Source of the DNA: Flavobacteriia bacterium
GTDB taxonomy: Bacteria > Bacteroidota > Bacteroidia > Flavobacteriales > Weeksellaceae
DNA length: 64,000 nucleotides
Direction of reading: 5' to 3'
Assembly: GCA_019455045.1 (NCBI GenBank)
Contig: JACFND010000001.1
Span: forward strand, 22,023-86,022
The notes beneath the pieces are model-generated. The model had not been told where the DNA came from. It did not search any database and saw nothing but the letters and a program-made list of their open reading frames with translations. Positions 1 through 64,000 of the stretch are shown piece after piece. The position numbers and the translations under genes were made by a program. Positions within the stretch are counted from its first letter, which is position 1. The number at the start of each line of letters is the position of its first letter.

Positions 1-240
1 TTGAGAAACGCAGGAAAATATATCGGAATGCTCGAGAGATTGTTTGTATTCACATTTGTCATTACCGGTAACTGGAGTGCGATTGGATTTTTGATTGCAG
101 CGAAATCAGTCTTCAGGTTTGGGGATTTAAGAGAGTCAAAAAACAGAAAGTTAACTGAGTATATTTTGATCGGAACTCTGCTGAGCTTTGCTACGGCAGT
201 TATTGTTGGTATGTTGGTTTTAGAATTGACAGTTGTTTAA
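1..240 (+). CDS. C-terminal part of a DUF3307-type membrane protein (5' end outside the window)
   Basis: GKYIGxLER...IGFLIAAKSVFRFGDL...EYILIGTLLSF pattern recognised; the TTG start in the track is probably an edge artefact. Confidence 0.7.
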   Translation: MRNAGKYIGMLERLFVFTFVITGNWSAIGFLIAAKSVFRFGDLRESKNRKLTEYILIGTLLSFATAVIVGMLVLELTVV

Positions 241-286
241 AAGTTCAAAAATCTATCTGAAAATTCTATCTCGTTATTCTCAATAA

Positions 287-323
287 AAAAACAGGGCTCA
301 AGAAAAACTCAAGACCTGTTTTT
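287..323. terminator. Probable bidirectional intrinsic terminator between convergent genes
   Basis: Minus-strand stem AAAAACAGGTCTTGAG/CTTGAGCCCTGTTTTT, about 16 bp with G-U pairs and one mismatch, A/T tracts on both sides. Confidence 0.6.
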
Positions 324-343
324 GTGATTTTTAATGAAATATT

Positions 344-1870
344 TTAATGTATTCCCTTCATTGACTTGTTGAGGAACGGAGACAATATCAGCAAACCGAC
401 ACCCGAACCGACCATCAGCATGGTGATGAACGGATAGAGTTCCCAGTCGTATTTGGTGAGTATGTGTTCCAATGTTGCAGCCAGATAATTACCCAAAGCA
501 AAACTCGCCATCCAAACACCCATCATGATTGAAACGATTTTGTGAGGTGCAAGTTTGGTTACCATCGACAATCCGATCGGCGAAAGCATCAGCTCGCCGC
601 AGGTCAGCAGTACATAAACCACAACCAGCCACATCGGACTTACCAGCGTTCCGTCTTTTGCAAGATTGGCAGCCATTGTCATGATGTAAAATGCAATTGC
701 ACCGATGAACATCGCCATTGCAAATTTAATCGGTGTTCTTGGGTTTAATTTTTTTGCAGCCAGTTTGATCCAAAGGATTGAGAACAATGGCGCAAGGGTT
801 ACAATCGCAATCGGGTTTACATTTTGAAACCAGGTGGTCGGGATTTGGAAACTGCCTACAAACCTGTTTGTATTTTCTTCTGCAAACAGATTGAATGTTC
901 CTCCAGCCTGTTCAAATCCTGCCCAGAATACGATATTGAAAAATGCCAGAATCAGAATTACGATTACCCTTGACCACTCTGTAGAACCGTTGGTTCCTTT
1001 GAAAATTGAGAATGCGATAAAAAGAGCACCCGCGCCTCCGAAGAGCCAGATGACGATCGAATGGACCGTGTCGCCGGTCGAACCCCAGAAGGTCATAATT
1101 CCAAATACGACTGCCACATTGACCACCGTATAGAGAACGATGTCCATCCAGTCCCGATTGTTCAGATCTGTCCTTCCTTCTTTGATCGCTTTTGGCGGCA
1201 GACCGAGTCCTTCCAGTGTATTTCTTCTGAAATGGAACCAAAGCACACCGATCAGCATACCTACACCGGCAGCTACAAATCCCCAGGGCCAGCCGACTTT
1301 CTCACCGAGTGTTCCTGCCACAAATGGCGAAAGGAAAGCACCGATGTTGATCCCCATATAGAAGATGGTGAATCCGCCGTCTTTGCGCGGATCATCATTG
1401 TCATACAGATCGCCGACGATGGTTGAAATATTTGGTTTGAAAAATCCGTTACCCAGAATCAAAACGCCCAGTCCGAGATAAAAGAAGTGTTTTCTTTCAT
1501 CAAGTCCCTGCATAAAGAATTCGCTCGAACTTGCTGCGAGCATAAATTGTCCGATCGCCATGGTGATACCACCGATCAGAATCGATTTTCGCTGTCCCAG
1601 TATATTGTCAGAAAACCATCCGCCCAAAATTGGTGTCAGATAAACCAGTGCGGTGAAAATACCATATACCGCAAGTGATTCGGTACGGTCCAGACCAAAA
1701 CCTCCGGTTACCAGTTGGGCTGTCAGGAATAAAGTGAGCAGAGCCCGCATTCCGTAGTAGGAAAATCTTTCCCACATTTCGGTAAAAAACAAACTGTAAA
1801 GACCGGTTGGGTGGCCTTTGGTTGGCGGTTTCTTGTCGAAATCCTCCAATTGTGATGTTGTGTCGCTCAT
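344..1870 (-). CDS. POT/PTR family proton-dependent oligopeptide transporter (MFS)
   Basis: FFTEMWERFSYYGMR (ExxERF) motif, GNGFFKPNIS PTR2 motif, many TM helices. Confidence 0.95.
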   Translation of the reverse strand: MSDTTSQLEDFDKKPPTKGHPTGLYSLFFTEMWERFSYYGMRALLTLFLTAQLVTGGFGLDRTESLAVYGIFTALVYLTPILGGWFSDNILGQRKSILIGGITMAIGQFMLAASSSEFFMQGLDERKHFFYLGLGVLILGNGFFKPNISTIVGDLYDNDDPRKDGGFTIFYMGINIGAFLSPFVAGTLGEKVGWPWGFVAAGVGMLIGVLWFHFRRNTLEGLGLPPKAIKEGRTDLNNRDWMDIVLYTVVNVAVVFGIMTFWGSTGDTVHSIVIWLFGGAGALFIAFSIFKGTNGSTEWSRVIVILILAFFNIVFWAGFEQAGGTFNLFAEENTNRFVGSFQIPTTWFQNVNPIAIVTLAPLFSILWIKLAAKKLNPRTPIKFAMAMFIGAIAFYIMTMAANLAKDGTLVSPMWLVVVYVLLTCGELMLSPIGLSMVTKLAPHKIVSIMMGVWMASFALGNYLAATLEHILTKYDWELYPFITMLMVGSGVGLLILSPFLNKSMKGIH

Positions 1871-1892
1871 GTTGTTGTTAATTTATTGGTGG

Positions 1893-3542
1893 CTAATGTA
1901 CATTATTTTCTTTCATTATGGTGTTGAGCCATTTCAAAATTGCAACCGCAAACAGTGTTGCAATCATCAAAAGTAAAAAATTCACCAGAAAAAAGTTGGC
2001 TTTATTTTCATATTCATACCACAAACTTGCCAAAACGCCAGATAATTTGTTTCCTATTGAGGTTGAAAGGAAGAAACCGCCCATCATCAGTGCAGTCAGT
2101 CTTGGCGGACTGAGTTTTGAAACCAGTGACAGACCCATCGGGCTCAGACAGAGTTCACCCAAGGTAATCACTCCGTAGCAGCCGATCAGCCACCAGGGCG
2201 AGACTTTGACCGCTCCGTTTTCGCCGATATAAACCGCAGCAACCATCACCAGACAGGAAAGTGCGGATATAAACAGTCCGAGTGTGATCTTTCCGGCGGT
2301 GGTCGGTTCTTTGTTCCGTTTTCGCATTCTGATAAAAAACCAGACAAGCAAAGGTGTCAGTATGATGACCCAGGCCGGATTGACCGACTGAAATATTTCG
2401 GTGTTGATCAGATAGACCGTATCTCCTTCTTCGGGTAATTTTTCGGGATTCATATTGGTAAAATAAACATCCTTTCCGACTTCTTTTACAATATCGCCAT
2501 TGTCATCCCTGACCACTCTGTACTGATCGTCATAAATCGCAGTTTCACTGTCTTTGTATGGAACTTCTTCGACCAGATACAAATCTGCCAATGGTTTTTC
2601 AACTGCATTTGAAACCGATCTTTCGGTATAGAATTTTGCCCAGCGGGTCAGTGCGGTTCCGTTTTGTTTGAATACCGCCCAAAACATCACACCGACAGCA
2701 AAGACTGCAAGCAGTGCCGCGATCGGACGTTTGTCGATTTTGCTCGCTCTGACATAAAGCGAAATGTAGAAAGCCACAACCGGAATACAAGCAAAAATAA
2801 ATGCATCGGTACTGTCGCTGCCCAAAATATTGCCCGGAATCATCCAGCCGATCAGTCCGGCAATGATCGCAGGAACAAACACATACAGCAGTACTTTGCC
2901 CAGACCGATGTCTCCTTCCTGTTTGGGTTTGATCACATTAGCCTGTTTGAAATGTTTCAGACCAAAAGAAAATACGATCAGTCCGACAAACATACCGATG
3001 CCCGCGGTTGCAAAAGCAGCTTCCCAGCCGAATTTGTTCCGCATAAATGCAGCGATGATGTTGCAGACAAATGCGCCGATGTTGATCCCCATATAAAAGA
3101 TATTGTAACCCGAATCTTTCATGTCTTTGTATTCTTCGGTCGAATACAGATTTCCGAGCAGCGTTGAAATATTGGGTTTGAACAGTCCGTTTCCGACGAT
3201 GATCAGACCGAGTGCCACATAGAAACTCGCCAATCCGGGCAGTGCCAAAGTAATGTAACCCAATCCCATCAGCGTGCCGCCGATATAGACCGATTTGACA
3301 TATCCCAAAATCCGGTCGGCAAGAAAACCGCCCAAAAATGGGGTCAGATAGGTCAAAGCGATAAAAGTTCCAAAAATATCATCCGCATTTTTGTCCAGAA
3401 AGCCCATTCCCCCGCGATCAACATCGATCATGTAGAGAACGAAAATTCCAAGCATCAGATAATAACCGAAACGTTCCCACATTTCGGTGAAAAACAGAAA
3501 ATAAAGGCCTTTTGGGTGTTTGGCCGTGACGGTCTTTCCCAT
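1893..3542 (-). CDS. POT/PTR family oligopeptide transporter, second paralogue
   Basis: FFTEMWERFGYY and GNGLFKPNIS motifs; extra hydrophilic insert before FQSVNP. Confidence 0.95.
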   Translation of the reverse strand: MGKTVTAKHPKGLYFLFFTEMWERFGYYLMLGIFVLYMIDVDRGGMGFLDKNADDIFGTFIALTYLTPFLGGFLADRILGYVKSVYIGGTLMGLGYITLALPGLASFYVALGLIIVGNGLFKPNISTLLGNLYSTEEYKDMKDSGYNIFYMGINIGAFVCNIIAAFMRNKFGWEAAFATAGIGMFVGLIVFSFGLKHFKQANVIKPKQEGDIGLGKVLLYVFVPAIIAGLIGWMIPGNILGSDSTDAFIFACIPVVAFYISLYVRASKIDKRPIAALLAVFAVGVMFWAVFKQNGTALTRWAKFYTERSVSNAVEKPLADLYLVEEVPYKDSETAIYDDQYRVVRDDNGDIVKEVGKDVYFTNMNPEKLPEEGDTVYLINTEIFQSVNPAWVIILTPLLVWFFIRMRKRNKEPTTAGKITLGLFISALSCLVMVAAVYIGENGAVKVSPWWLIGCYGVITLGELCLSPMGLSLVSKLSPPRLTALMMGGFFLSTSIGNKLSGVLASLWYEYENKANFFLVNFLLLMIATLFAVAILKWLNTIMKENNVH

Positions 3543-3545
3543 ATT

Positions 3546-5708
3546 TTACAGATTTTTGAGGATATAATTCGTCATCAGCGTATAAAGCTGGAGTCGTGTT
3601 GCACCGCCGTAAATGCCGTGATTTTTGTCGGGATACATCATCATGTCGAATTGTTTGTTGGCTGCAATCAGTGCAGCAGACAGATCCATTGCGTTCTGAA
3701 AATGAACATTGTCGTCTGCAGTACCGTGAATCAGCAGATATTTGTTCTTTTGGTCATTGAAATTTTTTGCATAAGTGATCGGCGAATTGTCATCATAACC
3801 CGAAGCATTTTCCTGAGGTGTCCTCATAAATCTTTCGGTATAGACAGAATCATAATAACGCCAGTTGGTCACCGGGGCCACTGCAATCGCCATTTTCACC
3901 ACATTTCCGCCTCTGAAGATTACATTGCTCGACATAAAACCGCCGTAACTCCATCCCCAGATTCCGATTCTTGAAGCATCCACATAAGGCAGTTTTCCGA
4001 TTTCGACAGCAGCCTGAATCTGATCCTCAACTTCCATTTTTCCAAGATTCAGATAAGTCTGTTTTTTGAACGCAACTCCTTTTCCGCCGGTTCCGCGACC
4101 ATCCACACAAAATACCAGATATCCTTTTTGAGCCAGCATAAAATACCACTGATCATTTATGTCGTGCCATTTGTTCAATACCTGCTGCGAGCCGGGGCCG
4201 CTGTATTGATACATCAAAACCGGATATTTTTTGTTTGGATTAAAATCTTTGGGTTTGATGATCCAAGTGTTCAAATCTGTGCCGTTGACTTTGATGGTGG
4301 TCAGTTCTTTTGTACCCATTCCGTCGCCGATCAATCGGTTTGCAGCATCCTGACTGTCTTTGATAACCGCCAGTTCCTGATTTTTCTTTCCGCTTTTCAG
4401 ATAATAAGTGCTTGACTGCTGAATGGATGAAAACGGATTGATGAAATAATCAAAACTTTTGCTGAACTGAGCCGAATTGCTGCCGTGACGGTCGGTGAGC
4501 ATGGTCAGATTTTTTCCATCCAGATCGATTTTGTTCACTGATTTTTCGGTCGAAATTCTTTTTCCGTCAAAACTGTTTGACTGAAAATAAACCGTTTTTG
4601 TTTTAGGATTGTAACCGTAAAAATTGGTGACTTCCCAGTCTCCTTTTGTCACCTGATTGTTCAGTTTGCCCGAATTTGAATAATAATAGATGTGTCGGTT
4701 TCCGTCTCTTTCGGAAGTCCACAGAAAACTGTTGTCATCCATAAATTCAAGTGTAACATCATCTGTTTCAATCCATTTGTCATCGGTTTCTGTAAATAAT
4801 TTATTGACTTTCTGATTTTTGATATCCACAAAATTCACATCCACCTTATTCTGATGACGGTTTGAAGTCAGAACGGCAAGCGTGTTTTTGTCTTTTGTAA
4901 ATTTAACTTTGAAGATATAATAATTCTGAACCGAAGACAGATTTACTTTTGTGTTTTTTCCGGTATTCAAATCAAAAACATGCAGACTGACTTCAGAATT
5001 GTTTTCGCCTGCTTTCGGATATTTGAAACGCATCTCGTACGGATACAGATTGTGTTCATAAATCGGAATTGAAAATTCGGGAACTTTGGTTTCGTCAAAT
5101 CTCACAAATGCAATTGCAGTACCGTCCGCATTCCAGTCGTAATGACGCACAAATCCGAATTCTTCCTCATAAACCCAGTCGCAGATACCGTTGATGATTT
5201 CATTTTTCTTTCCGTCGGTCGTTACCTGACTGACTTTTCCGGAAGCCAGATCCTGAAAATAAATATTGTTTTCAAACACAAATGCAACTTTTGAAGCATC
5301 GGGCGAGAAGGTCGGCTCCTGAATCGGTTTGCCGTCAAAAATTGATTTGAATGATTTGTCGGCCGTATTGTAAACCTGCCATTTTGCAAAAAACGAATGT
5401 CTGTAAATCGGCTGCATTTCAGTGGCGAGCAGTATAAATTTTTCATCCGAACTGAATGAATAATCGTCAAAGCTTCCGCTTACGATCAGCTCTTTTGAAT
5501 CTTTTTTGCTGACAAACGACTCATACGAATATTTATAGATTCCGTCATTTTCCTGAAGACTGTAGTGCTGTCCGTCATTCATCGAATTGATTCCGAACAG
5601 GCCGGGCGAATAGTATTTATAGCCCCATATATTTTCCAAAGTGATCTGCTGTGCACCTGCAATCATGCTGCCGGCTATGCAAAATAGTAGAATTAGCTTT
5701 TTCATCAT
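3546..5708 (-). CDS. dpp4: Dipeptidyl-peptidase IV, S9B family
   Basis: Signal peptide, DWVYEEE motif, GWSYGG nucleophile, DDNVH and NHGIYG catalytic Asp/His regions. Confidence 0.92.
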   Translation of the reverse strand: MMKKLILLFCIAGSMIAGAQQITLENIWGYKYYSPGLFGINSMNDGQHYSLQENDGIYKYSYESFVSKKDSKELIVSGSFDDYSFSSDEKFILLATEMQPIYRHSFFAKWQVYNTADKSFKSIFDGKPIQEPTFSPDASKVAFVFENNIYFQDLASGKVSQVTTDGKKNEIINGICDWVYEEEFGFVRHYDWNADGTAIAFVRFDETKVPEFSIPIYEHNLYPYEMRFKYPKAGENNSEVSLHVFDLNTGKNTKVNLSSVQNYYIFKVKFTKDKNTLAVLTSNRHQNKVDVNFVDIKNQKVNKLFTETDDKWIETDDVTLEFMDDNSFLWTSERDGNRHIYYYSNSGKLNNQVTKGDWEVTNFYGYNPKTKTVYFQSNSFDGKRISTEKSVNKIDLDGKNLTMLTDRHGSNSAQFSKSFDYFINPFSSIQQSSTYYLKSGKKNQELAVIKDSQDAANRLIGDGMGTKELTTIKVNGTDLNTWIIKPKDFNPNKKYPVLMYQYSGPGSQQVLNKWHDINDQWYFMLAQKGYLVFCVDGRGTGGKGVAFKKQTYLNLGKMEVEDQIQAAVEIGKLPYVDASRIGIWGWSYGGFMSSNVIFRGGNVVKMAIAVAPVTNWRYYDSVYTERFMRTPQENASGYDDNSPITYAKNFNDQKNKYLLIHGTADDNVHFQNAMDLSAALIAANKQFDMMMYPDKNHGIYGGATRLQLYTLMTNYILKNL

Positions 5709-5733
5709 GTGTGTTTTGGTTTGACCGAAGAAT

Positions 5734-5741
5734 CAAAGATA
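5734..5741 (-). promoter_or_regulatory. Bacteroidota primary-sigma -7 box (TATCTTTG) for the dpp4-POT-POT operon
   Basis: Matches TAnnTTTG, 25 nt upstream of the ATG. Confidence 0.6.
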
Positions 5742-5865
5742 AAAAAAATAGTGAAACCCGATACGGCTCAAAGTGCCTGAGAAAATTTAAATTTTTTGAA
5801 ACCACAAAAAAAACAGACCGATTCTAAACCGAATTTCCGATTTTTGCGAAACTGAAATTCAGTTT

Positions 5866-6435
5866 ATGCAGCTGTTATTAATCGACAACAATGATTCTTT
5901 TACATTCAACATCGTCAATATTCTTCGTGAAATTGATGGCTGCAATTTTCGGGTGATCAATTATGATGAATTGAGAATCAGTGATTTGGATGAATTTTCT
6001 CATTTTATAATTTCGCCCGGACCGATGAAACCAGAAGATTTTCCAAAACTGAATCAGGTGATCGATCACAGCACACAAAATCAAAAACCCTTGTTGGGAA
6101 TTTGTTTGGGACATCAGACGATTTGTACTCATTTTGGCGGGAAACTGTATCGGCTCGACAATGTGATTCACGGTCAGCAAAGAAAGATTGAAATCATTAA
6201 AGATTCCGCAATTTTTAACAATCTGCCCAAAACAATTGAAGCCGGGCTGTATCATTCATGGACGGTTTCGCCGGATGATTTTCCGGATGAGCTTGAAATT
6301 ACGGCAAAATCCGGAAAATACATTATGGCAGTTCAGCACAAAACACTTCCGATTTTTGGCATTCAGTTTCATCCCGAATCATTTCTTACGCCATTTGGTA
6401 AAGAGATTTTAATCAATTTCACAAAATTAAGATGA
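5866..6435 (+). CDS. pabA: Aminodeoxychorismate/anthranilate synthase component II (glutamine amidotransferase)
   Basis: LLIDNNDSFT, ISPGP, LGICLGHQ, QFHPES motifs; overlaps the component I gene. Confidence 0.85.
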   Translation: MQLLLIDNNDSFTFNIVNILREIDGCNFRVINYDELRISDLDEFSHFIISPGPMKPEDFPKLNQVIDHSTQNQKPLLGICLGHQTICTHFGGKLYRLDNVIHGQQRKIEIIKDSAIFNNLPKTIEAGLYHSWTVSPDDFPDELEITAKSGKYIMAVQHKTLPIFGIQFHPESFLTPFGKEILINFTKLR

Positions 6436-7403
6436 TGGAACTTTTTCAATTTTCAAAACAGATTTCAGCATATACAGTTCAAAAGATTCCGTATTTCTTT
6501 CTGATTGATTTTGAAATGAAAAATCCAATGATCTGCATATTGGAAGAAGCCGAAGCAAATGGAGTTCTGTACAACATCAAAGGAAAAACAAATGCTGATG
6601 AACAAATTCAGATTCCAAAACCGAAACTGACTTATACCGCGATTGACAAAGAAAATTATTTCGAAAAAATCAATACAGTCATCGAAGAACTGAAAAACGG
6701 AAATTCATTTTTGCTGAATTTGACTTTTCCCACACCGATCAATTGCAATCTGAGTCTGAAGGAAATTTTTTATGCAAGCAAAGCACCTTATAAATTATTG
6801 CTGAAAGATCAATTTGTGGTTTTTTCACCCGAAAGTTTTATTCAAATCAGTCAAAAACGGATTTCGACTTTTCCGATGAAAGGAACGATTGATGCTAATA
6901 TTCCGGATGCAGAACAAATCCTGATCAATAATCAAAAGGAAGCCTGGGAGCATCACACCATAGTCGATCTGATGCGGAATGATCTGTCGCTGATTGCAGA
7001 AAAAGTCAAAGTGGATCGTTTCCGTTATATCGACAAAATCAAAACCCACAAAGGAGAAATCCTGCAAACGAGTTCAGCCATCAGCGGAAATTTGAAAGAA
7101 GGCTGGGAAAATCATTTTGGTGAAAATCTGCTGAAACTTCTTCCGGCTGGATCGATCAGCGGTGCACCCAAAAAGAAAACGGTTGAAATCATACAATCGG
7201 TTGAAGATGTTCCGCGCGGATTTTATACCGGAGTCTTTGGTTTGTTTGACGGTGAAAATTTGGATTCGGCGGTCGCCATCCGTTTTGTCGAAAAACAAAA
7301 CCAGCAGCTTTATTTCAAAAGCGGTGGCGGAATTACTTCAAACAGCGATCCCCAAAATGAATACGAAGAACTGATACAGAAGATTTATCTTCCGATCAAT
7401 TAA
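6432..7403 (+). CDS. pabB: Aminodeoxychorismate synthase component I (short Bacteroidota form)
   Basis: SPESF, PMKGT, KEAWEHHTIVDLMRNDL, PAGSISGAPK, SGGGIT chorismate-binding motifs. Confidence 0.85.
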   Translation: MMELFQFSKQISAYTVQKIPYFFLIDFEMKNPMICILEEAEANGVLYNIKGKTNADEQIQIPKPKLTYTAIDKENYFEKINTVIEELKNGNSFLLNLTFPTPINCNLSLKEIFYASKAPYKLLLKDQFVVFSPESFIQISQKRISTFPMKGTIDANIPDAEQILINNQKEAWEHHTIVDLMRNDLSLIAEKVKVDRFRYIDKIKTHKGEILQTSSAISGNLKEGWENHFGENLLKLLPAGSISGAPKKKTVEIIQSVEDVPRGFYTGVFGLFDGENLDSAVAIRFVEKQNQQLYFKSGGGITSNSDPQNEYEELIQKIYLPIN

Positions 7404-7423
7404 TTATTCAATCCAATCAAATT

Positions 7424-8815
7424 TTAACTGAACAGACCGAGGAACTGCCAAAGCAGATCTGGATAAGTACCCAGCGCAAAGTTCAATGCGGTTCCGAAAA
7501 TCAGCAGCAGTTGTGAAGCCAAAGACAATTTGAGTTTCTTTTTGTTGTCAGTATCTCTGAAATACATCACGATGATCACTTTGAAATAATAAAACACGCT
7601 GATAACAGCCAGTATCAAAGCCGCGATGATCAGAAACAGATTTCCGGGTACATGCATGGCCGCGCTCAGCACAAAAAATTTGCCGAGGAAACCCGAGGTA
7701 AACGGAATTCCGGACAATGAAAAGAGTGCAACCGCGCAGGAAGTTGCCAGCAGCGGCGAACGTTTTGCCAGACCGTAATATCCTTTGTGATCCACACTGT
7801 CCACTTTGGTGAGCGAATAAAACAAAACCACGCTTGACAAACTGTAGCTGACAACATAAAACAGCAGTGCATCTTTTGAGGCCTGATCGATGACAAACAA
7901 TGCAAACATCATATAACCTGCCTGAACCACAGAAGAATAGGCAAGCATTCTTTTGACGCTTTTTTGTTTGATTGCAGAGAAATTTCCGAGTATCAGTGTG
8001 AGCAGAATTATAAAAGTCAACAGATACTGATAATTTTTTGCAACGATTTCAGATGTGATTTTGAATGACATCATCACCGAAATAAAAGCCAGAAATCCTC
8101 CGCCTTTGACGATGGTCACCATGTAGGATGAGAACACGGTCGGCGTTCCTTCATATACATCCGGTCCCCAATAATGCATCGGCGCAACCGAAACTTTGAA
8201 ACAAAGCGAAAGAATCAGCAGCGTCCAGCCGAGATAATAAATCGACTGCATGTCAAATGCATAAGCTGTGATATGATTCAGCAGGAATGATCCGCTGGCA
8301 CCGTAAATCAATGTGATGCCCATCAGCATGATGCCGGTTGAGAATGCGCCCATCATAAAATATTTGATGGATGCTTCGGTACTTTTCATTTTGTGTTTTG
8401 CGGTTCCTGCCAGTATATAAACCGGAATTGAAAGAATTTCAACACCCATAAACAGCAGCAGCAGATTGTTGAAAGTTGCCAATACCGCGATACCGGTGAG
8501 CGAAATAAAAATCAGTGCATAATAATCAGAAACCATTTTGCCCGGCTGACTGATTTTGTTTCGGTTGACCAAAACGTAGTACAGTCCGACGGCACAAAGC
8601 GCGATAAAGAAATAAATTCTGTAATTATCGGTCACGATCATATTCGGGTATTTGCCCGCCCAAATCTCATTTCCTTTCAGCTGACAGGCGGCTGAAATCA
8701 TGATGACGATCATTAGGACGGCAGCCAGAATACTCTGGTGAAGTTTCTTTTTAGAAACAAATCCGCTGAACATAAAGATGATACCGGATAAAGCTGATGT
8801 CAATATAATATTCAT
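7424..8815 (-). CDS. nuoN: NADH-quinone oxidoreductase subunit N
   Basis: EASIKYF, FKVSVAPMHYWGPDVYEG, KRMLAYSS; last gene of the nuo operon. Confidence 0.93.
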   Translation of the reverse strand: MNIILTSALSGIIFMFSGFVSKKKLHQSILAAVLMIVIMISAACQLKGNEIWAGKYPNMIVTDNYRIYFFIALCAVGLYYVLVNRNKISQPGKMVSDYYALIFISLTGIAVLATFNNLLLLFMGVEILSIPVYILAGTAKHKMKSTEASIKYFMMGAFSTGIMLMGITLIYGASGSFLLNHITAYAFDMQSIYYLGWTLLILSLCFKVSVAPMHYWGPDVYEGTPTVFSSYMVTIVKGGGFLAFISVMMSFKITSEIVAKNYQYLLTFIILLTLILGNFSAIKQKSVKRMLAYSSVVQAGYMMFALFVIDQASKDALLFYVVSYSLSSVVLFYSLTKVDSVDHKGYYGLAKRSPLLATSCAVALFSLSGIPFTSGFLGKFFVLSAAMHVPGNLFLIIAALILAVISVFYYFKVIIVMYFRDTDNKKKLKLSLASQLLLIFGTALNFALGTYPDLLWQFLGLFS

Positions 8816-8830
8816 AGTGGATGCTTCTGA

Positions 8831-10243
8831 TTAATTTTGGATTAGATTAAATATGATTGACGGATAAGTACCCAATAAAATTACTGCAAACGACAGCAGG
8901 CCGAATACCAGATAGAGTATGGCCGGCATTCTTTTCGGTTTGTCCTTGATATGATTGGGCGAACCGAGCAAAATCGCGTTGTTCATTCTCCAGGTGTAAG
9001 CAGCCGAAAGGATGGCGCCGATACAGCCCATGACACACAAAATCGGATTGTAAAGGAACAATGCATTGAGCATCGAGAATTCACCGATAAAGTTTGAGGT
9101 CAGCGGCAGCGACAGATTTGACAGACAGAAAATCGTCCAGAAAACCGCAATCGCAGGATCGATCTTTGCCAGTCCTCTGACAGATTTCACATCGGTCACA
9201 CCGTATCTTCTGTGCATATAATCATAGCTCAACCACATGCCGAGCACTACGATACCGTGGCTGAACATTTGGAAATAAGCGCCTTTGATTCCGATTTCGG
9301 AATAAGTGAAGAGGCTCATAAAGATCAGCGCCAGGTGGGCAATCGAGCTGAATGCGATAATTCTTTTCAAATGATTTGATCTGAGTGCAATCAGCGATGC
9401 ATACACCAGACCGAATCCGACCACATACAGCAGCCAGTCAAAATTCAGTGATTTGATCGGGAACATTCCGATAAACCAATTGACCACTGCAAACAGCCCC
9501 ATCTTTGCCATCAGTGCACTGAGGATGACGGTTACAAAAGTATCCGATGCCTTGTAAACCGGCGGCTGCCAGGTGTGCAAAGGAAAGAGCGGAATTTTGA
9601 TTGCAAATGCGATCAGAAATAAAATCGGCAGCAGCTGCAGATCTTTGTATTGGGTGGTCAGTCCTTTGATGTCGCTCAAAAGATAACTTTCGGGCTGAAG
9701 GTGGAATCCGATATAAATGATTCCGGCCAGCATCAGGAACGAACCGAAGATTGTATAAATAAAGAAAGTGGTATTTGCTCTGACTTTGTTTTTTCCGCCC
9801 CAGATTCCGATCAGGAAGTAAATCGGTATCAAAACGATTTCCCAGAAGAAATAAAACAGCAGCAGATCCTGAGCAAGAAAAACTCCGTTCAGACCTGCAA
9901 ACATAATCAGCAGCAGACCGTAAAAATTATTTTTGTAATTCTTTTTAACCGAAATAAAATACAGGAACAAAAGCGAATAGACAAAGGTGGTGAGCATCAC
10001 CATGATGGCGCCCAGACCCGAAAAGTCGAGTGCAATATAGGTCTGTACATCTCCCATTTTGAACCAGGGCTGAGTGATCTCTTTCTGAATCGCACCCTCG
10101 CCGTTAAATGCGGCAAGCAGTGAGAAGATGAACAGATAAACGCTGATGGCTGTGCCTATAAAGCCAAGCGATTTCTTGTAAGAAGTGACCGCCAGACCTA
10201 CTCCAAATATCAAAGGCAATAAAATCAGTAATACTAAAAACAT
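8831..10243 (-). CDS. nuoM: NADH-quinone oxidoreductase subunit M
   Basis: FYFFWEIVLIP, IKIPLFPLHTW, IAFSSIAH, PLTSNFIGEF. Confidence 0.95.
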   Translation of the reverse strand: MFLVLLILLPLIFGVGLAVTSYKKSLGFIGTAISVYLFIFSLLAAFNGEGAIQKEITQPWFKMGDVQTYIALDFSGLGAIMVMLTTFVYSLLFLYFISVKKNYKNNFYGLLLIMFAGLNGVFLAQDLLLFYFFWEIVLIPIYFLIGIWGGKNKVRANTTFFIYTIFGSFLMLAGIIYIGFHLQPESYLLSDIKGLTTQYKDLQLLPILFLIAFAIKIPLFPLHTWQPPVYKASDTFVTVILSALMAKMGLFAVVNWFIGMFPIKSLNFDWLLYVVGFGLVYASLIALRSNHLKRIIAFSSIAHLALIFMSLFTYSEIGIKGAYFQMFSHGIVVLGMWLSYDYMHRRYGVTDVKSVRGLAKIDPAIAVFWTIFCLSNLSLPLTSNFIGEFSMLNALFLYNPILCVMGCIGAILSAAYTWRMNNAILLGSPNHIKDKPKRMPAILYLVFGLLSFAVILLGTYPSIIFNLIQN

Positions 10244-10255
10244 TCTTTCCGCTTT

Positions 10256-12136
10256 TTATAATATTCCAAAAAAGAAAACTCCAATTCCCGCTACGATTCC
10301 CAGTATCATCAGCAATATGTAAGTGCCGATATTTCCTGTCTGAATCGATTTTGTCTGTTTTGAGATAAACACAGACAGACTGCCCACACCGAATACGATC
10401 TGTGCAATCCCTGCTTTCTCAACATATTTTCTTAAAAAGGTACCCAGATTCTCGGTCGGCGTAATGACAGCCGCCTGATAGATTTCATCCACATACCATT
10501 TGTTTTTAAATAATTTCATAATACCCGAAGCTTCACCGTCGGTTTTGCCGTTGTACATTTTGTAGGTCAGCGCAATTGCACCGATTACAAATGCAAGCAA
10601 TGCGACCATCAGAATGATTTCGACCGAAGCCGAAACTGAATGTTCACCTTCATGAACACCGGTCACACCTGCCAGGAAATTGTTCAGTTTGTGTCCGTTG
10701 GCAGCAAAAACCGCAGGAATTCCGATGAATCCGCCGATAAATGACAATACGGCAAGTATCATCATCGGCACGGTCATGCTCGAAGGACTTTCATGCGGAT
10801 GAACTTCTTTGTTTCTCAGTTCGCCGTGGAAAGTCATAAAATACCATCTGAACATATAGAATGCAGTCAGTACCGAAACGATGAATCCGATGATCCAGAC
10901 TGCTTTGCTTCCGATAAACATATTGAGCAGCATTTCGTCTTTTGAGAAGAAACCGCTCAACGGAGGAATACCCGCAATCGCCAGACAGGCAATCAGCATG
11001 GTGATATTTGTTTTGGGCATCAGTTTTCTCAAACCGCCCATTTTGTTCATGTCCTGTTCGCCGCCCATTGCGTGGATGACAGAACCGGATCCCATAAACA
11101 GCAGTGCTTTGAAGAATGCGTGTGTGAGCACATGGAAAACCGCTGCGACATAAGCACCCATTCCGATGGCTGCGAACATCAGTCCCAATTGGGAAACGGT
11201 GGAGTAGGCGAGCACTTTTTTGATATCGTCCTGACGCATTGCGATGGTGGCTGTAATCAGTGCTGTGATGATACCGATCCATGCGACGATTCCTTTTGTA
11301 AACGGAACCATGTCAAACAGTTCATTGCATCTGGTCAGCATAAAGATACCTGCGGTCACCATGGTGGCAGCGTGGATCAACGCAGACACCGGAGTCGGTC
11401 CGGCCATCGCATCGGGCAGCCAGGTGAAGAGTGGAATCTGAGCAGATTTACCGGTTGCCGCCAAAAAGAGCAGCAGCGTGATTCCGATCAGCGCGCCTTC
11501 AGCCACATTTGCTGTGGTGAGCATGCTGAATACTTCTCTGTATTCGAGTGTGCCGAATTCTTTATAAATCCAAAACATTGCAATCAGAAAACCGATATCA
11601 CCGATACGGTTCATGATAAATGCTTTTCTTGCCGCAATTGTAAAATCCCAGTTGTGATACCAGAATCCGATCAGCAGATAGGAACAGAGTCCCACACCTT
11701 CCCAGCCGATGTACATCATCAGGAAGTTGCTGCCCATCACCAGAATCAGCATTGAAAAAATAAATAAATTAAAGAATGAAAAGAATTTTCCGAATCCTTC
11801 GTCTTCATTCATATAACCGACCGCATACACATGGATCAGAAATCCGACGCCTGTGATGATCAGCATAAAGAGGCTGGTCAGGGCATCGATCTGAAATGCA
11901 AACGGGATTTGTATGTTTTCGAAATTAAATATATCAAAGAAATGAAAGATTTGAGGTGCCGCGTCAGGTCCCGATGGAACTGCAAAAAACACCATCACCG
12001 ATAGGATAAAGCTGACGAATACCACACCCGGACCCAAAATTGAAATCAGGCTTTTGGGCAGTATATGTCTTCCCAGGCCGTTGATAACGAATCCGATGAA
12101 TGGTAAAAGCGGTATGAGCCAAATATAATTCTCCAT
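10256..12136 (-). CDS. nuoL: NADH-quinone oxidoreductase subunit L
   Basis: GWEGVGLCSYLLIGFW, GKSAQIPLFTWLPDAMAGPTPVSALIHAATMV. Confidence 0.97.
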   Translation of the reverse strand: MENYIWLIPLLPFIGFVINGLGRHILPKSLISILGPGVVFVSFILSVMVFFAVPSGPDAAPQIFHFFDIFNFENIQIPFAFQIDALTSLFMLIITGVGFLIHVYAVGYMNEDEGFGKFFSFFNLFIFSMLILVMGSNFLMMYIGWEGVGLCSYLLIGFWYHNWDFTIAARKAFIMNRIGDIGFLIAMFWIYKEFGTLEYREVFSMLTTANVAEGALIGITLLLFLAATGKSAQIPLFTWLPDAMAGPTPVSALIHAATMVTAGIFMLTRCNELFDMVPFTKGIVAWIGIITALITATIAMRQDDIKKVLAYSTVSQLGLMFAAIGMGAYVAAVFHVLTHAFFKALLFMGSGSVIHAMGGEQDMNKMGGLRKLMPKTNITMLIACLAIAGIPPLSGFFSKDEMLLNMFIGSKAVWIIGFIVSVLTAFYMFRWYFMTFHGELRNKEVHPHESPSSMTVPMMILAVLSFIGGFIGIPAVFAANGHKLNNFLAGVTGVHEGEHSVSASVEIILMVALLAFVIGAIALTYKMYNGKTDGEASGIMKLFKNKWYVDEIYQAAVITPTENLGTFLRKYVEKAGIAQIVFGVGSLSVFISKQTKSIQTGNIGTYILLMILGIVAGIGVFFFGIL

Positions 12137-12140
12137 AAAT

Positions 12141-12467
12141 CTAATGCTTTAAACGGTTTAGGAATTGAACATCGGTTTTGTAGGTCTTTCTGTAGAACAG
12201 TATCATGATCGACAATCCGACAGCTACTTCGGCTGCAGCAACGACCATGATGAAGAGCACCAGCATCTGTCCGTCGATTCCCGCTTCGGTACCGGGATTT
12301 TTGGCATAATGCATTTTTGAAAATGCAACCAAAAGCAGATTGACAGAGTTGAGCATCAATTCTATACACATCAGCATGATGACGATATTTCTGCGTATGA
12401 TCACACCCGCCATCCCGATTGAGAAGAGGGTCAGTGACAGAAATAAATAGTAACTAATCGGTATCAT
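12141..12467 (-). CDS. nuoK: NADH-quinone oxidoreductase subunit K
   Basis: RRNIVIMLMCIELMLNSVN, AAAEVAVGL. Confidence 0.95.
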   Translation of the reverse strand: MIPISYYLFLSLTLFSIGMAGVIIRRNIVIMLMCIELMLNSVNLLLVAFSKMHYAKNPGTEAGIDGQMLVLFIMVVAAAEVAVGLSIMILFYRKTYKTDVQFLNRLKH

Positions 12468-12501
12468 TCTTTTATCTTCAAATTTTTTAATTCGTAATCA
12501 A

Positions 12502-13047
12502 TCATTTTGCTTCCGCCTTTCTTTCCTTTTTTGTCTTTCTTTCCTTTTTTGTTTTTCTGGACAGCATCACAGCTCCGATCATCGAACCCATAAACAGTAT
12601 GCTCGCCAGTTCAAACGGAATTACATAATCCGAATAAAGAACGGTTCCCAGCTTTTCGGTCAGACCGATGTCTCCTCCGGCTGTGAGCAGCTGATTGGCT
12701 TCAACATCAGACTGCATAAATATTCTGACGGTCAGCAGCAGAAATACGGCTGAGATCAGTGATGCGGCTGTGATCACAAAAGTTTTGCTGAAGTTCCTGT
12801 CTTCCTTGTTGAGATTCATAATCATCACCACAAACAGGAACAGTACCATGATGGCGCCTGCATAAACGATGATGTTGATGATTGCAAGGAATTGGGCGTT
12901 CAGCAGCACATAGTGACCGCTGATGCTGAAAAATGTGATGATCAGATAAAGTATGGAATGAATCGGATTTTTTGACGCCACGGTCAGCAATCCGCTCAGA
13001 ACAGTCAAAGCTGCCAGTATGAAAAACAAAATTTCGGCTGTACTCAT
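12502..13047 (-). CDS. nuoJ: NADH-quinone oxidoreductase subunit J
   Basis: KNPIHSILYL, IVYAGAIMVLFLFVVM, PFELAS. Confidence 0.95.
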   Translation of the reverse strand: MSTAEILFFILAALTVLSGLLTVASKNPIHSILYLIITFFSISGHYVLLNAQFLAIINIIVYAGAIMVLFLFVVMIMNLNKEDRNFSKTFVITAASLISAVFLLLTVRIFMQSDVEANQLLTAGGDIGLTEKLGTVLYSDYVIPFELASILFMGSMIGAVMLSRKTKKERKTKKERKAEAK

Positions 13048-13562
13048 GCTTCAGTCTCTTTGGTTTCTTTTTTTGGAAAAGGAATCAGCAGATCCTCTTT
13101 TGTATAGATAAAATTCTTTCTCTTGTAACTTGCCGGAACCACTGACTGGCTCAGATAAAGCGCATCTTTCGGGCAGGCTTCTTCACAAAGTCCGCAGAAA
13201 ATGCATCTCAGCATATTGATTTCATATTTGGTCGCGTATTTTTCTTCGCGGTACAAATGTTCTTCGCCCGGCAGTCTTTCGCCGGCTTCCATAGTGATTG
13301 CTTCTGCCGGACAGGCGAGTGCACACAGTCCGCAGGCGGTACAGTTTTCACGTCCTTCCTCGTCGCGGTTCAGTACATGCATTCCTCTGTAATTTTCACT
13401 GAACTGACGTTCGGTTTCCGGATAACGGATGGTCACCTTCTTTTTAAAGAAGTGTTTTATGGTAATCCACATTCCGATAAATATATTGACCAGATATAAT
13501 TTCTCCCAGAAAGTCATTGGCTTTCTGTTGACCGGTTGTGCTTTATCTGTTAGAAATTCCAT
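13044..13562 (-). CDS. nuoI: NADH-quinone oxidoreductase subunit I
   Basis: Two ferredoxin motifs CTACGLCALACP and CIFCGLCEEACP. Confidence 0.96.
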   Translation of the reverse strand: MEFLTDKAQPVNRKPMTFWEKLYLVNIFIGMWITIKHFFKKKVTIRYPETERQFSENYRGMHVLNRDEEGRENCTACGLCALACPAEAITMEAGERLPGEEHLYREEKYATKYEINMLRCIFCGLCEEACPKDALYLSQSVVPASYKRKNFIYTKEDLLIPFPKKETKETEA

Positions 13563-13568
13563 TTTGTT

Positions 13569-14618
13569 TTAATTAAAAAAATAAAGTATTACAAATCCTG
13601 TAATTAACAAGTTGACCAGGGCCAACGGCAGTAATCTTTTCCATCCGAGATCCATCAGCTGATCGTATCTGAATCTCGGGATGGTCCATCTCACCCACAT
13701 AAATAAAAATATAAAGAAACAGGTCTTGATAAACAACACGATGAAGTGTATGATCGACATCGCATTCATTCCAAGACTTTCAGTCAAATTTGCGTCGTTT
13801 ACAAACGGTATGTCATAACCGCCAAAAAACAGTGTGGACAGAATAACCGAAGTAATGAACACATTCACATATTCTGCAAACAGGAAAAATCCGAGTTTCA
13901 TTGAAGAATATTCGGAGTGATAACCGCCAATCAGTTCGTTTTCGGCTTCGGGCAGGTCAAAAGGTGTTCTGTTGGTTTCGGCAAAACAGCAGACCAGAAA
14001 AATAATAAATCCAAGCGGCTGCAATACCACATTCCAATAACTGTCCATCTGTTCGGCCACGATCACATCGAGTTTGAGCGAACCGCTGATCATAAACACT
14101 GCAATCAGTGTGATGCCGAGCGGGATTTCATACGAAATGATCTGAGAAGCCGCACGGACACCGCCCATCAGCGACCATTTGTTGTTGGAAGCCCATGAAC
14201 CGATCATCATACCGTAAACACCCAAACTCAATACACCCAAAATATACAGATAGCCGATATTGACATCTGCAATCAGCGGATTGATCACCGAATCGCCCCA
14301 GCTGAATTCCGAACTCCACGGAATGACAGCGCCGGTCATCAGCGCAAGCGTCATCGCAAGGGTAGGACCGAGTATAAACAGAAATTTTTCTGAATGTGCG
14401 GGTGTAATCTCTTCTTTGAAAAAGAGTTTACCGCCGTCTGCCAACGGCTGAAGCAATCCGCCCCAACCGGCTCTGTCCGGCCCTCGTCTGTCCTGAATAT
14501 AACCTGCGACTTTACGTTCAGCCCAGGTAGAATACATAGCGACAACAAGCGCCAGTACGACAAGCACACCGCTGAGCGCCAATTTTTCCATTACTTCACT
14601 GTACAAATCCGGGTTCAT
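13569..14618 (-). CDS. nuoH: NADH-quinone oxidoreductase subunit H
   Basis: WAERKVAGYIQDRRGP, QPLADGGKL, ETNRTPFDLPEAE, RFRYDQLM. Confidence 0.97.
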   Translation of the reverse strand: MNPDLYSEVMEKLALSGVLVVLALVVAMYSTWAERKVAGYIQDRRGPDRAGWGGLLQPLADGGKLFFKEEITPAHSEKFLFILGPTLAMTLALMTGAVIPWSSEFSWGDSVINPLIADVNIGYLYILGVLSLGVYGMMIGSWASNNKWSLMGGVRAASQIISYEIPLGITLIAVFMISGSLKLDVIVAEQMDSYWNVVLQPLGFIIFLVCCFAETNRTPFDLPEAENELIGGYHSEYSSMKLGFFLFAEYVNVFITSVILSTLFFGGYDIPFVNDANLTESLGMNAMSIIHFIVLFIKTCFFIFLFMWVRWTIPRFRYDQLMDLGWKRLLPLALVNLLITGFVILYFFN

Positions 14619-14621
14619 ATA

Positions 14622-15791
14622 TTATGGTGTTCGTTTTTTGGGATCTTTTCCTCTGATGTCTGTTAATTCTTTTCCTTCTGTCGATTTTTTCGGGTTCTCA
14701 TCCAGATAATCTTTGGATGTCGCCGGACCGTATATCTGACTGATGTCTTTGTCGGTTCGGTTCACATCGCTCTGATCGTGGATGTCGAATGTGAATTTCG
14801 GTTCCCACTTCATCACTTCGGGCAAAACATTTTTTGGTTTCGCCGTTCTTCTGTTTCCTGAAGCGTGATTGTTGCTGATTACAGAACCCTGATAAACTCT
14901 TGACGGACCTTCGATCACCCAATCGGATGTTTTCTTTTTGTCGAAACGGCAGGTGTTGCAGATCCAGTCTTCAGCTTCCCACCATTCATTTCTTCGGGTG
15001 GTCACTCTGAACACTTCGTCTCCTCTGTACCACAGTCTTACTTTTCCTTTGCAGGTCGGGCAGTCTCTGTGTGCATCCACCGGTTTCAGAAACCATACAC
15101 GGTTTTTGAATCTGAAGGTTTTGTCGGTCAGTGCACCCACCGGACAAACGTCGATTACGTTTCCGATAAATTCACTGTCCAATGCTTTTTCAATATAAGT
15201 TGCAATCTCAGATTTGTCACCTCTGTACAATACACCGTGCTGTCTCGGTTCGGTCAGCTGTTCTGCCAGCTTCACACAACGGTAACACATGATGCAGCGG
15301 TTCATGTGCAGCTGTATCTGATCGCCTATGTCGATTCTTTCAAAAGTTCTTTTTCTGAAATCTAATCTTGATTCGTCCTGACCGTGTTCATAGCTCAAAT
15401 CCTGCAGTTTGCATTCTCCTGCCTGGTCACAGACCGGACAGTCGAGCGGGTGATTGATCAGTAAGAATTCTACCACACCCTCACGTGCATCGAGTACACG
15501 CTGTGATGTTTTGTTGCCAACGACCATTCCGTCCTGAACGGTTGTTTTGCATGATGCCATCAGTTTGGGCATCGGTCTCGGATCTTTTTCACTTCCCTGG
15601 GTGACTTCAACCAGACAGGTGCGGCAGTATCCGCCGGTATTTTCGAGTGGTTCATAGTAACACATGGTAGGCGGTGCCACATGCCTTCCGATTTTTCGGG
15701 CAGCCTGCAGTATGGTGGTGCCTTCCGGAACCTCTATGGTTTCGCCGTCAACGGTTACTCTGCACATTTTAATTTCTTTCTCTTCAGCCAT
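14622..15791 (-). CDS. nuoG: NADH-quinone oxidoreductase subunit G, short form (Fe-S domains only)
   Basis: CRTCLVE, NHPLDCPVCDQAGEC, CIMCYRC, CPVGAL; 389 aa with no large C-terminal domain. Confidence 0.88.
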   Translation of the reverse strand: MAEEKEIKMCRVTVDGETIEVPEGTTILQAARKIGRHVAPPTMCYYEPLENTGGYCRTCLVEVTQGSEKDPRPMPKLMASCKTTVQDGMVVGNKTSQRVLDAREGVVEFLLINHPLDCPVCDQAGECKLQDLSYEHGQDESRLDFRKRTFERIDIGDQIQLHMNRCIMCYRCVKLAEQLTEPRQHGVLYRGDKSEIATYIEKALDSEFIGNVIDVCPVGALTDKTFRFKNRVWFLKPVDAHRDCPTCKGKVRLWYRGDEVFRVTTRRNEWWEAEDWICNTCRFDKKKTSDWVIEGPSRVYQGSVISNNHASGNRRTAKPKNVLPEVMKWEPKFTFDIHDQSDVNRTDKDISQIYGPATSKDYLDENPKKSTEGKELTDIRGKDPKKRTP

Positions 15792-15793
15792 GA

Positions 15794-17155
15794 TTATTCA
15801 GCTTCTTTGTTTAATTCAATCGGATCGGCATAATGAGCCAGTCCGTATCTCATATTCAGCGCAGCCTCACCATTGAGCACACGCCATTCAAATTCGTCCC
15901 TGAAATGTCTGATTACAGACGCAACCGGCCATGCGGCAGCATCTCCCAGCGGACAAATTGTGTTTCCTTCTATATTTCCCTGTACCCTCCAGAGCAGATC
16001 GATGTCAGACATCTTTCCGTGTCCCTCAGACATTCTCTTCAGGATTTTTTCAAGCCAATGGGTTCCTTCACGGCAGGGCGAACACTGACCGCAGCTTTCG
16101 TGTCTGTAAAATCTTGAAATGGTATAGGTGTGATATACGATGTCCTGATCTTCGTCCAAAACGATAAATCCGCCCGAACCCAGCATACTACCGGTTTGGA
16201 AACCGCCGTCAGACAGGCTTTCGTAATTCATATATCTCGGTTCTCCTTTTGCAGTTCTCAGCAGCAGATTGGCAGGCAGCATCGGAACAGAACTTCCGCC
16301 CGGAATACAGGCTTTCAGTCTTTTTCCATTTGCAATTCCTCCGCAGAAATCATCTGAATAGATAAATTCTTCAACCGTCTGTGTCATATCGATTTCATAA
16401 ACGCCCGGTTTGTTGATGTTTCCGCAGGCAGAAATCAGTTTGGTTCCGGTTGAACGGCCCACTCCGATTTTTGCATATTCGGCACCGCCCATATTGATGA
16501 TCGGCCCGACGGATGCAATCGATTCCACATTGTTGACCACAGTCGGTCTTTGCCAAAGTCCTTTTACAGCCGGGAATGGAGGTTTGATCCTCGGGTTTCC
16601 TCTTTTCCCTTCTATACTTTCGAGCAATGCGGTTTCCTCTCCGCAGATGTATGCACCCGCACCCGGATGAACATAAATCTCAAGATCGAATCCACTGTTT
16701 TTGATATTTTTTCCGAGCCAGCCGTTTGCTTTTGCTTCTGCAATCGCTTCTTCGAGGATGTCGATGATCCAACCGTATTCACCTCTGATGTATATGTATG
16801 AAACATTACTGCCGAGACAGTATGACGAAATAATGATTCCCTCAATCAGCAGGTGAGGAATGTGTTCCATCAGAAAACGGTCTTTAAAAGTTCCGGGTTC
16901 AGATTCATCCGCATTGACCACCAGGTGTCTTGGAACGCCTTCGGGTTTTGCAATAAAACTCCATTTCAGTCCGGTTGGGAATCCTGCACCTCCACGTCCT
17001 CTCAGTCCTGAAGTTTTGACTTCTTCCAGAACTTCATCGGTCGTCATGTTGAACGCTTTCTCAACCGCCTTATATCCGTCATGTTCCCTGTACACGTCGT
17101 ATTTGCGTATACCGGGCACATTTCTGTGTTTTAATAATAATAGTGTCTCTCCCAT
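15794..17155 (-). CDS. nuoF: NADH-quinone oxidoreductase subunit F
   Basis: GLRGRGGAGFPTG, ADESEPG, GAGAYICGEETAL, CGQCSPCREG...C. Confidence 0.97.
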   Translation of the reverse strand: MGETLLLLKHRNVPGIRKYDVYREHDGYKAVEKAFNMTTDEVLEEVKTSGLRGRGGAGFPTGLKWSFIAKPEGVPRHLVVNADESEPGTFKDRFLMEHIPHLLIEGIIISSYCLGSNVSYIYIRGEYGWIIDILEEAIAEAKANGWLGKNIKNSGFDLEIYVHPGAGAYICGEETALLESIEGKRGNPRIKPPFPAVKGLWQRPTVVNNVESIASVGPIINMGGAEYAKIGVGRSTGTKLISACGNINKPGVYEIDMTQTVEEFIYSDDFCGGIANGKRLKACIPGGSSVPMLPANLLLRTAKGEPRYMNYESLSDGGFQTGSMLGSGGFIVLDEDQDIVYHTYTISRFYRHESCGQCSPCREGTHWLEKILKRMSEGHGKMSDIDLLWRVQGNIEGNTICPLGDAAAWPVASVIRHFRDEFEWRVLNGEAALNMRYGLAHYADPIELNKEAE

Positions 17156-17670
17156 TACGCCTGATTTCTTAATTCTTCAATTAATTCATCCACTTTTTCA
17201 ACCGTCAGATGTTCTTTGTAATTTTTACCGAGCATCATCATCGGCGCATAACCGCAGGCACCCAGACATTCTGAAGGTTTGAGTGTAAACAGTCCGTCTG
17301 CGGAAGTTTCACCCACCTCAATATTCAGTTTCTGTTTGATGTGGTTGATGATCTTGTCTGAACCGCAAACCATACAGGGTCCGGTCTGACAGACTTCCAG
17401 TACATATTTTCCGACCGGTTTCAGATTGAACATGGTATAGAAAGTAGCCACTTCATAAACCTCAATCGGATTGAGATTCAGAATTTCAGCCACATGATCC
17501 AATACAGGAACATCCATCCAGCCTCCTGATTCGGCCTGAGCGATATGCAGAGCAGGAATCAGCGCACTCTTTTGTTTTCCTTCCGGATAACGGGTGATGA
17601 TTTCCTGAATCTTTTTGTATGCTTCTTCTGAAAATTTAACTTCAGCCATTTTATTTGTTTTTATAATCAT
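17155..17670 (-). CDS. nuoE: NADH-quinone oxidoreductase subunit E
   Basis: EVATFYTMF, CQTGPC...CLGAC 2Fe-2S ligands. Confidence 0.95.
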   Translation of the reverse strand: MIIKTNKMAEVKFSEEAYKKIQEIITRYPEGKQKSALIPALHIAQAESGGWMDVPVLDHVAEILNLNPIEVYEVATFYTMFNLKPVGKYVLEVCQTGPCMVCGSDKIINHIKQKLNIEVGETSADGLFTLKPSECLGACGYAPMMMLGKNYKEHLTVEKVDELIEELRNQA

Positions 17671-17714
17671 CGATTCAAACCCGGGTCTGAATCCAATTCT
17701 TTCAATTCATTCAA

Positions 17715-18956
17715 TCAGGCGTCCATTTCGCCTGCAATCATATTCATACTGCTCATCGTAAGGATCGCATCACTGATCAGCGAACCGACAATGATTTCGG
17801 GATAAGCCTGATAATAGATAAAACAGGGTCTTCTGAAATGAAGTCTGTAGGCAGCACGTCCGCCGTCGCTTACCAGATAATATCCGAGTTCTCCGTTTGC
17901 ACCTTCCACCGCGTGATAAACTTCTCCGACCGGCGGATCGATTTCACCATAGATGATTTTGAAGTGATAAATCATTTCTTCCATCTTGGTGTAAACTTTT
18001 TCTTTCAGCGGCAGATAATAATCGGGTACATCTGCATGATGCGGAATTGCTTCCTCTCCCTTCAGATCGTGAATCTTTTGAACCGCCTGTTTGATCAGCG
18101 AAAGGGACTGCCACATTTCCTGATTTCTCACCATATATCTGTCATAGATGTCGCCTGTTGTACCGACCGGAACTTTAAAATCAAATTCGTGGTATCGTGA
18201 ATATGGTTTTGCGGTTCTGATGTCATAATCCAAACCGGCAGCTCTCAGATTGGGTCCTGTAAATCCGTAATGAAGTGCTCTGTCCAGACTGATTCCGCCA
18301 ACACCCTGGGTTCTTTCCATAAAGATTCGGTTTCTGTCAAACAGACCTTCAAATTCTTTCAGGATTTTTGGATATTCAACCAGGAATTTATCGATTTTCT
18401 CCCAAGCGATCTGATTAAAATCTCTTTCAAAACCGCCGATCCTTCCAATATTGGTAGTCAGACGTCCACCTGAAATTTCTTCATAAATCTCATAAATCAA
18501 TTCTCTGTATTCCATCACATAGAGGAAACCGGTAAATGCACCCGCATCAACACCAATCACAGAATTACAAATCAGGTGATCAGAAATTCTTGCGAGTTCC
18601 ATGATGATGACACGCATATAGTCAACTCTTTTTGGCATTTCAACGCCAAGCAGTTTTTCGACCGTCATATGCCAACCCAGATTGTTGATCGGAGCCGAAC
18701 AGTAGTTCAGACGGTCGGTCAGCGGAGTCACCTGATAGAATGCTCTCTGTTCTGCAATCTTTTCAAATGCCCGGTGAATATATCCGACGGTTGCCTCTGC
18801 ACTCAGCACTCTTTCGCCGTCCATCTCGAGTATGTTCTGAAACACACCGTGGGTGGCAGGATGGGTAGGTCCCAGATTGAGCGTTCTCGATTGTTTTTCG
18901 AGTGACTCCTCAGGGAGTTCTATATTTTTTCTTTCTTTTTCTTTAATTTTTGCCAT
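17715..18956 (-). CDS. nuoD: NADH-quinone oxidoreductase subunit D (start moved to ATG 18956)
   Basis: LNLGPTHPATHG, GYIHRAFEK, DRLNY, terminal GEMDA; the track start overlaps nuoC. Confidence 0.95.
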   Translation of the reverse strand: MAKIKEKERKNIELPEESLEKQSRTLNLGPTHPATHGVFQNILEMDGERVLSAEATVGYIHRAFEKIAEQRAFYQVTPLTDRLNYCSAPINNLGWHMTVEKLLGVEMPKRVDYMRVIIMELARISDHLICNSVIGVDAGAFTGFLYVMEYRELIYEIYEEISGGRLTTNIGRIGGFERDFNQIAWEKIDKFLVEYPKILKEFEGLFDRNRIFMERTQGVGGISLDRALHYGFTGPNLRAAGLDYDIRTAKPYSRYHEFDFKVPVGTTGDIYDRYMVRNQEMWQSLSLIKQAVQKIHDLKGEEAIPHHADVPDYYLPLKEKVYTKMEEMIYHFKIIYGEIDPPVGEVYHAVEGANGELGYYLVSDGGRAAYRLHFRRPCFIYYQAYPEIIVGSLISDAILTMSSMNMIAGEMDA

Positions 18957-18969
18957 CTCAATCAACTGT

Positions 18970-19506
18970 TTAGATATTGAGTTTCCCCAGATTAAAATGA
19001 GAATCACCCCGACCGAACATATCGTCGTCCTTGTCTTTACGGGTCTGATCTTCGAGCGGATATTGTTTTCTCAACGGGAAATAATCCATTTCTTCGACAT
19101 TCATGATTCGGATTAGATTTGGGTGACCCACAAAGTTTACTCCGAAGAAATCATAACATTCTCTCTCCAGCCAGTTTGCACCGACAAAAAGAGAGGTCAG
19201 CGTATAGATATCCGGTTTTTCAATATCGAGTTTGAATTTTAACCGGAGATGCTTTTTTTTCAGCATATTGTAAACCAGATAGGTTACAACCAGCTCTTCG
19301 CCTTTGTTGTCCGGATAGTGGATTGCGGTCAGATCGGTCAGGAATTTGAATCCGAGTTCTTCGTCGTCATACAGATACTGAATGATTTTCAGATTCTGTT
19401 CTTTGTCGCCGTAAACCGCCATTATATCATAATTCTGCTCGTATCCGGTGATTGCTTCACCGAATTTCGAATGCAGTTTTTCCAAAATAAATTGATCTTC
19501 CAACAT
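18970..19506 (-). CDS. nuoC: NADH-quinone oxidoreductase subunit C (not fused to D)
   Basis: WLERECYDFFG...GHPNL...PLRKQYPL. Confidence 0.93.
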   Translation of the reverse strand: MLEDQFILEKLHSKFGEAITGYEQNYDIMAVYGDKEQNLKIIQYLYDDEELGFKFLTDLTAIHYPDNKGEELVVTYLVYNMLKKKHLRLKFKLDIEKPDIYTLTSLFVGANWLERECYDFFGVNFVGHPNLIRIMNVEEMDYFPLRKQYPLEDQTRKDKDDDMFGRGDSHFNLGKLNI

Positions 19507-19515
19507 AACCCCAAA

Positions 19516-20088
19516 TTATAAGATTCCGTAACTTCTCAACATTTCCTGATACTCGGGAGAATTTCTTCTTCTGATGTCTTCGTTTCCGACGAGTTCCTGA
19601 ACCTTCAGAATTCCGTCGAGTATCGCTTCGGGTCTTGGTGCGCACCCGGGAACATAAACATCCACCGGTACGATCTGATCAATTCCCTGAAGCACCGAGT
19701 AGGTATCGAAAATCCCGCCGCTGCTCGCACAGGCACCGACAGCCATCACCCATCTGGGTTCTGCCATCTGAAGATAAACCTGTTTCACAACCGGTCCCAT
19801 CTTTTTTGCAATGGTTCCCATCACCATCAGCAGATCACACTGTCTGGGTGTGAACGCAAGACGTTCGCTCCCGAATCTTGCCAAGTCATAATGGGCTGCC
19901 ATGGTTGCCATAAACTCGATACCGCAGCATGAAGTGGCAAACGGAAGCGGCCAGATCGAATTCTTTCTTGCCAGTCCGACCACCTTTGACAGCTGCATTG
20001 CGCCAAAGCCTTCGCCCTGATACATCTCGGGCATTTCAACTAATTTCACATTTGTGTTGTGAGTAACCGGTCTTTTATTGAAAATCAT
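19516..20088 (-). CDS. nuoB: NADH-quinone oxidoreductase subunit B
   Basis: TSCCGIE, GACASSGG, DVYVPGCAPRPE. Confidence 0.96.
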   Translation of the reverse strand: MIFNKRPVTHNTNVKLVEMPEMYQGEGFGAMQLSKVVGLARKNSIWPLPFATSCCGIEFMATMAAHYDLARFGSERLAFTPRQCDLLMVMGTIAKKMGPVVKQVYLQMAEPRWVMAVGACASSGGIFDTYSVLQGIDQIVPVDVYVPGCAPRPEAILDGILKVQELVGNEDIRRRNSPEYQEMLRSYGIL

Positions 20089-20121
20089 TTTTTGACTTTT
20101 AAAATTTTAAATCGGACGCGC

Positions 20122-20487
20122 TTATTTTTCCCAATCCAGCGCGCCTTTTTTTCTTACATAAAGATACATAATCAGGAACAGACCGACAAACAGGCTGACG
20201 GCTGCAAATCCTTCCCATCCCAACTCTTTGAAATTCACGGCATAGGGATAAAAGAATACAACTTCAACATCAAACAGCACAAACAGTATCGCTACCAGAT
20301 AATATTTGACGGCAAAAGGCTGTCTTGCATTTCCGTGCTGTTCGATCCCGCTTTCAAAGTTCTCAAGTTTGTCTTTGGTTTGTCTTTTTGGTCCGAGCAT
20401 GTGGGTGATAATGATGGTTCCGACCACAAACCCGGCTGCAAGAACAAATAGTATGAGGATTGGTAAATAATCAAAAGATGTGTCCAT
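20122..20487 (-). CDS. nuoA: NADH-quinone oxidoreductase subunit A
   Basis: FESGIE, AILFVLFDVEVVFFYP, KKGALDW. Confidence 0.96.
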   Translation of the reverse strand: MDTSFDYLPILILFVLAAGFVVGTIIITHMLGPKRQTKDKLENFESGIEQHGNARQPFAVKYYLVAILFVLFDVEVVFFYPYAVNFKELGWEGFAAVSLFVGLFLIMYLYVRKKGALDWEK

Positions 20488-20780
20488 TTTTACTAAAAAT
20501 ATGCGGGGTAAATTTAAGAACTATTCAGTGCTCAAAAGGCCCAACCTTTGTATATATTATTGAAAACGCTTAATTTATATCGATTATAAATAATTTTTCA
20601 ATTGGGTTAATTCTGACAGAAATTTTGATCAGAAATCAGGAATGAAAATCAAAGTTTTGGTTTTGTATTGAAAATCAGCCGACTTGATTTGAAAAGCAAT
20701 AAATTTGCAGTTGGAAATCAAAAAATGACCGGAATTTTAAAAATATCGGCTATTTGTGTGCAATGTAAAAGAATAATTGC

Positions 20781-20788
20781 TACATTTG
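20781..20788 (+). promoter_or_regulatory. -7 box (TACATTTG) of rplU-rpmA
   Basis: TAnnTTTG 30 nt upstream of ATG 20819; a second match (TAAATTTG) at 20700-20707. Confidence 0.65.
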
Positions 20789-20818
20789 CCGTCCGAAAAT
20801 CAAAATAATATTTATATA

Positions 20819-21511
20819 ATGTATGCAATTGTAGAAATAGCAGGGCTTCAATACAAAGTTGAGAAAGACCAGCAGTTGTATGTAAACCGTTTGGGCGGAG
20901 AACCGGGAGACGAAATGTCTTTTGACCGTGTGCTTCTGACTGATAACGGTTCAGTACAGGTTGGCGCCCCGGTTATAGACGGCATGTCGGTAGTGGCAAA
21001 GATCGTCGAGCATGTGAAAGGTGACAAAGTAATCGTTTTCAAAAAGAAAAGAAGAAAAGGTTACAAAGTTAAAAACGGACACCGTCAGCTTTTCACCAAG
21101 ATCGAAGTGGTTTCTATCGGTGCCGGAAGCGGTGCTGCAAAGAAAGCTGCAAAAAAAGAAGCTCCAAAAGCAGAACCGGCAAAACTGGCTGAAGTTCCCG
21201 CTGAAGAGTTGAGCAAAGCAGCAGAACCAAAAGCTGAAATCAAAAAGGAAGCGAAGAAAGAAGAGAAAGCTGAAACTGAAAAATCAGCCAATCCGAATTC
21301 TGATTACGCAACCGTAAATTTCGGCGAGAACCACGAATTGAATTATCATTTGAAGAAACACGGTCTGTCCCAATCAAAAGGAAACCGTGAAACCCTGACC
21401 GAACTGGGCAGCGGATTGAAAGAAAAACTTGGCAAAAGAGTGCTGACTCATGAAGATGTTGACAGTCTGATTGCTGAGAATATTGCTAAATTTGACGAAG
21501 TAAAAAAATAA
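20819..21511 (+). CDS. rplU: 50S ribosomal protein L21 with Ala/Lys/Glu linker and an extra C-terminal domain (230 aa)
   Basis: MYAIVEIAGLQYKV...VIVFKKKRRKGY..KNGHRQ; start moved to 20819; directly upstream of rpmA. Confidence 0.95.
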   Translation: MYAIVEIAGLQYKVEKDQQLYVNRLGGEPGDEMSFDRVLLTDNGSVQVGAPVIDGMSVVAKIVEHVKGDKVIVFKKKRRKGYKVKNGHRQLFTKIEVVSIGAGSGAAKKAAKKEAPKAEPAKLAEVPAEELSKAAEPKAEIKKEAKKEEKAETEKSANPNSDYATVNFGENHELNYHLKKHGLSQSKGNRETLTELGSGLKEKLGKRVLTHEDVDSLIAENIAKFDEVKK

Positions 21512-21523
21512 ATCTGAAATAAA

Positions 21524-21784
21524 ATGGCACATAAGAAAGGAGTCGGTAGTTCCAAGAACGGTAGAGAGTCGCATTCTAAAAGACTGGGTGTGAAGATATT
21601 CGGCGGACAGACTGCCAAAGCCGGAAATATTTTGGTAAGGCAGAGAGGAACCGTACACCATCCGGGTGACAATGTTGGGATCGGAAAAGATCACACTTTG
21701 TTTGCGCTGATTGACGGTACCGTGGTTTTCCGCAAGAAAGCCAACAACAGGTCATTCGTATCGATCGATCCTGTGGTGGAATAA
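21524..21784 (+). CDS. rpmA: 50S ribosomal protein L27
   Basis: [35 protein letters not shown]. Confidence 0.98.
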
Positions 21785-21820
21785 GCTCAAAAATCGATTA
21801 TTTACATAATTGAAAATAAC

Positions 21821-21852
21821 AAAGGCTTCCCGTCACGGGCAGCCTTTTTTTT
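21821..21852 (+). terminator. Intrinsic terminator-like hairpin after rpmA
   Basis: AAAGGCT-T-CCCG-tca-CGGG-C-AGCCTTT running into a T8 tract. Confidence 0.75.
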
Positions 21853-21856
21853 GTTT

Positions 21857-21933
21857 GGCTCCGTAGCTCAGCTGGACAGAGCAGTAGTTTCCTAAACTAT
21901 TGGTCGGAGGTTCGAATCCTCTCGGAGTCACCA
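21857..21933 (+). tRNA. tRNA-Arg (anticodon CCT), CCA encoded
   Basis: Acceptor stem GGCTCCG/CGGAGTC, D arm AGCTCAGCTGGACAGAGC, anticodon arm GTAGT-TTCCTAA-ACTAT, T arm GGTTCGAATCC, 3' ACCA. Confidence 0.97.
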
Positions 21934-21935
21934 CG

Positions 21936-21960
21936 GACGGTCTGTTGATCGTCTTTTTTT
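21936..21960 (+). terminator. Terminator after tRNA-Arg
   Basis: GACGGTC-tgtt-GATCGTC followed by T7. Confidence 0.65.
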
Positions 21961-22039
21961 ATGGGAGTGGATTATTGATTCAAAGATGTGTGATTTGATT
22001 TAGGGAGGAACAGTTTGATTGAGAGATTTACGTTATATA

Positions 22040-22079
22040 ATAAATGTAGAGACGTACGGCCGTACGTCTCTACATTTAT
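22040..22079. repeat. Perfect 40-bp palindrome, GTAG-type REP-like element
   Basis: ATAAATGTAGAGACGTACGG|CCGTACGTCTCTACATTTAT equals its own reverse complement; GTAGAGACG...CGTCTCTAC arms. Confidence 0.8.
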
Positions 22080-22095
22080 AGGAAAGTTGTCTTTT

Positions 22096-22629
22096 TTATT
22101 TTTTATTTCTTTTGTAACCGATAGTTTTCCGGCCGGTTTGTTTTGGATTTACAAATTCTCCCAAAACCTGCCATATATGATTAATCTCGGTGGATTGGTC
22201 GGTTTGATTTCGATTCAGTTTCTCGATTTTTTCAAGCAGATCTTCATAATTTGATGCCCATTGTCTCATTTTGACAAAAATCCGCATGATCGAAATATTG
22301 ACCTGAATCGCGGTCGGACTGTTGAGCACCGACGACAGCATTGCAACTCCCTGTTCGGTAAACATATAAGGCGGAGTTCTTCTGCCGCCCCAGCTTGGGC
22401 CTGAGGTCGCAAATTGCGACTTCAAGTCAGCCCATTCTTTTGGATTCAGCTGAAACATAAAATCAGACGGAAAACGGTCGATATTTCTTTTGACCTGTTC
22501 ATTCAGTCTTTTGGTTTCCACACCGTACAACTCAGCCAACTCGCTGTCCATCATCACTTTCTGATCTCGAACAAAGTAGATTGAGTTGAGAATCTTTTGC
22601 TGAATTTGGATGTCTTTTGAGTTTTCCAT
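22096..22629 (-). CDS. ORF6N-domain DNA-binding protein
   Basis: VMMDSELAELYGVETKRLNEQVKRNIDRFPSDFMFQL, GGRRTPPYMFTEQGVAMLSSVLNS. Confidence 0.9.
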   Translation of the reverse strand: MENSKDIQIQQKILNSIYFVRDQKVMMDSELAELYGVETKRLNEQVKRNIDRFPSDFMFQLNPKEWADLKSQFATSGPSWGGRRTPPYMFTEQGVAMLSSVLNSPTAIQVNISIMRIFVKMRQWASNYEDLLEKIEKLNRNQTDQSTEINHIWQVLGEFVNPKQTGRKTIGYKRNKK

Positions 22630-22654
22630 AAGAGTTTGTTTTGTATAGAATTAA

Positions 22655-23130
22655 TCAGGAATATCCGTTTACATGTAAATCAAATAATTGATCATCATCA
22701 ACTGAATATTTTATTTCCCAGTAATAACTACCACCGTCTTCAACCAGAACTAAATCGTTTAACCAATGATCGTCATTTTTATCGTCTGCCCAGAAACAAT
22801 TAATCAAAAGACATTTCTTTCCGTTTTCATCATAAAATCCGATGTACTGACGTTTGTATTTTTTAAGTTTTTATGAATAACGGGACTTGAAGATTGATTC
22901 GGCTGATTTTTATTGATTTCTTTTAATTGCATTTTCAGCGCCTGTTCAGCTTTTGCTATTTCTTCTTTTGTAGGCTTAAATCTTTTTTCAAAACCGTAAA
23001 GTTCGTATTCCTTTGGGAAAATTGCCACATCAAAATCTTTTGTTTGATAATGTTCGGCAATAGTTTGACTGTTTCCAAAAAAGAAACTTAAAATAAATAA
23101 AACTGAGGCTAAATATAATTTCAATTTCAA
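22655..23130 (-). pseudogene. Exported hypothetical protein interrupted by a 1-nt frameshift at an A6 run (plus-strand T6, 22859-22864)
   Basis: Frame 0 has a signal peptide to ...IHKNLK and stops at 22804; the -1 frame continues KYKRQYIGFYDENGKK...EDGGSYYW...LHVNGYS to TGA at 22655. Confidence 0.7.
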
Positions 23131-23186
23131 ATCTTCAGATTACACGAAATTACTTCCGTTTTCCGGCATCCGTCTTCCGGCCAAAT

Positions 23187-23720
23187 TTACCAGTCCATCG
23201 CGATTGCATTAAAAATCTGACCGGTCAGCTGTTCAAGTATGCTGTCGAGCAAACCGCTCTCTGCCTGCATCAGTGTGAGGTTTGCATCAAAATCTTCATA
23301 AGCCGAAAAGGTTCTGTCAAAACTTTTTGTCTCGTCTTTTGTGTTCTGATATCTTACTCTGACGGTCATTGTCAGTCTGTTTTTTCCGGCGGTTTCATTT
23401 GCCTGAATCGCAACCGAAGACTGCTGATAATTTGTGATTTCTCCATCGATCAGCAAGTCCGCATCCTCGCTGTTGGTCAGCGAAAGCTTTGTGCGGTTAT
23501 TGAAAATATCCTGAAGCTGATCTGTAAACTGCTGACTCAAATTTGGATTCTGATAGGGCGCATAATTCGGAAAATTTGAAATTTTAATCGTCTCCCAGTT
23601 TGGATCAATCGATGAACCCGAAAGGGTATAACATGAATTCAAAACGAGCGCGGTTAAACCAAAAAGAATACAGTAAATGTATTTGAAGCGCTTTTTATTT
23701 TTTCTCAGGTTCATTATCAA
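23187..23720 (-). CDS. lptE: LptE-family LPS-assembly lipoprotein
   Basis: Lipobox LNSC-Y, family-like YTLSGSS...ISNFPNYA...GEITNY, position after the sigma54 activator; the start may be ATG 23714. Confidence 0.75.
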   Translation of the reverse strand: MIMNLRKNKKRFKYIYCILFGLTALVLNSCYTLSGSSIDPNWETIKISNFPNYAPYQNPNLSQQFTDQLQDIFNNRTKLSLTNSEDADLLIDGEITNYQQSSVAIQANETAGKNRLTMTVRVRYQNTKDETKSFDRTFSAYEDFDANLTLMQAESGLLDSILEQLTGQIFNAIAMDW

Positions 23721-23738
23721 TTTTTTTGAGTTCGTATT

Positions 23739-24146
23739 CTAATTCCTGAACTGTGGGCAGATTTTGCATAATATACTCTCTTTGCTTAATTGTCCACCAA
23801 CTTGGTAAACAATTGAATCTCCCTCACTCTCAGACTCATTTTGAATTTGTCCACCAGCTTGGTAAACAAATTCGGAATCTTTATAAAACGAGTAAAATCG
23901 CTGCATAGCAAACAGATTTGATCGTGAGAAACCTTTGGTGTCAGGTAATTCACGTTTTAAATCTTTCGACATTTGTTCAACAATTTTACTTCCCCAACCG
24001 AAACTGTTTTGTTTTTCAGCAATATCTTTTCCAATGCTCCAATACAGAGAAATCATTTCAGCATTTACAGCCAGGCCCGCCTTAATCTGTGAAGATCTGA
24101 TGCGTTGTTTCAGCTCCTGAATCCAATCAATGTATTCTCTATCCAT
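23739..24146 (-). pseudogene. N-terminal fragment of a DUF1016/YhcG-family protein; PD-(D/E)XK nuclease domain absent
   Basis: ELKQRIRSSQIKAGLAVNAEMISLYWSIG...GWG...KGFSRSNLFAMQRFY; stops at 135 aa with no continuation seen in other frames. Confidence 0.75.
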
Positions 24147-24218
24147 TTATTGTGATTTTATCATCTTTTTAGATTACTTCACTGCTCTGCTTCGCATTGA
24201 AAAATGTATTAAAATCGT

Positions 24219-25466
24219 TTATTCCAAATTATACTGTTTGATTTTTCGATAAAGCGTCCTTTCCGAAATTCCGAGTTCCTCTGCCGCAGATCTTCTTTTT
24301 CCTTTGTGTTTTTCCAACGCCTTTCTGATCATTTCCATCTCATTGTCCTGAAGCGAAAGCGATTCTTTCTGAACATTGACTTCCTCATAATCATGATCCG
24401 GATATTCGGTATAATCCTGAACGATATGGGTTGGAACCTCGTCTTTCTGATAAATCTGCATGGCACCGTAATCTCTTTCAGATTCAGTCTTTTCACGAAT
24501 CACACGCTGAAGCGTTTCAAGATTTCCTGACGAAATATTTTCCTTATTATGAATCAGATCCAAAGTCAAAGATCTCAAATCGTTCAGATCTTTTTTCATA
24601 TCCAAAAGAAATTTGAAAAGCAGTTCTCTTTCCAGATGATCGGAATTGTCAGATTTCCCCGGAATCAGCGCCGGAACGCTTGACTGATAAGGCAGATAAC
24701 TTCTGATTTTTTCGGCCGAAATATTTCTGTCTTTTTCAACCACCGATATTTCTTCTGCAAAATTTCTGAGCTGTCTGATGTTTCCCGGCCACGGATAGTT
24801 CATCAGATACTGAACCGCTTCGGGCTGAAGCTCCAAAGGCGGCATTCTGTATTTTTCGGCAAAATCGGCTGCAAACTTTCTGAACAGCAGCGGAATATCA
24901 TTTTTTCTTTCGCGCAAAGCCGGCATATTGATTTCAACCGTATTGAGACGATAATAAAGGTCTTCTCTGAATTTCCCTTTTTCAATCGCTTCTTCCATCT
25001 TCACATTGGTTGCCGCCACAACTCTCACATCCGTTTTTTGAATTTCGGAAGAACCGACTTTCATAAATTCGCCGCTTTCCAAAACCCTGAGCAGTCGCAC
25101 CTGAGTGGGAGCAGGCAGCTCACCGACTTCATCCAAAAAGATGGTTCCTTTGTCGGCTACTTCAAAATATCCTTTTCTGGTTGCAGTCGCACCGGTAAAG
25201 GCTCCTTTCTCATGACCAAAAAGTTCTGAATCGATTGTTCCTTCCGGAATTGCACCGCAATTGACTGCGATATAATTATTGTGTTTCCGATGAGATTGAG
25301 AATGTATGATTTTTGGAATAAATTCCTTTCCGACACCGCTCTCTCCACTGACCAAAACCGAAATATCGGTCGGTGCCACCTGGATTGCTTTTTCAAGCGC
25401 ACGGTTCAATCCCGGATCATTTCCGATGATTGAGAATCTTTGTTTTATGGTTTGTAAATTATCCAT
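24219..25466 (-). CDS. Sigma-54-interacting AAA+ activator with Fis-type HTH and no N-terminal sensor domain
   Basis: GESGVGKE Walker A, GAFTGA, FLDEVGE Walker B, WPGNIRQL, C-terminal AAEELGISERTLYRK. Confidence 0.93.
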   Translation of the reverse strand: MDNLQTIKQRFSIIGNDPGLNRALEKAIQVAPTDISVLVSGESGVGKEFIPKIIHSQSHRKHNNYIAVNCGAIPEGTIDSELFGHEKGAFTGATATRKGYFEVADKGTIFLDEVGELPAPTQVRLLRVLESGEFMKVGSSEIQKTDVRVVAATNVKMEEAIEKGKFREDLYYRLNTVEINMPALRERKNDIPLLFRKFAADFAEKYRMPPLELQPEAVQYLMNYPWPGNIRQLRNFAEEISVVEKDRNISAEKIRSYLPYQSSVPALIPGKSDNSDHLERELLFKFLLDMKKDLNDLRSLTLDLIHNKENISSGNLETLQRVIREKTESERDYGAMQIYQKDEVPTHIVQDYTEYPDHDYEEVNVQKESLSLQDNEMEMIRKALEKHKGKRRSAAEELGISERTLYRKIKQYNLE

Positions 25467-25478
25467 TAAGTCTTTTTT

Positions 25479-25565
25479 GTTTCAGGTTTCAGGTTTCATG
25501 TTGGGTTTCAAGTTTCAGGTTTCAAGTTTCATGTTGGAGTTTCAGGTTTCAAGTTTTAGGTTTGG
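25479..25565 (+). repeat. Tandem heptamer array GTTTCA(G/A/T), about 10 units with two short interruptions
   Basis: gtttcag gtttcag gtttcat gttgg gtttcaa gtttcag gtttcaa gtttcat gttgga gtttcag gtttcaa gttttag. Confidence 0.95.
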
Positions 25566-25581
25566 TTAATAACAATTAGTT

Positions 25582-25977
25582 TTAAGGTTTTTGAAATTTA
25601 CTTCCTTTGATGTCAGTTTTGTTCAGATATGAAATAAATTTTTTTATTTTTCCGCTTAAATTTTCAAAATCGTTTTTCAATTCGTTTAGAGTTTCCTCTC
25701 TGATGTATTCATAGTCAAAAGCTCTGTATAATTGTGATCTTGTTTCTCCTGCTGAACCTTTTGCAACAGCCAAAAACTGTCTGAATTCAAGATTTCCGTC
25801 TCTTTCAAAACCTTCAGCGATATTGTCCATAATTGAACCCGATGAAGATTTTATCTGTTCTTTAAATTTGAAATCCGTTTTAAATTCGGTTTCATTTGTT
25901 AGTTTGTAAATGACTTTTGCAAGCCTTCTCGCTTCCTGCCAGATTTCCAAGTCTTCAAATCTTCTGATTGTCGCCAT
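25582..25977 (-). CDS. Four-helix-bundle protein (23S rRNA intervening-sequence protein family)
   Basis: FEDLEIWQEAR, QIKSSSGSIMDNIAEGFER, FLAVAKGSAGETRSQLY; visibly AT-rich. Confidence 0.93.
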   Translation of the reverse strand: MATIRRFEDLEIWQEARRLAKVIYKLTNETEFKTDFKFKEQIKSSSGSIMDNIAEGFERDGNLEFRQFLAVAKGSAGETRSQLYRAFDYEYIREETLNELKNDFENLSGKIKKFISYLNKTDIKGSKFQKP

Positions 25978-26003
25978 AACTTTAAATATTTATTCACTGA
26001 ATT

Positions 26004-26034
26004 AACTTGAAACCTGAAACCTGAAACTTGAAAC
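26004..26034 (-). repeat. Heptamer array (4 units), inverted relative to 25479-25565
   Basis: Plus strand aac ttgaaac ctgaaac ctgaaac ttgaaac; reverse complement gtttcaagtttcaggtttcaggtttcaagtt. Confidence 0.95.
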
Positions 26035-26037
26035 AAA

Positions 26038-27477
26038 CTATATCATTTCCCCCAAAAGTGTCGCCGAAGTACAACTGTCAGCTCTGACCATTACAAAATC
26101 CCCGACTTTCGTCCCTTCGGTTTTTGGGAAAACCATTACCGCATTTTGTGAAATCCGGCCATACCAGAAATTTTCATCGCGTTTGCTGTTTCCTTCGATC
26201 AGGACTTCGTGAACTTTTCCGAGATAAGATTCCAGTCTTTGTTTTGAATGGACCTGCTGCAGATCGATGATCTCGGTCAGTCTTCTCTTTTTGACCTCTT
26301 CAGGTACATCGTCTGCCATCTTTTTGTGTGCCGGTGTTCCCGGTCTTTCTGAATAGGCGAACATATAACCAAAATCGTATTTCACATATTCCATCAGACT
26401 CAGCGTTTCTTTGTGTTCCTCTTCGGTCTCACCGCAGAATCCGGCGATGATGTCGTGTGAAAGTGCAATATTCGGAACGATCGATTTGATTTTGTCAATC
26501 AGCTCAATGTATTCTTCACGGGTATGCTGTCTGTTCATCCTTTTCAAAACTGCAGTACTTCCGGATTGGAAAGGCAGGTGGATGGATTTACAGATATTGT
26601 CGTGTTTTGCCATGGTTCTGAGTACGCTTTCGTGCATATCCTGAGGATTTGAAGTCGAAAAACGAATTCTCATTCCGGGCACTGCAACAGCAACTCTGTC
26701 AAGCAATTCAGCAAAATCAACCGAATTCTCTTTTTGTTCTTCTGTTGCTTTGTCAAAATCTTTTTTCAGACCGCCGCCGTACCACAGATACGAATCCACA
26801 TTCTGACCGAGCAGTGTGATTTCCCTGTAACCGTGATTCCACAGATTGATGCATTCGTTGATGATCGATTCGGGTTCGCGGCTTCTTTCTCTTCCTCGTG
26901 TAAACGGAACCACACAGAAAGTACACATATTGTCGCATCCGCGGGTGATCGATACAAAGGCAGTCACACCGTTTCCGCCCAGACGGACAGGATTCAGGTC
27001 GGCATAAGTTTCTTCTTTTGACAGTATCACATTGATCGCCTGTCTGCCGTCATCCACATCTTCAAGCAGTTTGGGCAGATCGCGGTAGGCATCGGGTCCG
27101 GCGACCAGATCGACCACTTTTTCTTCTTCGAGCAGTTTGGTTTTCAGTCTTTCTGCCATACAGCCCAAGACGCCGATTTTCAGACTTGGTTTTTTTCTTT
27201 TCAGCGCATTGAATTCTGTCAGTCTTTTTCTGACGGTGTCTTCCGCTTTGTGACGGATCGCGCAGGTATTAATCATGATCAGGTCTGCTTCCTCCAGTTC
27301 TGAAGTGGTATTGTATCCGTTTTCAAGCAGGATTGAGGCTACGATTTCAGAATCCGAAAAGTTCATCTGACAACCGTAACTTTCTATAAAAAGTTTTTTT
27401 GAGTTGCCTTCTTTTCCTTCCAGCACCATTGATTCGCCCTGTCTTGATTCGTCTGTATCTTTTATGTTTGATTGCAT
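26038..27477 (-). CDS. miaB: tRNA-2-methylthio-N6-dimethylallyladenosine synthase
   Basis: SYGCQMN, NTCAIR, GCMAERL, radical-SAM [11 protein letters not shown]-terminal TRAM-like domain. Confidence 0.97.
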
Positions 27478-27499
27478 TTTCCGCTTATTAAACAGTCTG

Positions 27500-27507
27500 C
27501 AAATTTA
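27500..27507 (-). promoter_or_regulatory. -7 box (TAAATTTG) of the miaB operon
   Basis: TAnnTTTG 22 nt upstream of the miaB ATG. Confidence 0.65.
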
Positions 27508-27639
27508 TTAAAAAATAACTGACAATCTGACAGATGATTTTTGATTTAATGTTTTTTAACTTTTGATCGAATCGATGATTTCAGCCGAAAAAAAATTTTC
27601 AATTTGACAATGCCTGATTTTTCGAGAAATAATTTTGTT

Positions 27640-27647
27640 TACTTTTG
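27640..27647 (+). promoter_or_regulatory. -7 box (TACTTTTG) of the divergent membrane-protein gene
   Basis: TAnnTTTG 16 nt upstream of ATG 27664. Confidence 0.6.
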
Positions 27648-27663
27648 ACCCAAACTGAAAAAA

Positions 27664-28446
27664 ATGGAAATACTTGATCGCCCCAATCCTATATTTAACA
27701 GAAAGCCTGATTTTGGAGAAATCTTCGGAGAATCAAAAGAATTATACCAAAAACTGTTCGGTTACGGAGCAATTGCAGTACTGATTTATCTGGTTGCATC
27801 AGCAATCGTTGGATTTGTGTTTGAATCTGCAACCGGGCTGAATGCACTTTCACAGCAATTGGCAGAAGAACTTGAAGGCTCACGCGATTTCAATACGATT
27901 TATGAAAAAGCGATTGATTTTTACAGCGACAATACAGCAGTAGCGCTAATCACCCGTTTTGGAACCGACTTTATTCTCTTGCTGAGTTTTCCGCTTGCCG
28001 GCGGATTTATGCTGGTCTGCAGAGAAATGGACAGAGACGGATTTTCATCTGTCTCCACACTGTTCGAAGGTTTCAAACCTTATTACTGGAGCCGTCTGAT
28101 GGTGCTTGCACTGATTTATTTTGTGCTTTCAAAAATCGGATTGTTTTTGTTTGTGATTCCGGGTATCTATATATGGGTGGCGGCAGTTTTGGGCTGTCCT
28201 TTTGTAATGTTTGGCGGAAAAGGAGGTGTGGATGCGCTCAAATCAAGTGTGAATCTGGTCAATCAGAACTGGTTTGAAGTTTTCAAAATACTGCTGGTTG
28301 CAACACTGATCGGTTGGGCAGGTTATCTGATCTGCTGTGTCGGCAGGGTGTTTACTTATCCGTTTGTTTTTGTTACGGTTTATATGCTTTACAAACACAT
28401 GGTCGGATTTGATGATGATCCGATTTCGGAGATCGGTGAAAATTAA
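27664..28446 (+). CDS. Uncharacterised integral membrane protein (DUF975-like)
   Basis: About 5-6 hydrophobic segments, PLAGGF...LFEGFK...IPGIY...ALKSSVNLV pattern. Confidence 0.65.
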   Translation: MEILDRPNPIFNRKPDFGEIFGESKELYQKLFGYGAIAVLIYLVASAIVGFVFESATGLNALSQQLAEELEGSRDFNTIYEKAIDFYSDNTAVALITRFGTDFILLLSFPLAGGFMLVCREMDRDGFSSVSTLFEGFKPYYWSRLMVLALIYFVLSKIGLFLFVIPGIYIWVAAVLGCPFVMFGGKGGVDALKSSVNLVNQNWFEVFKILLVATLIGWAGYLICCVGRVFTYPFVFVTVYMLYKHMVGFDDDPISEIGEN

Positions 28447-28449
28447 GCT

Positions 28450-28482
28450 TTTGGTAACTTAAAAAAAATGTTTCTACTTTTG
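28450..28482 (+). promoter_or_regulatory. Bacteroidota -33/-7 promoter of topA
   Basis: TTTG (28450-28453), 21 nt spacer, TACTTTTG (28475-28482). Confidence 0.75.
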
Positions 28483-28495
28483 CAAAAATTTTGAG

Positions 28496-30967
28496 ATGCC
28501 CAAAAACTTAGTAATCGTCGAGTCGCCGTCAAAAGCAAAAACCATTCAGAAATATCTTGGAAACGATTTTATGGTCGAATCAAGTTTCGGTCATATCTCT
28601 GATCTGCCCAAGAAAGGAATGGGGATTGAGATCGACAACAATTTCAAACCGGTCTATGAGGTTTCGCCCGATAAAAAGGATGTGGTCAAAAAATTAAAAG
28701 AGCTGACCGGAAAGGTGGAAACCGTATGGCTGGCTTCTGATGAGGACCGTGAAGGTGAAGCGATCGCATGGCATTTGTACAATGTGCTGGGGCTTTCAAA
28801 AAAAGATACACACAGGATTTCATTCAACGAGATTACAAAAAGAGCAATTCAAAAAGCAATCGATAATCCGAGAAAAATCGACAACGATCTGGTGGATGCG
28901 CAGCAGGCGAGAAGGGTTTTGGACCGTCTGGTCGGTTTTGAGGTTTCGCCCATTCTCTGGAAAAAAGTAAAACCGGGACTGTCCGCAGGTCGTGTACAGT
29001 CGGTTGCGGTTCGTCTGATTGTTGAGCGCGAAAGAGAAATTCAAAATTTCAAACCACAGTCTTCATTCAGATTTACAGCTCAGTTTCTGACCAAAGACAA
29101 AAAATCATTAAAAGCGGTTCTGACCAAAGAATTCAAAACTTATGATGAAGCAAAATCATTTGTAGAATCCTGTCTGGGTGCAGAATTCAGTGTCAGTGAT
29201 CTTCAGAAAAAACCTGCAAAACGTACACCGTCAGCACCTTTTACAACTTCAACCCTTCAGCAGGAAGCTTCGCTCAAACTCGGTTATCCGGTTTCGAGAA
29301 CAATGCGGGTTGCACAGCAGTTATACGAGTCGGGACTGATCACTTATATGAGAACCGACAGCGTCAACCTTTCACAGGATGCGATTGCCGCGGCAGAAAA
29401 TACGATCAAATCCGAATTTGGAAACAAATACAGCGAACCGAGAAATTATACCACAAAAAGCAAATCAGCACAGGAAGCGCACGAAGCCATCCGTCCGACA
29501 GATTTCAATCTGAAATCTGCAGGAGCAGATCCGAGTCAGCGAAAACTGTATGAACTGATCTGGAAAAGAGCGATTGCCAGCCAGATGGCACAGGCAGATC
29601 TGGAAAGGACGATCATTGATATCAAAAATTCAAAAAACAAAGAAATCTTTCAGTCAAAAGGTGAAATCATCGTGTTTGACGGATTTCTGAAAGTTTATCA
29701 GGACACGGTAACCGACGAAGATGACGATACTTCGACCGGTTCATCCATATTGCCCGATGTACACAAGGGAGATGCATTGGATGCAGAAGAAATTTTTGGA
29801 ACCCAGAAATTTACAAAAGCAGCACCGAGATATACAGAAGCATCTTTGGTTAAAAAACTGGAAGAACTCGGTATCGGCCGACCATCAACTTATGCGCCGA
29901 CCATTTCAACCATTCAGCACAGAGAATATGTGATTCTCGGAAATCTGGACGGCGAAAAAAGAGAATTGAAAACGCTGAAACTGAAATCGGGAAAAATTAC
30001 TGAAAAAACCGAAACCGAAACTTTTGGCGCAGACAGAAGAAAACTGATTCCGACCGACATCGGTGTGGTGGTCAATGATTTTTTGGTCGATCATTTCACC
30101 TATATTATGGATTATGATTTTACCGCCAAAGTCGAAGAAAGTTTTGACGACATAGCAGAAGGCAAAGAGAAATGGACCGAGATGATCGGTGATTTCTACG
30201 AAAGATTTCACGAGAATGTCGAAAATGTGGAAGAAACCGCAAAACGCGCGACCGGTGAAAGAGCTTTGGGAACTGATCCGAAATCTGGCAAACCCGTATT
30301 TGCAAAAATCGGCCGTTTTGGTCCGATGATTCAGATCGGTGAAACCGAAGACGAAGAAAAACCAAAATTTGCAAGTCTGCTCAAAACCCAGTCGATTCAG
30401 AGTGTTACACTTGAAGAAGCGCTTGCGCTGTTTGATCTGCCGAGAAAACTGGGCGAATACAAAGGCGGTGAACTCGAAGTGAATGTCGGAAGATTCGGTC
30501 CTTATGTGAAATACAAAGAAATTTTTGTTTCGATTCCAAAAGATGAGGACATGATGGAGCTGAGTTTTGAACGTGCGGTTGAGCTGGTGGAACAGAAACT
30601 GAAGGCAAATGCACCGATTGCGATATACGACGGCAAAGAAGTGACCAAGGGAAAAGGAAGATTCGGTCCGTTTATCAAATGGGGCGACCTTTATATCAAT
30701 GTGTCCAAAAAATACGATTTTGACAATCTTTCCCAATCCGACATCAAAGAACTGATTGAGGACAAGCTGAGAAAAGAAGCCGAAAAGGTGGTTCAGAACT
30801 GGGAGGAAGAAGGCATCCGAATCGAAAAAGCGAGATGGGGCAGACACAATATCATCAAGGGAAAGACAAAAATTGAGCTTGCAAAAGAGGTGGATGCGAA
30901 AAAACTGAAACTCGATGATGTGAAGAAATTAATCGAACAACAAAAACCCGCTTCCAAAAAGAAATGA
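28496..30967 (+). CDS. topA: DNA topoisomerase I (type IA) with C-terminal GRFGP repeats, no Zn ribbons
   Basis: LVIVESPSKAKTI, DEDREGEAIA, SAGRVQS, ITYMRTDS (catalytic Tyr), GIGRPST. Confidence 0.98.
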   Translation: MPKNLVIVESPSKAKTIQKYLGNDFMVESSFGHISDLPKKGMGIEIDNNFKPVYEVSPDKKDVVKKLKELTGKVETVWLASDEDREGEAIAWHLYNVLGLSKKDTHRISFNEITKRAIQKAIDNPRKIDNDLVDAQQARRVLDRLVGFEVSPILWKKVKPGLSAGRVQSVAVRLIVEREREIQNFKPQSSFRFTAQFLTKDKKSLKAVLTKEFKTYDEAKSFVESCLGAEFSVSDLQKKPAKRTPSAPFTTSTLQQEASLKLGYPVSRTMRVAQQLYESGLITYMRTDSVNLSQDAIAAAENTIKSEFGNKYSEPRNYTTKSKSAQEAHEAIRPTDFNLKSAGADPSQRKLYELIWKRAIASQMAQADLERTIIDIKNSKNKEIFQSKGEIIVFDGFLKVYQDTVTDEDDDTSTGSSILPDVHKGDALDAEEIFGTQKFTKAAPRYTEASLVKKLEELGIGRPSTYAPTISTIQHREYVILGNLDGEKRELKTLKLKSGKITEKTETETFGADRRKLIPTDIGVVVNDFLVDHFTYIMDYDFTAKVEESFDDIAEGKEKWTEMIGDFYERFHENVENVEETAKRATGERALGTDPKSGKPVFAKIGRFGPMIQIGETEDEEKPKFASLLKTQSIQSVTLEEALALFDLPRKLGEYKGGELEVNVGRFGPYVKYKEIFVSIPKDEDMMELSFERAVELVEQKLKANAPIAIYDGKEVTKGKGRFGPFIKWGDLYINVSKKYDFDNLSQSDIKELIEDKLRKEAEKVVQNWEEEGIRIEKARWGRHNIIKGKTKIELAKEVDAKKLKLDDVKKLIEQQKPASKKK

Positions 30968-32085
30968 CAGACGAATTCCTGACTCCGGTTTCGGATGAAC
31001 TCAGACAGTTTGCAGCCGATCTCGATACATTCTCGATCGGCCACAGCATCGGTTTTGACAATGATCCGGATGAAAATTCAATTGCAATCATCGGTGTTTA
31101 CAAAAGAAACAATTTTGACGGTGAAAATTCGGTAGATCAGTTCAGAAAACAGTTTTATCGGCTGAAAAACGGAAACTGGCAGCTAAAAATTTATGATCTG
31201 GGCGATCTGTTGCCGGGCGCAACCGATGACGATACTTATTTTGCATTTCTGAAAATTCAACAGGAACTGCTTAAAAAGAAATGTACATTAATAATAATAG
31301 GTGATGATCCGGCGCTGGCTTACTGGCAGTTCAGGGCATTTGACGCGGTGACACACCAGGTAAATCTCAGCTGTATTGACAACCGTTTCAGACTGGGAAA
31401 TGATTCCGAAGAATTATCGGAATTCAATTATTTGAGTAAAATTATTACAAACGAACCCCATTCACTTTTTGATTATACTCATCTGGGACATCAGACTTAT
31501 TTTGTTGCTCAGGAGGAACTCGATCTGATGGAGGAACTGAATTTTGAGGTCAAACGTCTTGGACTGCTCACCGAAAATTTGGACGAAAGCGAGCCGGAAT
31601 TGAGAAATTCGGATATGGTGATTTTAAATCTGGATTCGATTCAGCATTCTGACTTTCAATCGAATGCAGAACCTTCACCCAACGGTTTCAGCTCGAGAGA
31701 GATTTGTGCGATTGCAAGATATTCGGGTATCAACAATAAAGTAAGGTCGTTTGGCGTTTATAACTTTGAGGCGAAAAACATACTGCCGGACAATTTGTTG
31801 CTGGCAGAGATTCTTTGGTATTTTATAGAGGGCAAAAATCATTCTGCAGGAGATTTGGATTTTGACAATGAAAGGAGTTTTGAGACTTTCCGTGTTCAGC
31901 TGGCTGAGCAGGAATTGGTCTTTTACCGCAACATCATGTCAGATCAGTGGTGGCTGGAATTGGATGATTCGGAAACTGTTGACGGGAGGCATCAGATTAT
32001 TCCGTGTTCGAATAAAGATTACAAAGATTCGCTTTTGGGCAAAATTCCGCACAGATGGTGGAAGGCTTATAAAAAATTATACTGA
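30964..32085 (+). CDS. Arginase/formimidoylglutamase-fold protein with degenerate metal sites
   Basis: IYDLGDL, IIGD, SPNGFSSREICAIARY fold motifs; DAHxD appears as DNRF and DxD as NLD. Confidence 0.75.
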   Translation: MTDEFLTPVSDELRQFAADLDTFSIGHSIGFDNDPDENSIAIIGVYKRNNFDGENSVDQFRKQFYRLKNGNWQLKIYDLGDLLPGATDDDTYFAFLKIQQELLKKKCTLIIIGDDPALAYWQFRAFDAVTHQVNLSCIDNRFRLGNDSEELSEFNYLSKIITNEPHSLFDYTHLGHQTYFVAQEELDLMEELNFEVKRLGLLTENLDESEPELRNSDMVILNLDSIQHSDFQSNAEPSPNGFSSREICAIARYSGINNKVRSFGVYNFEAKNILPDNLLLAEILWYFIEGKNHSAGDLDFDNERSFETFRVQLAEQELVFYRNIMSDQWWLELDDSETVDGRHQIIPCSNKDYKDSLLGKIPHRWWKAYKKLY

Positions 32086-32185
32086 CAACAATAATTTGTC
32101 AATTTAATCGTTTAGCTAAATGCCCGATAAAAATTTTTGGGGAATTGTAAAAATATTATAGATTTACACGCTTAAAAAAATAAGG

Positions 32186-33637
32186 ATGAAGAAAGCATTG
32201 GCAGCAGTAATCATTTTGTCCCTATCTCTTTCTTCCTGTAAGATGTTAAAAAAGGGAAGAAACGGAGGCAAGGATGATGGTCAGATTGTAGGTAAAAAAT
32301 CAACTACATGGACTCCGCAGCGACCCAAAGGAATGGTTCCCGTTCCGAGTGGTTCGTTTGTGATGGGTCAGACAGACTACGATTTTACCTTCGATAATTC
32401 GGCTCCGGTGAGAACCGTAACCGTATCCGGCTTTTTTATGGACGATACCGAGGTCACAAATTCAAAATATCATGTGTTTGTGGATTATGTCCGTGATTCA
32501 ATCGCTAGAACCATGCTGGCTGAGAAGGCAGCTGATCTTGGATTTGATCCGACCACCGGTTCTTCTGGAAATGAAGAAGGTATCGCTGCATACAAATATG
32601 TTTCGGGAAGCGAAGACGGCGAGCCTACGCCATGGGATGATTATGTGGCTTCAAAATCAGACGGAAGAGAAGGCAGCTACAACGAACAGCGTAAACTGAA
32701 CTGGAACGTTGATCTGGCATGGAACAAATACGAATATCCCGATGTCGATTATGCTGAAGCTATCGATGCGCTTTATTATCCGCCCGAAGAAAGATTCAAT
32801 GATGAACGTCTTGTTGATGTAAGAAAACTGAAATTTAAATATACCTGGATTGATCAGGAAAGTGCTGCAAAAGAAGCAAACAATCCGGATTCTTTCCGTG
32901 TTGACTTCCGTCACGAAGAAGTTGTACCGGTTTATCCCGACACCACAGTATGGGTGCGTGACTTCAACTATGCATACAACGACCCGATGCACGAAAACTA
33001 TTTCTGGCACGATGCTTACTCGGATTACCCCGTGGTTGGTGTCAACTGGAACCAGGCGATGGCTTATTGCGCATTCAGAACCAAAAAGCAGAATGACTAT
33101 CTGGCAACAAAAAGAAAAAGAAAAGATTCACCTCAGAAAGTGATCGCATATCGTCTTCCAAACGAAATCGAATGGGAATATGCGGCGCGCGGCGGAATGC
33201 AGGATGCACCCTATCCTTGGGGAGGTCCTTACCTGACCGACGACAGAGGCTGTTATCTGGCGAACTTCAAACCCAAAAGAGGTGACTATATTGAGGAAGA
33301 AGGCAAAGGCTATATGTACACTGCACCTGTAAAAACTTTCCATGCAAACGGATACGGTCTGTATGACATGGCAGGAAACGTGGGCGAGTGGACAGTATCT
33401 CCATACGACAAAGCATTCTATCAGATGAGTTCAACATTGAACCCGACACTTGCACGCGAAAGAAGCGACAAGAAATCTGTCAGAGGCGGTTCATGGAAAG
33501 ACATCGGTTATATGCTGATGGTGAGCGCAAGAGACTGGGAACACAAAGACTCTGCACGAAGCTTCATCGGATTCAGAACCGTTCAGTCATTCCCTGAAGG
33601 ATCAAAAATCAAATACAGAAAGAAAAGAACTAGATAA
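32186..33637 (+). CDS. gldK: T9SS/gliding lipoprotein GldK (PorK)
   Basis: Lipobox LSSC, FGE-sulfatase-type fold (YPVVGVNW, RLPNEIEWEYAARGG, LYDMAGNVGEW), first of the KLMN cluster. Confidence 0.95.
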   Translation: MKKALAAVIILSLSLSSCKMLKKGRNGGKDDGQIVGKKSTTWTPQRPKGMVPVPSGSFVMGQTDYDFTFDNSAPVRTVTVSGFFMDDTEVTNSKYHVFVDYVRDSIARTMLAEKAADLGFDPTTGSSGNEEGIAAYKYVSGSEDGEPTPWDDYVASKSDGREGSYNEQRKLNWNVDLAWNKYEYPDVDYAEAIDALYYPPEERFNDERLVDVRKLKFKYTWIDQESAAKEANNPDSFRVDFRHEEVVPVYPDTTVWVRDFNYAYNDPMHENYFWHDAYSDYPVVGVNWNQAMAYCAFRTKKQNDYLATKRKRKDSPQKVIAYRLPNEIEWEYAARGGMQDAPYPWGGPYLTDDRGCYLANFKPKRGDYIEEEGKGYMYTAPVKTFHANGYGLYDMAGNVGEWTVSPYDKAFYQMSSTLNPTLARERSDKKSVRGGSWKDIGYMLMVSARDWEHKDSARSFIGFRTVQSFPEGSKIKYRKKRTR

Positions 33638-33687
33638 AAGATAAAGGACAATTAACACTTTTAATTAACACAAATTCATTTTAAACT

Positions 33688-34371
33688 ATGGCACTTAAAG
33701 CATCAAAAAGAGAAGTCGCTTTGAACTTCTTCTACAGTATCGGAGCTGCAATCGTAATCGCGGGAGCTCTATTTAAAATCAATCACTATTCACTGCTCGG
33801 ATTGGACGGTTCAACCGTACTTGCAATCGGTATGATATGTGAGGTGATTGTATTTACCGTGTTTGCATTTGACAAACCCTCAGGAGCTTATGATTGGGAA
33901 AAAGCTTATCCCGAACTGCTCGATTCATCCACTCCGGTTGCAAGAAAATCAAAAGCAGCCGCATTGCCTGACGAATCAGACAATGTTTCTCTTTCTCAAA
34001 AACTGGACAAAATGCTCAATGACGCAAAACTGGATGTTTCTCTGATGGAAAGATTGAGAAGCGGTATTGAGAACTTTGGTTCAGCAGTGAATGAAATCAA
34101 CAAAACCACCAGTGCTGCAGCTGCAACTCAGCAGTACGGAGACCAGCTTGCATTGGCTGCAAACCACATGGAGTCTCTGAACGCATTGTATCAGGTTCAA
34201 TTGGAAAGTGGTCAAAAACAAGTAGAATTAAATCAACAGTTTATCAGTGAAATGCAGGCAAACGCAGAAGGTTCTAAGAAATTCCAGCAGGAATTGGTTG
34301 CTTTGTCTGAGAGCGTGAACAACCTGAACAGAGTTTACGGAGGTATGTTGTCTGCTATGAAAGGAAATTAA
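33688..34371 (+). CDS. gldL: T9SS motor stator GldL (PorL)
   Basis: YSIGAAIVIAGALFKINH, CEVIVF, YDWEKAYPEL, VYGGMLSAM. Confidence 0.96.
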   Translation: MALKASKREVALNFFYSIGAAIVIAGALFKINHYSLLGLDGSTVLAIGMICEVIVFTVFAFDKPSGAYDWEKAYPELLDSSTPVARKSKAAALPDESDNVSLSQKLDKMLNDAKLDVSLMERLRSGIENFGSAVNEINKTTSAAAATQQYGDQLALAANHMESLNALYQVQLESGQKQVELNQQFISEMQANAEGSKKFQQELVALSESVNNLNRVYGGMLSAMKGN

Positions 34372-34425
34372 TCATTTGATAATTTCTAAAACTCACACAA
34401 TGTTTAACATTCTACATTTTTAAAA

Positions 34426-35976
34426 ATGGCACAAGGAGGAGGAAAAGCAGCACGGCAAAAGATGATCAACCTGATGTATATCGTCTTCATCGCGATGATG
34501 GCGATGAACGTCGACCGTCAGGTACTGAGATCTTTTGAAGACATCACCGTGACTCTGGATGATTCATCCAGATTGACAAACGAGAACAACAGCACTTTCT
34601 ATGACAATATTACAACCAAAGCAGAGACTGACTCGGCTTATGCGGTAATTTTGGGAAAGGCAAATCAGGTAAAATCTGAATCTGACAAAGCTTACAATTT
34701 TTTGGAAGGCATAAAGCAGGAGATTATGAAGATTCAGGAATATACGCTTCCGGTTTATGGAGCTAATACTGATGAAGCAGAAACCAATTATTCTTCGCTT
34801 TCAAACGTTGAGGTATTCACCAAACTTCTGTTCAAAGAACAGGACAAACCAACTGATAAAGGGAATCAGCTGATTCAAGCAGTTGAAGACTACAGAGGTT
34901 TTATGACAGGCGTATATACAACTGAAGCAGATAAGAAACGAATCGAACATGTTTTCAATACCGATAACAGAGGAAAGAAATCTTGGTTGAACTATAATTT
35001 TTATGAGCAGCCGATGGTTGCCGGTTTGGCTAACCTTACCAAACTTCAGTCTGACATCAGAACTGAGGAAGGTAACCTGGTGAGAGCATTGCTTTCAAAC
35101 AAACTTCAAGAAGAAATCGAACTCAAAGCATTTGAGCCAATCGTTATGGTTCCGCCATTTGTTCGTTCAGACAAACCAGCCGATGCAAGCATTGCATTTG
35201 GTGCATTTGACAATACGCTTCAAGGAAAAGTTACAGTAGGCGGTCAGGAAATTCCTTTGGTTAACGGTAAAGCGAATTTCAAACTGAATACCGCCGGTTC
35301 AGGCATTAAAACAGTTTCGGGTACGATGACCTGGATGGGTGCAGACGGCAAATATGTTGAGCCGATTCCATTCTCTCAGGAATATGAAGTTGTAGCAGAA
35401 ACACTGTCAGAACTTCCTTCAGGTGCTGTGATTACAGCTGATAAGATGAATGTGGTTTACCGTAATCTGGACAACCCGATCACTGCAACCGTAAACGGTG
35501 CCGACGGCCCTGTTTCACTGACTGCAAGTGTTGGAGGTCTGAGACCGAACGGAGCGGGCAAATGGATGTTCAAACCGGCAGCCGGAAGCGGTACGGTTAA
35601 ATTCACCGCATCTGCAAAAACATCTACCGGTAAAGTGGTTTCAGGTTCAATGGATTTCCGTATCAAACCTGTTCCGCCGGCAAGAGCACACATTGCGAAC
35701 AAGACCAATCTGCAGATTCCGGCAAACGGACTTGCAGGACAGACTGTTCGTCTTGACTGGCCTGACTTCCTGTTCGATGTGACCGGTGAGGTGACCTCGT
35801 TCAAAGTGAAAGTTCCGGGACAGCCTACAGCTCTGGTTACCGGAAACAAGATGGGCGGTGCGGCAGGACCACTGTCAAAAGCAAAACCTGGAGACATCGT
35901 GGGTGTATTTGACATCAAGTACAACTCGACTGCAGGCCCCGGAGAAGCTTCGCCGGTTACAATTGAAGTAAGATAA
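34426..35976 (+). CDS. gldM: T9SS motor rotor GldM (PorM)
   Basis: RQKMINLMYIVFIAMMAMNV, ADKMNVVYRNLDNPI. Confidence 0.96.
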   Translation: MAQGGGKAARQKMINLMYIVFIAMMAMNVDRQVLRSFEDITVTLDDSSRLTNENNSTFYDNITTKAETDSAYAVILGKANQVKSESDKAYNFLEGIKQEIMKIQEYTLPVYGANTDEAETNYSSLSNVEVFTKLLFKEQDKPTDKGNQLIQAVEDYRGFMTGVYTTEADKKRIEHVFNTDNRGKKSWLNYNFYEQPMVAGLANLTKLQSDIRTEEGNLVRALLSNKLQEEIELKAFEPIVMVPPFVRSDKPADASIAFGAFDNTLQGKVTVGGQEIPLVNGKANFKLNTAGSGIKTVSGTMTWMGADGKYVEPIPFSQEYEVVAETLSELPSGAVITADKMNVVYRNLDNPITATVNGADGPVSLTASVGGLRPNGAGKWMFKPAAGSGTVKFTASAKTSTGKVVSGSMDFRIKPVPPARAHIANKTNLQIPANGLAGQTVRLDWPDFLFDVTGEVTSFKVKVPGQPTALVTGNKMGGAAGPLSKAKPGDIVGVFDIKYNSTAGPGEASPVTIEVR

Positions 35977-35996
35977 AAAATTAATAAAATCATATT

Positions 35997-36899
35997 ATGA
36001 AGTGTCTTTTTTTCGGATTAATGAGTTTGATAGCCTCGGCAAGCATGGCTCAAAACGTTTTGAACGCGCTCACGCCTGAGCAGCTCAGAGAGCAGCGTGA
36101 AACCAAAACCATGGTGACCGAAGCCGGAGATACCGTGAGTACACTGGCAGTACCTTTGGAATACGGATTTATTGAAGACAAAGATATAATCTGGTCAAAA
36201 ATCGTTTGGGAAGTTGTGGACTTCAACGAAAGACTGAACCAGCCTTACTACCGTTCGTCTGACGGATTCATCAACGAGACTGCGTCGCTTTACGATGCGC
36301 TGGTTGACGGTGTAAGATCAGGTAAGATCTCGCAGGTTTATGACGACGAATATTTTACAACCAAAATGACTTACGAACAGATCGTATCGCGTACCGCAAA
36401 CAAAGATACCCAGCAGTATTATTTTGACATGATCGATGCCGGAGAAGAACCGGATGATGCGCTGATCTTTAATTTTGAAGTTCACTCAAGTGATATCAAA
36501 ATGATGAAGATCAAAGGAATGTGGTATATCGACCGCAGATTGGGTGAAATGAGATACCGTCTTTTGGGGCTGTGTATCATGGGACCGGATGCTCAGGCAC
36601 TGGGAACCCAGTTTGACGACGGAACTTTTGTTGACCTGTTCTGGATCTGGTATCCGGATGCGAGAGAAGTGCTCAACAACTACACCGTCTTCAATCCGAG
36701 CAACTCATCATCAACGGTCACCTTTGACGATATGCTCAATGCGCGGCGTTTCAACTCGGTGCTGTACAAAGCCCAAACCATCCACGGAGTCAGTCCGATC
36801 GAGGATTATATTCCAAAAGATGCAAAAGGCCAGCTTGAAGAAAGCGATTACATCAGAAACAGCATCCTTCAGTCAGAAGCAGATATGTGGAATTATTAA
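35997..36899 (+). CDS. gldN: T9SS protein GldN (PorN)
   Basis: PLEYGF..D.DIIWSK, IKGMWYIDRRLGEMRYRLLG, LFWIWYPDAR, LNARRF. Confidence 0.95.
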   Translation: MKCLFFGLMSLIASASMAQNVLNALTPEQLREQRETKTMVTEAGDTVSTLAVPLEYGFIEDKDIIWSKIVWEVVDFNERLNQPYYRSSDGFINETASLYDALVDGVRSGKISQVYDDEYFTTKMTYEQIVSRTANKDTQQYYFDMIDAGEEPDDALIFNFEVHSSDIKMMKIKGMWYIDRRLGEMRYRLLGLCIMGPDAQALGTQFDDGTFVDLFWIWYPDAREVLNNYTVFNPSNSSSTVTFDDMLNARRFNSVLYKAQTIHGVSPIEDYIPKDAKGQLEESDYIRNSILQSEADMWNY

Positions 36900-36918
36900 T
36901 GATATGATTCAGCAATAC

Positions 36919-36953
36919 AAAAAAGCCCTGTCTCCGCGATGGGGCTTTTTTTT
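36919..36953 (+). terminator. Intrinsic terminator after gldN
   Basis: AAAAGCCC...GGGGCTTTT followed by a T tract. Confidence 0.7.
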
Positions 36954-36997
36954 AAGTGTTTCGTAAAATTACGGCTAACGGCATGATGCATTTGACG

Positions 36998-37005
36998 TAT
37001 ATTTG
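36998..37005 (+). promoter_or_regulatory. -7 box (TATATTTG) of the polysaccharide locus
   Basis: TAnnTTTG overlapping the track's TTG start, which supports ATG 37030. Confidence 0.6.
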
Positions 37006-37029
37006 TTTGGTTATTCAAAATTTGGAATA

Positions 37030-38142
37030 ATGGCTTATAAAATATGGCTCTCTACACCCCACATGGGCGGTGAAGAGATGAAATATATCAACAGTGCCTT
37101 TGAAGAGAACTGGGTAGCTCCGCTCGGCCCAAATGTCAACGGATTTGAAAAGGATCTTGAAAATTTTCTGGGAGACGATTCTTTTGTAGCAGCGCTCAGC
37201 TCGGGTACTGCCGCACTTCACCTCAGTCTGATTCTTGCCGGTGTGGAAGCCGGCGATGAAGTAATCTGTCAGAGCATGACTTTTTCGGCTTCTGTCAATC
37301 CGGTGACCTATCTGGGTGCAAAACCTGTTTTTGTGGACAGCGAGAAAGACAGCTGGAACATTTCTCCCGAACTTTTGGAAGAAGCAGTCAAAGACAGGAT
37401 TTCAAAAGGAAAAAAACCAAAGGCGATCGTTGCAGTCCATCTGTACGGGATGCCTTTTGATTTTGATTCGATTAAAGAAATTTCAAAGCGTTATGAAATC
37501 CCGATTGTTGAAGATGCTGCCGAAGCGCTCGGAAGCGAATACAAAGGCAGAAAATGCGGTACTTTGGGTGATTTCTCGGTTTTATCGTTCAACGGAAATA
37601 AAATCATCACCACTTCGGGCGGAGGAGCGCTCAGAGTCGGTACCGAAGAACTCAAGAAAAAAGCAGTCTTTTTGGCTACTCAGGCAAGGGATGATGCACC
37701 TTACTATCAGCATTCCGAAATCGGATACAATTACAGGATGTCCAACATTACAGCCGGAATCGGAAGAGGACAGATGGAAGTGCTGAATGACAGAATCATA
37801 GCAAGAAGAAATAATTTTGAATATTATCGTCAGAATTTATCTGATGTTGCCGGAATTAAATTTCCGACCGAAAACCAAGACAGTTTTTCAAACCGATGGC
37901 TCAGCTGCATACTGACCGAATCTCAGGAAAAACGGGAAGAAATCAGACTGAAGCTGTTGAAATCGGAGATAGAAAGCAGACCTTTGTGGAAACCGATGCA
38001 TCTGCAGCCGGTTTTCAAAAATTATCAGGGATATATCAGCGGAGTCAGTGAAGACTTGTTCAACAGAGGATTGTGTTTACCCAGCGGATCAAATTTGAGC
38101 CGTGAAAATTTGGATTGCGTAATTGAAAAAATTAAGTGTTAA
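37030..38142 (+). CDS. DegT/DnrJ/EryC1/StrS-family PLP sugar aminotransferase
   Basis: SSGTAALHL, VEDAAEALGS, SFNGNKIITTSGGG, GYNYRMSN, CLPSGS. Confidence 0.93.
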   Translation: MAYKIWLSTPHMGGEEMKYINSAFEENWVAPLGPNVNGFEKDLENFLGDDSFVAALSSGTAALHLSLILAGVEAGDEVICQSMTFSASVNPVTYLGAKPVFVDSEKDSWNISPELLEEAVKDRISKGKKPKAIVAVHLYGMPFDFDSIKEISKRYEIPIVEDAAEALGSEYKGRKCGTLGDFSVLSFNGNKIITTSGGGALRVGTEELKKKAVFLATQARDDAPYYQHSEIGYNYRMSNITAGIGRGQMEVLNDRIIARRNNFEYYRQNLSDVAGIKFPTENQDSFSNRWLSCILTESQEKREEIRLKLLKSEIESRPLWKPMHLQPVFKNYQGYISGVSEDLFNRGLCLPSGSNLSRENLDCVIEKIKC

Positions 38143-40036
38143 ATACCTGAGTTACAAACTCAGAAAAAATCTTAAGGATGAAGTGCCCAGATGGATCGTG
38201 CTTGCGATCGATCTGTACATTTCGGTCAATACCTTTGTATTTACTTTTCTGCTTTTGAAATTTATGAAGATCGGTCCGCAGACCAAATTGCACGAAGTGG
38301 TGATTTATCAGGTACCCATCGTGCTGATTTGTTCGCTCACCGCTTTTTTGGCAACCTCATCCTACAAAGGTGTCATTCGTCACACCGGATTCAGAGATGT
38401 AATCAATGTGCTCATCACCAATCTGGTATATCTTGCACTGATCAGTCTGTTTTACTGGCTGATTCTTTATTCTTCACTGAAACCGCAGTTTATCATCGGC
38501 AAAAGCGTTATACTGGTTCATTTCCTTTTCAATATGCTTGTGATGATTTTCCTTCGGATATTGTACAAAGGAATTTATGAAAATTACATCGGCGGCGGAA
38601 AACCCAGAAGAAGAGTGATGATATACGGCGCCGGAGATTCGGGTGTGATTACATACAAAGTATTGAACAAAGAAGACCGAAACCGGACTGCTGTTTTTGG
38701 ATTCATTGACGACAATACAAAAAAGAGAAAAAAGAAGATCGATGGACTGAAAATCTACAATCCCGACCGGGTGGATGCCGATTTTCTCAAAAGAAACGGA
38801 ATTTCGGAAATCATTATATCGATTCAAAATCTGAATTCGTACGAACTCAACCGAATAACAGACCGGTTTTCTGAGGCTTCCGTCGAACTGAAAAAAGTTC
38901 CCGCAGTCAGAAAATGGCTGAACGGAGACCTGTCGCTCAGACAGATCAAATCGGTCAATATCGACGACTTTCTGGGCAGAGAACCGATCAATCTGGACAG
39001 TAAAGAGATCTTTAACGAAGTCCGCGGCAAAAAAATACTGGTTACCGGTGCTGCCGGATCGATCGGAAGTGAAATATCAAGACAGCTGATGGCCTGTCCG
39101 GTCGAACAGCTCGTATTGCTAGATCAGGCGGAATCTGCGCTTTATGATCTGCAGCAGTCCACACTGAATCTGTGCAGTAAAAACCGCTGTGTCTTTATCA
39201 TCGGCGATGTTAGAAATCAGCCGAAGATGGACAAAGTCTTTAAGAATTTCAAACCCGATATCGTCTTTCATGCAGCCGCTTACAAACATGTTCCGCTGAT
39301 GGAAGAAAATCCTTATGAAGCGATTTCCACAAATGTTAAAGGAACCAAGATCGTTTCTGATCTTTCATGCAAATATGAAGTTGAGAAATTTGTGATGATC
39401 TCAACCGACAAAGCTGTAAATCCGACCAGCGTGATGGGTGTAACCAAAAGGATTGCAGAGCTTTATGTCACCCATTTGAATTCATCCGAAAAATCAAGAT
39501 TTATCGTCACCCGTTTTGGAAATGTACTCGGTTCAAACGGTTCGGTCATTCCGGTTTTTAAAAGACAGATTGAGGAAGGCGGTCCGCTGACGGTGACTTC
39601 GACCGAAATCAGCCGGTTCTTTATGACCATACCCGAAGCCTGTCAGTTGGTGCTTGAAGCAGCTGCCATCGGTTCGGGCGGTGAAGTGTTTGTATTTGAT
39701 ATGGGACAGCCGGTCAAAATTTTTGATTTGGCAAAAAAGATGATCAGACTGAGCGGTTTCAGATATCCCGAAGACATTCAGATCAGCATTACAGGTCTTC
39801 GGCCGGGCGAAAAACTGCATGAAGAACTGCTGACTTCAAACGAAAAATGTCTCAAGACACATCATCCGAAAATTATGGTGGCAATCGTCGAAAGAAAGGA
39901 TGACAGCCTGATTGAGAAGATCAACCGGCTTGCTTCGGTTGAAATGGATCGTGACGATTTCAAACGTGAAAAGGAAATTATGATTTCAAAACTGGTAGAA
40001 ATCGTTCCCGAATTCCACACAAAAACAGATTTTTAA
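38123..40036 (+). CDS. CapD/PglF-family nucleotide-sugar 4,6-dehydratase (membrane-anchored)
   Basis: 4 TM helices, GAGDSG, VTGAAGSIGSE, FHAAAYKHVP, STDKAVNP, RFGNVLGSNGSV, RPGEKLHEEL. Confidence 0.93.
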   Translation: MKKLSVKYLSYKLRKNLKDEVPRWIVLAIDLYISVNTFVFTFLLLKFMKIGPQTKLHEVVIYQVPIVLICSLTAFLATSSYKGVIRHTGFRDVINVLITNLVYLALISLFYWLILYSSLKPQFIIGKSVILVHFLFNMLVMIFLRILYKGIYENYIGGGKPRRRVMIYGAGDSGVITYKVLNKEDRNRTAVFGFIDDNTKKRKKKIDGLKIYNPDRVDADFLKRNGISEIIISIQNLNSYELNRITDRFSEASVELKKVPAVRKWLNGDLSLRQIKSVNIDDFLGREPINLDSKEIFNEVRGKKILVTGAAGSIGSEISRQLMACPVEQLVLLDQAESALYDLQQSTLNLCSKNRCVFIIGDVRNQPKMDKVFKNFKPDIVFHAAAYKHVPLMEENPYEAISTNVKGTKIVSDLSCKYEVEKFVMISTDKAVNPTSVMGVTKRIAELYVTHLNSSEKSRFIVTRFGNVLGSNGSVIPVFKRQIEEGGPLTVTSTEISRFFMTIPEACQLVLEAAAIGSGGEVFVFDMGQPVKIFDLAKKMIRLSGFRYPEDIQISITGLRPGEKLHEELLTSNEKCLKTHHPKIMVAIVERKDDSLIEKINRLASVEMDRDDFKREKEIMISKLVEIVPEFHTKTDF

Positions 40037-40081
40037 CGGATTGATTACAACATCAGATTGCATGCACAATAATTTAAATTT

Positions 40082-40089
40082 TATATTTG
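40082..40089 (+). promoter_or_regulatory. -7 box (TATATTTG) upstream of wza
   Basis: TAnnTTTG 20 nt upstream of ATG 40110. Confidence 0.55.
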
Positions 40090-40109
40090 CAGAATCAGCT
40101 GAAAATAAA

Positions 40110-40865
40110 ATGAGGACTCATTCTTTCTTTTTAAGATTCAAAATCGGATTTCTTTTGTGCTTTCTGTTATTGACTGTATCCTGCGTGCCAAGGGAAAGGA
40201 TAGTATATTTTCAGGGAAATCCCGAGTCTGTACAGCAAATGGCAGAAAAATATTCTGCAGTCATCCAACCCGATGATTTGCTGGACATCACCGTCTTTGC
40301 AAGAAATACCGAGGCCACAAGGATTTTTAACCAGGAAAGCAGCAAGTCCGGCGACAGAACCTATCTGGTGGATGAGGACGGCTACATAGAATATCCGGTA
40401 CTCGGAAGAATCAAACTGGCCGGCCTGACCCGTAACGAAGCGATTCAGTATCTGAAAGGAATGCTGAGTGCAGAAATCATCGATCCTGGTGTTTCTATCA
40501 AAATCACAAATTATAAAATTACAATTCTTGGAGAGGTCGGCAGTCCGGGTTCCTATACACTTGAAAATGAAAAAGTGACACTGATCGATGCGCTTGGTAT
40601 GGCGGGCGATCTGACCATCAACGGAGTCAGGGACAATGTGCTCGTGATCCGGGAAGAAGGCGATCAGCGAAATTTTTACAGAGTCGATCTGACGTCGAAC
40701 GAAATTTTTAATTCCCCCGTTTTTTATCTGACCCAAAACGATGTGATCTATGTGGAACCCGACAAAAATAAAATCAATTCCACATCAACCACCGTCAGAG
40801 ACGTAAGTTTCCTGATGTCAGTGGCCAGTTTTATGATTACCATAATTACATTGCTCACCCGTTAA
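40110..40865 (+). CDS. wza: Wza-like polysaccharide export lipoprotein
   Basis: Lipobox TVSC, IQPDDLL, YLVDEDGYIEYPVLG, SLBB-type GEVGSPG...LIDALGMAGDL. Confidence 0.9.
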   Translation: MRTHSFFLRFKIGFLLCFLLLTVSCVPRERIVYFQGNPESVQQMAEKYSAVIQPDDLLDITVFARNTEATRIFNQESSKSGDRTYLVDEDGYIEYPVLGRIKLAGLTRNEAIQYLKGMLSAEIIDPGVSIKITNYKITILGEVGSPGSYTLENEKVTLIDALGMAGDLTINGVRDNVLVIREEGDQRNFYRVDLTSNEIFNSPVFYLTQNDVIYVEPDKNKINSTSTTVRDVSFLMSVASFMITIITLLTR

Positions 40866-40874
40866 AATGCTGAA

Positions 40875-43322
40875 ATGGATTACAAGGAGTTGGATGAATC
40901 ACTGGAAGTAGAAATCGAGAACAGTTCGCAGACGTTCAGAATCATTTGGGAACAGCTGCTCAGGAACTGGTATTGGTTTGCAGTGGGATTGGGAATCGCT
41001 TGGACACTTACCTATTTTCAGCTCAGATATGCCGAAAGATTCTACAATTCAGAAGCCAGAATCCTGATCAAAGAAGATGTCAACCAGACCGGATCCGAAT
41101 TGAGCGTGCTCGCCGGAAGAAGTCTCGGAAGACTGGATGTAAAACCGAATATTGCGGATCAGATCGAGGTTTTGAGCTCAAGACGACTGATTACCAAAGT
41201 GGTCGGAAAACTTCAGCTCAACGTCAGATATTTTGTGGAAGGAAGGGTAAAACGTCAGGAAGTGTATTCTGAAGTTTCGCCCATTCAGGTGAGGGTGCTG
41301 AATGAAGATCCGGCCGCTATCAGTTTTGAAGCACGCATATCTGCATCAAAAATTGAAATCATCAGAGGCGACAGAGTTATCAATACTGCTTTTGGAAAAT
41401 CTTTTGAACTCGGCGGAAACGAACTGATGATACTGCCCCACAAAAACAAAGATGTAAAAGGCGAAACCAATATTCAGATTTCAATTTCATCCATAGAATC
41501 TGCCACCAACAGCTACAAAGGAAAAATTAAAATCAAACCCGCGGAAGGAAGTTCTGTGGTCAGTCTGACCATGGTGGACAACATTCCCGACCGCGCAAGA
41601 AGATTTATTGACGAACTCGTTGACCAGTACAACAGCGATGCGATCAATGACAAAAAACTGGTCGGCGAAAAAACCACCCGATTCATCGAGGAAAGACTTG
41701 CAAAAGTTTCCGAAGATCTGCAGTCCAGAGACCGTGATGTGGAAGTTTTTAAAAAAGACAATCATGTGGTCGATCTGGCGGCTCAGGGAAGTTCAAGCAT
41801 GGGACAGGCAACCGGAAATTATTCACAGATGGTCGAACAGTCCAATCAGCTGAGTCTGATCAATTTTATGGAAGATTATCTGAAAACCAATAAAAATGAT
41901 CTGATTCCGACCAATATTGGTCTGAACGACGGTTCGGTTTCTTCTTCCGCACAGAAATACAACGAGCTGATGCTGGCAAAAATGGATATGCTGAAATATT
42001 CTACCGAAACCAGTCAGATCGTTAGAAATCTTGACGAGCAGATACTTGAAGTCGAAACCAATCTGCACAACAGTCTGGCGAATTACAAAAAAACGGTTCA
42101 GATCACTTTGGGCAGAATCCAAAAAGAAGGCGGCATCATCGATTCAAAAATTGCAAAATTTCCAACCCAGGAAATGCAGTTCAAAGATATTTCAAGACAA
42201 CAGCAGATCGTTGAAGCGCTTTATCTTTTCCTGCTTCAAAAACGAGAGGAAAACGAAATTACAAACTCGGCAACACCGTCAGCCATCAAAGTGGTGGATT
42301 ATGCCTACAGCAACCGTTCGCCGATTTCGCCAGACAGCAAAAGAGCCTACATAACCGCAACCGCATTTGGTTTTCTGATTCCGTTCGGAATTCTGTATGT
42401 GCTTTATTTGTTGAACAACAAGGTGAAGGGCAGAAAAGATGTTGAGAAAACCGGTGTGTCGATCATCGGCGAAGTTCCGGCCTCAAAATCGGGCGGACAG
42501 ATCATCGACAAAAGCGATCGCAGTCTTTTGGCGGAATCATTCAGAATTCTCAGAACCAACATCGGTTATTATTTGTCCGGCAAAAAGAATCAGTCAAAAA
42601 GCATATTTGTGACTTCAACCATCAGTGGTGAAGGAAAAACATTTATCGCCAGTAATCTGGCGGTGACACTGGCTGCTTCGGGAAAATTCAAAGTTTTGCT
42701 TATCGGTGCCGACATTCGAAATCCGAAGATTCTCAAATATTTTGAGATGAATAAATTCCGAAAACACATCGGTGTTACCCAATATCTGTCAGATACTGAT
42801 GTAAAACTTCAGGATCTGGTGCTTCGCGACGAAGAAAGAGGTCTGGACATCATCCACTCGGGTGTGTTGGCACCCAATCCGTCTGAACTGCTGATGAACA
42901 ACCGTTTCAAAGAAATGATGGACGAAGCTCTCGATCAGTATGATTATGTTGTAGTCGATACCGCGCCGGTCAATCTGGTAACCGATACACAGCTGATTGC
43001 GAATTATGCCGATCTGTTTCTGTATGTGGTCAGAATCGACTTTTCGGACAAACGTCTGCTCGAAATTCCGAGAGATCTCTATCGCGCAAAACGTCTGCCC
43101 AATATGGCGATGATTCTGAACGATGTCGGTGCAGGCCGCGGATTTGGCTATGGTTACGGCTATGGCTACGGTTACGGATATGGTTACGGCTACGGTTACG
43201 GTCAGGGTTATTATCACGAAAAAGATCAAAAAATCTGGGATCGTTTTCTGCCGTCCAATCTGCTCAACCGCAAATACAGATGGAAAAAAGGTGAATCTGA
43301 TTCAGATTCGGATATCGAATAA
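40875..43322 (+). CDS. wzc: Wzc-like BY-kinase/chain-length regulator
   Basis: Two TM helices, periplasmic coiled coil, AESFRILRTN, SGEGKT Walker A, DIRNP, VVDTAP, C-terminal Tyr cluster. Confidence 0.93.
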   Translation: MDYKELDESLEVEIENSSQTFRIIWEQLLRNWYWFAVGLGIAWTLTYFQLRYAERFYNSEARILIKEDVNQTGSELSVLAGRSLGRLDVKPNIADQIEVLSSRRLITKVVGKLQLNVRYFVEGRVKRQEVYSEVSPIQVRVLNEDPAAISFEARISASKIEIIRGDRVINTAFGKSFELGGNELMILPHKNKDVKGETNIQISISSIESATNSYKGKIKIKPAEGSSVVSLTMVDNIPDRARRFIDELVDQYNSDAINDKKLVGEKTTRFIEERLAKVSEDLQSRDRDVEVFKKDNHVVDLAAQGSSSMGQATGNYSQMVEQSNQLSLINFMEDYLKTNKNDLIPTNIGLNDGSVSSSAQKYNELMLAKMDMLKYSTETSQIVRNLDEQILEVETNLHNSLANYKKTVQITLGRIQKEGGIIDSKIAKFPTQEMQFKDISRQQQIVEALYLFLLQKREENEITNSATPSAIKVVDYAYSNRSPISPDSKRAYITATAFGFLIPFGILYVLYLLNNKVKGRKDVEKTGVSIIGEVPASKSGGQIIDKSDRSLLAESFRILRTNIGYYLSGKKNQSKSIFVTSTISGEGKTFIASNLAVTLAASGKFKVLLIGADIRNPKILKYFEMNKFRKHIGVTQYLSDTDVKLQDLVLRDEERGLDIIHSGVLAPNPSELLMNNRFKEMMDEALDQYDYVVVDTAPVNLVTDTQLIANYADLFLYVVRIDFSDKRLLEIPRDLYRAKRLPNMAMILNDVGAGRGFGYGYGYGYGYGYGYGYGYGQGYYHEKDQKIWDRFLPSNLLNRKYRWKKGESDSDSDIE
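43146..43199 (+). repeat. (Gly-Tyr)9 coding repeat in the Wzc tyrosine cluster
   Basis: GGN TAY x9 with mixed synonymous codons. Confidence 0.95.
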
Positions 43323-43326
43323 ATCA

Positions 43327-44541
43327 TTACAGGATTTCTGCAACCACATAAGTGCTTCCGCCGATATAGATCAAATCGTCTTCTGCTGAATTTGATTTTG
43401 CAGCATCAAAAGCTTCTTTAACGCTTTTGTAATAATTTGAATTTAAATTTTTCGGAATAATTTTTTGAAGTTCTTCGATTTTAAATTTCCTGCTCACATT
43501 CGGCTGACAGAAATAATAAATTGCATCTTTTGGAAAAAATTTCAGAATTGTTTTCACATCCTTGTCGCTCACAAAACCGAGCACCAGATGAAGTTTTTTG
43601 TAATTGACCGATTTCAGCTGTTTTTTTATTTCGGCCAAACCATGCGGATTGTGCGCAGTATCTGCAACCGTTAGCGGTTTTTGATTCAGGATTTCCCATC
43701 TTCCTCTCAAACCGGTATTTGAAACCACATTCATCAAACCTTTTTTAACTGAATCTTCAGAAATTTCAAAACCCGATTTTCTTAACTGATCGACCGCAGC
43801 CAAAACCGTCCTTTTGTTTTTTGACTGATAAATTCCTTTCAGATCCGATTCGTATTCGGGATAATTTAATTTCTCTGCAAAAATCAGTTCCGAATGGGTT
43901 TCTTTTGATTTTTTAATAAACACAGGACGGGTCTCATCGGTCGTTTCACCAATCACTGCCGGAATTCCTTTCTTAATGATTCCTGCTTTTTCAAATGCAA
44001 TTTTTGCCAAAGTATCGCCAAGAATCGCTGTATGATCCAAACCGATATTTGTAATCACAGACAGCACCGGCCGGATGATATTGGTTGAATCCAGTCTTCC
44101 GCCCAAACCGGTTTCAATCACCGCCACATCAACTTTCGAACGGCTGAAATTTTCAAAAGCCATTGCAGTCGTCACCTCAAAAAATGATGCATTCAAAGAT
44201 TTGATAAATTCAAAATTCAGATTTACAAAATCAGTCACAAATTCCTCACTGCACAGCTGACCGTTCACCCGAATCCTTTCTCTGAAATCCTTGAGATGCG
44301 GCGAAGTATAAAGTCCGGTTTTGTATCCGGCCTGCTGAAGAATCGACGCAATCATGTGACAGCTGCTGCCTTTTCCGTTGGTGCCCGCAACATGAATGGT
44401 TTTGTAATTTTCCTGCGGATTGCCGAGTCTGTTGCACAATTCGGTGATATTGCCGATATCCGCCCGATATGCAGAACTGCCCGAATGCTGAAAGACAGGC
44501 AGCTGTACAAAAAGCCATTCCACCGCTTCTTTATAATTCAT
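43327..44541 (-). CDS. folC: Bifunctional dihydrofolate/folylpolyglutamate synthase (start moved to 44541)
   Basis: HVAGTNGKGS, YTSPHL, ETGLGGRLDSTN, DTAHN, GGSTY. Confidence 0.96.
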   Translation of the reverse strand: MNYKEAVEWLFVQLPVFQHSGSSAYRADIGNITELCNRLGNPQENYKTIHVAGTNGKGSSCHMIASILQQAGYKTGLYTSPHLKDFRERIRVNGQLCSEEFVTDFVNLNFEFIKSLNASFFEVTTAMAFENFSRSKVDVAVIETGLGGRLDSTNIIRPVLSVITNIGLDHTAILGDTLAKIAFEKAGIIKKGIPAVIGETTDETRPVFIKKSKETHSELIFAEKLNYPEYESDLKGIYQSKNKRTVLAAVDQLRKSGFEISEDSVKKGLMNVVSNTGLRGRWEILNQKPLTVADTAHNPHGLAEIKKQLKSVNYKKLHLVLGFVSDKDVKTILKFFPKDAIYYFCQPNVSRKFKIEELQKIIPKNLNSNYYKSVKEAFDAAKSNSAEDDLIYIGGSTYVVAEIL

Positions 44542-44565
44542 TTCAGAAGAAAAATTTTGAAGAAT

Positions 44566-44573
44566 CAAAGTTA
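44566..44573 (-). promoter_or_regulatory. -7 box (TAACTTTG) of folC
   Basis: TAnnTTTG 24 nt upstream of ATG 44541. Confidence 0.6.
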
Positions 44574-44608
44574 TACAAAATCAAAGGCGGATAACGAATA
44601 TGTTTTTT

Positions 44609-44616
44609 TAATTTTG
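44609..44616 (+). promoter_or_regulatory. -7 box (TAATTTTG) of the amidohydrolase
   Basis: TAnnTTTG 19 nt upstream of ATG 44636. Confidence 0.55.
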
Positions 44617-44635
44617 AAAATTCAATCTTCAAAAA

Positions 44636-46264
44636 ATGAAAAAAATACTGTTCATCCTTTCAACTTTTCTGATTCTTTCGTGTTCAACCAAAAAATCAGT
44701 CGATCTGCTCGTTAAAAATGCAGTGGTTTATACGGTTGACAAAAATTTTGACACCGCCACAGCTTTTGTGGTCAGTGGCGGAAAAATCGTTGAAGTCGGA
44801 AATTCGGAAGAACTCGAATCAAAATACAAACCCAAAGAGATTTATGATGCTGAAGGCAAAACCATCGTTCCCGGACTGATCGATGCACATGCCCATCTGT
44901 ACGGTCTCGGACTTTATATGCAGGCGGTCGATCTGACAGGAACCAAAAGCGCTGATGAAGTAATCGATCGTGTGGTTGAATTTCAAAAAGAACATCAGCT
45001 GGATTATATTCAGGGAAGAGGCTGGGATCAGAACGATTGGGAAGACAAGGAATTTCCGACCAATGAAAGACTGAACGAATTGTTTCCCGATACGCCGGTT
45101 GCGCTCAGAAGAGTGGACGGACATGCGCTTTTTGTGAATACAAAAGCCTTGGAACTCGCCGGAATTACAAAAGACTCAAAAATTCCGGGCGGAGAAATCA
45201 TTTTGAAAAACGGCGAACCGACCGGTGTACTGATCGACAATGCGATGGAGCCGGTCAATGCAACCATTCCCGCACCGACCAAAGAATTTTCGACCAATGC
45301 GCTTCTTGATGCCGAAAAAGTTGCACTCTCTTTCGGACTGACCACTGTTGACGATGCCGGACTCGATCCCGAAATCATCGATCTGATCGACGATCTGCAG
45401 CGCGAAGGAAAAATGAAACTCAGGATTTATGCGATGGTGAGCAATACACCCGCAAATCTTGAATATTATCTCAAAAAAGGAATTTATAAAACCGACCGAC
45501 TGGATGTTCGTTCGTTCAAAGTTTATGTGGATGGTGCACTTGGTTCGAGAGGCGCCGCACTCAGAAAAGAATACAGCGATCGTCACGGTCATTTCGGAAT
45601 CATGATTACGCCTTCCGACAGTCTTGAAACTTTGGCTGCAATGATTGCAAAATCCGGTTTTCAGATGAACAGCCATGCGATTGGAGATTCTGCGACCATT
45701 TCGGTTTTGAGAGATTACAAAAAAGCACTTGAAGGACAAAACGACCGTCGTTGGCGGGTTGAACACGCACAGATTATTTCGCCGGAAGGTTTTGATTATT
45801 TTTCACACAACATACTTCCGTCGGTTCAGCCGACCCATGCAACCAGCGATATGTATTGGGCAGAAGACCGTTTGGGTGCAGACCGAATGAAAGGCGCTTA
45901 TGCATACAAAACATTGCTTGACAAAACAGGAATCATCGCTTTGGGAACTGATTTCCCGGTGGAGCATGTCAGTCCGTTTTATACATTTTATGCAGCGGTT
46001 GTCAGAAAAGATCTGAAGAATTATCCCGAAAACGGTTTTCAGATGAAAGACGCGCTCAGCCGTGAAGAAGCTTTGAGAGGAATGACGATTTGGGCGGCTT
46101 ATGCCAATTTTGAGGAAAATGAAAAAGGAAGCATCGAAGCCGGAAAATATGCTGATTTTACGGTTTTGGACAAAGACATCATGAAAGCAGACGAAAATGA
46201 TTTGCCCAATATCAAAGCGGTTGCCACCTTTATCAATGGTGAAAAAGTTTATGAACTGAAATAA
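44636..46264 (+). CDS. YtcJ-like metal-dependent amidohydrolase, lipoprotein
   Basis: Lipobox ILSC, PGLIDAHAH, HAIGD, RVEHAQ, GTDFP, GSIEAGKYADF. Confidence 0.9.
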   Translation: MKKILFILSTFLILSCSTKKSVDLLVKNAVVYTVDKNFDTATAFVVSGGKIVEVGNSEELESKYKPKEIYDAEGKTIVPGLIDAHAHLYGLGLYMQAVDLTGTKSADEVIDRVVEFQKEHQLDYIQGRGWDQNDWEDKEFPTNERLNELFPDTPVALRRVDGHALFVNTKALELAGITKDSKIPGGEIILKNGEPTGVLIDNAMEPVNATIPAPTKEFSTNALLDAEKVALSFGLTTVDDAGLDPEIIDLIDDLQREGKMKLRIYAMVSNTPANLEYYLKKGIYKTDRLDVRSFKVYVDGALGSRGAALRKEYSDRHGHFGIMITPSDSLETLAAMIAKSGFQMNSHAIGDSATISVLRDYKKALEGQNDRRWRVEHAQIISPEGFDYFSHNILPSVQPTHATSDMYWAEDRLGADRMKGAYAYKTLLDKTGIIALGTDFPVEHVSPFYTFYAAVVRKDLKNYPENGFQMKDALSREEALRGMTIWAAYANFEENEKGSIEAGKYADFTVLDKDIMKADENDLPNIKAVATFINGEKVYELK

Positions 46265-46328
46265 TTTTAATTTTTCTTGAAATTTAAATCACTTTCCGTC
46301 AATGTTTTGGGAATAAATTTTTCAAAAC

Positions 46329-46356
46329 TGTCACATTTTTAATTTCAGTCTCGTCT
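46329..46356 (+). promoter_or_regulatory. Candidate ECF-type promoter (TGTCAC-N17-CGTCT) upstream of the ECF sigma gene
   Basis: Resembles ECF -35/-10 elements, about 20 nt before the GTG start; inference. Confidence 0.4.
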
Positions 46357-46376
46357 TATATACAGAAACATGAATT

Positions 46377-46943
46377 GTGAAAATCATTTCAATCCATAAA
46401 AACCGAAAAACCGAAGAGATGGTCAGACTGCTGATCAAAGGCGACCGGCTGGCTCAGAAGGAGGTGTTTGAAAGATATTCGCCAAAGATGCTGAGTGTCT
46501 GCCGGACTTATACCGGCGATCTGCACAATGCCGAAGACTGTATGATCAGGGCATTTGTAAAGGTTTTTAAAAGCATTTCTTCATACAGTTCCATCGGCAG
46601 TCTGGAAGGCTGGATCAGAAGGATTATGGTGAATGAATGTCTTGATTTTCTGAGAGCAAATAAAAATTTTGTGTTTCTGGATGAAATTGATTTTGTCGAA
46701 GAACCGGAAGATGAACAGCAGGATTTGAGCGGTATTGATGCCGGCGAACTGCTTGACAGTCTGCCCGAAAATTACAGAATGGTATTTAACCTTTTTGTTT
46801 TGGAAGATTATTCGCACAAAGAAATTTCAAAAATTCTCAACATCGATGAAATGACTTCGAGAACACAATTGTCGAGAGCAAAAAAACGATTGAGAGAAAT
46901 CATTGTAGAACGTAAACAGATCAGAGATGAAAACCGGGCTTGA
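46377..46943 (+). CDS. ECF sigma-70 factor
   Basis: AEDCMIRAF, LEGWIRRIMVN region 2; LPENYRMVFNL...SHKEISKIL...SRTQLSRAK region 4. Confidence 0.93.
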   Translation: MKIISIHKNRKTEEMVRLLIKGDRLAQKEVFERYSPKMLSVCRTYTGDLHNAEDCMIRAFVKVFKSISSYSSIGSLEGWIRRIMVNECLDFLRANKNFVFLDEIDFVEEPEDEQQDLSGIDAGELLDSLPENYRMVFNLFVLEDYSHKEISKILNIDEMTSRTQLSRAKKRLREIIVERKQIRDENRA

Positions 46944-47547
46944 CAAAGAAATTAAAAAACAGCTGAATGAAAGAGAGATTCAGCCTTCCGCCGACGCTTG
47001 GCAGAAGCTGGAAGGAATATTGGATGAACAGACCGGCACAAAAAAATCGGGCAGAAAAATATTTCTGATTCTGATTTCGGCAGCTGCGTCGGTACTGCTG
47101 ATTGTAGGTTTGCTGTTGTTTGTAAAATCAGAAAATGAAACACCAAATATTGAATCCAATTTTGTTCAGACAGAAGAACCTTTAAAAGAAGAAATTCAAT
47201 CTGATCAAACCGAAACAATTGAAACTGAAGAACCGGTTTTGGTGAATTCAAATCCTGAAATTAATAATCAAAAAGTTCCAAAAGAGAAGACCATCAAAAT
47301 TCAAAAACCGGAAATTCCACAGGAAGTTGCAATTGAGAAAATTGAAGAACCAAAATTGGAAAAACCAATTGTTGAAGAAGTCAAACCGATGATTGCGCAG
47401 CAGAATGATTCGGTTCAGAAACCCAAAAAGAAAACAGATTATACCGATCCGAACATGCTGCTCTATTCGATTGAACACAATCAGTCGGTCAAACAGGATG
47501 AATCAAATTCAAAACTGGTAATCATCGATTTCAACAAAGAAAAATAA
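46927..47547 (+). CDS. Single-pass membrane protein, probable anti-sigma factor
   Basis: Overlaps the sigma gene; N-terminal REIQPSADAWQKL, one TM helix, charged extracytoplasmic tail. Confidence 0.6.
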   Translation: MKTGLDKEIKKQLNEREIQPSADAWQKLEGILDEQTGTKKSGRKIFLILISAAASVLLIVGLLLFVKSENETPNIESNFVQTEEPLKEEIQSDQTETIETEEPVLVNSNPEINNQKVPKEKTIKIQKPEIPQEVAIEKIEEPKLEKPIVEEVKPMIAQQNDSVQKPKKKTDYTDPNMLLYSIEHNQSVKQDESNSKLVIIDFNKEK

Positions 47548-47599
47548 TCTTCGGGCTGCAGCCGGATCAAATCAAACAAAAATTAAAAACACAAAAGCT

Positions 47600-48655
47600 A
47601 TGATAAGAAAATTTATTGTAACGGGATTGCTGTGTCTGTTCGCAACCAATGCATCGGCACAAAAACTGAAACTGGATCTGAATGATGATTCAAAAACAGA
47701 CGAACGCGTCAGTCCGTTTGTGAGAGAAAAAGCGGATGAATATGCGCTTCAGGTTCGTGAAATCGTGATCCGTGAAAAACTCGAAATGGAAAAAGAAGTC
47801 AGCGAAGTCAACCAAAAGCTCAGCGCAGGAGAACTGACCGAGGAAGAAGCAAACAATCAGAAAGCAGAAATTGCTTTGAAATTTTCGGATCGGATCAATT
47901 CGGGCATCGACGGTCTGAATTTCAATCTGGATGAAATCACAAAAAAACAGGTCAGTTATTCGATCATGAATACAGATTTGGACGAACTGAAAAAAGAAGA
48001 AGAACAGAAAAAACCAAAAACTTACAAAAGGATGAACGAAGTCCGCGGTTATCTGGGTTATGGGATGATTCACATTCCGGACGGCGACAATCAGAAACTG
48101 AACGACCATCTCGGTTATTCGAGCGGAATTGATTTTGGTCTGATCTATCACCGTCAGCTGACCCGAACCAGTCCTTTTGAATTTATCACCGGTTTGTATC
48201 TGTCTTATCGAACCATGCGTTTTGAGGATGATTATCTGATGTACAGAGACGGCGAAGGTGTGGTGGATCTGGTCAAACACGACGGAAATCTGAAGAAAAG
48301 CAAGGTCAGAGCCGGTTATCTGATGGTTCCGCTCGGATTTACCTATCACACTTCAAAACTGAAAACCGATTCGGAAGGAAATGCATATCGAAAACTGGGA
48401 AAACCATTTTCGATCGGCGCCAATGTGTACGGAGGTTTCAGAATCGGACAGAACAATATTGTAAAAGGTGAGGACATCAACTGGAGACACCGAAAAACCG
48501 ATTTGAACAACAACAATTTTGCTTATGGCGTACAATTGAATTTGGGGATTTACGGCTGGGATTTTTATGTCAGACAGGAATTGAGCCCTTATTTTAAAGG
48601 AAAAACCTTTGATGACCGAAAAATGTTGCAGTTTGGTATCAATTTTGGTTTTTAA
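47600..48655 (+). CDS. Outer-membrane protein: signal peptide, coiled-coil N-domain, C-terminal beta-barrel
   Basis: Alternating beta-strand pattern, terminal ...FGINFGF with C-terminal Phe. Confidence 0.65.
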   Translation: MIRKFIVTGLLCLFATNASAQKLKLDLNDDSKTDERVSPFVREKADEYALQVREIVIREKLEMEKEVSEVNQKLSAGELTEEEANNQKAEIALKFSDRINSGIDGLNFNLDEITKKQVSYSIMNTDLDELKKEEEQKKPKTYKRMNEVRGYLGYGMIHIPDGDNQKLNDHLGYSSGIDFGLIYHRQLTRTSPFEFITGLYLSYRTMRFEDDYLMYRDGEGVVDLVKHDGNLKKSKVRAGYLMVPLGFTYHTSKLKTDSEGNAYRKLGKPFSIGANVYGGFRIGQNNIVKGEDINWRHRKTDLNNNNFAYGVQLNLGIYGWDFYVRQELSPYFKGKTFDDRKMLQFGINFGF

Positions 48656-48680
48656 ACATTAGACTTTATAGAATTATCAG

Positions 48681-48724
48681 AAATCCGTTCCGGTTGAAAG
48701 ATTCAGCCGGAACGAATTTTTTTT
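48681..48724 (+). terminator. Intrinsic terminator of the ECF module
   Basis: 18-bp stem AAATCCGTTCCGGTTGAA-aga-TTCAGCCGGAACGAATTT (one mismatch, one G-T) plus T tract. Confidence 0.8.
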
Positions 48725-48937
48725 ATGGTTCAACCCTTTCAGGGTTGGTTTTTGGGACATCCATTATCCACAGGTTGCACCTGTGGTTACTGATGGTTAA
48801 ATCCCTTCAGGATTTTCTTTAAAAAGAATGCGGTAATATTACAAAGAACCACGAAGTGGTTCAACCATCAGTAGCCATAGGTGTAACCTATGGAAAAACG
48901 ACATATTCGGAATCCAACCCCGAAGGGGTTGAACCAT
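48725..48937. repeat. 213-bp REPIN/MITE-like element: two inverted ~95-bp arms with three hairpins each
   Basis: Termini ATGGTTCAACCCTTTCAGGGTTGG and CCAACCCCGAAGGGGTTGAACCAT are inverted repeats (22/24); the inner hairpins also correspond. Confidence 0.8.
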
Positions 48938-48983
48938 TTTAAGATTCCGCAAAGGTTTGTACCTGACCCTCAATCTTATTTTT

Positions 48984-48991
48984 TATCTTTG
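48984..48991 (+). promoter_or_regulatory. -7 box (TATCTTTG) of the M16 protease
   Basis: TAnnTTTG 20 nt upstream of ATG 49012. Confidence 0.6.
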
Positions 48992-49011
48992 AAATTCAAA
49001 AAATTCACAAA

Positions 49012-51924
49012 ATGATAAAAAGACTGACACTTTTCGGCTGTCTGGTTTTGTCCGTTTCGCTGACGGCACAGTTCAAAACGGTTCAGAAAAAAGATGCCAA
49101 CGGTTACAATTACGAAATGGTTGAAAATGATCCGTCCAATACCAGGATCTATACGCTGAACAACGGTTTAAAGGTTTTTCTTGCCCAAAACAGAGACGAA
49201 CCCAGAATCCAAACCTATATTCCGGTCAGAACCGGATCAAACAATGATCCGGAAGACAATACCGGACTTGCGCATTATCTCGAGCACATGCTTTTCAAAG
49301 GAACTTCAAAGATCGGTTCCTACAATTGGGAACAGGAAAAAGTGCTGCTGCAGCAGATTTCGGATCTGTATGAAAAACACAAACTGGAACAGGATCCCGA
49401 CAAAAAAGTGGCGATCTACAAACAGATCGACTCGGTTTCCTATATCGCTTCTCAATATGCGGTGGCAAACGAATATGACAAAATGATTTCGTCGCTCGGC
49501 GCAACCGGAACCAATGCACATACCTGGTTTGACGAGACGGTTTACAAAAACAATATTCCTTCAAACGAACTTGAAAAATGGATGTACATCGAGTCCGAAA
49601 GATTTTCAGAACTGACGCTTCGTCTGTTTCACACCGAGCTGGAAGCGGTTTATGAAGAATTCAACCGCGCGCAGGACAATGATTTCAGACTGATCCATTA
49701 TGCACTGATGAAAAATCTGTTTCCGACCAGTCATTACGGAACACAGACTACCATCGGTACTTCGGAACATCTGAAAAATCCGTCGATGGTGGCCATCGCA
49801 AATTATTACAACGAATATTATGTGCCCAACAATATGGCGGTGGTTTTGGTCGGTGATTTTGAGTTTGAACCGACGATTAAAATGGTTGACAAATATTTCG
49901 GCTTTTATAAAAAAGCAGCCGAACCCGATCATTATGTGGCGCATGAACCCAATCTGAAAGGAATCAAAACCGTCAATGTGTCGAGTCCTTCTGCCGAAAG
50001 ATTTCAGTTTGCCTACCGTGTCGGCGGTTCAAAAACCAAAGATGCACTGCTGGTTCAGGTGATGGATATGATCTTGAGCAATCGTACTGCCGGATTGATC
50101 GATCTGAACATCAATCAGAAACAATTGGCTCAGTCGGCAGGTTCAAATACTCAGATCATGAAAGATTATACCGCTCATATTTTCAGCGGTGCGCCCAAAA
50201 AAGGCCAGTCTATGGATGAAGTCAAAGATTTGCTGCTTCAGCAGATTGAAAAAATCAAAACCGGCGATTTTGACGAATGGATGATAACTGCGGTGATCAA
50301 CGATCTCAAAAAACAATGGCAGTCTGTGCTTGAAAATTCAAATGCGCTTGCCACCACCATGTATGATTCATTTATTCAGGAAAGAAGCTGGCAGCAGACC
50401 ATATCAGAGCTTGACGAAATGTCAAAAATTACAAAGGCTGATCTGATGAAATTTGCAAATGACAATTATGGCGACAATTATGTGATCGTTTATAAAAATC
50501 AGGGTGAAAACAAAGATTTGGTCAGAGTTGAAAATCCGGGTATCACACCGATCAGTCTGAATCGTGAAAACGAATCACAGTTCTACAAAGATTTTCAGAA
50601 AATGACAGAAAAACCGATTCTGCCGGTATTTGTTGATTTTGACAAATCGATCAAAACCGAAACACTGAAAGGTTCAAAATTCTCATCGATTCAGAATGTG
50701 ACCAACGATCTTTCTACCGTTTATTACATCACAGAAATCGGCGCCGATAACGACAAAAAACTTCCGCTGGCGATGAATTATCTGAATTATCTCGGAACTT
50801 CAAAATACAGTCCTGAAGATTTGAAAAAGGAATTTTATAAAATCGGAATTGATTTCGGCGTCAATGCGGGCAGCGAAAGATCATTTGTTTCGATCCGCGG
50901 TCTTCAGGAAAATCTTGCTGAAGGAATCAAATTGTTTGAACATCTGATGAGCGATGCAAAAGCTGACAAAGAAGCATATCAGAATTATGTGGACAAAATC
51001 ATCAAATCAAGAAATGATGCGAAAGTTCAGAAAAACAGCATTCAGAATGCATTGAACCAATATGCGATGTACGGACCCGATAACCGTTTCAGAGATCAGC
51101 TGAGCGAGGCCGAACTCAGGGCGATCGATCCGGCAGAACTGGTTCAGATTCTGAAAGAATTTTTGAATTATCAGCATCAGATTTTCTATTACGGAAAAGA
51201 TGCTTCAGCAACCAAAAAAGCTTTGGAAAAATATCACAATTTTGGAAACGGAAAGAAAATTCCGGCGGCAAAAGTTTATCCTCAGCCGATGACAGACGGA
51301 AAGATTTTCTTTGCACCTTATGATATGGTTCAGGCAGAAATTTCGCTCAGAGCACGCGAAGAACAGTTTGACAAAAATCTGCTGACGCCGTCGGGAGTGT
51401 TCAATGAATATTTTGGTTCGGGTCTTTCGTCGATCGTATTTCAGGAGATCAGAGAGTCAAAATCACTGGCTTATTCCGCTTATTCGGTTTATGCAAATTC
51501 TGACCGTCACGACAAATACAATTATGTGATTGCGTATGTGGGAACCCAGGCAAACAAGCTGCCGCAGGCGGTTGACGCGCTCAAAGAACTGATGAACGAT
51601 ATGCCAAAAGCAGAAAATCAGTTCAACAATTCAAAAAATGCAGCGTTGAAAAAAATCGCAACCCGAAGATACACAAAATCAGGTATCTTTTTCTATCAGC
51701 TTGATCTCAAAGACCGCGGTATCGATTATGACATCAACAAAGACATTTATTCTGCAACAGAAAAGATGACAATGAAGGATTTGGAAAATTTCTTCAACAG
51801 TCACATCAAAGGAAAACATTTCAATGTCGGTCTGATCGGCAAGAAAGATAATCTGGATTGGGAAGCGGTTCAGTCGATGGGAGATGTCAAAGAACTGACA
51901 CTCGAAGAACTGTTCGGTTACTAA
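49012..51924 (+). CDS. M16 (insulinase-family) zinc protease, exported
   Basis: Signal peptide, GLAHYLEHMLFKG (HxxEH), TNAHT, VYEE, EIRESKSLAYS. Confidence 0.93.
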   Translation: MIKRLTLFGCLVLSVSLTAQFKTVQKKDANGYNYEMVENDPSNTRIYTLNNGLKVFLAQNRDEPRIQTYIPVRTGSNNDPEDNTGLAHYLEHMLFKGTSKIGSYNWEQEKVLLQQISDLYEKHKLEQDPDKKVAIYKQIDSVSYIASQYAVANEYDKMISSLGATGTNAHTWFDETVYKNNIPSNELEKWMYIESERFSELTLRLFHTELEAVYEEFNRAQDNDFRLIHYALMKNLFPTSHYGTQTTIGTSEHLKNPSMVAIANYYNEYYVPNNMAVVLVGDFEFEPTIKMVDKYFGFYKKAAEPDHYVAHEPNLKGIKTVNVSSPSAERFQFAYRVGGSKTKDALLVQVMDMILSNRTAGLIDLNINQKQLAQSAGSNTQIMKDYTAHIFSGAPKKGQSMDEVKDLLLQQIEKIKTGDFDEWMITAVINDLKKQWQSVLENSNALATTMYDSFIQERSWQQTISELDEMSKITKADLMKFANDNYGDNYVIVYKNQGENKDLVRVENPGITPISLNRENESQFYKDFQKMTEKPILPVFVDFDKSIKTETLKGSKFSSIQNVTNDLSTVYYITEIGADNDKKLPLAMNYLNYLGTSKYSPEDLKKEFYKIGIDFGVNAGSERSFVSIRGLQENLAEGIKLFEHLMSDAKADKEAYQNYVDKIIKSRNDAKVQKNSIQNALNQYAMYGPDNRFRDQLSEAELRAIDPAELVQILKEFLNYQHQIFYYGKDASATKKALEKYHNFGNGKKIPAAKVYPQPMTDGKIFFAPYDMVQAEISLRAREEQFDKNLLTPSGVFNEYFGSGLSSIVFQEIRESKSLAYSAYSVYANSDRHDKYNYVIAYVGTQANKLPQAVDALKELMNDMPKAENQFNNSKNAALKKIATRRYTKSGIFFYQLDLKDRGIDYDINKDIYSATEKMTMKDLENFFNSHIKGKHFNVGLIGKKDNLDWEAVQSMGDVKELTLEELFGY

Positions 51925-51948
51925 ACCAATTTCAGTTTTTTAAAATTT

Positions 51949-51975
51949 AATCCCGCCACAGTGCGGGATTTTTTA
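51949..51975. terminator. Bidirectional terminator between M16 protease and permease
   Basis: AATCCCGC-cacagt-GCGGGATT with flanking A/T tracts. Confidence 0.7.
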
Positions 51976-53400
51976 TGATTTTTTCTGTTTGAATTTCTTT
52001 GAAATCAAATAACTCAAATAAAGAACAAATACCCAGACCGGAATCAGTTCGACCGAAATTTTCAGACCGGTTTCCCACATTATAATCAGCACCAGACCCA
52101 GAAATATCAGTGTGACGATATTTGTCCACGGATACAAAATTGTCGGGAATTTGGTTTTGACTTTACGATGTGCCGATCTGAATCGGATGTGTGTATAACA
52201 GATAATGATCCACAGCAAAACCAGCGACGAAACCACCAGCGAGATCAGGATTTCAAATGCTTCTTCGGGAATAATTTTATTGATCAGCACACCAAAAGCG
52301 GTAAAAAATGCGGAAAACAAAATGCCGTTGACCGGAACTTTTGATTTGCTGAGTTTCATAAATGCTTTGGGCGCATTTCCCTGTTTTGCCAAACCGTAAA
52401 GCATTCTGCTGTTGCTGTACACGCTTGAATTATAAACCGAAAGTGCAGCGCTGAGCACGATGATGTTCAATCCGTTTGCAATCAGAGAGGAAACATGAAA
52501 ATGTCTTCCTAATAGGTCAAAGTTGATGCTGTTCAGCCGATCAAAAACGCTGACAAACGGACTGCTGTCCACACCGATACTCTGCCAGGGCGAAAGCGAA
52601 AACAGTATGATCAGCGAACCGATATAGAAAATCAATATTCTGTAAATCAACTGATTGGTTGCCTTTTTAATGTTCTTTTCAGGATTTTTTGTTTCTGCCG
52701 CTGCAATTCCGACCAGTTCCAAACCGCCGAATGAAAACATGATCAATGCGATGGCCGAAAACAATCCCTGATAATTTCCGGCAGCATCTTTACTGATCAA
52801 ACCTTTGGGCAGAAAACCGCCGTCGTTCCACAGATTTTGAACAGTTGCCTGTTCGCCGCCGGTTCCGCTGATCAGCAGATAAGTTCCAAAAAGAATCATT
52901 GCGATGATGGCCGAAACCTTGATAATTGCAAACCAAAATTCGGTTTCGCCGTATATCCTGACCGAAGTGAGATTCAGTATATTGACCACCACAAAAAAGA
53001 AAAGACTCGAAACCCAAAGCGGAATTTCGGGCCACCAGAATTGAATATAAACACCAATTGCAGTCAGCTCGGTCATGCTGACCATAATATAGAGCAGCCA
53101 ATAATTCCAGCCCGATGCAAAACCCGGAAAATCACCCCAGTATTTGTATGCAAAATGACTGAAACTGCCCGATACCGGTTCTTCAACCATCATTTCGCCC
53201 AACTGCCTCATGATAAAAAATGCAAACATTCCCGCGATTGCGTATCCGAGAATCACGGACGGACCCGCCAGCACCACCGCCGGACCGACACCCAGAAACA
53301 GACCGGTTCCGATGGCGCCGCCAAGCGCAATCAGCTGTATGTGCCGGTTGCCAAGACCGCGTTCAAGCTGTTCCTCAGTTTTTGGCTGTGTTTTTTCCAA
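51973..53400 (-). CDS. APC-superfamily amino-acid permease (AroP/PheP-like); start probably TTG 53400
   Basis: LERGLGNRHIQLIALGGAIGTGLFLG, EEPVSGSF, YGETEFWFAIIKV, FSFGGLELVG. Confidence 0.92.
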   Translation of the reverse strand: MEKTQPKTEEQLERGLGNRHIQLIALGGAIGTGLFLGVGPAVVLAGPSVILGYAIAGMFAFFIMRQLGEMMVEEPVSGSFSHFAYKYWGDFPGFASGWNYWLLYIMVSMTELTAIGVYIQFWWPEIPLWVSSLFFFVVVNILNLTSVRIYGETEFWFAIIKVSAIIAMILFGTYLLISGTGGEQATVQNLWNDGGFLPKGLISKDAAGNYQGLFSAIALIMFSFGGLELVGIAAAETKNPEKNIKKATNQLIYRILIFYIGSLIILFSLSPWQSIGVDSSPFVSVFDRLNSINFDLLGRHFHVSSLIANGLNIIVLSAALSVYNSSVYSNSRMLYGLAKQGNAPKAFMKLSKSKVPVNGILFSAFFTAFGVLINKIIPEEAFEILISLVVSSLVLLWIIICYTHIRFRSAHRKVKTKFPTILYPWTNIVTLIFLGLVLIIMWETGLKISVELIPVWVFVLYLSYLISKKFKQKKS

Positions 53401-53558
53401 TGGTTTTAAATGAATTTGATTTCGGTTGGTCAAAAATATAATTTTAATCGAATCAGCCGGTTGAATCATTAATTTAATTGAATTTCGGAAGCATTAATTT
53501 TTTTAAATGAATTAAATCATAGTCTGTTCGTTTAACAGATTATTATTTATTTATCCGC

Positions 53559-53566
53559 TATCTTTG
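53559..53566 (+). promoter_or_regulatory. -7 box (TATCTTTG) of the PD40-M28 gene
   Basis: TAnnTTTG 20 nt upstream of ATG 53587. Confidence 0.6.
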
Positions 53567-53586
53567 GCACTCAAATTTTATTTATA

Positions 53587-55794
53587 ATGAATCTGAATAA
53601 ATTATTTACAATTGGGTTTTTAAGTTTTTCGGTCCTTGGATTTTCACAGGAAAAAAATCTTAAAAACATCACCAAACTTACTTATGGCGGAGACAATGCG
53701 GAAGCATACTTTTCGCCTGACGGAAAAATGCTGACCATGCAGGTGACCAATCCCGAGATTGGCGCTGACTGTGATCAGATCTATATGTTAAAACTCGACA
53801 AAGATAAATATGCAACCACCGATCTGAAGTTGATCTCTACCGGATTGGGGCGTACAACCTGTTCATTCTTTATGCCTGACGGCAAGCATATACTTTATGC
53901 ATCCACACACGAAGGCAACAAAGCATGTCCGCCAAAACCCGAACCTCGTGCAGACGGAAAATATGTCTGGCCGATCTATCCGGATTTTGATATTTATGTG
54001 GCAGATCTGAACGGAAATATTGTTAAGAAACTGACCGATTCTCCCGGTTATGATGCCGAAGCGGTTCTTTCGCCCGACGGGAAATACATAGTTTTCACTT
54101 CACTCAGAAGCGGCGATCTTGAACTTTGGAGAATGGATGTTGACGGCAAAAACCTGAAACAGCTGACCTTCGGGCTCGGCTATGACGGCGGTGCATTTTT
54201 CTCGCCCGATTCAAAAAAACTGGTTTTCCGTTCGTCAAGACCGACGACACCGGAAGACATCAAAGAATACAAAGATTTGCTGGCAGAAGGACTGGTGATG
54301 CCGACCAATATGGAAATTTATACCATGAACATCGACGGAACCGATTTGAAACAGGTGACCCATCTGGGCAAAGCCAACTGGTCTCCGTATTTTCATCCGT
54401 CCGGTAAGAAGATACTGTTTTCATCCAATCACCATTCGACCCACGGTTATGATTTTCAGATATATTCGATCGACACGGACGGAACCAATCTGAAGCAGAT
54501 TACTTTTGATAATTTCTTTAACGCTTTCCCGATGTTCTCGCCCGACGGCAAGAAACTGGTTTTTTCAAGCAACAGACAGGGAGCGACTCCGCACGAAACC
54601 AATGTGTTTATCGCAGACTGGGTTGATTTTGACGAAGCAGAATTTGTAAGCGGTGAAAATCTGAAAAATTCAGTTTCCTATCTGGCCTCAGACGATCTGA
54701 AAGGAAGGCTGACCGGAACAGAAGGCGAAGAAAAAGCTGCACAGTTTATTTCAAAACAATTGAAAAGCTACGGACTGAAACCCGAAATTCAATCTTATAA
54801 TTACAATTTCAAAATGAATCCGCATGATGAAAATTCATCGGTTAAAATTACCGGAAAAAATGTGGTTGCCTATCTCAACAACAAAGCAGATAAAACCATC
54901 GTGATCGGTGCGCATTATGATCATTTGGGACTGAACGAACATCATTTTTCAACTTTGATGAATTCAGAAGGAAAGATTCACAACGGTGCAGATGACAATG
55001 CTTCGGGAACTTCGGCTGTGATGGAACTCGCAAGAATGTTCAGTCAGAACAAAACCAAAGAAAAAGCAAATTATGTTTTTGTGCTTTTCTCGGGTGAAGA
55101 AGACGGGCTGATGGGTTCAAAAGCATTTGCAGAAACCGTGAAACAAAAATATCCGAATGTGATCGCGATGATCAATATGGACATGGTCGGCAGACTGAAC
55201 AAAACAAAAGAACTGACTGTCGGCGGTGTGGGAACTTCACCGATTTTCAGAGATTTGATTGAAAAATTCAAACCGGCAGGTTTCAACATTGCAATCGACG
55301 AATCGGGTGTCGGGCCGTCTGATCATACTTCGTTTTATCTGAAAGACATTCCGGTACTTTTCCTTTTTACCGGAACCCACGAAGATTATCACAAACCGAG
55401 CGATGACGAAGACAAAATCAACTATTACGGTTTGAGATTTATTACCGATTATGTATTCAATCTTGCCAATGCAATTTCAGATGCACCCGAAGTTCCGTTT
55501 ACAAAAACAAAACTCGATGCGGTGAAAGAAGCGCCAAAATACAAAGTGACTTTGGGCATTATGCCGAGTTATGCAGATACCGGAAACGGTCTTAAAGTTG
55601 ACGGTGTGGTTGACGATCGTCCGGCTGATCATGTGGGAATTCAAACCGGAGACATCATCACAAAACTTGGCGATTGTGATGTCAAAGAAGTTTACAGTTA
55701 TATGGAATGTCTTTCAAAATTCAACAAAGGAGACGAAACCACCATCACTTTTATACATGACGGTGTGACAAAAACAGTGAACATCAAATTCTAA
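53587..55794 (+). CDS. Exported fusion: TolB-like PD40 beta-propeller + M28 peptidase + PDZ
   Basis: Repeated (F/L)SPDG(K) blades; GAHYDH, GADDNASG, GEEDG, DMVG, SDH; LGIMP...GIQTGDII. Confidence 0.88.
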   Translation: MNLNKLFTIGFLSFSVLGFSQEKNLKNITKLTYGGDNAEAYFSPDGKMLTMQVTNPEIGADCDQIYMLKLDKDKYATTDLKLISTGLGRTTCSFFMPDGKHILYASTHEGNKACPPKPEPRADGKYVWPIYPDFDIYVADLNGNIVKKLTDSPGYDAEAVLSPDGKYIVFTSLRSGDLELWRMDVDGKNLKQLTFGLGYDGGAFFSPDSKKLVFRSSRPTTPEDIKEYKDLLAEGLVMPTNMEIYTMNIDGTDLKQVTHLGKANWSPYFHPSGKKILFSSNHHSTHGYDFQIYSIDTDGTNLKQITFDNFFNAFPMFSPDGKKLVFSSNRQGATPHETNVFIADWVDFDEAEFVSGENLKNSVSYLASDDLKGRLTGTEGEEKAAQFISKQLKSYGLKPEIQSYNYNFKMNPHDENSSVKITGKNVVAYLNNKADKTIVIGAHYDHLGLNEHHFSTLMNSEGKIHNGADDNASGTSAVMELARMFSQNKTKEKANYVFVLFSGEEDGLMGSKAFAETVKQKYPNVIAMINMDMVGRLNKTKELTVGGVGTSPIFRDLIEKFKPAGFNIAIDESGVGPSDHTSFYLKDIPVLFLFTGTHEDYHKPSDDEDKINYYGLRFITDYVFNLANAISDAPEVPFTKTKLDAVKEAPKYKVTLGIMPSYADTGNGLKVDGVVDDRPADHVGIQTGDIITKLGDCDVKEVYSYMECLSKFNKGDETTITFIHDGVTKTVNIKF

Positions 55795-55819
55795 ATTCGG
55801 TTTGAATTTTAAAATAATC

Positions 55820-55850
55820 AAAGACGTCCGTTGATTCGGGCGTCTTTTTT
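55820..55850 (+). terminator. Intrinsic terminator
   Basis: AAAGACGTCCG-ttgatt-CGGGCGTCTTT plus T tract. Confidence 0.8.
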
Positions 55851-55903
55851 TGGCTTAATTTCGGATAAATATCAACAGTCCTTTTCAGTCTTAAAAATTC
55901 GAT

Positions 55904-55911
55904 TAACTTTG
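55904..55911 (+). promoter_or_regulatory. -7 box (TAACTTTG) of dnaX
   Basis: TAnnTTTG only 7 nt upstream of the ATG, so the leader would be very short. Confidence 0.55.
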
Positions 55912-55918
55912 TAATCCT

Positions 55919-57013
55919 ATGCAGAATTTTGTCGTATCGGCCCGAAAATACAGACCGCTTCGTTTTGAAGATGTGGTCGGGCAATCCGCTATCACAGAGA
56001 CTTTGGAGCAGGCGATCACCAATCACCAGCTCGCTCAGGCTTTGCTTTTTTGCGGTCCCAGAGGTGTCGGCAAAACCACCTGCGCAAGGATACTCGCCAG
56101 ACGAATCAACGAGGAAGCCGGAGGTGGGACCGACGGTGATGAAGATTTTGCATTCAACATTTTTGAACTCGATGCCGCGTCAAACAATTCGGTGGATGAC
56201 ATCAGAAATCTGATCGAACAGATTCGTTTTGCACCTCAGGTCGGAAAATACAAAGTGTATATCATCGACGAGGTTCACATGCTTTCGACACAGGCGTTCA
56301 ATGCATTTCTGAAAACGCTTGAAGAACCGCCGGCACATGCGATCTTTATTTTGGCAACCACCGAAAAACATAAAATCATCCCGACGATTTTGTCAAGATG
56401 TCAGATTTATGATTTCAAACGGATTTCGATCAAAGACATTCAGAATCATCTGATCATGATTGCAAGGGATGAAAATGTGGAATTTGAAGAGGATGCACTT
56501 CATCTGATCGCACAAAAGGCAGACGGCGCGCTGAGAGATGCACTTTCGACTTTTGACCGTATGGTGACTTTCACTTCGGGCAATCTCACGCTTGAAAAAG
56601 TGGCCGAAAATCTGAATGTGCTCGATTATGAATATTATTTCAAAATCACTGATGCAGCGCTGAAAAATGATATTTCGGAACTGCTGATTCAGTACAATGA
56701 AATCCTGAACAAAGGTTTTGACGGTCATGTGTTCATCAACGGTCTGGGCAGTCATTTCAGAGATCTGCTGGTGGCGAAGGTTCCAAAAACTTCAAATCTG
56801 CTTGAGGTCGGTGAAAGGACCAAACAAAAATATCTGCAGCAGGCAGTGGATTGCGATGTGAAATTTCTGACCAATGCAATAGAAATCTGCAATATGGCGG
56901 ATATGAACTACAAAGGGAGCAAAAACCAGCGGCTGACTGTCGAAATCGCTTTGATGCAGATCGGATCGCTGACCGCAGAAGACGAACGGATTAAAAAAAA
57001 AAGTTCAGAATAA
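55919..57013 (+). CDS. dnaX: DNA polymerase III gamma/tau, frame-0 product (364 aa, gamma-like)
   Basis: ARKYRP, GPRGVGKTT, ELDAASNNSVDDIR, IIDEVHML, LEEPP, SRCQ. Confidence 0.97.
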   Translation: MQNFVVSARKYRPLRFEDVVGQSAITETLEQAITNHQLAQALLFCGPRGVGKTTCARILARRINEEAGGGTDGDEDFAFNIFELDAASNNSVDDIRNLIEQIRFAPQVGKYKVYIIDEVHMLSTQAFNAFLKTLEEPPAHAIFILATTEKHKIIPTILSRCQIYDFKRISIKDIQNHLIMIARDENVEFEEDALHLIAQKADGALRDALSTFDRMVTFTSGNLTLEKVAENLNVLDYEYYFKITDAALKNDISELLIQYNEILNKGFDGHVFINGLGSHFRDLLVAKVPKTSNLLEVGERTKQKYLQQAVDCDVKFLTNAIEICNMADMNYKGSKNQRLTVEIALMQIGSLTAEDERIKKKSSE

Positions 57014-57642
57014 TCCCGCCGCCTGATTGGCAGCCCGATCCAATTCCAAAAAAATCTGAAAAACCCAAAAAAGAAGAACCCAAACCGGCACAGGACAAGC
57101 CTGTCGGAGAATCCCCGCAGGAAATTCAGAAACCCGAAGAACTCAAACCGGTCAGGGTGAGCAAACCTTTGGGAGCAAAACCTGAGACTGCGTTCAATCT
57201 GAAAAATCTGTTTGACAGTGTTGAATCTGAAAATTCGGAATCTGCTGACAACAGTGAAAAAGCTGCTGATGAATTCAGTTTTGAAACGCTCGAAAATCAT
57301 TGGAAAGAATTTTTGGAGAAACTGAACGTCGAAAATAAGATTGTGAGTTTCAATGCGCTTCAGTCGGGAAAACTCGTTTTAAAAGATGATTTTAAAATTG
57401 AAATTGAATTCAATTCTTCCACTCTGATATTTGAATTTGAACAAATCAAAGACAGACTGACCCTGTTCCTTCGCGAAAAACTCAACAATGAGGTGTTCGA
57501 ACTCATTCCGGTTGAGGTCGAGGGCAGATCTGTGAATTATATCAAATCCAAGGCTGAGATATTCAAAGAGATGGCCGAACGCAATCCGAACCTATTAAAA
57601 TTAAAAAACGAATTGGGATTGGACTATAATTCTAATGATTGA
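57001..57642 (+). CDS. dnaX: Tau C-terminal extension in the -1 frame (Pro/Lys/Glu linker plus folded C-domain); includes track ORF 57157-57642
   Basis: Open from AAG 57001 to TGA 57642, closed upstream by TAA at 56992-56994; ends MAERNPNLLKLKNELGLD. Confidence 0.75.
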   Translation, partial: KFRIIPPPDWQPDPIPKKSEKPKKEEPKPAQDKPVGESPQEIQKPEELKPVRVSKPLGAKPETAFNLKNLFDSVESENSESADNSEKAADEFSFETLENHWKEFLEKLNVENKIVSFNALQSGKLVLKDDFKIEIEFNSSTLIFEFEQIKDRLTLFLREKLNNEVFELIPVEVEGRSVNYIKSKAEIFKEMAERNPNLLKLKNELGLDYNSND

Positions 57643-57682
57643 CAATAAATTATTTCGTAAACTTGCCGAAAATTTCTATAGA

Positions 57683-58579
57683 ATGAAAAAAATAATTTCA
57701 ACTGTGATTTTGGCTGCTGTTATTGTTGGTTGCAACAAATCGGGCGGTTCAATTTCACAAGGAACCGACAAATTGCAGAACGATGATCAGAAAGCAGGTT
57801 ATGCTTACGGTATGAACATCGGTGACCAGGTAAAAAAATATTCAATCCAGATGGGCGCGGACAGTCTGAATTTCAAAGAAATTGAAAGAGGATTGACTGA
57901 TTTTCTGAAAAACAATGCAAAGACAAGAGATTCTTATGCGACCGGACAGAACATCGGTATGTCTATCGCCAACTTCCTGAAGAACAACGATCTCGATGGC
58001 GTGATTGATGAGAAATTCATCATTCAGGGTCTGATGGACGAGCTGAACGGAAAAACAACCCTTTTCCCGATGGATTCGGTGAATTCGTTTATGACCAATT
58101 ATATGCAGACCATCGGTGATAAAATCAAAACCAAAAATCAGGAGGAATCAGCCAAATTCATGGCTCAGAAGAAAACTGACAAAAATGTAAAATCAACCGA
58201 CAGCGGACTGCTTTATGAAGTGATCAAAGAAGGTGACGGTGCAGTTCCGGAGCCGGGTGCAACCGTTGAAGTTGAATACAAAGGAATGGGTCTGGACGGA
58301 AAAGTTTTTGACCAGTCAGAAAAAGGAAAACCGATCAAACTGAATCTGAACGGAGTAATCAAAGGATGGCAGGAAGGCCTTCAGCTGATGAAAACCGGTT
58401 CGAAATACAAATTCTACATTCCTTCAGAATTGGGCTATGGCGAATTTGGAAGTCCGGACGGAAAAATCAAACCAAATGCAGCTTTGATTTTCGAAGTTGA
58501 ACTGGTTTCTGTTGAACAGCCTCAGAAATTGGATCCTGCAAATATGCCTCAGATTCCTGATGTAGCTCCCGGACAATAA
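57683..58579 (+). CDS. FKBP-type peptidyl-prolyl isomerase lipoprotein (FkpA-like)
   Basis: Lipobox IVGC, YAYGMNIG N-domain, SGLLYEV, VIKGWQEGL, IPSELGYG, LIFEVEL. Confidence 0.92.
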   Translation: MKKIISTVILAAVIVGCNKSGGSISQGTDKLQNDDQKAGYAYGMNIGDQVKKYSIQMGADSLNFKEIERGLTDFLKNNAKTRDSYATGQNIGMSIANFLKNNDLDGVIDEKFIIQGLMDELNGKTTLFPMDSVNSFMTNYMQTIGDKIKTKNQEESAKFMAQKKTDKNVKSTDSGLLYEVIKEGDGAVPEPGATVEVEYKGMGLDGKVFDQSEKGKPIKLNLNGVIKGWQEGLQLMKTGSKYKFYIPSELGYGEFGSPDGKIKPNAALIFEVELVSVEQPQKLDPANMPQIPDVAPGQ

Positions 58580-58597
58580 TCTGATTTGAAAATATTG

Positions 58598-58627
58598 AAA
58601 AAGCCATCCGAAAAGATGGCTTTTTTT
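58598..58627 (+). terminator. Intrinsic terminator
   Basis: AAAAAGCCATC-cgaaaa-GATGGCTTTTT. Confidence 0.8.
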
Positions 58628-58654
58628 ATGGATTCCGCTTAAATTTAGTTTTGA

Positions 58655-58662
58655 TAAATTTG
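58655..58662 (+). promoter_or_regulatory. -7 box (TAAATTTG) of nadD
   Basis: TAnnTTTG 4 nt upstream of the ATG; leaderless-like spacing, uncertain. Confidence 0.45.
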
Positions 58663-58666
58663 CAAA

Positions 58667-59239
58667 ATGAAAACAGGTTTGTTTTTTGGTTCTTTCAATC
58701 CGATTCATGTCGGTCATCTGATCATAGCCAACCACATCTGCGAATTTTCGGATTTGGACCAGGTTTGGTTTGTGGTTTCGCCACAGAATCCGTTCAAAGA
58801 AAAATCAAGTCTTGCAAATGACTATGACCGGCTTCATCTGGTCAATCTCGCCATCGAAGATTTTCCGAATCTCAGGGCTTCAAACATCGAATTCGGTTTG
58901 CCGCAGCCGTCGTACACCATTGATACACTGACTGTTCTCAAAGAAAAATATCCCGATCATGATTTCTCGATCATCATGGGTGCCGACAATCTGACCAATT
59001 TTAAAAAATGGAAAAATTATGAACAGATTCTGAAACATTATTCGGTTTATGTTTATCCGCGGATCGGTGCAGAAACCAAGGAATGGAAAGATCATCCTAA
59101 AATCAGTTTTGTTGACGCGCCGATTGTTGAGATTTCTTCCACATTTATCAGACAGTCATTCAAAGACGGCAAAGATCCGCATGCAATGCTGCCCGACCGG
59201 GTTTGGAAATATCTGGAAGGTAGTTCGATGTATCAGTGA
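58667..59239 (+). CDS. nadD: Nicotinate-nucleotide adenylyltransferase
   Basis: FFGSFNPIHVGH, SPQNPFK, SYTIDTL, IMGADN, ISSTFIR. Confidence 0.96.
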   Translation: MKTGLFFGSFNPIHVGHLIIANHICEFSDLDQVWFVVSPQNPFKEKSSLANDYDRLHLVNLAIEDFPNLRASNIEFGLPQPSYTIDTLTVLKEKYPDHDFSIIMGADNLTNFKKWKNYEQILKHYSVYVYPRIGAETKEWKDHPKISFVDAPIVEISSTFIRQSFKDGKDPHAMLPDRVWKYLEGSSMYQ

Positions 59240-59243
59240 AATT

Positions 59244-59474
59244 TTATTTTTTCAATTTCTTCAAACCGGTTAAAATTTCTTCAAGTCCGTTGGTTTTGAT
59301 TTCATACAGTGTTGCCAGCTGCATGCCGAGTTTTCCGGCCGGAAAGCCTTTTGAAGCAAACCATTCCAGATAATAAACCGGCAGATCGCAGAGTTTCCAG
59401 CCTTTGTATTTTCCAAACGGCATTTCGGCAGTCACCAGGCTGCTCAGTATTTCGGGCTGTAGTCCTTCGATCAT
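59244..59474 (-). CDS. DUF3820-family small protein
   Basis: MPFGKYKG...DLPVYYLEWF...GFP.GKLG...YEIKTNGLE. Confidence 0.85.
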   Translation of the reverse strand: MIEGLQPEILSSLVTAEMPFGKYKGWKLCDLPVYYLEWFASKGFPAGKLGMQLATLYEIKTNGLEEILTGLKKLKK

Positions 59475-59475
59475 T

Positions 59476-59853
59476 TTATTCTTTTTTCTGATAATTGATA
59501 TAACCGTCCTTCAAATTTGCAACATTTTTAAAACCTGCAGACTCCATTTTTTCAGTGGCTGCGGTGCTTCTTTTTCCGGATCTGCAATACAGATAATAAT
59601 TCTTTTTCGGGTCGAGTTTTTTGATTTCTTTTTCAAAATCGGGCGAATTCACATCAATGTTGATTGCATCCGGCAGATGGCCTTCTTCATATTCCTGAGC
59701 CGTTCTCACATCGATCAGCACATTGTCTTTGTTTGTAAAATCAACCTGATCCGCCTGATTGACAGATGAAATATTTGCCAAAGGTTGCTGAACATGACAG
59801 CTCGCAAGAAAAAACAGAAACATTGCGAGAGCGATTATATTTTTCATTTTCAT
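59476..59853 (-). CDS. Rhodanese-domain lipoprotein (start about 59853/59847)
   Basis: Lipobox LASC, LIDVRT..EY.EGHL..AINI, active-site YCRSGKRS. Confidence 0.88.
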   Translation of the reverse strand: MKMKNIIALAMFLFFLASCHVQQPLANISSVNQADQVDFTNKDNVLIDVRTAQEYEEGHLPDAINIDVNSPDFEKEIKKLDPKKNYYLYCRSGKRSTAATEKMESAGFKNVANLKDGYINYQKKE

Positions 59854-59966
59854 TTGATTTTTTTCGAATTGTAAATTTAGACCGATACAATTCCTTATCC
59901 AAATCAAAACGAATTGAAATTTTATTCAATGAATTTTCGGAATGATTTTCAATTCTGTATTTTATT

Positions 59967-59974
59967 TAATTTTG
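59967..59974 (+). promoter_or_regulatory. -7 box (TAATTTTG) of the GroES-like gene
   Basis: TAnnTTTG 5 nt upstream of ATG 59980. Confidence 0.45.
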
Positions 59975-59979
59975 CATCA

Positions 59980-60351
59980 ATGGATACAACTGAGAATCTG
60001 ATTATCATCGGCGACCGTGTGCTCATCAAACCCAAATCTGAAGAAAACAAGACCAAATCGGGTCTGTATCTTCCGCCGGGTGTAAAAGAAAAAGAAGAGA
60101 TCAAATACGGTTATGTGGTCAAAACCGGACCCGGCTATGCGGTTTCTTTTGACGAGATGGATGAACCCTGGAAGATGAACGAAGAAAAGGCGAAATACAT
60201 TCCGCTTCAGGTGAAGGAAGGCGATTTGGCGATTTTTTTGGTCAAAGCCGCCTATGAGATTCTTTATCAGGATGAAAAATACTATATTGTTCCCCAATCG
60301 GGCATACTCATGATCGAGCGTGACGAAAGCCTTTTTAATGATTTAATTTAA
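59980..60351 (+). CDS. Stand-alone GroES/Cpn10-like co-chaperonin
   Basis: GDRVLIKP, KTKSGLYLP mobile loop, GYVVKTGPG, PLQVKEGD; no adjacent groEL. Confidence 0.85.
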   Translation: MDTTENLIIIGDRVLIKPKSEENKTKSGLYLPPGVKEKEEIKYGYVVKTGPGYAVSFDEMDEPWKMNEEKAKYIPLQVKEGDLAIFLVKAAYEILYQDEKYYIVPQSGILMIERDESLFNDLI

Positions 60352-60366
60352 CCGAGAATTACAGAT

Positions 60367-61233
60367 ATGAATCTTTATCCGATAGAAACCGGAAACTTCA
60401 AACTGGACGGCGGCGCCATGTTTGGAATCGTGCCCAAAGGAATTTGGCAAAAAACAAATCCGGCAGATGCACAAAACAAAATTGAGCTCGCAATGCGCGC
60501 ACTGCTCATCGAAGACGGCGACCGTCTGATCCTGATTGACTGCGGGATCGGCAGCAAACAGTCAGAAAAGTTTTTCAGTTATTACGATCTGTGGGGAGAT
60601 TATGATCTGCAGACTTCGCTGGCGCAATACGGTTTTTCAAAAGACGATGTCACCGATGTATTTCTGACCCATCTTCATTTTGACCATTGCGGCGGAGCAG
60701 TCGAACTCGACGAGAGCGGAGGCGGTTACCGGCTGACTTTTAAAAATGCAAGATATTGGAGCAATCAGGCGCATTGGGATTGGGCAACTCAGCCGAATGC
60801 AAGGGAAAAGGCATCTTTTCTGCCCGAAAATTTTCTGATGATCAAAGAATCGGGTCAGCTGAATTTCATCGATCTGCCCAAAGAAGGAAATTTTCTCAAA
60901 GATTCACCGCTTGGTTTCGACATCATCTTTGCTGACGGACATACCGACAAACAGATGCTTCCGGTAATTGGTTACAAAGGCAAAAAAATCGTTTATGTCG
61001 CCGATCTGGTGCCGACTGTCGGACATATTCCGCTGGTTTATGTGATGGGTTATGACACGCGTCCGCTGTTGACGCTTGCTGAAAAAGACGATTTTCTGAA
61101 AAGAGCCGTCCGGGAAGACTATCTGTTTTTCTTTGAGCACGACCCGTACAGAGAGTTGGCGAAGGTAGTGGAAACCGAAAAAGGAGTTCGTCTGGATTCC
61201 ACTTTTTCGTTTACAGAAGTTTTCGGTCTCTGA
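60367..61233 (+). CDS. Metallo-beta-lactamase-fold hydrolase
   Basis: LDGGAMFG, THLHFDHCGG (HxHxDH), GHT, ADL, FEHD. Confidence 0.92.
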   Translation: MNLYPIETGNFKLDGGAMFGIVPKGIWQKTNPADAQNKIELAMRALLIEDGDRLILIDCGIGSKQSEKFFSYYDLWGDYDLQTSLAQYGFSKDDVTDVFLTHLHFDHCGGAVELDESGGGYRLTFKNARYWSNQAHWDWATQPNAREKASFLPENFLMIKESGQLNFIDLPKEGNFLKDSPLGFDIIFADGHTDKQMLPVIGYKGKKIVYVADLVPTVGHIPLVYVMGYDTRPLLTLAEKDDFLKRAVREDYLFFFEHDPYRELAKVVETEKGVRLDSTFSFTEVFGL

Positions 61234-61264
61234 TAATTTAAATTCAGTCCGCAGAAAATTTTTG

Positions 61265-61272
61265 TACTTTTG
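61265..61272 (+). promoter_or_regulatory. -7 box (TACTTTTG) of the PSP1-gldH-PBP1a operon
   Basis: TAnnTTTG 22 nt upstream of ATG 61295. Confidence 0.6.
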
Positions 61273-61294
61273 TGGGTTAGATAAGATTAACAAT

Positions 61295-62593
61295 ATGGCG
61301 TGTGAAAATTGCGGATCCGGCAGTGACGGATCAAAAGGCTGCAGCAGCGGTTCCTGCGGGTCATCCTGCGGATCGGGTGCCGGCCACGGAAAGCTCGACG
61401 TCTTCGACTGGCTTTCAAATATGCGCCTGCCAAACGGACAACAGATATTTGATTGTGTTGAAGTCCGTTTTAAAAATGACAGAAAGGCTTTTTTCAGAAA
61501 TGTAAATAATCTGTCTCTCTATGTGGGAGACACCGTTGCGGTTGAAGCCCAAAGCGGACACGATATAGGAACGGTCACGCTGACCGGAGAACTGGTGAGA
61601 ATCCAGATGAAAAAGAAAAGAGTAAAAGAAGATTCGGAAGATGTGCGAAAAGTATATCGGAAAGCGAATCAGAAAGACATAGAAGTCTGGCAGGCAGCGA
61701 GAGAAAGAGAGGAGGACGTAAAAATAAGGGCAAGAAAGATTGCAAGAGGTCTCGGACTTGAAATGAAAATCAGCGATGTTGAATTTCAGGGTGACGGAAC
61801 CAAAGCGATATTTTATTATACGGCAGAAGGAAGGGTTGACTTCAGACAGCTGATCAAGGATTTTGCGGCTAATTTCAGGATACGGATCGAGATGAAGCAG
61901 ATCGGTTATCGGCAGGAAGCTGCTAAGATCGGAGGTATCAGTTCGAGCGGACGCGAACTCTGCTGTTCGACATGGCTGACCGATTTCAGATCGGTGAGTA
62001 CATCGGCGGCGAGATATCAGCAGTTGGCGATCAATCCTCAGAAACTGGCGGGTCAGTGCGGCAAACTGAAATGCTGTCTGAATTACGAACTCGATTCCTA
62101 TCTGGATGCACTCAAAGATTTTCCGTCGATGGAAAGTACATTCGAAACCGAAAAAGGAACGGCTTCCTGTGTCAAAATCGATGTATTCAAAAAGGAAATG
62201 TGGTTCAGCTATCAGAACGGCGGCATGAACTGGGTCAAATTGTCTGTGGATCTGGCAAAAGAACTGATCGAAAAAGGAAGCAACGGCGGTAAAACGCCTG
62301 CGCTTGAAGATTTGGCAAAAGATTTGACAGAAGACGTGAAGCGTGATTTTATGGATGTCATTCAGGAAAATTCACTTGAACGATTTGAAAGAAAGAATCA
62401 GAAAAGAAGAAGAAAACCGGGTGGCGGCAAACCGAATTCAAAACACGGAAAAGAAGAACATTCCGGCAAAGAAGGCGGGCGGCCAAATGACAGAGGGCCA
62501 AAATCTGACAGAGAAAGGAAAAATAAAAAATTTAAACCAAAAAATAAAGGAGACAATCGTGGATCATCCAACCGTAAAGAAGGGAATCAGTAA
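61295..62593 (+). CDS. ricT: PSP1-domain protein (RicT/YaaT family) with Cys-rich N-terminus and basic tail
   Basis: VEVRFK, DVEFQGDG, RVDFRQL, IGYRQEA, LCCSTW, KLAGQCGKLKCCLNYE. Confidence 0.88.
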   Translation: MACENCGSGSDGSKGCSSGSCGSSCGSGAGHGKLDVFDWLSNMRLPNGQQIFDCVEVRFKNDRKAFFRNVNNLSLYVGDTVAVEAQSGHDIGTVTLTGELVRIQMKKKRVKEDSEDVRKVYRKANQKDIEVWQAAREREEDVKIRARKIARGLGLEMKISDVEFQGDGTKAIFYYTAEGRVDFRQLIKDFAANFRIRIEMKQIGYRQEAAKIGGISSSGRELCCSTWLTDFRSVSTSAARYQQLAINPQKLAGQCGKLKCCLNYELDSYLDALKDFPSMESTFETEKGTASCVKIDVFKKEMWFSYQNGGMNWVKLSVDLAKELIEKGSNGGKTPALEDLAKDLTEDVKRDFMDVIQENSLERFERKNQKRRRKPGGGKPNSKHGKEEHSGKEGGRPNDRGPKSDRERKNKKFKPKNKGDNRGSSNRKEGNQ

Positions 62594-63059
62594 GCTGTTT
62601 CCGATTTTTGCAGCCGCTCTGTTCTTTGTGCAGTGTGAATCTCCTCATTATTATCAGGAGCTGAGATCGACCGGCGGCAATTGGGATAAGAGTACACCAT
62701 TGGATTATGAATTTGAGATCAGTGATACGGCTGCGCTTTATGATTTCTATCTTTTGAGCAGAAACAACAACCAATATCCGTACAGCAATCTGTATCTGAT
62801 CACAGAGTTCAGCAATCCGGCGGGTGACAAATTCAATGATACGCTTCAGTATTTTCTTTCCTTTCCGGACGGCGAATGGATCGGAAACGGAAACAGTCTG
62901 AAGGAATTGTTTCTTTTGTACAGAGAAAATATCTCGTTTAAAGATACAGGAAATTATAAACTGAAGGTCTGGCAGGGGATGAGGGAAGACCGGCTTGCCG
63001 GAATTGAAGATCTGAGCCTGATCGTTGATAAAAAAGCAAAAGATGGCAAAACAAAATAA
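62559..63059 (+). CDS. gldH: Gliding/T9SS-associated lipoprotein GldH (start probably GTG 62559)
   Basis: Hydrophobic signal then VQC, RNNNQYPYSNLYLI, DTLQY, GEWIG.G, QGMRE..L.GI.D; conserved PSP1-gldH-PBP1a order. Confidence 0.85.
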   Translation: MDHPTVKKGISKLFPIFAAALFFVQCESPHYYQELRSTGGNWDKSTPLDYEFEISDTAALYDFYLLSRNNNQYPYSNLYLITEFSNPAGDKFNDTLQYFLSFPDGEWIGNGNSLKELFLLYRENISFKDTGNYKLKVWQGMREDRLAGIEDLSLIVDKKAKDGKTK

Positions 63060-64000
63060 CTTATCTGAAAAAAAGAAAAAGCAGCCGCGAGTCTTTTCGC
63101 TGAAAAGAATGCTGCTGATGGTCTGGGGACTCTTTATGATCGGCATACTGTCCGTATTTCTGCTTTTCTGGGTGACTTCGAAAGGCTGGCTGGGTGAAAT
63201 GCCTGATGTACAGGAACTCGAAAATCCGGATATCTATGTTTCATCCGAAATTTATTCATCGGACGGCGTACTGCTCGATCGTTTTGAAACCGAAAAAAGG
63301 ATTCCTATTTCTTACAAAGAATTACCCGAAAATCTTGTCAATGCACTGCTTGCAAGAGAAGATATTCGATTCAGAAAGCATTCGGGAATCGATCCGAGAG
63401 GAACGATGCGTGCGATTTTTGGCGGCGGAAGCAAAGGAGGTGCGAGTACCATCACCCAGCAGCTGGCAAAATTGCTGTTTACCGGAAAAAGATCGCAAAG
63501 CAAAATCGGAAGAGCATTTCAGAAACTGAAAGAATGGATTGTTGCCGTTGAATTGGAAAAGAGATACACAAAAGAAGAAATCATTTCGATGTATCTGAAC
63601 AAATTTGATTTTATCTACAATGCAAACGGAGTTGAACTCGCTTCAAAAGTTTATTTTAATACCACCACAGAAAAACTGACGCTTGACCAGTCTGCAATGT
63701 TGGTCGCCATGCTGAAAAATCCGGTTTTGTACAATCCGCTGAGATTTCCGGACAAAGCATTGAACGAAAGAAATATAGTGATCAATCAGATGCAGAAATA
63801 TAAATTTCTGACCAAAGAGGAAGCTGAAGCCGCAAAGGCTAAGCCGCTCAAAACCGATCATCAGGAAATCAACAGCATCAGCGAATCTTATTCGGCTTAT
63901 TACAAACACGAATTAAGAAGAGAAATCGAAGCTTATCTTGCCAATCTTGAAAAAGAAACCGGCAAAAAATACAATTTGTACAAAGACGGTCTGAAGATTT
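63043..64000 (+). CDS. mrcA: Class A penicillin-binding protein 1A, transglycosylase domain (runs off the window; absent from the track)
   Basis: Manual translation from ATG 63043: MAKQNNLSEK..., TM helix, EDIRFRKHSG, GASTITQQLAK, RKLKE-like QKLKEW, MYLN. Confidence 0.9.
   Translation, partial: MAKQNNLSEKKKKQPRVFSLKRMLLMVWGLFMIGILSVFLLFWVTSKGWLGEMPDVQELENPDIYVSSEIYSSDGVLLDRFETEKRIPISYKELPENLVNALLAREDIRFRKHSGIDPRGTMRAIFGGGSKGGASTITQQLAKLLFTGKRSQSKIGRAFQKLKEWIVAVELEKRYTKEEIISMYLNKFDFIYNANGVELASKVYFNTTTEKLTLDQSAMLVAMLKNPVLYNPLRFPDKALNERNIVINQMQKYKFLTKEEAEAAKAKPLKTDHQEINSISESYSAYYKHELRREIEAYLANLEKETGKKYNLYKDGLKI

Follow-up and report, generated by a model that had tools for sequence, protein, structure and literature searches.

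We found that rplU, in the analysed stretch of DNA (64,000 nt; hereafter the window) from a genome of the Weeksellaceae, encodes ribosomal protein bL21 with an additional C-terminal tail, and that this tail is a real, independently folding domain under purifying selection, far beyond chance occurrence. Judging from the searches described below, the domain appears to belong to a previously undescribed protein family and is probably a putative ribosome-associated factor. It is attached also to two other ribosomal proteins, bTHX and bS1, and its free relatives are small proteins of mobile elements. With moderate confidence we favour the reading that a mobile small protein was captured and turned into a ribosome-tethered binding module.

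Architecture and selection of the bL21 tail

The listed open reading frame spans positions 20777-21511 of the forward strand. The ATG at 20819 is its likeliest start, since translation from this codon yields MYAIVEIAG..., the universal L21 N-terminus. The product passed the cut-offs of both L21 profiles over residues 1-100, with 121.8 bits for Ribosomal_L21p (PF00829; cut-off 27) and 96.6 bits for TIGR00061 (cut-off 43.7), and the rplU stop codon (21509-21511) is separated by 12 nt from the ATG of rpmA at 21524; the protein is bL21. A Foldseek search with the L21 core retrieved bL21 chains of many ribosome structures, 7jil_R being the top match. An initial annotation of this DNA had described an L21 core, a linker and an in-frame C-terminal domain ending 12 nt before rpmA, an arrangement that was confirmed by the reading frame and by Pfam, and the residues quoted there (160-230) agreed exactly with the translation. 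The positions assigned to the appended part, 21119-21511, cover the linker plus the domain, while the domain proper occupies a narrower interval (Table 1).

Table 1. Features of the rplU region, in positions of the 64,000-nt window
Feature	Position	Strand	Basis
rplU: bL21, linker and C-terminal domain, 230 aa plus stop	20819..21511	+	ORF, translation, PF00829, TIGR00061
bL21 core, residues 1-103	20819..21127	+	Pfam residues 1-100; confident AlphaFold; Foldseek
Disordered linker, Ala/Lys/Glu/Pro-rich, residues 104-161	21128..21301	+	pLDDT <50
Domain of a putatively undescribed family, ~65 aa, residues 162-228	21302..21508	+	pLDDT ~90, dN/dS 0.118
rpmA (bL27), next operon gene	21524..21784	+	ORF; Pfam Ribosomal_L27 127.2 bits
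tRNA-Arg(CCT), after rpmA	21857-21933		

With 19 L21 fusions as the input alignment, AlphaFold2 predicted the core confidently; pLDDT was below 50 for residues 104-161 and about 90 for residues 165-225. When the isolated domain was folded with 28 relatives, the mean pLDDT was 90.4 and the pTM 0.74. The modelled domain consists of three helices and just two short strand pairings, arranged (full-length numbering) as a short strand, helix 171-180, helix 187-204, a second short strand and helix 211-220; in the predicted monomer, strand 1 pairs within the chain with the strand preceding helix 3. Across 65 distinct L21 fusions, the linker varied in length from 18 to 62 aa and had a pI of mostly about 9.4, and the tail was constant at 68-70 residues. 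Its pI was 5.5-6.5 in nearly all fusions, with stand-alone members ranging from pI 4.6 to 9.7.

In the same 65 fusions, tail and core had mean pairwise identities of 0.819 and 0.817 and, determined over 1963 gene pairs, Nei-Gojobori dN/dS values of 0.118 and 0.122, respectively. As both values of the tail equal those of the core, we conclude that the tail is translated and constrained as strongly as L21 itself. Invariant or near-invariant positions of the domain are N167, F168, E173, L178, N189, R190 and K201, and the pair T210-H211 is conserved within the fused clade. The segment comprising helix 1, the loop and helix 2, HLKKHGLSQSKGNR, is basic and contains a G-h-S hairpin. In the solved ribosome of Flavobacterium johnsoniae (7jil_R) only 104 of the 147 L21 residues are modelled, as would be expected if the charged tail moves freely outside the particle.

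Distribution, tail states and other ribosomal hosts

The domain is present in 39 of the 151 genomes of the window's family, representing 26 of its 49 genera, and absent from the other 112; within the window's own genus two of nine genomes carry it and seven do not. In an order-wide sample of 401 genomes, 16 possessed the domain, all of them Weeksellaceae, and 385 lacked it; in a class-wide sample of the same size the window's genome was the sole carrier. A frame of L21 size (188-248 aa) holds the domain in 37 of the 39 family carriers, the other two being a disrupted Bergeyella-type genome and a match that ends at the end of a contig. Scanning of species-representative genomes identified 135 encoding loci, of which 80 were kept, and 79 of these were L21 fusions. 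Carriers of the L21 fusion include many cultured Chryseobacterium species, Halpernia humi, Soonwooa buanensis and Planobacterium oryzisoli and, beyond the Weeksellaceae, Winogradskyella MAGs, Flavobacterium longum and F. caeni. The domain occurs as one copy in the window's genome, in the 39 family genomes and in six further genomes, one of which bears an S1 fusion.

A survey of L21 C-termini, suggested along with the initial annotation, revealed three tail states inside the window's genus: the present domain (L21 of 230-234 aa), a helix-hairpin-helix (HhH) type (211-212 aa) and a linker alone (122-145 aa). In other genera, L21 is either tailless (100-103 aa) or ends with a linker only. The HhH-type tail of congeneric L21 contains DDLTLIEGIGPK / ...DDLTLIEGIGPKAAETL... 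and matches HHH_5 with an E-value of 1.2e-5, its 26.1 bits lying below the gathering score of 27. In the window's tail we found no match to HHH families at E up to 10 and no GIG hairpin, in agreement with the earlier statement that the HhH motif is missing here. Scores of the rplU product with the NCBIfam models of the long-form L21 with an HhH tail were likewise far below their cut-offs (NF008915, 98.8 vs. 281 bits; NF008916, 95.6 vs. 193 bits), which places the protein outside that group. Both models go back to PRK12278, titled 'L21/unknown domain fusion protein'. The two kinds of L21 share an overall design, namely the L21 core, a disordered Ala/Lys/Pro/Glu-rich linker and a small C-terminal helical domain, but the terminal domains are unrelated and the present one is found also on THX, S1 and mobile free proteins.

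Comparison of L21 proteins from Flavobacteriaceae and Weeksellaceae showed that their cores are 67-69% identical and their tails 71-79% (up to 90%), whereas the corresponding values within Weeksellaceae are 86% (core) and 77% (tail). The tail identity between families exceeds that of the core, indicating that the tail moved separately from the core. Together with the HhH domain on congeneric L21, this bears out the proposal that a different module had been swapped onto the same tether. In the Bergeyella-type small genome, a ~120-nt A/T-rich insert with three in-frame stops lies between L21 and the domain. The disrupted L21 is 149 aa long and ends with ...NPNSDHNTLK; the downstream frame has no ATG, GTG or TTG ahead of the VNF motif, and its sequence sits on a long tree branch. 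The disruption looks like decay, and this apparent decay together with the patchy distribution shows that the module is accessory and can be dispensed with.

A profile search restricted to short proteins yielded THX fusions of 106-131 aa, which begin with MGKGDKKTRRGKI..GSYG..RPRKK and continue with a Lys/Ala/Pro/Glu linker and then the domain. The THX-borne domain is 58-63% identical to the window's tail in global alignment and 63-68% in local BLASTP alignment. The fusions scored 47-53 bits with TIGR04560 ribo_THX (cut-off 26), and four of the six recorded exceeded the Pfam Thx gathering score. Metagenomic contigs are the source of these fusions and of most S1 fusions. The THX fusion is followed by DUF937 on five independent contigs, and on the two contigs long enough to show it the synteny continues with DUF2480 and LpxB. 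The LpxB from one such contig has its closest relative (78%) in a member genome of the window's family, where 1.5 kb separate THX and LpxB; this affinity and proximity indicate that the fusion occupies the normal THX locus of a Weeksellaceae-like organism. A THX gene was identified in 83 of the 151 family genomes and in none of the nine genomes of the window's genus. The 12 family THX genes that we read encode proteins of 41-91 aa in total length with linker-only charged tails, and THX without the domain occurs in genomes that carry the L21 fusion.

An S1 fusion was detected in a Porphyromonadaceae MAG as an 818-aa protein with six S1 repeats (NF004953, 942 bits vs. a cut-off of 720) and the domain at its end. 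A search of the 450-1430-aa range with this tail returned 26 protein clusters (449-870 aa), all S1. Searches covering partners of 40-1430 aa found no fusion partner besides bL21, bTHX and bS1. One other multi-domain form was seen, a tandem duplication of the domain itself.

Free relatives and comparison with known families

Pfam and NCBIfam gave no match to the tail at E up to 10, nor any match for ten of its free relatives. For the domain family, there was no PHROGs match below E 0.0099 and no match in the PADLOC anti-phage library below E 0.02; sequence and profile searches of the PDB with the tail returned nothing below E 0.004, and tblastn of the domain against 50,697 phage records gave no result. 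The single PDB match at E 0.004, the N-terminal helix of HypB, was considered a chance match of a short charged helix. In Foldseek searches of the PDB, the full-length model retrieved exclusively L21 chains and the domain model alone nothing below E 1. The initial annotation had called the domain unrecognised and folded and had proposed AlphaFold and Foldseek as a check; both parts of the description stood. A Foldseek search of BFVD gave one 73-aa phage protein (A0A8S5TM79; TM 0.75, E 0.02), the label of which, 'IMP-specific 5'-nucleotidase', is impossible for a protein of that length and therefore offers no functional lead.

Of 1.84 billion representative proteins searched by phmmer with the tail, only 43 matched, most of them being whole proteins of 63-75 aa, and the suspected resemblance to stand-alone small hypothetical proteins proved correct. 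Named relatives, all deposited as "hypothetical protein", come from Vibrio, Moritella, Shewanella, Pantoea, Klebsiella, Salmonella, Campylobacter curvus, Thalassospira and Commensalibacter. The free genes are spread by plasmids, among them small proteobacterial ones, and by prophages, in hosts such as Vibrio, Aeromonas, Shewanella and Klebsiella. By tblastn, 40 plasmids were found to carry the gene, of which 28 are mobilizable, 4 conjugative and 8 non-mobilizable; many measure only 4-12 kb, and on plasmids the gene was monocistronic every time. In Vibrio splendidus a P2-like prophage carries the gene at its integrase end, where the adjacent cargo varies, in Thalassospira it adjoins a PIN toxin pair and in C. 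curvus it lies amid housekeeping genes; across the neighbourhoods inspected there was no conserved neighbour. The initial annotation contained neither these mobile-element relatives nor the ribosomal co-hosts, which are the most informative facts about the domain.

In a maximum-likelihood tree of 113 domain sequences, the ribosome-fused copies form one clade (support 98/84), nested within free proteins in a joint clade with support of 100/96. S1 tails nest among L21 tails, and THX tails make up a subclade. Since the tree was calculated from 68 columns, we rely only on its well-supported splits. The simplest history suggested by these data would be one capture of a free gene in Bacteroidota and subsequent shuffling among ribosomal protein genes.

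DUF3606 (PF12244), a bacterial domain of ~60 aa that is itself uncharacterised, was the commonest weak Pfam match. No match of the tail was obtained at E up to 10, the window's own genome included, and six of 84 family members matched weakly (best E 0.026), the best score among relatives being 17.2 bits vs. a gathering score of 24.3. We gathered 12 true DUF3606 proteins from Bacteroidota genomes for a profile comparison. Alignment of the 84 family members with these by hhalign gave a probability of 75.8% and an E-value of 2.3e-5, over only 41 columns, which run from the first strand through helix 1 into the beginning of helix 2. The similarity resides in the N-terminal half, D-x-x-x-[IV]-N-x-x-E-D-[HY]-E-[LV]-x-Y-[WH]-x-x-K-x-G-[VL]-S. 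Both families comprise small stand-alone proteins and are harboured by P2-like prophages, DUF3606 having been noted as a moron ORF of P2-like phages (PMC6823313). Yet, DUF3606 is without the invariant N-R that opens helix 2 and without the extra strand and third helix (LTHEEVD...) of the present domain. On the strength of the profile alignment, distant kinship with DUF3606, not membership in it, seems plausible.

Proposed role and alternative explanations

In the reading that we favour, the ancestral form would have been a free protein of ~70 aa, a single-gene cargo of plasmids and prophages. Its capture in Bacteroidota, mainly in Weeksellaceae, would have placed it on disordered, charged C-terminal tails that ribosomal proteins already possessed, and afterwards the domain may have moved between the bL21, bTHX and bS1 genes and between lineages. 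Every ribosome would thereby expose a single copy at the end of a flexible, 18-62-residue tether, an arrangement expected to supply 1:1 stoichiometry and a high local concentration. We infer that the tail stays on mature ribosomes and acts there as a putative binding domain, and that its target lies on or beside the translating ribosome and is common to all settings. The candidate contact surface would be the conserved polar face formed by N167, E173, N189-R190, K201, T210-H211 and the basic HLKKHGLSQSKGNR. The initial annotation had suggested action near the 23S 5'/3' region, an idea weakened by the finding of the same domain tethered to the 30S proteins THX and S1. Given the large distances between bL21, bTHX and bS1, the domain is unlikely to dock at a fixed site beside L21, and with three anchors at different places on two subunits, anatomy yields no single docking site. 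As ligand we would guess RNA or a protein associated with translation rather than DNA; the local basic face of HLKKHGLSQSKGNR would possibly be compatible with RNA.

A further and more tentative suggestion concerns the free 70-aa proteins, which might be trans-acting ribosome-binding factors that modulate or protect host translation on behalf of mobile elements, one copy having been domesticated by Weeksellaceae and a few other Bacteroidota. We regard this as a possible though rather doubtful scenario. If it is true, the fusions would serve as a natural 'Rosetta stone' for the target of an orphan mobile-element family.

To our knowledge, few studies have dealt with ribosomal proteins that carry an additional tethered domain, although databases annotate them. 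The present case follows this design of a ribosomal protein plus a tethered domain, built from what appears to be an undescribed family, and it offers a clean handle on it: a compact domain under strong selection, in single copy per genome, on three unrelated ribosomal hosts of both subunits. If the module binds the ribosome or a partner, it would define a new family of ribosome-associated factors, and an orphan gene of mobile elements would gain a function. A further implication would be that ribosome composition can be diversified by module shuffling between close species, as the three different L21 tails inside one genus suggest. The triple ribosomal fusion provides a specific and easily testable hypothesis, and because many cultured Chryseobacterium species carry the fusion, the question is directly accessible to experiment.

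The same fusions could reflect expression hitch-hiking, in which ribosomal genes would be mere strong, growth-rate-coupled carriers and the domain would work elsewhere, perhaps after cleavage of the linker. In favour of this, the three hosts rank with the most strongly expressed genes, proteases can probably reach the long, disordered linker, free members function untethered, and the anchor sites share no ribosomal location. There is also an analogy in the eukaryotic fusions of ubiquitin, a protein of well-known function, to eS31 and eL40. As in those fusions, a small autonomous domain stands in frame with more than one ribosomal protein; ubiquitin, however, is N-terminal and cleaved off, whereas the present domain is C-terminal on a long linker, the sequence and length of which vary freely and in which we found no conserved cleavage motif. 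Moreover, the hosts are ribosomal proteins only, despite the many other abundant proteins available, and the graft always ends tails that project from the ribosome surface. We consider hitch-hiking unlikely.

Less likely still is that the domain acts as a nucleic-acid anchor equivalent to the HhH tail it replaced, holding DNA (the nucleoid) or mRNA. The strand and two helices would then work as a phosphate-binding unit of the RHH or HhH type, for instance in mRNA capture in a phylum without Shine-Dalgarno pairing. Agreeing with this, an HhH domain occupies the same position of L21 in congeneric genomes, HLKKHGLSQSKGNR is basic with its G-h-S hairpin, and some free members adjoin plasmid replication genes. 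A slightly acidic tail in almost all fusions and a lack of charge conservation among free members argue against generic nucleic-acid binding, and the nucleic-acid-binding function put forward in the initial annotation was left unsupported. No HhH, RHH or HTH family matched even at E 10 and, among the Pfam matches of the 84 members, RHH families were absent even at E 1. In RHH proteins (CopG/Arc/MetJ) the N-terminal strand pairs across the dimer, unlike the first strand of the present domain, which is predicted to pair within its own chain; Foldseek gave no DNA-binding fold above noise.

Placement on every ribosome and carriage by mobile elements would both be accounted for by a toxin-related or immunity module, whether left over from or imitating the N-terminal helices of colicin D or BECR-fold RNases, or protecting against toxins that attack ribosomes or tRNA, but we judge this very improbable. 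Its basis is a weak sequence match of NRETLT and its flanks with the colicin D tRNase domain (E 0.26-0.8), a PBECR3 match (E 0.0017) in one family member, and the location of some free members near RelE/ParE and VapBC pairs on plasmids, one of them being deposited as 'ParE'. Homology to colicin D was rejected: the aligned His (H177), which in those RNases is catalytic, is not conserved, free members having I, R, Q, C, F or L instead, the four-stranded beta-sheet of the BECR fold is missing from the model, and colicin D was absent among the 50 Foldseek matches listed. These results place the domain outside colicin D and the BECR-fold RNases (PF11429, PBECR families), PADLOC was empty as described above, and the free gene never shares an operon with a toxin.

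Finally, a neutral appendage or artefact, that is, a functionless tail produced by read-through or misassembly, would suit the lack of the domain in most relatives and its decay in one Bergeyella genome, but is refuted by a dN/dS equal to that of the core, by the confidently predicted fold and by the presence of the fusion in dozens of cultured, independently sequenced Chryseobacterium species.

Departures from the intact L21 fusion

In a Bergeyella-type genome (L149, 3449-4216), rplU and the sequence encoding the C-terminal domain are separated by an A/T-rich insert of ~120 nt with three in-frame stops, and the same split layout was seen at L025/L015 of G018, a disrupted genome of this type. 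The 71-aa 'gene' deposited for the split-off domain (P0036) is without a canonical start codon; the domain is therefore probably a decaying tail. A Chryseobacterium-type L21 fusion is also encoded on a 679-bp contig filed as Microbacterium karelineae (NZ_WFIX01000143.1, L116). Several Chryseobacterium species have an identical fusion. This is probably a contaminant contig in the Microbacterium assembly.

Free members of the domain family

Among the stand-alone proteins of the family, P0057 (144 aa) consists of two domain copies in tandem. Two others, each of 73 aa, carry public names that look wrong: the protein of plasmid pEMB3 (KJ631730.1; L035, 2395-2616) is named 'ParE', and a phage protein found among predicted viral protein structures (BFVD entry A0A8S5TM79) is named 'IMP-specific 5′-nucleotidase'. 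In Vibrio splendidus (L142-L144), the free gene and its MarR-like neighbour adjoin the integrase of a P2-like prophage, while the cargo on the other side of the free gene varies from strain to strain. We consider this prophage-end arrangement with its strain-variable cargo to be hotspot-like.

THX in the family and DNA 3′ of rplU-rpmA

The 30S ribosomal protein THX (TIGR04560), one of the domain's fusion hosts in related bacteria, was found in 83 of the 151 genomes of the window's family and was not detectable in any of the nine of its genus (the window's own genome and eight congeners). In the 12 THX genes read, the tails were charged and very variable in length, with total protein sizes of 41-91 aa. 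Features 3′ of rplU-rpmA are listed below.

Features of the Vibrio splendidus prophage end and of the window DNA downstream of rplU-rpmA
Feature	Position	Strand	Setting
Free gene, Vibrio splendidus	L142-L144, 5001-5213		tail-to-tail with 96-aa MarR-like gene
GC-rich hairpin + T-run	window, ~21824-21852		between rpmA and tRNA-Arg(CCT)
tRNA-Arg(CCT)	window, within 21857-21954		directly 3′ of rplU-rpmA
Terminator-like hairpin	window, 21935-21954		3′ of tRNA-Arg(CCT)
ORF, 177 aa	window, 22096-22629	-	downstream of tRNA-Arg(CCT)

Follow-up and report, generated by a model that had tools for sequence, protein, structure and literature searches.

The window, that is the whole 64,000-nucleotide stretch of DNA analysed here, contains a small gene held between two short-repeat arrays. 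All features lie on the minus strand and in sense order the locus reads miaB, GTTTCAR x4.4, a 131-aa PF05635/TIGR02436 gene, a CTGAAAC-type array and a sigma-54 activator, as follows:

26038-27477, minus strand: miaB (tRNA methylthiotransferase), the upstream cistron, with its stop codon at 26038-26040; TIGR01574, 446 bits (cut-off 355).
26035-26037, minus strand: spacer of 3 nt (TTT) from the miaB stop to the 5' array.
26004-26034 (26037 with the TTT), minus strand: 5' arm, GTTTCAR x4.4, G/T-rich; detected by TRF and as inverted repeats, paired in the MFE and centroid folds.
25978-26003, minus strand: A/T-rich spacer of 26 nt from the 5' arm to the four-helix ATG, the gene's own leader; from the sequence.
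25582-25977, minus strand: four-helix-bundle ORF of 131 aa; PF05635 and TIGR02436 profile matches and a structure model.
25564-25581, minus strand: spacer of 18 nt from the four-helix stop to the 3' array; from the sequence.
25479-25563 (arm from 25476), minus strand: 3' array, CTGAAAC/TTGAAAC x about 12, C/A-rich; TRF periods 7, 14 and 33, direct and inverted repeats.
25467-25478, minus strand: spacer of 12 nt (9 nt if the arm is counted from 25476) from the 3' array to the activator ATG.
24219-25466, minus strand: sigma-54-dependent transcriptional activator, the downstream cistron, with its ATG at 25464-25466; PF00158, 226 bits, and HTH_8.

A preliminary description of the locus had placed arrays of opposite orientation around the 131-aa gene, beginning 3 nt after the miaB stop and ending 12 nt before the next ATG. 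TRF and a repeat finder confirmed the orientation, and both gaps are correct. Between 25300 and 26200 there is no rRNA match, hence no 23S rRNA setting, the cassette sitting between miaB and the sigma-54 activator; nor did this interval yield an intrinsic terminator or a known RNA family (Rfam). PADLOC gave no match to a defence system. No transposase domain was found in or beside the cassette, PF05635 being the sole Pfam family matched by the flanked gene, and an unsystematic look at the sequence revealed no obvious direct repeat beside the arms that could be a target-site duplication.

At period 7, TRF counts 12.6 copies at 25479-25563 and 4.4 copies at 26004-26034. The arm pair 25505-25535 / 26004-26034 spans 31 nt, is 94% complementary and lies 468 nt apart. 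The 29/31 complementarity reported earlier was thereby reproduced and two further registers for the 5' arm were added, 25476-25502 and 25538-25562; the claim that the distal array offers alternative registers stands, with a unit count of about 12 instead of 10. A more accurate description of this 3' array is a 33-nt block repeated about 2.5 times; since any of these repeats can pair with the one 5' arm, the latter has three possible partners. Allowing at most one mismatch, GTTTCARGTTTCAR occurs 10 times in the window, always within the two arrays, against a shuffled expectation of 0.25 (0/100 shuffles reached 10). For the sense RNA of a 586-nt stretch the MFE is -120.4 kcal/mol (z = -3.5), and both the predicted MFE structure and the centroid structure close the whole cassette by a long stem, from 26037 to 25476, as had been anticipated when RNA folding was proposed as a check. 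The block paired in the MFE fold is the one nearest the activator ATG.

The enclosed protein matches PF05635 with 117 bits (cut-off 33.8) and TIGR02436 with 106.6 bits (cut-off 24). Its AlphaFold2 model (pLDDT 90.7) consists of four long helices followed by a disordered tail at residues 123-131; this C-terminal tail is basic and partly conserved, and 32 columns are invariant across 30 members of the subfamily. Foldseek returned 2GSC (TM 0.79/0.91) and 2RLD (TM 0.72/0.87), PDB relatives with five chains per entry, and as next match Avd, the DGR accessory protein (4DWL, TM 0.70/0.84, probability 1.00, E = 0.045), as well as DGR ribonucleoprotein structures. The structural kinship to Avd that the preliminary description had named is thus supported by an Avd-like fold of the predicted model, at a sequence identity of about 10%. 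The setting is unlike that of Avd, since the neighbours are miaB and the activator and there are no template or variable repeats. No RVT_1 match exists anywhere in the genome; a role in a diversity-generating retroelement or with a reverse transcriptase was therefore ruled out. The family is very common and we know of no function for PF05635/TIGR02436 outside diversity-generating retroelements. In F. psychrophilum a four-helix gene is transcribed (PMC5787105).

The genome (2.59 Mb in 108 contigs) contains six PF05635 genes, all between short tandem arrays; those that follow the upstream stop are G/T-rich, and those that precede the next ATG, where this side is assembled, are C/A-rich. Inverted arms were seen at five of the six, the downstream side of the sixth being cut off by a contig end. 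Each copy has a unit of its own (AGTAATT, GTTTCAG, GTGTTGG, GTAGTTGA, ATTTTAA and GTTAGAA), and the six differ from one another in protein as well as in arms. Arrays called by TRF were aligned against each other in order to find inverted pairs at most 3 kb apart. Genome-wide there are five such pairs, three of which enclose four-helix genes while two enclose only short pieces of non-coding DNA; genes of other families are never enclosed in this way.

The same layout was then quantified for 85 intact cassettes from 29 Flavobacteriales genomes by the score of an alignment between the upstream flank and the reverse-complemented downstream flank. Arm complementarity has a median score of 29, versus 16 in mismatched-pair controls; 56/85 cassettes exceed the 95th percentile of the control and 39/85 the 99th. 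Among arms of clear periodicity about 70-80% have a period of 7 or 14, and smaller numbers one of 8 or 10-11. Clear arms were present in 108 cassettes. In these, a median of 3 nt (interquartile range 0-7) separates the upstream stop from the 5' arm and a median of 9 nt (interquartile range 4-19) the 3' arm from the next ATG, and the loop has a median length of 430 nt; the values of the window's cassette (3 nt, 12 nt and 468 nt) are typical of the class. Within a subset of 60 cassettes the 5' arms contain 22% G and 7% C and the 3' arms the reverse; here the median arm is 31 nt, about 4.4 units, at a median distance of 25 nt from the ATG. Genes on both sides share the strand of the cassette in 139/151 intact cassettes (binomial p = 1e-28 vs 0.5), and 105 of the 151 have more G than C in the 5' flank and more C than G in the 3' flank. 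An invertible switch was rejected on account of this co-orientation with both neighbours and of the G/C bias of the flanks. PF05635-bearing genomes of Bacteroidota have from one to seventeen copies each. The class, a four-helix gene plus inverted repeat arms forming one inherited unit in operon spacers, is solid, and most of the roughly 150 copies studied have this packaging of the gene in a repeat hairpin.

Using the protein of the window as query, 80 named loci with 55-81% identity were collected, from among others Flavobacterium, Planktosalinus, Zunongwangia, Paenimyroides, Kaistella, Chryseobacterium, Lutibacter, Bacteroidales and Chitinophagaceae. This subfamily occupies few recurrent junctions and always has GTTTMAR-type arms, the arm units by junction being:

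sufC-sufD junction: GTTTCAR.
miaB-activator junction: GTTTCAR.
sufB-sufC junction: GTTTAAR.
Fourth junction: TTGTTTAAAA units of about 10-11 nt.

Examples of variants found in both arms at once are GTTCAAA/TTTGAAC, GATTTCAA/TTGAAATC and CGTTCCGTG/CACGGAACG. At unit position 5 the subfamily has the same change in both arms 13 times, versus 3 times in one arm only, and the complementarity score of arms from different cassettes increases with protein identity, being 14.5 where the latter is below 45% and 25-28 where it is above 65%. The arms co-vary, and they are inherited together with the gene as a single unit. Among congeners, four have the subfamily gene at sufB-sufC, one has it at a different site and one beside the GNAT gene, and one junction can hold different subfamilies.

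That the unit sequence itself is kept within a subfamily across orders (GTTTMAR at 55-81% protein identity), with other units in other subfamilies of the same genome, suggests that the arrays could be binding sites of a cognate four-helix pentamer, about one 7-nt unit per subunit. The protein would then regulate itself and its neighbours or spread the repeats, comparable to REP/RAYT or TRAP/RNA repeats. A median arm of about 4.4 units agrees with a pentameric PDB relative, and an Avd-like fold with a conserved basic tail is in line with binding. All eight congeners with a subfamily gene have 11-54 hits to three tandem GTTTMAR units, and 8/13 of those lacking it have 0-2 (Mann-Whitney p = 0.004, a test that ignores the kinship of the congeners). 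Exceptions are two congeners with 44 and 58 hits that lack the cognate gene. Moreover, the conservation of units is explicable by descent plus homogenisation, and the abundant unit classes GTCTCAT, TACAATA and GGATGGA have no four-helix partner in the genome of the window. The earlier suggestion that the protein may bind the heptamers is hence strengthened in so far as the units track the subfamily, which fits repeat reading, but this fit is no proof. We consider pentamer binding rather unlikely as the main explanation, and it is compatible with the explanation we prefer, looping-out or excision at the RNA level.

The architecture is not restricted to Bacteroidota. Cyanobacterial plasmid copies were found by tblastn against plasmids; those of Nostoc (GGGAAAA/TTTTCCC), Geminocystis, Calothrix (GGGTGTA/TACACCC) and Pseudanabaena (between cas6 and cas4) have the layout of the window's cassette, and one Nostoc PCC 7120 copy has the 3' array only. 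The expectation that four-helix genes would be flanked by inverted 7-mer arrays was thus borne out, in this genome and in other phyla. An ORF of the family on plasmid AZO_p2 of Azospirillum lipoferum is located within an LSU rRNA gene (Rfam RF02541, 874 bits) and has arms of degenerate GAGGACG-type heptamers. This brings in the ORF-bearing intervening sequences of 23S rRNA, known from Coxiella burnetii, Leptospira and Azospirillum lipoferum, which have the same protein family in their loop. The Coxiella intervening sequence measures 428 nt; its terminal stem of 28 bp, within which RNase III cuts, encloses a loop with the S23p ORF (PMC4990558). The preliminary description had connected the family with RNase III-cut 23S rRNA intervening sequences, and the layout agrees with this example.

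The rRNA intervening sequences and the cassette of the window are alike in having a stem of about 28-31 bp and a loop of about 400-470 nt. They differ in location, the copy in the window filling an mRNA spacer between protein-coding genes, whereas the rRNA copies interrupt helix 9, 25 or 45 of 23S rRNA. They also differ in that RNase III cleavage has been shown for rRNA copies only, and in the consequence of cleavage, as rRNA fragments are held together by the ribosome after excision whereas mRNA cistrons would separate. The comparison shows that PF05635 copies outside rRNA share the stem-and-loop packaging of rRNA intervening sequences, their predicted stems consisting of tandem heptamers.

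Tandem heptamers are far more numerous than four-helix genes. TRF called 102 arrays with period 7 and at least 3.5 copies in the genome, and a single one after block shuffling. The preliminary description had counted both independence of the genes and random orientation of the arrays against the proposed element. About 90 of roughly 100 arrays do lie away from any four-helix gene, most of them solitary or in clusters of different units and many at contig ends, but their orientation is non-random: C/A-rich arrays precede starts in 20 vs 6 cases and G/T-rich arrays follow stops in 29 vs 12. A six-frame HMM search found only the six known genes and no four-helix remnants beside solitary arrays, therefore the idea that solitary arrays are the remains of cassettes is unsupported in this genome. 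A congener with a single, truncated PF05635 gene still has 2.25 arrays per 100 kb.

These numbers could mean that heptamer arrays are general intergenic slippage repeats, the C/A-rich ones serving as unstructured translation leaders, and that four-helix genes merely reside in pre-existing hairpins. The spacer between rplJ and rplL has such a C/A-rich array, CTGAAAC-type units precede the start of the activator or GNAT gene in congeners lacking the four-helix gene, solitary repeat hairpins exist in the genome, and intergenic heptamer repeats or hairpins are known elsewhere in bacteria (PMC4679880, PMC2670836). However, inverted pairs bracket only four-helix genes or short non-coding stretches, and the arm units follow the phylogeny of the protein across junctions and phyla. 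The same architecture moreover exists inside 23S rRNA, where there is no translation leader, and no period-7 array was seen in the 200 kb searched in each of two PF05635-free genomes from other families. We therefore regard a purely general repeat class as very improbable.

The complementarity of the arms is clearly maintained, and it may be kept up by RNA, by DNA or by gene conversion between the arms. Stems selected as sense RNA normally contain far more G·U than A·C. Such a wobble signature was not found among the arm mismatches of a diverse cassette set, which has 60 of G·U type versus 76 of A·C type. The full cassette set gives 86 versus 214, a figure dominated by the window's own subfamily; the A·C excess comes mainly from this one subfamily (5' GTTTCAA vs 3' CTGAAAC) and is not phylogenetically independent. 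It may reflect A-enrichment of the four-helix gene's own leader and is not read as proof of DNA-level or antisense structure. RNAduplex energies over 120-nt flanks are the same for sense and antisense (p = 0.47), at about -30 kcal/mol even for shuffled sequence.

The age of the cassette was assessed at the orthologous miaB-activator junction in 20 relatives, of which 18 belong to the same genus and two to neighbouring genera. Only the closest relative has the same cassette, its gene frameshifted and its arms shorter. Four junctions have spacers of 22-46 nt, one has a 74-nt hairpin with a CTGAAAC array that resembles a footprint, six hold a GNAT gene, in some cases accompanied by a small ORF and frequently followed by CTGAAAC-type units ahead of the next start, and eight hold other short non-coding spacers of 85-264 nt. 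Some congeners keep a lone 3' arm, and in pseudogene copies the arms are still recognisable. Further away, four genera of Flavobacteriaceae have a cassette at miaB-activator, with a four-helix protein 70-79% identical to that of the window, MiaB 61-66% and the activator 81-85%, and with persisting GTTTCAR arms. Since the cassette has diverged about as much as MiaB and the activator, it is ancient, about as old as its neighbours, and the four-helix protein is under purifying selection. The empty-site alleles that had been called for were found in congeners and are better read as losses. The further suggestion, that the arrays are ends used for mobility, fared worse. The cassette diverged like its neighbours, neither a transposase nor a reverse transcriptase was found, and no two cassettes in the genome are alike, hence there is no sign of recent transposition.

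Some of these observations would nevertheless suit arms that act as DNA in the manner of a foldback element, forming hairpins or cruciforms for insertion, excision or gene conversion, with the RNA stem as a by-product. Such an element would agree with the missing sense-RNA wobble signature and the equal duplex energies of both strands. It would also agree with the presence of one subfamily at miaB-activator, sufB-sufC, sufC-sufD and one more junction and of different subfamilies at one and the same junction, and with the patchy distribution among congeners, where one has the footprint-like hairpin and others the lone 3' arm, and pseudogene copies keep their arms. Yet the cassettes are not associated with any transposase, recombinase or reverse transcriptase, the cassettes within the genome are all unlike without an obvious target-site duplication (from the unsystematic look mentioned above), the miaB-activator copy is as old as its neighbours, and the strict co-orientation (139/151) is unneeded by a pure DNA element. 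We consider DNA foldback improbable, at about the level of pentamer binding.

The explanation we prefer is that of a widespread heritable cassette, a PF05635 ORF within two inverted arrays of short repeats, mostly of 7 nt, that fills an operon spacer and is looped out or excised by RNase III at the RNA level; we rate its chances as about even. The cassette would be transcribed together with the operon, after which the G/U-rich 5' arm and the C/A-rich 3' arm would pair over about 30 bp, the resulting stem leaving the ORF in a loop. By analogy with rRNA intervening sequences this stem may be cleaved by RNase III, the gene of which is present in the genome (C10:92880-93518). Alternatively, the stem might just keep the stop codon of the upstream gene close to the start codon of the downstream gene. 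In both cases the insert of 570 nt would leave miaB and the activator expressed. Arms built from repeats could gain or lose units by slippage without losing the ability to pair, and the presumably pentameric protein may also bind its own repeat units. Against the RNA model is the fact that RNase III does not require a tandem build of the arms. Because arrays are mostly located away from four-helix genes and the G·U signature is lacking, RNase III excision or looping-out is the leading but unproven idea.

Several known systems share part of this architecture. Cyanobacterial STRR heptamers can form hairpins between co-transcribed genes, for instance hupS-hupL (PMC2670836), and TAACTGA repeats exist in Beggiatoaceae, cyanobacteria and some Bacteroidetes (PMC4679880). 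Roles proposed for intergenic heptamer repeats in these two papers are transcript stability or translational coupling. STRR and other heptamer repeats resemble the arrays of the window in being tandem 7-nt units in gene spacers, often just before start codons. Unlike STRR, the inverted arrays of the window enclose a gene and their unit follows the subfamily of that gene. The consulted passages of PMC2670836 and PMC4679880 contain no link of heptamer repeats to PF05635 genes, and our literature searches (on PF05635/TIGR02436, on four-helix bundle plus repeats and on heptamer repeats) returned no paper linking family and repeats. Heptamer repeats or hairpins and rRNA intervening sequences are thus known separately, and their tie to PF05635 genes outside rRNA was not found in the searchable literature.

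REP/RAYT systems (REPtrons) are similar in that a small gene is flanked by inverted short repeats that are also scattered intergenically, and in that paralogues have their own cognate repeats. RAYTs are HUH/Y1 transposases and REPs are single palindromes, whereas the protein of the window is a helical bundle with no known catalytic motif and its repeats are tandem arrays. Eukaryotic foldback transposons have long terminal inverted repeats that consist of short tandem repeats with variable copy number. They resemble the arms of the window in build but are eukaryotic and mobilised by a transposase. Assignment to transposable elements with terminal inverted repeats (IS, MITE, foldback) is not warranted, given the lack of a transposase and the six unlike copies.

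A wider reading would make PF05635 pentamers the sequence-specific partners of tandem heptamers, in one ancient self-insulating element ranging from Bacteroidota to cyanobacteria and 23S rRNA. Each subfamily would read its own unit, the stem would remove or bridge the element, and decay or spread of cassettes would seed solitary STRR-type arrays. We put this forward as speculation that is more probably wrong than right by a good margin. If true, the partnership of pentamer and repeat would account for the origin of STRR-type arrays, the origin and function of which have been puzzling since about 1990.

The arrays have practical consequences, as heptamer arrays break short-read assemblies and many contigs of this genome end in them. 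They fill the intercistronic spacers of housekeeping operons (suf, rfb, miaB) and are therefore likely to affect operon expression. The cassette links three puzzles, namely rRNA intervening sequences, orphan Avd-like proteins and intergenic heptamer repeats, and it provides a testable handle on the widespread PF05635/TIGR02436 family.

Tandem arrays of period 7 are widespread in G000, the genome to which the window belongs: about 100 were found across its contigs (C-numbers; for instance at C29:1590-2240, C49:3880-4100, C72:16300-16760 and C95:1-200), against one in a shuffled control. Their unit classes include GTTAGAA, GTTTCAG, GTCTCAT/GTCTAAC, TACAATA, GGATGGA, GTGTTGG and AGTAATT, and single long spacers often hold several unlike arrays in series. 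On C29, period-7 arrays compose a higher-order repeat of 204 nt, and such arrays form the terminus of many contigs. A second repeat family, often lying 16 nt from a contig end, directly adjoins heptamer arrays (C95:15-55, C14:17-55, C43:17-55, C47:16-55, C9:30300-30337 and C49:4083-4150, among others). It occurs in two versions of ~37 nt, TTAACCAAAAGTGGTCAACACTAATCAGGGATGTTCA and ATTGACTTTTTCGGTCAACCTATATCAGGGACGTACA, and may mark the terminus of an element present in several copies, which was left unresolved by the assembly.

In six congeners (loci L035-L038, L042 and L046) the place of the four-helix gene between miaB and the sigma-54 activator gene is taken by a GNAT (RimJ-like) acetyltransferase gene of ~187 aa, with a small conserved ORF (MEIIFATKEEN...) also present at this junction in some of them; in one further congener locus, L086, a four-helix gene is followed by the GNAT gene. 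At a junction where the upstream gene ends in ...EENWN and the downstream gene starts with MINLFN..., four-helix genes of two subfamilies are found in different genomes, one at L051, L053 and L058, the other at L176, L180, L196, L199, L210 and L211. The arms of the two groups are unrelated (CTAAGNNN octamers versus TTGTTTAAAA units). Together these differences suggest that one cassette was exchanged for another, or that the junction was used more than once. The next spacer of the window operon, between the activator gene and lptE, holds an ORF:

23739-24146, minus strand: 135-aa ORF with a DUF1016 N-terminal domain only (92.8 bits) and an internal repeat in its tail, VYQAGGQIQNESESEGDSIVYQVGGQL

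This ORF looks like a truncated gene fragment, located in the same operon as the cassette.

A variant layout that combines direct and inverted arrays was identified in Pseudanabaena galeata (L288, plasmid pPg_01, 45868-47054), where a four-helix gene between cas6 and cas4 is preceded by ~18 CTAAAAG units and followed by ~10 CCAAAAG units, the inverted partner array being situated further upstream.

In the cassette at miaB, a 33-nt block repeated ~2.5 times makes up the 3' array (25479-25563), and every copy is complementary to the one 5' arm. G008, the closest relative, has only ~2.5 heptamer units at this site, from which it follows that the amplification of the block is recent. The three pairing registers of this array would result in differing lengths of free leader before the activator ATG. 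GTTTCAG/CTGAAAC-type units also occur in G000 as solitary elements, one of them near a tRNA region with arrays of another unit:

C43:15990-16240: duplicated tRNA region with ATTTTAA arrays, broken by a run of N, near the following hairpin
C43:16437-16500: solitary hairpin of GTTTCAG/CTGAAAC-type units, adjoining a tRNA gene
C44:3861-3891: solitary CTGAAAC-type array, MADLKKLAEELVNLTV..., followed after 39 nt by the rplL start

The last of these lies in a spacer between ribosomal-protein genes whose operon is highly expressed, a position that fits a leader role for C/A-rich arrays.

Follow-up and report, generated by a model that had tools for sequence, protein, structure and literature searches.

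A split dnaX gene with a conserved A10 run in a Weeksellaceae genome and the probable synthesis of tau by transcriptional slippage

The dnaX gene described here lies in a 64,000-nucleotide stretch of DNA, referred to as the window, and is present as a single copy in the genome. The host is a wastewater flavobacterium of the family Weeksellaceae, probably of the genus Moheibacter. The locus is composed of the following features, all on the forward (+) strand:

55904 to 55911, + strand: candidate Bacteroidota -7 promoter box TAACTTTG, 8 nt 5' of the dnaX ATG
55919 to 57013, + strand: zero-frame dnaX ORF (from the ORF list), encoding a predicted gamma-like product of 364 aa and 41.1 kDa
56992 to 56994, + strand: TAA closing the -1 frame just 5' of the A10 run (translation of 56992-57642)
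56993 to 57002, + strand: A10 slippery run in the sequence, the putative recoding site
57001 to 57642, + strand: putative tau tail in the -1 frame, 213 codons counted from AAG 57001, plus the stop TGA 57640-57642
57004 to 57021, + strand: conserved F-R-I-I-P-P motif, corresponding to the (F/Y)-I-I-P box found in Flavobacteriales DnaX, 5' of every possible start codon in the -1 ORF
57011 to 57013, + strand: zero-frame stop TAA ending gamma, contained in ATA-ATC (Ile-Ile) as read in the -1 frame
57022 to 57267, + strand: Pro/Lys/Glu-rich linker, predicted to be disordered (AlphaFold2 pLDDT 51-75 for tail residues 1-90)
57024 to 57026, + strand: +1-frame stop TGA (in-silico translation of run-length variants)
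57268 to 57615, + strand: folded C-terminal alpha/beta domain of the tail, as judged from AlphaFold2 pLDDT

At positions 56990-57013 the window reads ATT-A10-GTTCAGAATAA. The zero-frame ORF (55919-57013) terminates in ...ERIKKKSSE*, its TAA being located three codons past the last all-A codon and 8 nt 3' of the run, and the ATAAT arrangement at this stop was found across the genus by sequence comparison. The -1 frame is open from the TAA at 56992-56994 to the TGA at 57640-57642 (translation KKKFRIIPPPDWQ...), and because the former closes the frame, the tail ORF is unable to start earlier. In-silico joining of residues 1-361 to the -1-frame tail gives a DnaX protein of 574 aa and 65.4 kDa with the junction peptide IKKKKFRIIPP, while in-silico translation of an A9 or A12 transcript gives a gamma variant of 368-369 aa that ends in ...KKKVQNNPAA. 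The original prediction had described the same A10 context, the 364-aa ORF with its stop three codons past the run, the blocking TAA at 56992, and 213 open codons from 57001 that would join to about 574 aa, all of which was confirmed. At the 5' end of the gene, the candidate box at 55904-55911 fits the Bacteroidota -7 consensus, TAnnTTTG, and RNA contigs from three runs start nearby, at 55926.

Normal decoding of the DNA-encoded A10 yields only the 364-aa product. The Pfam families DNA_pol3_delta2, DNAX_ATPase_lid and DNA_pol3_gamma3 span its residues 22-351, the NCBIfam model TIGR02397 (dnaX_nterm) matches it with 382 bits, and Pfam and NCBIfam domains together cover residues 6-351. By this domain content, the product is a predicted gamma-like clamp-loader subunit composed of domains I-III. 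The suggestion that the tail is tau-like is supported by its homology to the C-terminus of a single-ORF DnaX (L029; BLASTP match to residues 472-579, E 9e-11). The fused protein aligned to NF004046 in one continuous match across the junction (residues 9-529, 420 bits, against a cut-off of 400 bits). A match of the tail region to Pfam DUF8439 is present as a precomputed record; a search of the tail against a local Pfam copy gave no match, and a profile built from 52 tails retrieved nothing meaningful from the PDB sequences. In the AlphaFold2 model of the tail, pLDDT values are mostly 93-98 at residues ~90-170 and 71-94 up to ~205, and the invariant residues W101, L161, N163, N195 and L207 are placed in the folded domain or just past its end. 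Comparison of this model with the PDB by Foldseek gave no significant match (best E 0.07); weak look-alikes were DnaA domain I (TMt 0.62-0.69), DciA and E. coli tau-C (5fku_E). The alpha/beta domain is presumed to be the equivalent of tau domain V.

In the tail region a 'hypothetical protein' of 161 aa is predicted by gene callers and annotated by NCBI, and the region constitutes a stand-alone Pfam family, DUF8439. Both observations speak for two separate proteins, a gamma-like DnaX and a C-terminal 161-aa protein translated from GTG 57157, with no fused tau, but this arrangement is very improbable. GTG 57157 is the earliest ATG, GTG or TTG in the tail frame, and it is preceded by 51 open -1-frame codons and by the (F/Y)-I-I-P box, which, by the alignment consensus, most orthologues carry within a few codons 3' of the run, whether split or fused. 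Among relatives, the tail frame has its first start codon anywhere from +6 to +128 codons and, in some of them, inside the folded domain. A conserved box 5' of any start, combined with a wandering start position, therefore implies that the tail is necessarily produced in fused form. The tail is moreover continuous with domains I-III in 69 orthologues, and an RNA contig described below contains the 574-aa ORF already joined.

Two points speak for a sequencing or assembly error, or for a decaying dnaX pseudogene, as the explanation of the split: indel errors are typical of homopolymers, and the source assembly of the window consists of 108 contigs. The A10 run is crossed without a gap in the Logan contigs of seven DNA-type runs (X1, X2, X4, X10, X13, X19 and X7), and it is found in nine further assemblies, two NCBI MAGs among them. 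All 16 independent DNA-derived assemblies thus agree on A10, which rules out an error at the homopolymer, as the original prediction had argued. Decay of the gene is likewise a negligible prospect: dnaX is single-copy, relatives show good sequence conservation of both its parts, and the split layout is shared within the genus by 19 of 20 species and, among the genomes listed, by nearly all of 49 Weeksellaceae genera. Run and frame offset are thus kept through the family, and judged by these sequences the split dnaX appears to be family-wide, found in nearly every Weeksellaceae genome listed. An open frame of 361-406 aa was present in 149 of 150 rows among the family matches listed. The original prediction also mentioned that other flavobacteria have short dnaX ORFs with a KKK ending, which is correct. 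In Flavobacteriales, a run of A9-A13, mostly A10, was found at codon ~353-362 in all 110 dnaX loci examined, with the tail in frame 0 relative to domains I-III in 69, in frame -1 in 31 and in frame +1 in 10. The 69 fused genes carry a stop within 0-17 codons of the run in both other frames, at a distance of five codons or less in most.

In E. coli, gamma is produced from dnaX by -1 programmed ribosomal frameshifting at A_AAA_AAG, a process that depends on an SD-like element 5' of the site and a strong stem-loop 3' of it. The locus resembles this system in the gene itself, the position at the gamma/tau boundary, the slippery site rich in lysine codons and the single tRNA-Lys(UUU), encoded here by one gene. 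The A_AAA_AAG proposed originally exists as codons of the -1 frame only; in zero-frame notation the heptamer is A_AAA_AAA followed by AGU, which is not the E. coli motif. Since A_AAA_AAA is a legitimate -1 slippery heptamer and the sole tRNA-Lys carries the anticodon UUU, ribosomes could contribute to the recoding. Tau might even be made mainly by a -1 ribosomal frameshift or by ribosome sliding on poly-A of the A10 mRNA, the variants seen in RNA being artefactual or irrelevant, but this is judged unlikely. A modest hairpin that starts 5 nt 3' of the run would favour it (-9.5 kcal/mol, z -2.3), and downstream z values below -2 were obtained for 7 of 27 relatives. The weak hairpin of the original prediction does exist, but it is not conserved even in a 98%-identical sister species (z -1.0), and across the relatives no conserved downstream stem-loop was found, the mean z being -1.0, the position variable and the sequence unconserved. 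No GGAG- or AGGA-like motif is present in the 18 nt upstream as an SD-like stimulator, and the upstream 45 nt, considered as a nascent-RNA hairpin that would stimulate slippage, fold no better than shuffled sequences (27 relatives, mean z -0.13) and are unconserved in sequence. The E. coli stimulators are thus not conserved here. The recoded product also differs, being gamma in E. coli and, by prediction, tau here.

In a further difference from E. coli, the Flavobacteriales orthologues use all three frames around the same run. A -1 ribosomal frameshift leaves unexplained that +1 is needed in 10 of the 110 loci and no shift in 69, and that the whole A10 is kept, well beyond a heptamer. A shift in both directions has been used as a criterion for transcriptional realignment (Antonov et al., 2013, PMC3711429). 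The occurrence of the tail in all three frames and the lack of a conserved hairpin together argue for RNA polymerase slippage over an E. coli-type -1 frameshift.

RNA-derived assemblies carry run lengths besides A10. In RNA-type assemblies A9, A10, A11, A12, A13 and A14 were observed, with contigs interrupted at the run; these lengths are read from assembler contigs and unitigs, not from reads, and the branch depths are semi-quantitative. At the contig level, the comparison of DNA and RNA proposed originally thus gives A10 in DNA and A9-A14 in RNA. In RNA-Seq metatranscriptomes of a ~94% identical strain (X27-X29), contig breaks fall exactly at the run. The branch unitigs there are A10 at 98.5x and A12 at 21.6x in X27, and A10 at 122x, A11 at 108x and a +4 form at 19x in X28. 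In X29, a contig of 11,932 nt (L112) contains ATT-A11-GTTCAG by direct reading, and its dnaX gene was called as a fused 574-aa protein (P0014). Three further runs are taken as RNA because their contigs end at gene borders and their depth is uneven between adjacent genes (3 to 88): X43 has A10 and A12, X44 has A11 and X45 breaks at the run. A11 is absent from X27 and X43 yet is the sole path in X29 and X44, since graph cleaning removes paths. The run is the sole intragenic break of the X43 contigs across 14 kb and, in 14 kb of X28, the sole intragenic contig break other than strain bubbles. A10 alone was found in some RNA-type runs of low depth (X32, 3.7x; X36, 3.2x; X5, a 'WGA' library, 19.7x).

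Matched DNA is available by strain for X43-X45, which have a SNP pattern in common with DNA run X10 (one 22.7-kb contig at a uniform 24.5x, A10), and by study for X37, which has A9 in RNA vs A10 in DNA run X7; X27-X29 are compared with DNA from other samples. The DNA of the X27-X29 strain could in principle carry an A11 allele, against which stands the joint occurrence of A10, A11, A12 and A14 on one haplotype. Slippage during RT or PCR is a possible source of the RNA variants, as the ribosomal explanation would have it, and in these cDNA libraries it is not separable from slippage of RNA polymerase. Among the other long runs in L111 (three T9 and one T10), two T9 are crossed gap-free by RNA contigs, a result that does not separate polymerase from library slippage, and the strain that the RNA runs contain lacks the T10 region. 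The RNA assemblies also hold A11 at a depth equal to or above that of A10, which counts against a mainly ribosomal origin of tau, as A11 at such depth would by itself supply the protein. Two proteins considered as run-length variants, P0015 (365 aa) and P0010 (370 aa), are ordinary sequence variants.

Taken together, the data point, with a probability of roughly three in four, to a programmed, conserved recoding site in dnaX at which the templated A10 encodes gamma and tau is obtained by slippage of RNA polymerase on the T10 template. The polymerase would generate mRNAs with a run of A9-A14. The downstream 213 codons would come into frame in transcripts that gain one A (A11), and likewise at A8 or A14, and ordinary translation of these transcripts would yield the predicted 574-aa tau, which adds the FRIIPP box, the disordered linker and the folded C-terminal domain; this domain is presumed to bind Pol III alpha and the helicase. 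Gamma would come from A10 and A13 transcripts, and the gamma variant that ends at TGA 57024 from A9 and A12 transcripts. Since run length would decide the product, the main determinant of the tau:gamma ratio would be the spectrum of run lengths that RNA polymerase produces by slippage, to which -1 ribosomal slippage on A_AAA_AAA may add a minor share. Production of full-length tau by recoding is a prediction whose one piece of evidence is the RNA contig encoding the fused ORF. The original prediction of gamma by default and tau by either a +1 A realignment or a -1 shift fits all of the evidence, and between its two routes transcriptional slippage is favoured over an E. coli-like ribosomal shift.

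The split dnaX layout is not new, because a 'reversed' two-ORF dnaX with a poly-A run was described in related bacteria in 2013 (Antonov et al., 2013, NAR 41:6514, PMC3711429); the class is also mentioned by Atkins et al. (2016, PMC5009743). The GeneTack dnaX cluster comprises Flavobacterium johnsoniae, F. psychrophilum, Capnocytophaga ochracea, Cytophaga hutchinsonii, Chlorobi and Coraliomargarita (PMC3711429). As in these genes, standard decoding here gives a short gamma-type product and tau needs recoding; the A10 run directly follows domain III, the DNA-level frameshift is -1 and the phylum is the same. The window thus displays the features of the class, namely domains I-III followed by the run, a tail homologous to the DnaX C-terminus, and a conserved frameshift at the DNA level. 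The context of the run also agrees (GA-A10-GTT... in F. johnsoniae, ATT-A10-GTTCAG here). The family differs, as none of the nine A10 members that Supplementary Figure S3 of that study lists belongs to the Weeksellaceae. Its authors inferred the mechanism from alignment alone, whereas here RNA assemblies show run-length heterogeneity and DNA does not. The searchable literature yielded no experimental work on a split dnaX from Bacteroidota and no experimental proof for this class.

Programmed transcriptional slippage in dnaX is known from Thermus thermophilus (Larsen et al., 2000, PNAS 97:1683, as presented in PMC1088944 and PMC5009743). According to these accounts, Thermus dnaX also has a poly-A run at the gamma/tau boundary, a number of A residues that varies within the mRNA population, nearby stops in the non-tau frames and two products with a common N-terminus. 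The locus has the A/T run of about 9 or more and, at the contig level, the mRNA-heterogeneous and DNA-homogeneous run of this type. In Thermus, as described there, A9 is in frame, tau is templated and slippage leads to gamma, whereas here the templated A10 leads to gamma and one additional A would lead to tau. The Thermus-type in-frame layout is that of the 69 fused Flavobacteriales orthologues. In mxiE of Shigella flexneri, transcriptional slippage joins two overlapping ORFs (PMC1088944). By that account, a longer functional product depends on a non-templated nucleotide at a homopolymer run, as proposed here; mxiE is an unrelated gene that encodes a regulator of a virulence system, with a run read as U in the mRNA, whereas dnaX is an essential housekeeping gene.

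If slippage is the correct reading, every cell of the lineage depends on a transcription 'error' for tau. Tau organises the replisome and is essential. As one additional A would give tau, an essential protein would depend on a non-templated transcript, and the locus would provide a natural example of recoding in which templated and slipped products can exchange roles. More tentatively, slippage might be efficient enough, with A11 reaching roughly the abundance of A10 in RNA, to make the genomic frame of the tail almost neutral, and the tau:gamma ratio might vary with growth state, for instance through nucleotide pools; this is possible but rather doubtful. A nearly neutral frame would explain both the switching of dnaX between frames 0, -1 and +1 while the run stays invariant and the existence of a family of ~49 genera living with tau wholly from non-templated transcripts. 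The differences between samples, where X29 and X44 have A11 as the sole assembled path and X27 and X43 have mainly A10, would hint at a ratio dependent on growth state.

Public annotation is without tau at this locus, where the tail is entered as a hypothetical protein of 161 aa and under Pfam DUF8439. Annotations, essential-gene lists and proteome databases of Weeksellaceae and many Bacteroidota are therefore without full-length DnaX. The new element is the run-length heterogeneity in metatranscriptomes, an inexpensive contig-level support for a mechanism otherwise only inferred for this class in searchable papers. It provides useful transcript-level support for slippage.

Long A/T runs are selected against across the genome, as would be expected where the polymerase slips on such runs, and this speaks for the slippage reading; a rationale for the avoidance of slippage-prone runs has been given previously (PMC1088944). 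The A10 run is the sole A/T run of at least 9 in the 64-kb window, compared with a mean of 14 matches in dinucleotide shuffles. The whole genome contains 65 A/T runs of at least 9 and none of at least 11, for which base composition predicts 5.3. Only 8 of the runs of at least 9 are located deep within long ORFs, and all of these are 9-mers.

The dnaX gene of the window, which encodes the clamp loader, is divided by a run of ten adenines, and positions 56990-57013 read ATT-A10-GTTCAGAATAA. Two frames of the forward strand meet at this site:

ATG 55919 to TAA 57011-57013, + strand: frame-0 open reading frame of 364 aa with the C-terminal end ...AEDERIKKKSSE
TAA 56992-56994, then open until TGA 57640-57642, + strand: -1 frame (the tail), translated as KKKFRIIPPPDWQPDP...

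In silico joining of 55919-57001 and 57001-57642 yields a protein of 574 aa and 65.4 kDa with the junction IKKKKFRIIPP, next to a short product with a computed mass of 41.1 kDa. Sequence and translation confirm the split gene of the original prediction (A10, frame-0 stop, open -1 tail, about 574 aa when joined). The A_AAA_AAG motif proposed for the run has to be corrected, as zero-frame notation gives A_AAA_AAA, unlike the E. coli site.

The 364-aa ORF matches TIGR02397 (dnaX_nterm) and comprises DnaX domains I-III in Pfam (DNA_pol3_delta2, ATPase lid, DNA_pol3_gamma3). The tail found no match in the local Pfam copy, and in public NCBI annotation 57157-57642 is entered under Weeksellaceae bacterium or Moheibacter sp. 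as a "hypothetical protein" of 161 aa. The tail's match in a single-ORF DnaX of 592 aa, taken from a different Flavobacteriales family, spans residues 472-579 at 35% identity (E 9e-11), and residues 9-529 of the fused protein form one continuous alignment with the full-length model NF004046, scoring above the cut-off. An AlphaFold2 model of the tail, built on an alignment of 52 tails, has a confident alpha/beta domain after ~90 disordered residues. Foldseek returned no significant match for it in the PDB; weak look-alikes were DnaA domain I, the helicase loader DciA and E. coli tau-C (5fku_E). The closest, though weak, look-alike of the C-terminal domain (57268-57615, tail residues ~90-205) was DnaA domain I (4tps, TMt 0.62-0.69, rmsd ~3 Å), and a KH-like replisome-interaction fold would fit this model, no Foldseek match being significant. 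The tail is thus a putative equivalent of tau domain V by homology with full-length DnaX and not by fold. Since the tail ORF carries a precomputed match to Pfam PF28557 (DUF8439), this family seems to represent the tau C-terminal domain of DnaX in Bacteroidota.

A sequencing error had been argued against from the start, and A10 is indeed crossed without gaps in the assembled Logan contigs of seven DNA-type sequencing runs from different studies. It also occurs in nine further assemblies in which the 161-aa ORF is identical; two are NCBI MAGs, and at least one comes from a run already among those examined. The run and its frame offset are conserved in orthologues: in 19 of 20 species of the genus, GTTYAGRATAAT comes after A10 and the -1 frame encodes the tail. 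Another species, represented by a 76%-complete MAG (locus L003, G007:C61, ~2575-2594), has CTT-A10-TTTAGAATAATTCC; as the G after the run is missing, the tail is in +1 and A9 or A12 would be required for tau. Either the frame has truly flipped inside the genus, or the MAG is in error here. Across the family (49 genera sampled), dnaX is present in 196 of 201 genomes, and 149 of the 150 genes listed have the split layout with an open frame of 361-406 aa. The only long dnaX open frame among the family genomes listed, fused at 560 aa, is that of genome G162 (G162:C1:716875-717951), an apparent reversion to an in-frame, Thermus-like layout.

A comparison of 110 Flavobacteriales dnaX loci bears on the mechanism. 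All 110 possess a run of A9-A13, mostly A10, at codon ~353-362, and the frame of the tail is 0 in 69, -1 in 31 and +1 in 10. An invariant run with a drifting tail frame is a prediction of transcriptional slippage, and the use of both shift directions is a criterion for transcriptional realignment (Antonov et al., 2013; PMC3711429). Where the gene is fused (69 loci), each of the other two frames meets a stop after 0-17 codons (mostly five or fewer), as Thermus dnaX likewise has nearby stops. Most loci carry an (F/Y)-I-I-P box a few codons past the run; in the window it precedes every start codon of its own frame, and relatives have their first tail-frame start codon anywhere between +6 and +128 codons. 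Judged from this conserved box upstream of the starts and the wandering start codon, the tail is predicted to be made as a fusion and not by independent initiation. No conserved structure was detected upstream of the run among the relatives folded (mean z -0.13), downstream hairpins are inconsistent among them (mean z -1.0), and the weak hairpin predicted after the run, present in the window, is missing from the sister species. No SD-like element was found at the run. The window's genome has a single tRNA-Lys gene, with anticodon UUU, so that some -1 ribosomal slippage on A_AAA_AAA is possible and may contribute.

Transcriptional slippage was also addressed at the RNA level. In activated-sludge RNA-Seq runs X27-X29, from a strain ~94% identical and compared with DNA of other samples, the contigs of X27 and X28 end at the run from both sides. 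Branch unitigs hold A10 (98.5x) and A12 (21.6x) in X27, and A10 (122x), A11 (108x) and +4 (19x) in X28. X29 has A11 in an 11.9-kb contig (L112), which reads ATT-A11-GTTCAGAATAATCCC and in which the gene call is a fused protein of 574 aa (P0014). Runs X43-X45 were taken as RNA-type from contig behaviour, the library type not being on record: contig ends coincide with gene borders, in some cases with remnants of adapter, and depth changes between 3 and 88 from one gene to the next. The three runs share their SNP pattern with the DNA run X10, which has A10 in a single 22.7-kb contig of uniform 24.5x depth. X43 contains A10 (12.9x) and A12 (8.5x), its shared unitigs holding at least 12 A's, X44 has A11 at 68.6x, and the X45 contig breaks at the run. 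At low depth, RNA run X37 has A9 against A10 in DNA run X7 of the same study, X25 has +3 (X26, with identical numbers, is possibly the same data set filed twice), and X32, X36 and the 'WGA' library X5 have A10 only. Within the 14 kb surveyed, X43 contigs break inside a gene only at the run, which in X28 is the only intragenic break other than strain bubbles. These run-length proportions are rough, being drawn from assembler paths and not reads; graph cleaning can delete such paths, and RT or PCR slippage may be a source of the variants.

Single contigs call for caution as to indels: a T7 run at 59858-59864, between or at the start of divergent ORFs, is T8 at full depth in X44 and T7 in X43, of the same SNP pattern, and in X10; either a DNA polymorphism between samples or a further indel at the RNA level could explain this. 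A strain-level insertion/deletion polymorphism is seen at L111 9632-10831 (G000:C10:101631-102830), where the strain of X10 and X44 has 29 nt in place of a 1198-nt segment of the window's genome.

The conserved run, the drifting frames and the RNA run-length variants support the predicted scheme of gamma by default and tau via slippage at A10. The A10 is almost certainly a genuine programmed recoding site (probability about 0.97), and transcriptional slippage is probably the main route to tau. By the defining tests of an E. coli-type frameshift site, the window's dnaX probably does not belong to that type; it works like Thermus dnaX, but templated and slipped transcripts swap roles. It is a Weeksellaceae case of an already published two-ORF layout. 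Antonov et al. (2013; PMC3711429) describe 17 genes from 12 genera, nine with A10, including Flavobacterium johnsoniae, F. psychrophilum, Capnocytophaga ochracea, Cytophaga hutchinsonii, several Chlorobi and Coraliomargarita, for which transcriptional realignment was inferred by alignment with the Thermus site. The reversed arrangement is also mentioned by Atkins et al. (2016; PMC5009743), and no paper with experimental proof for it was found in the literature searched. With this biology in print, the added value lies in the transcript-level evidence and the family-wide survey.

The gene after the tail encodes a 314-aa FKBP_N/FKBP_C peptidyl-prolyl isomerase with a lipoprotein-like N-terminus, and its ATG (57635) overlaps the tau stop within ATGATTGA (57635-57642). 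RNA contigs are unbroken from the A-run to ~58572, so both appear co-transcribed; translational coupling would be limited to tau-frame ribosomes. At the other end, RNA contigs from X28, X43 and X44 all start 7 nt into the dnaX ORF, at 55926, and TAACTTTG at 55904-55911 is a candidate -7 box as in Bacteroidota promoters. The dnaX mRNA may have little or no leader.

The A10 is the sole A/T run of at least 9 in the 64-kb window, for which dinucleotide-preserving shuffles give ~14 matches. Throughout the 2.58-Mb genome, A/T runs of 6-8 are ~3x above base-composition expectation, 9-mers are near it (57 observed, 46 expected), 10-mers are below it (8 and 14) and runs of at least 11 are absent (5.3 expected). 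Such a homopolymer-length signature has been linked with slippage-prone polymerases (Baranov et al., 2005; PMC1088944). Eight of the 65 runs of at least 9 lie deep in long ORFs, all of them 9-mers, and several 10-mers are located 2-4 nt upstream of start codons within A-rich 5' leaders.
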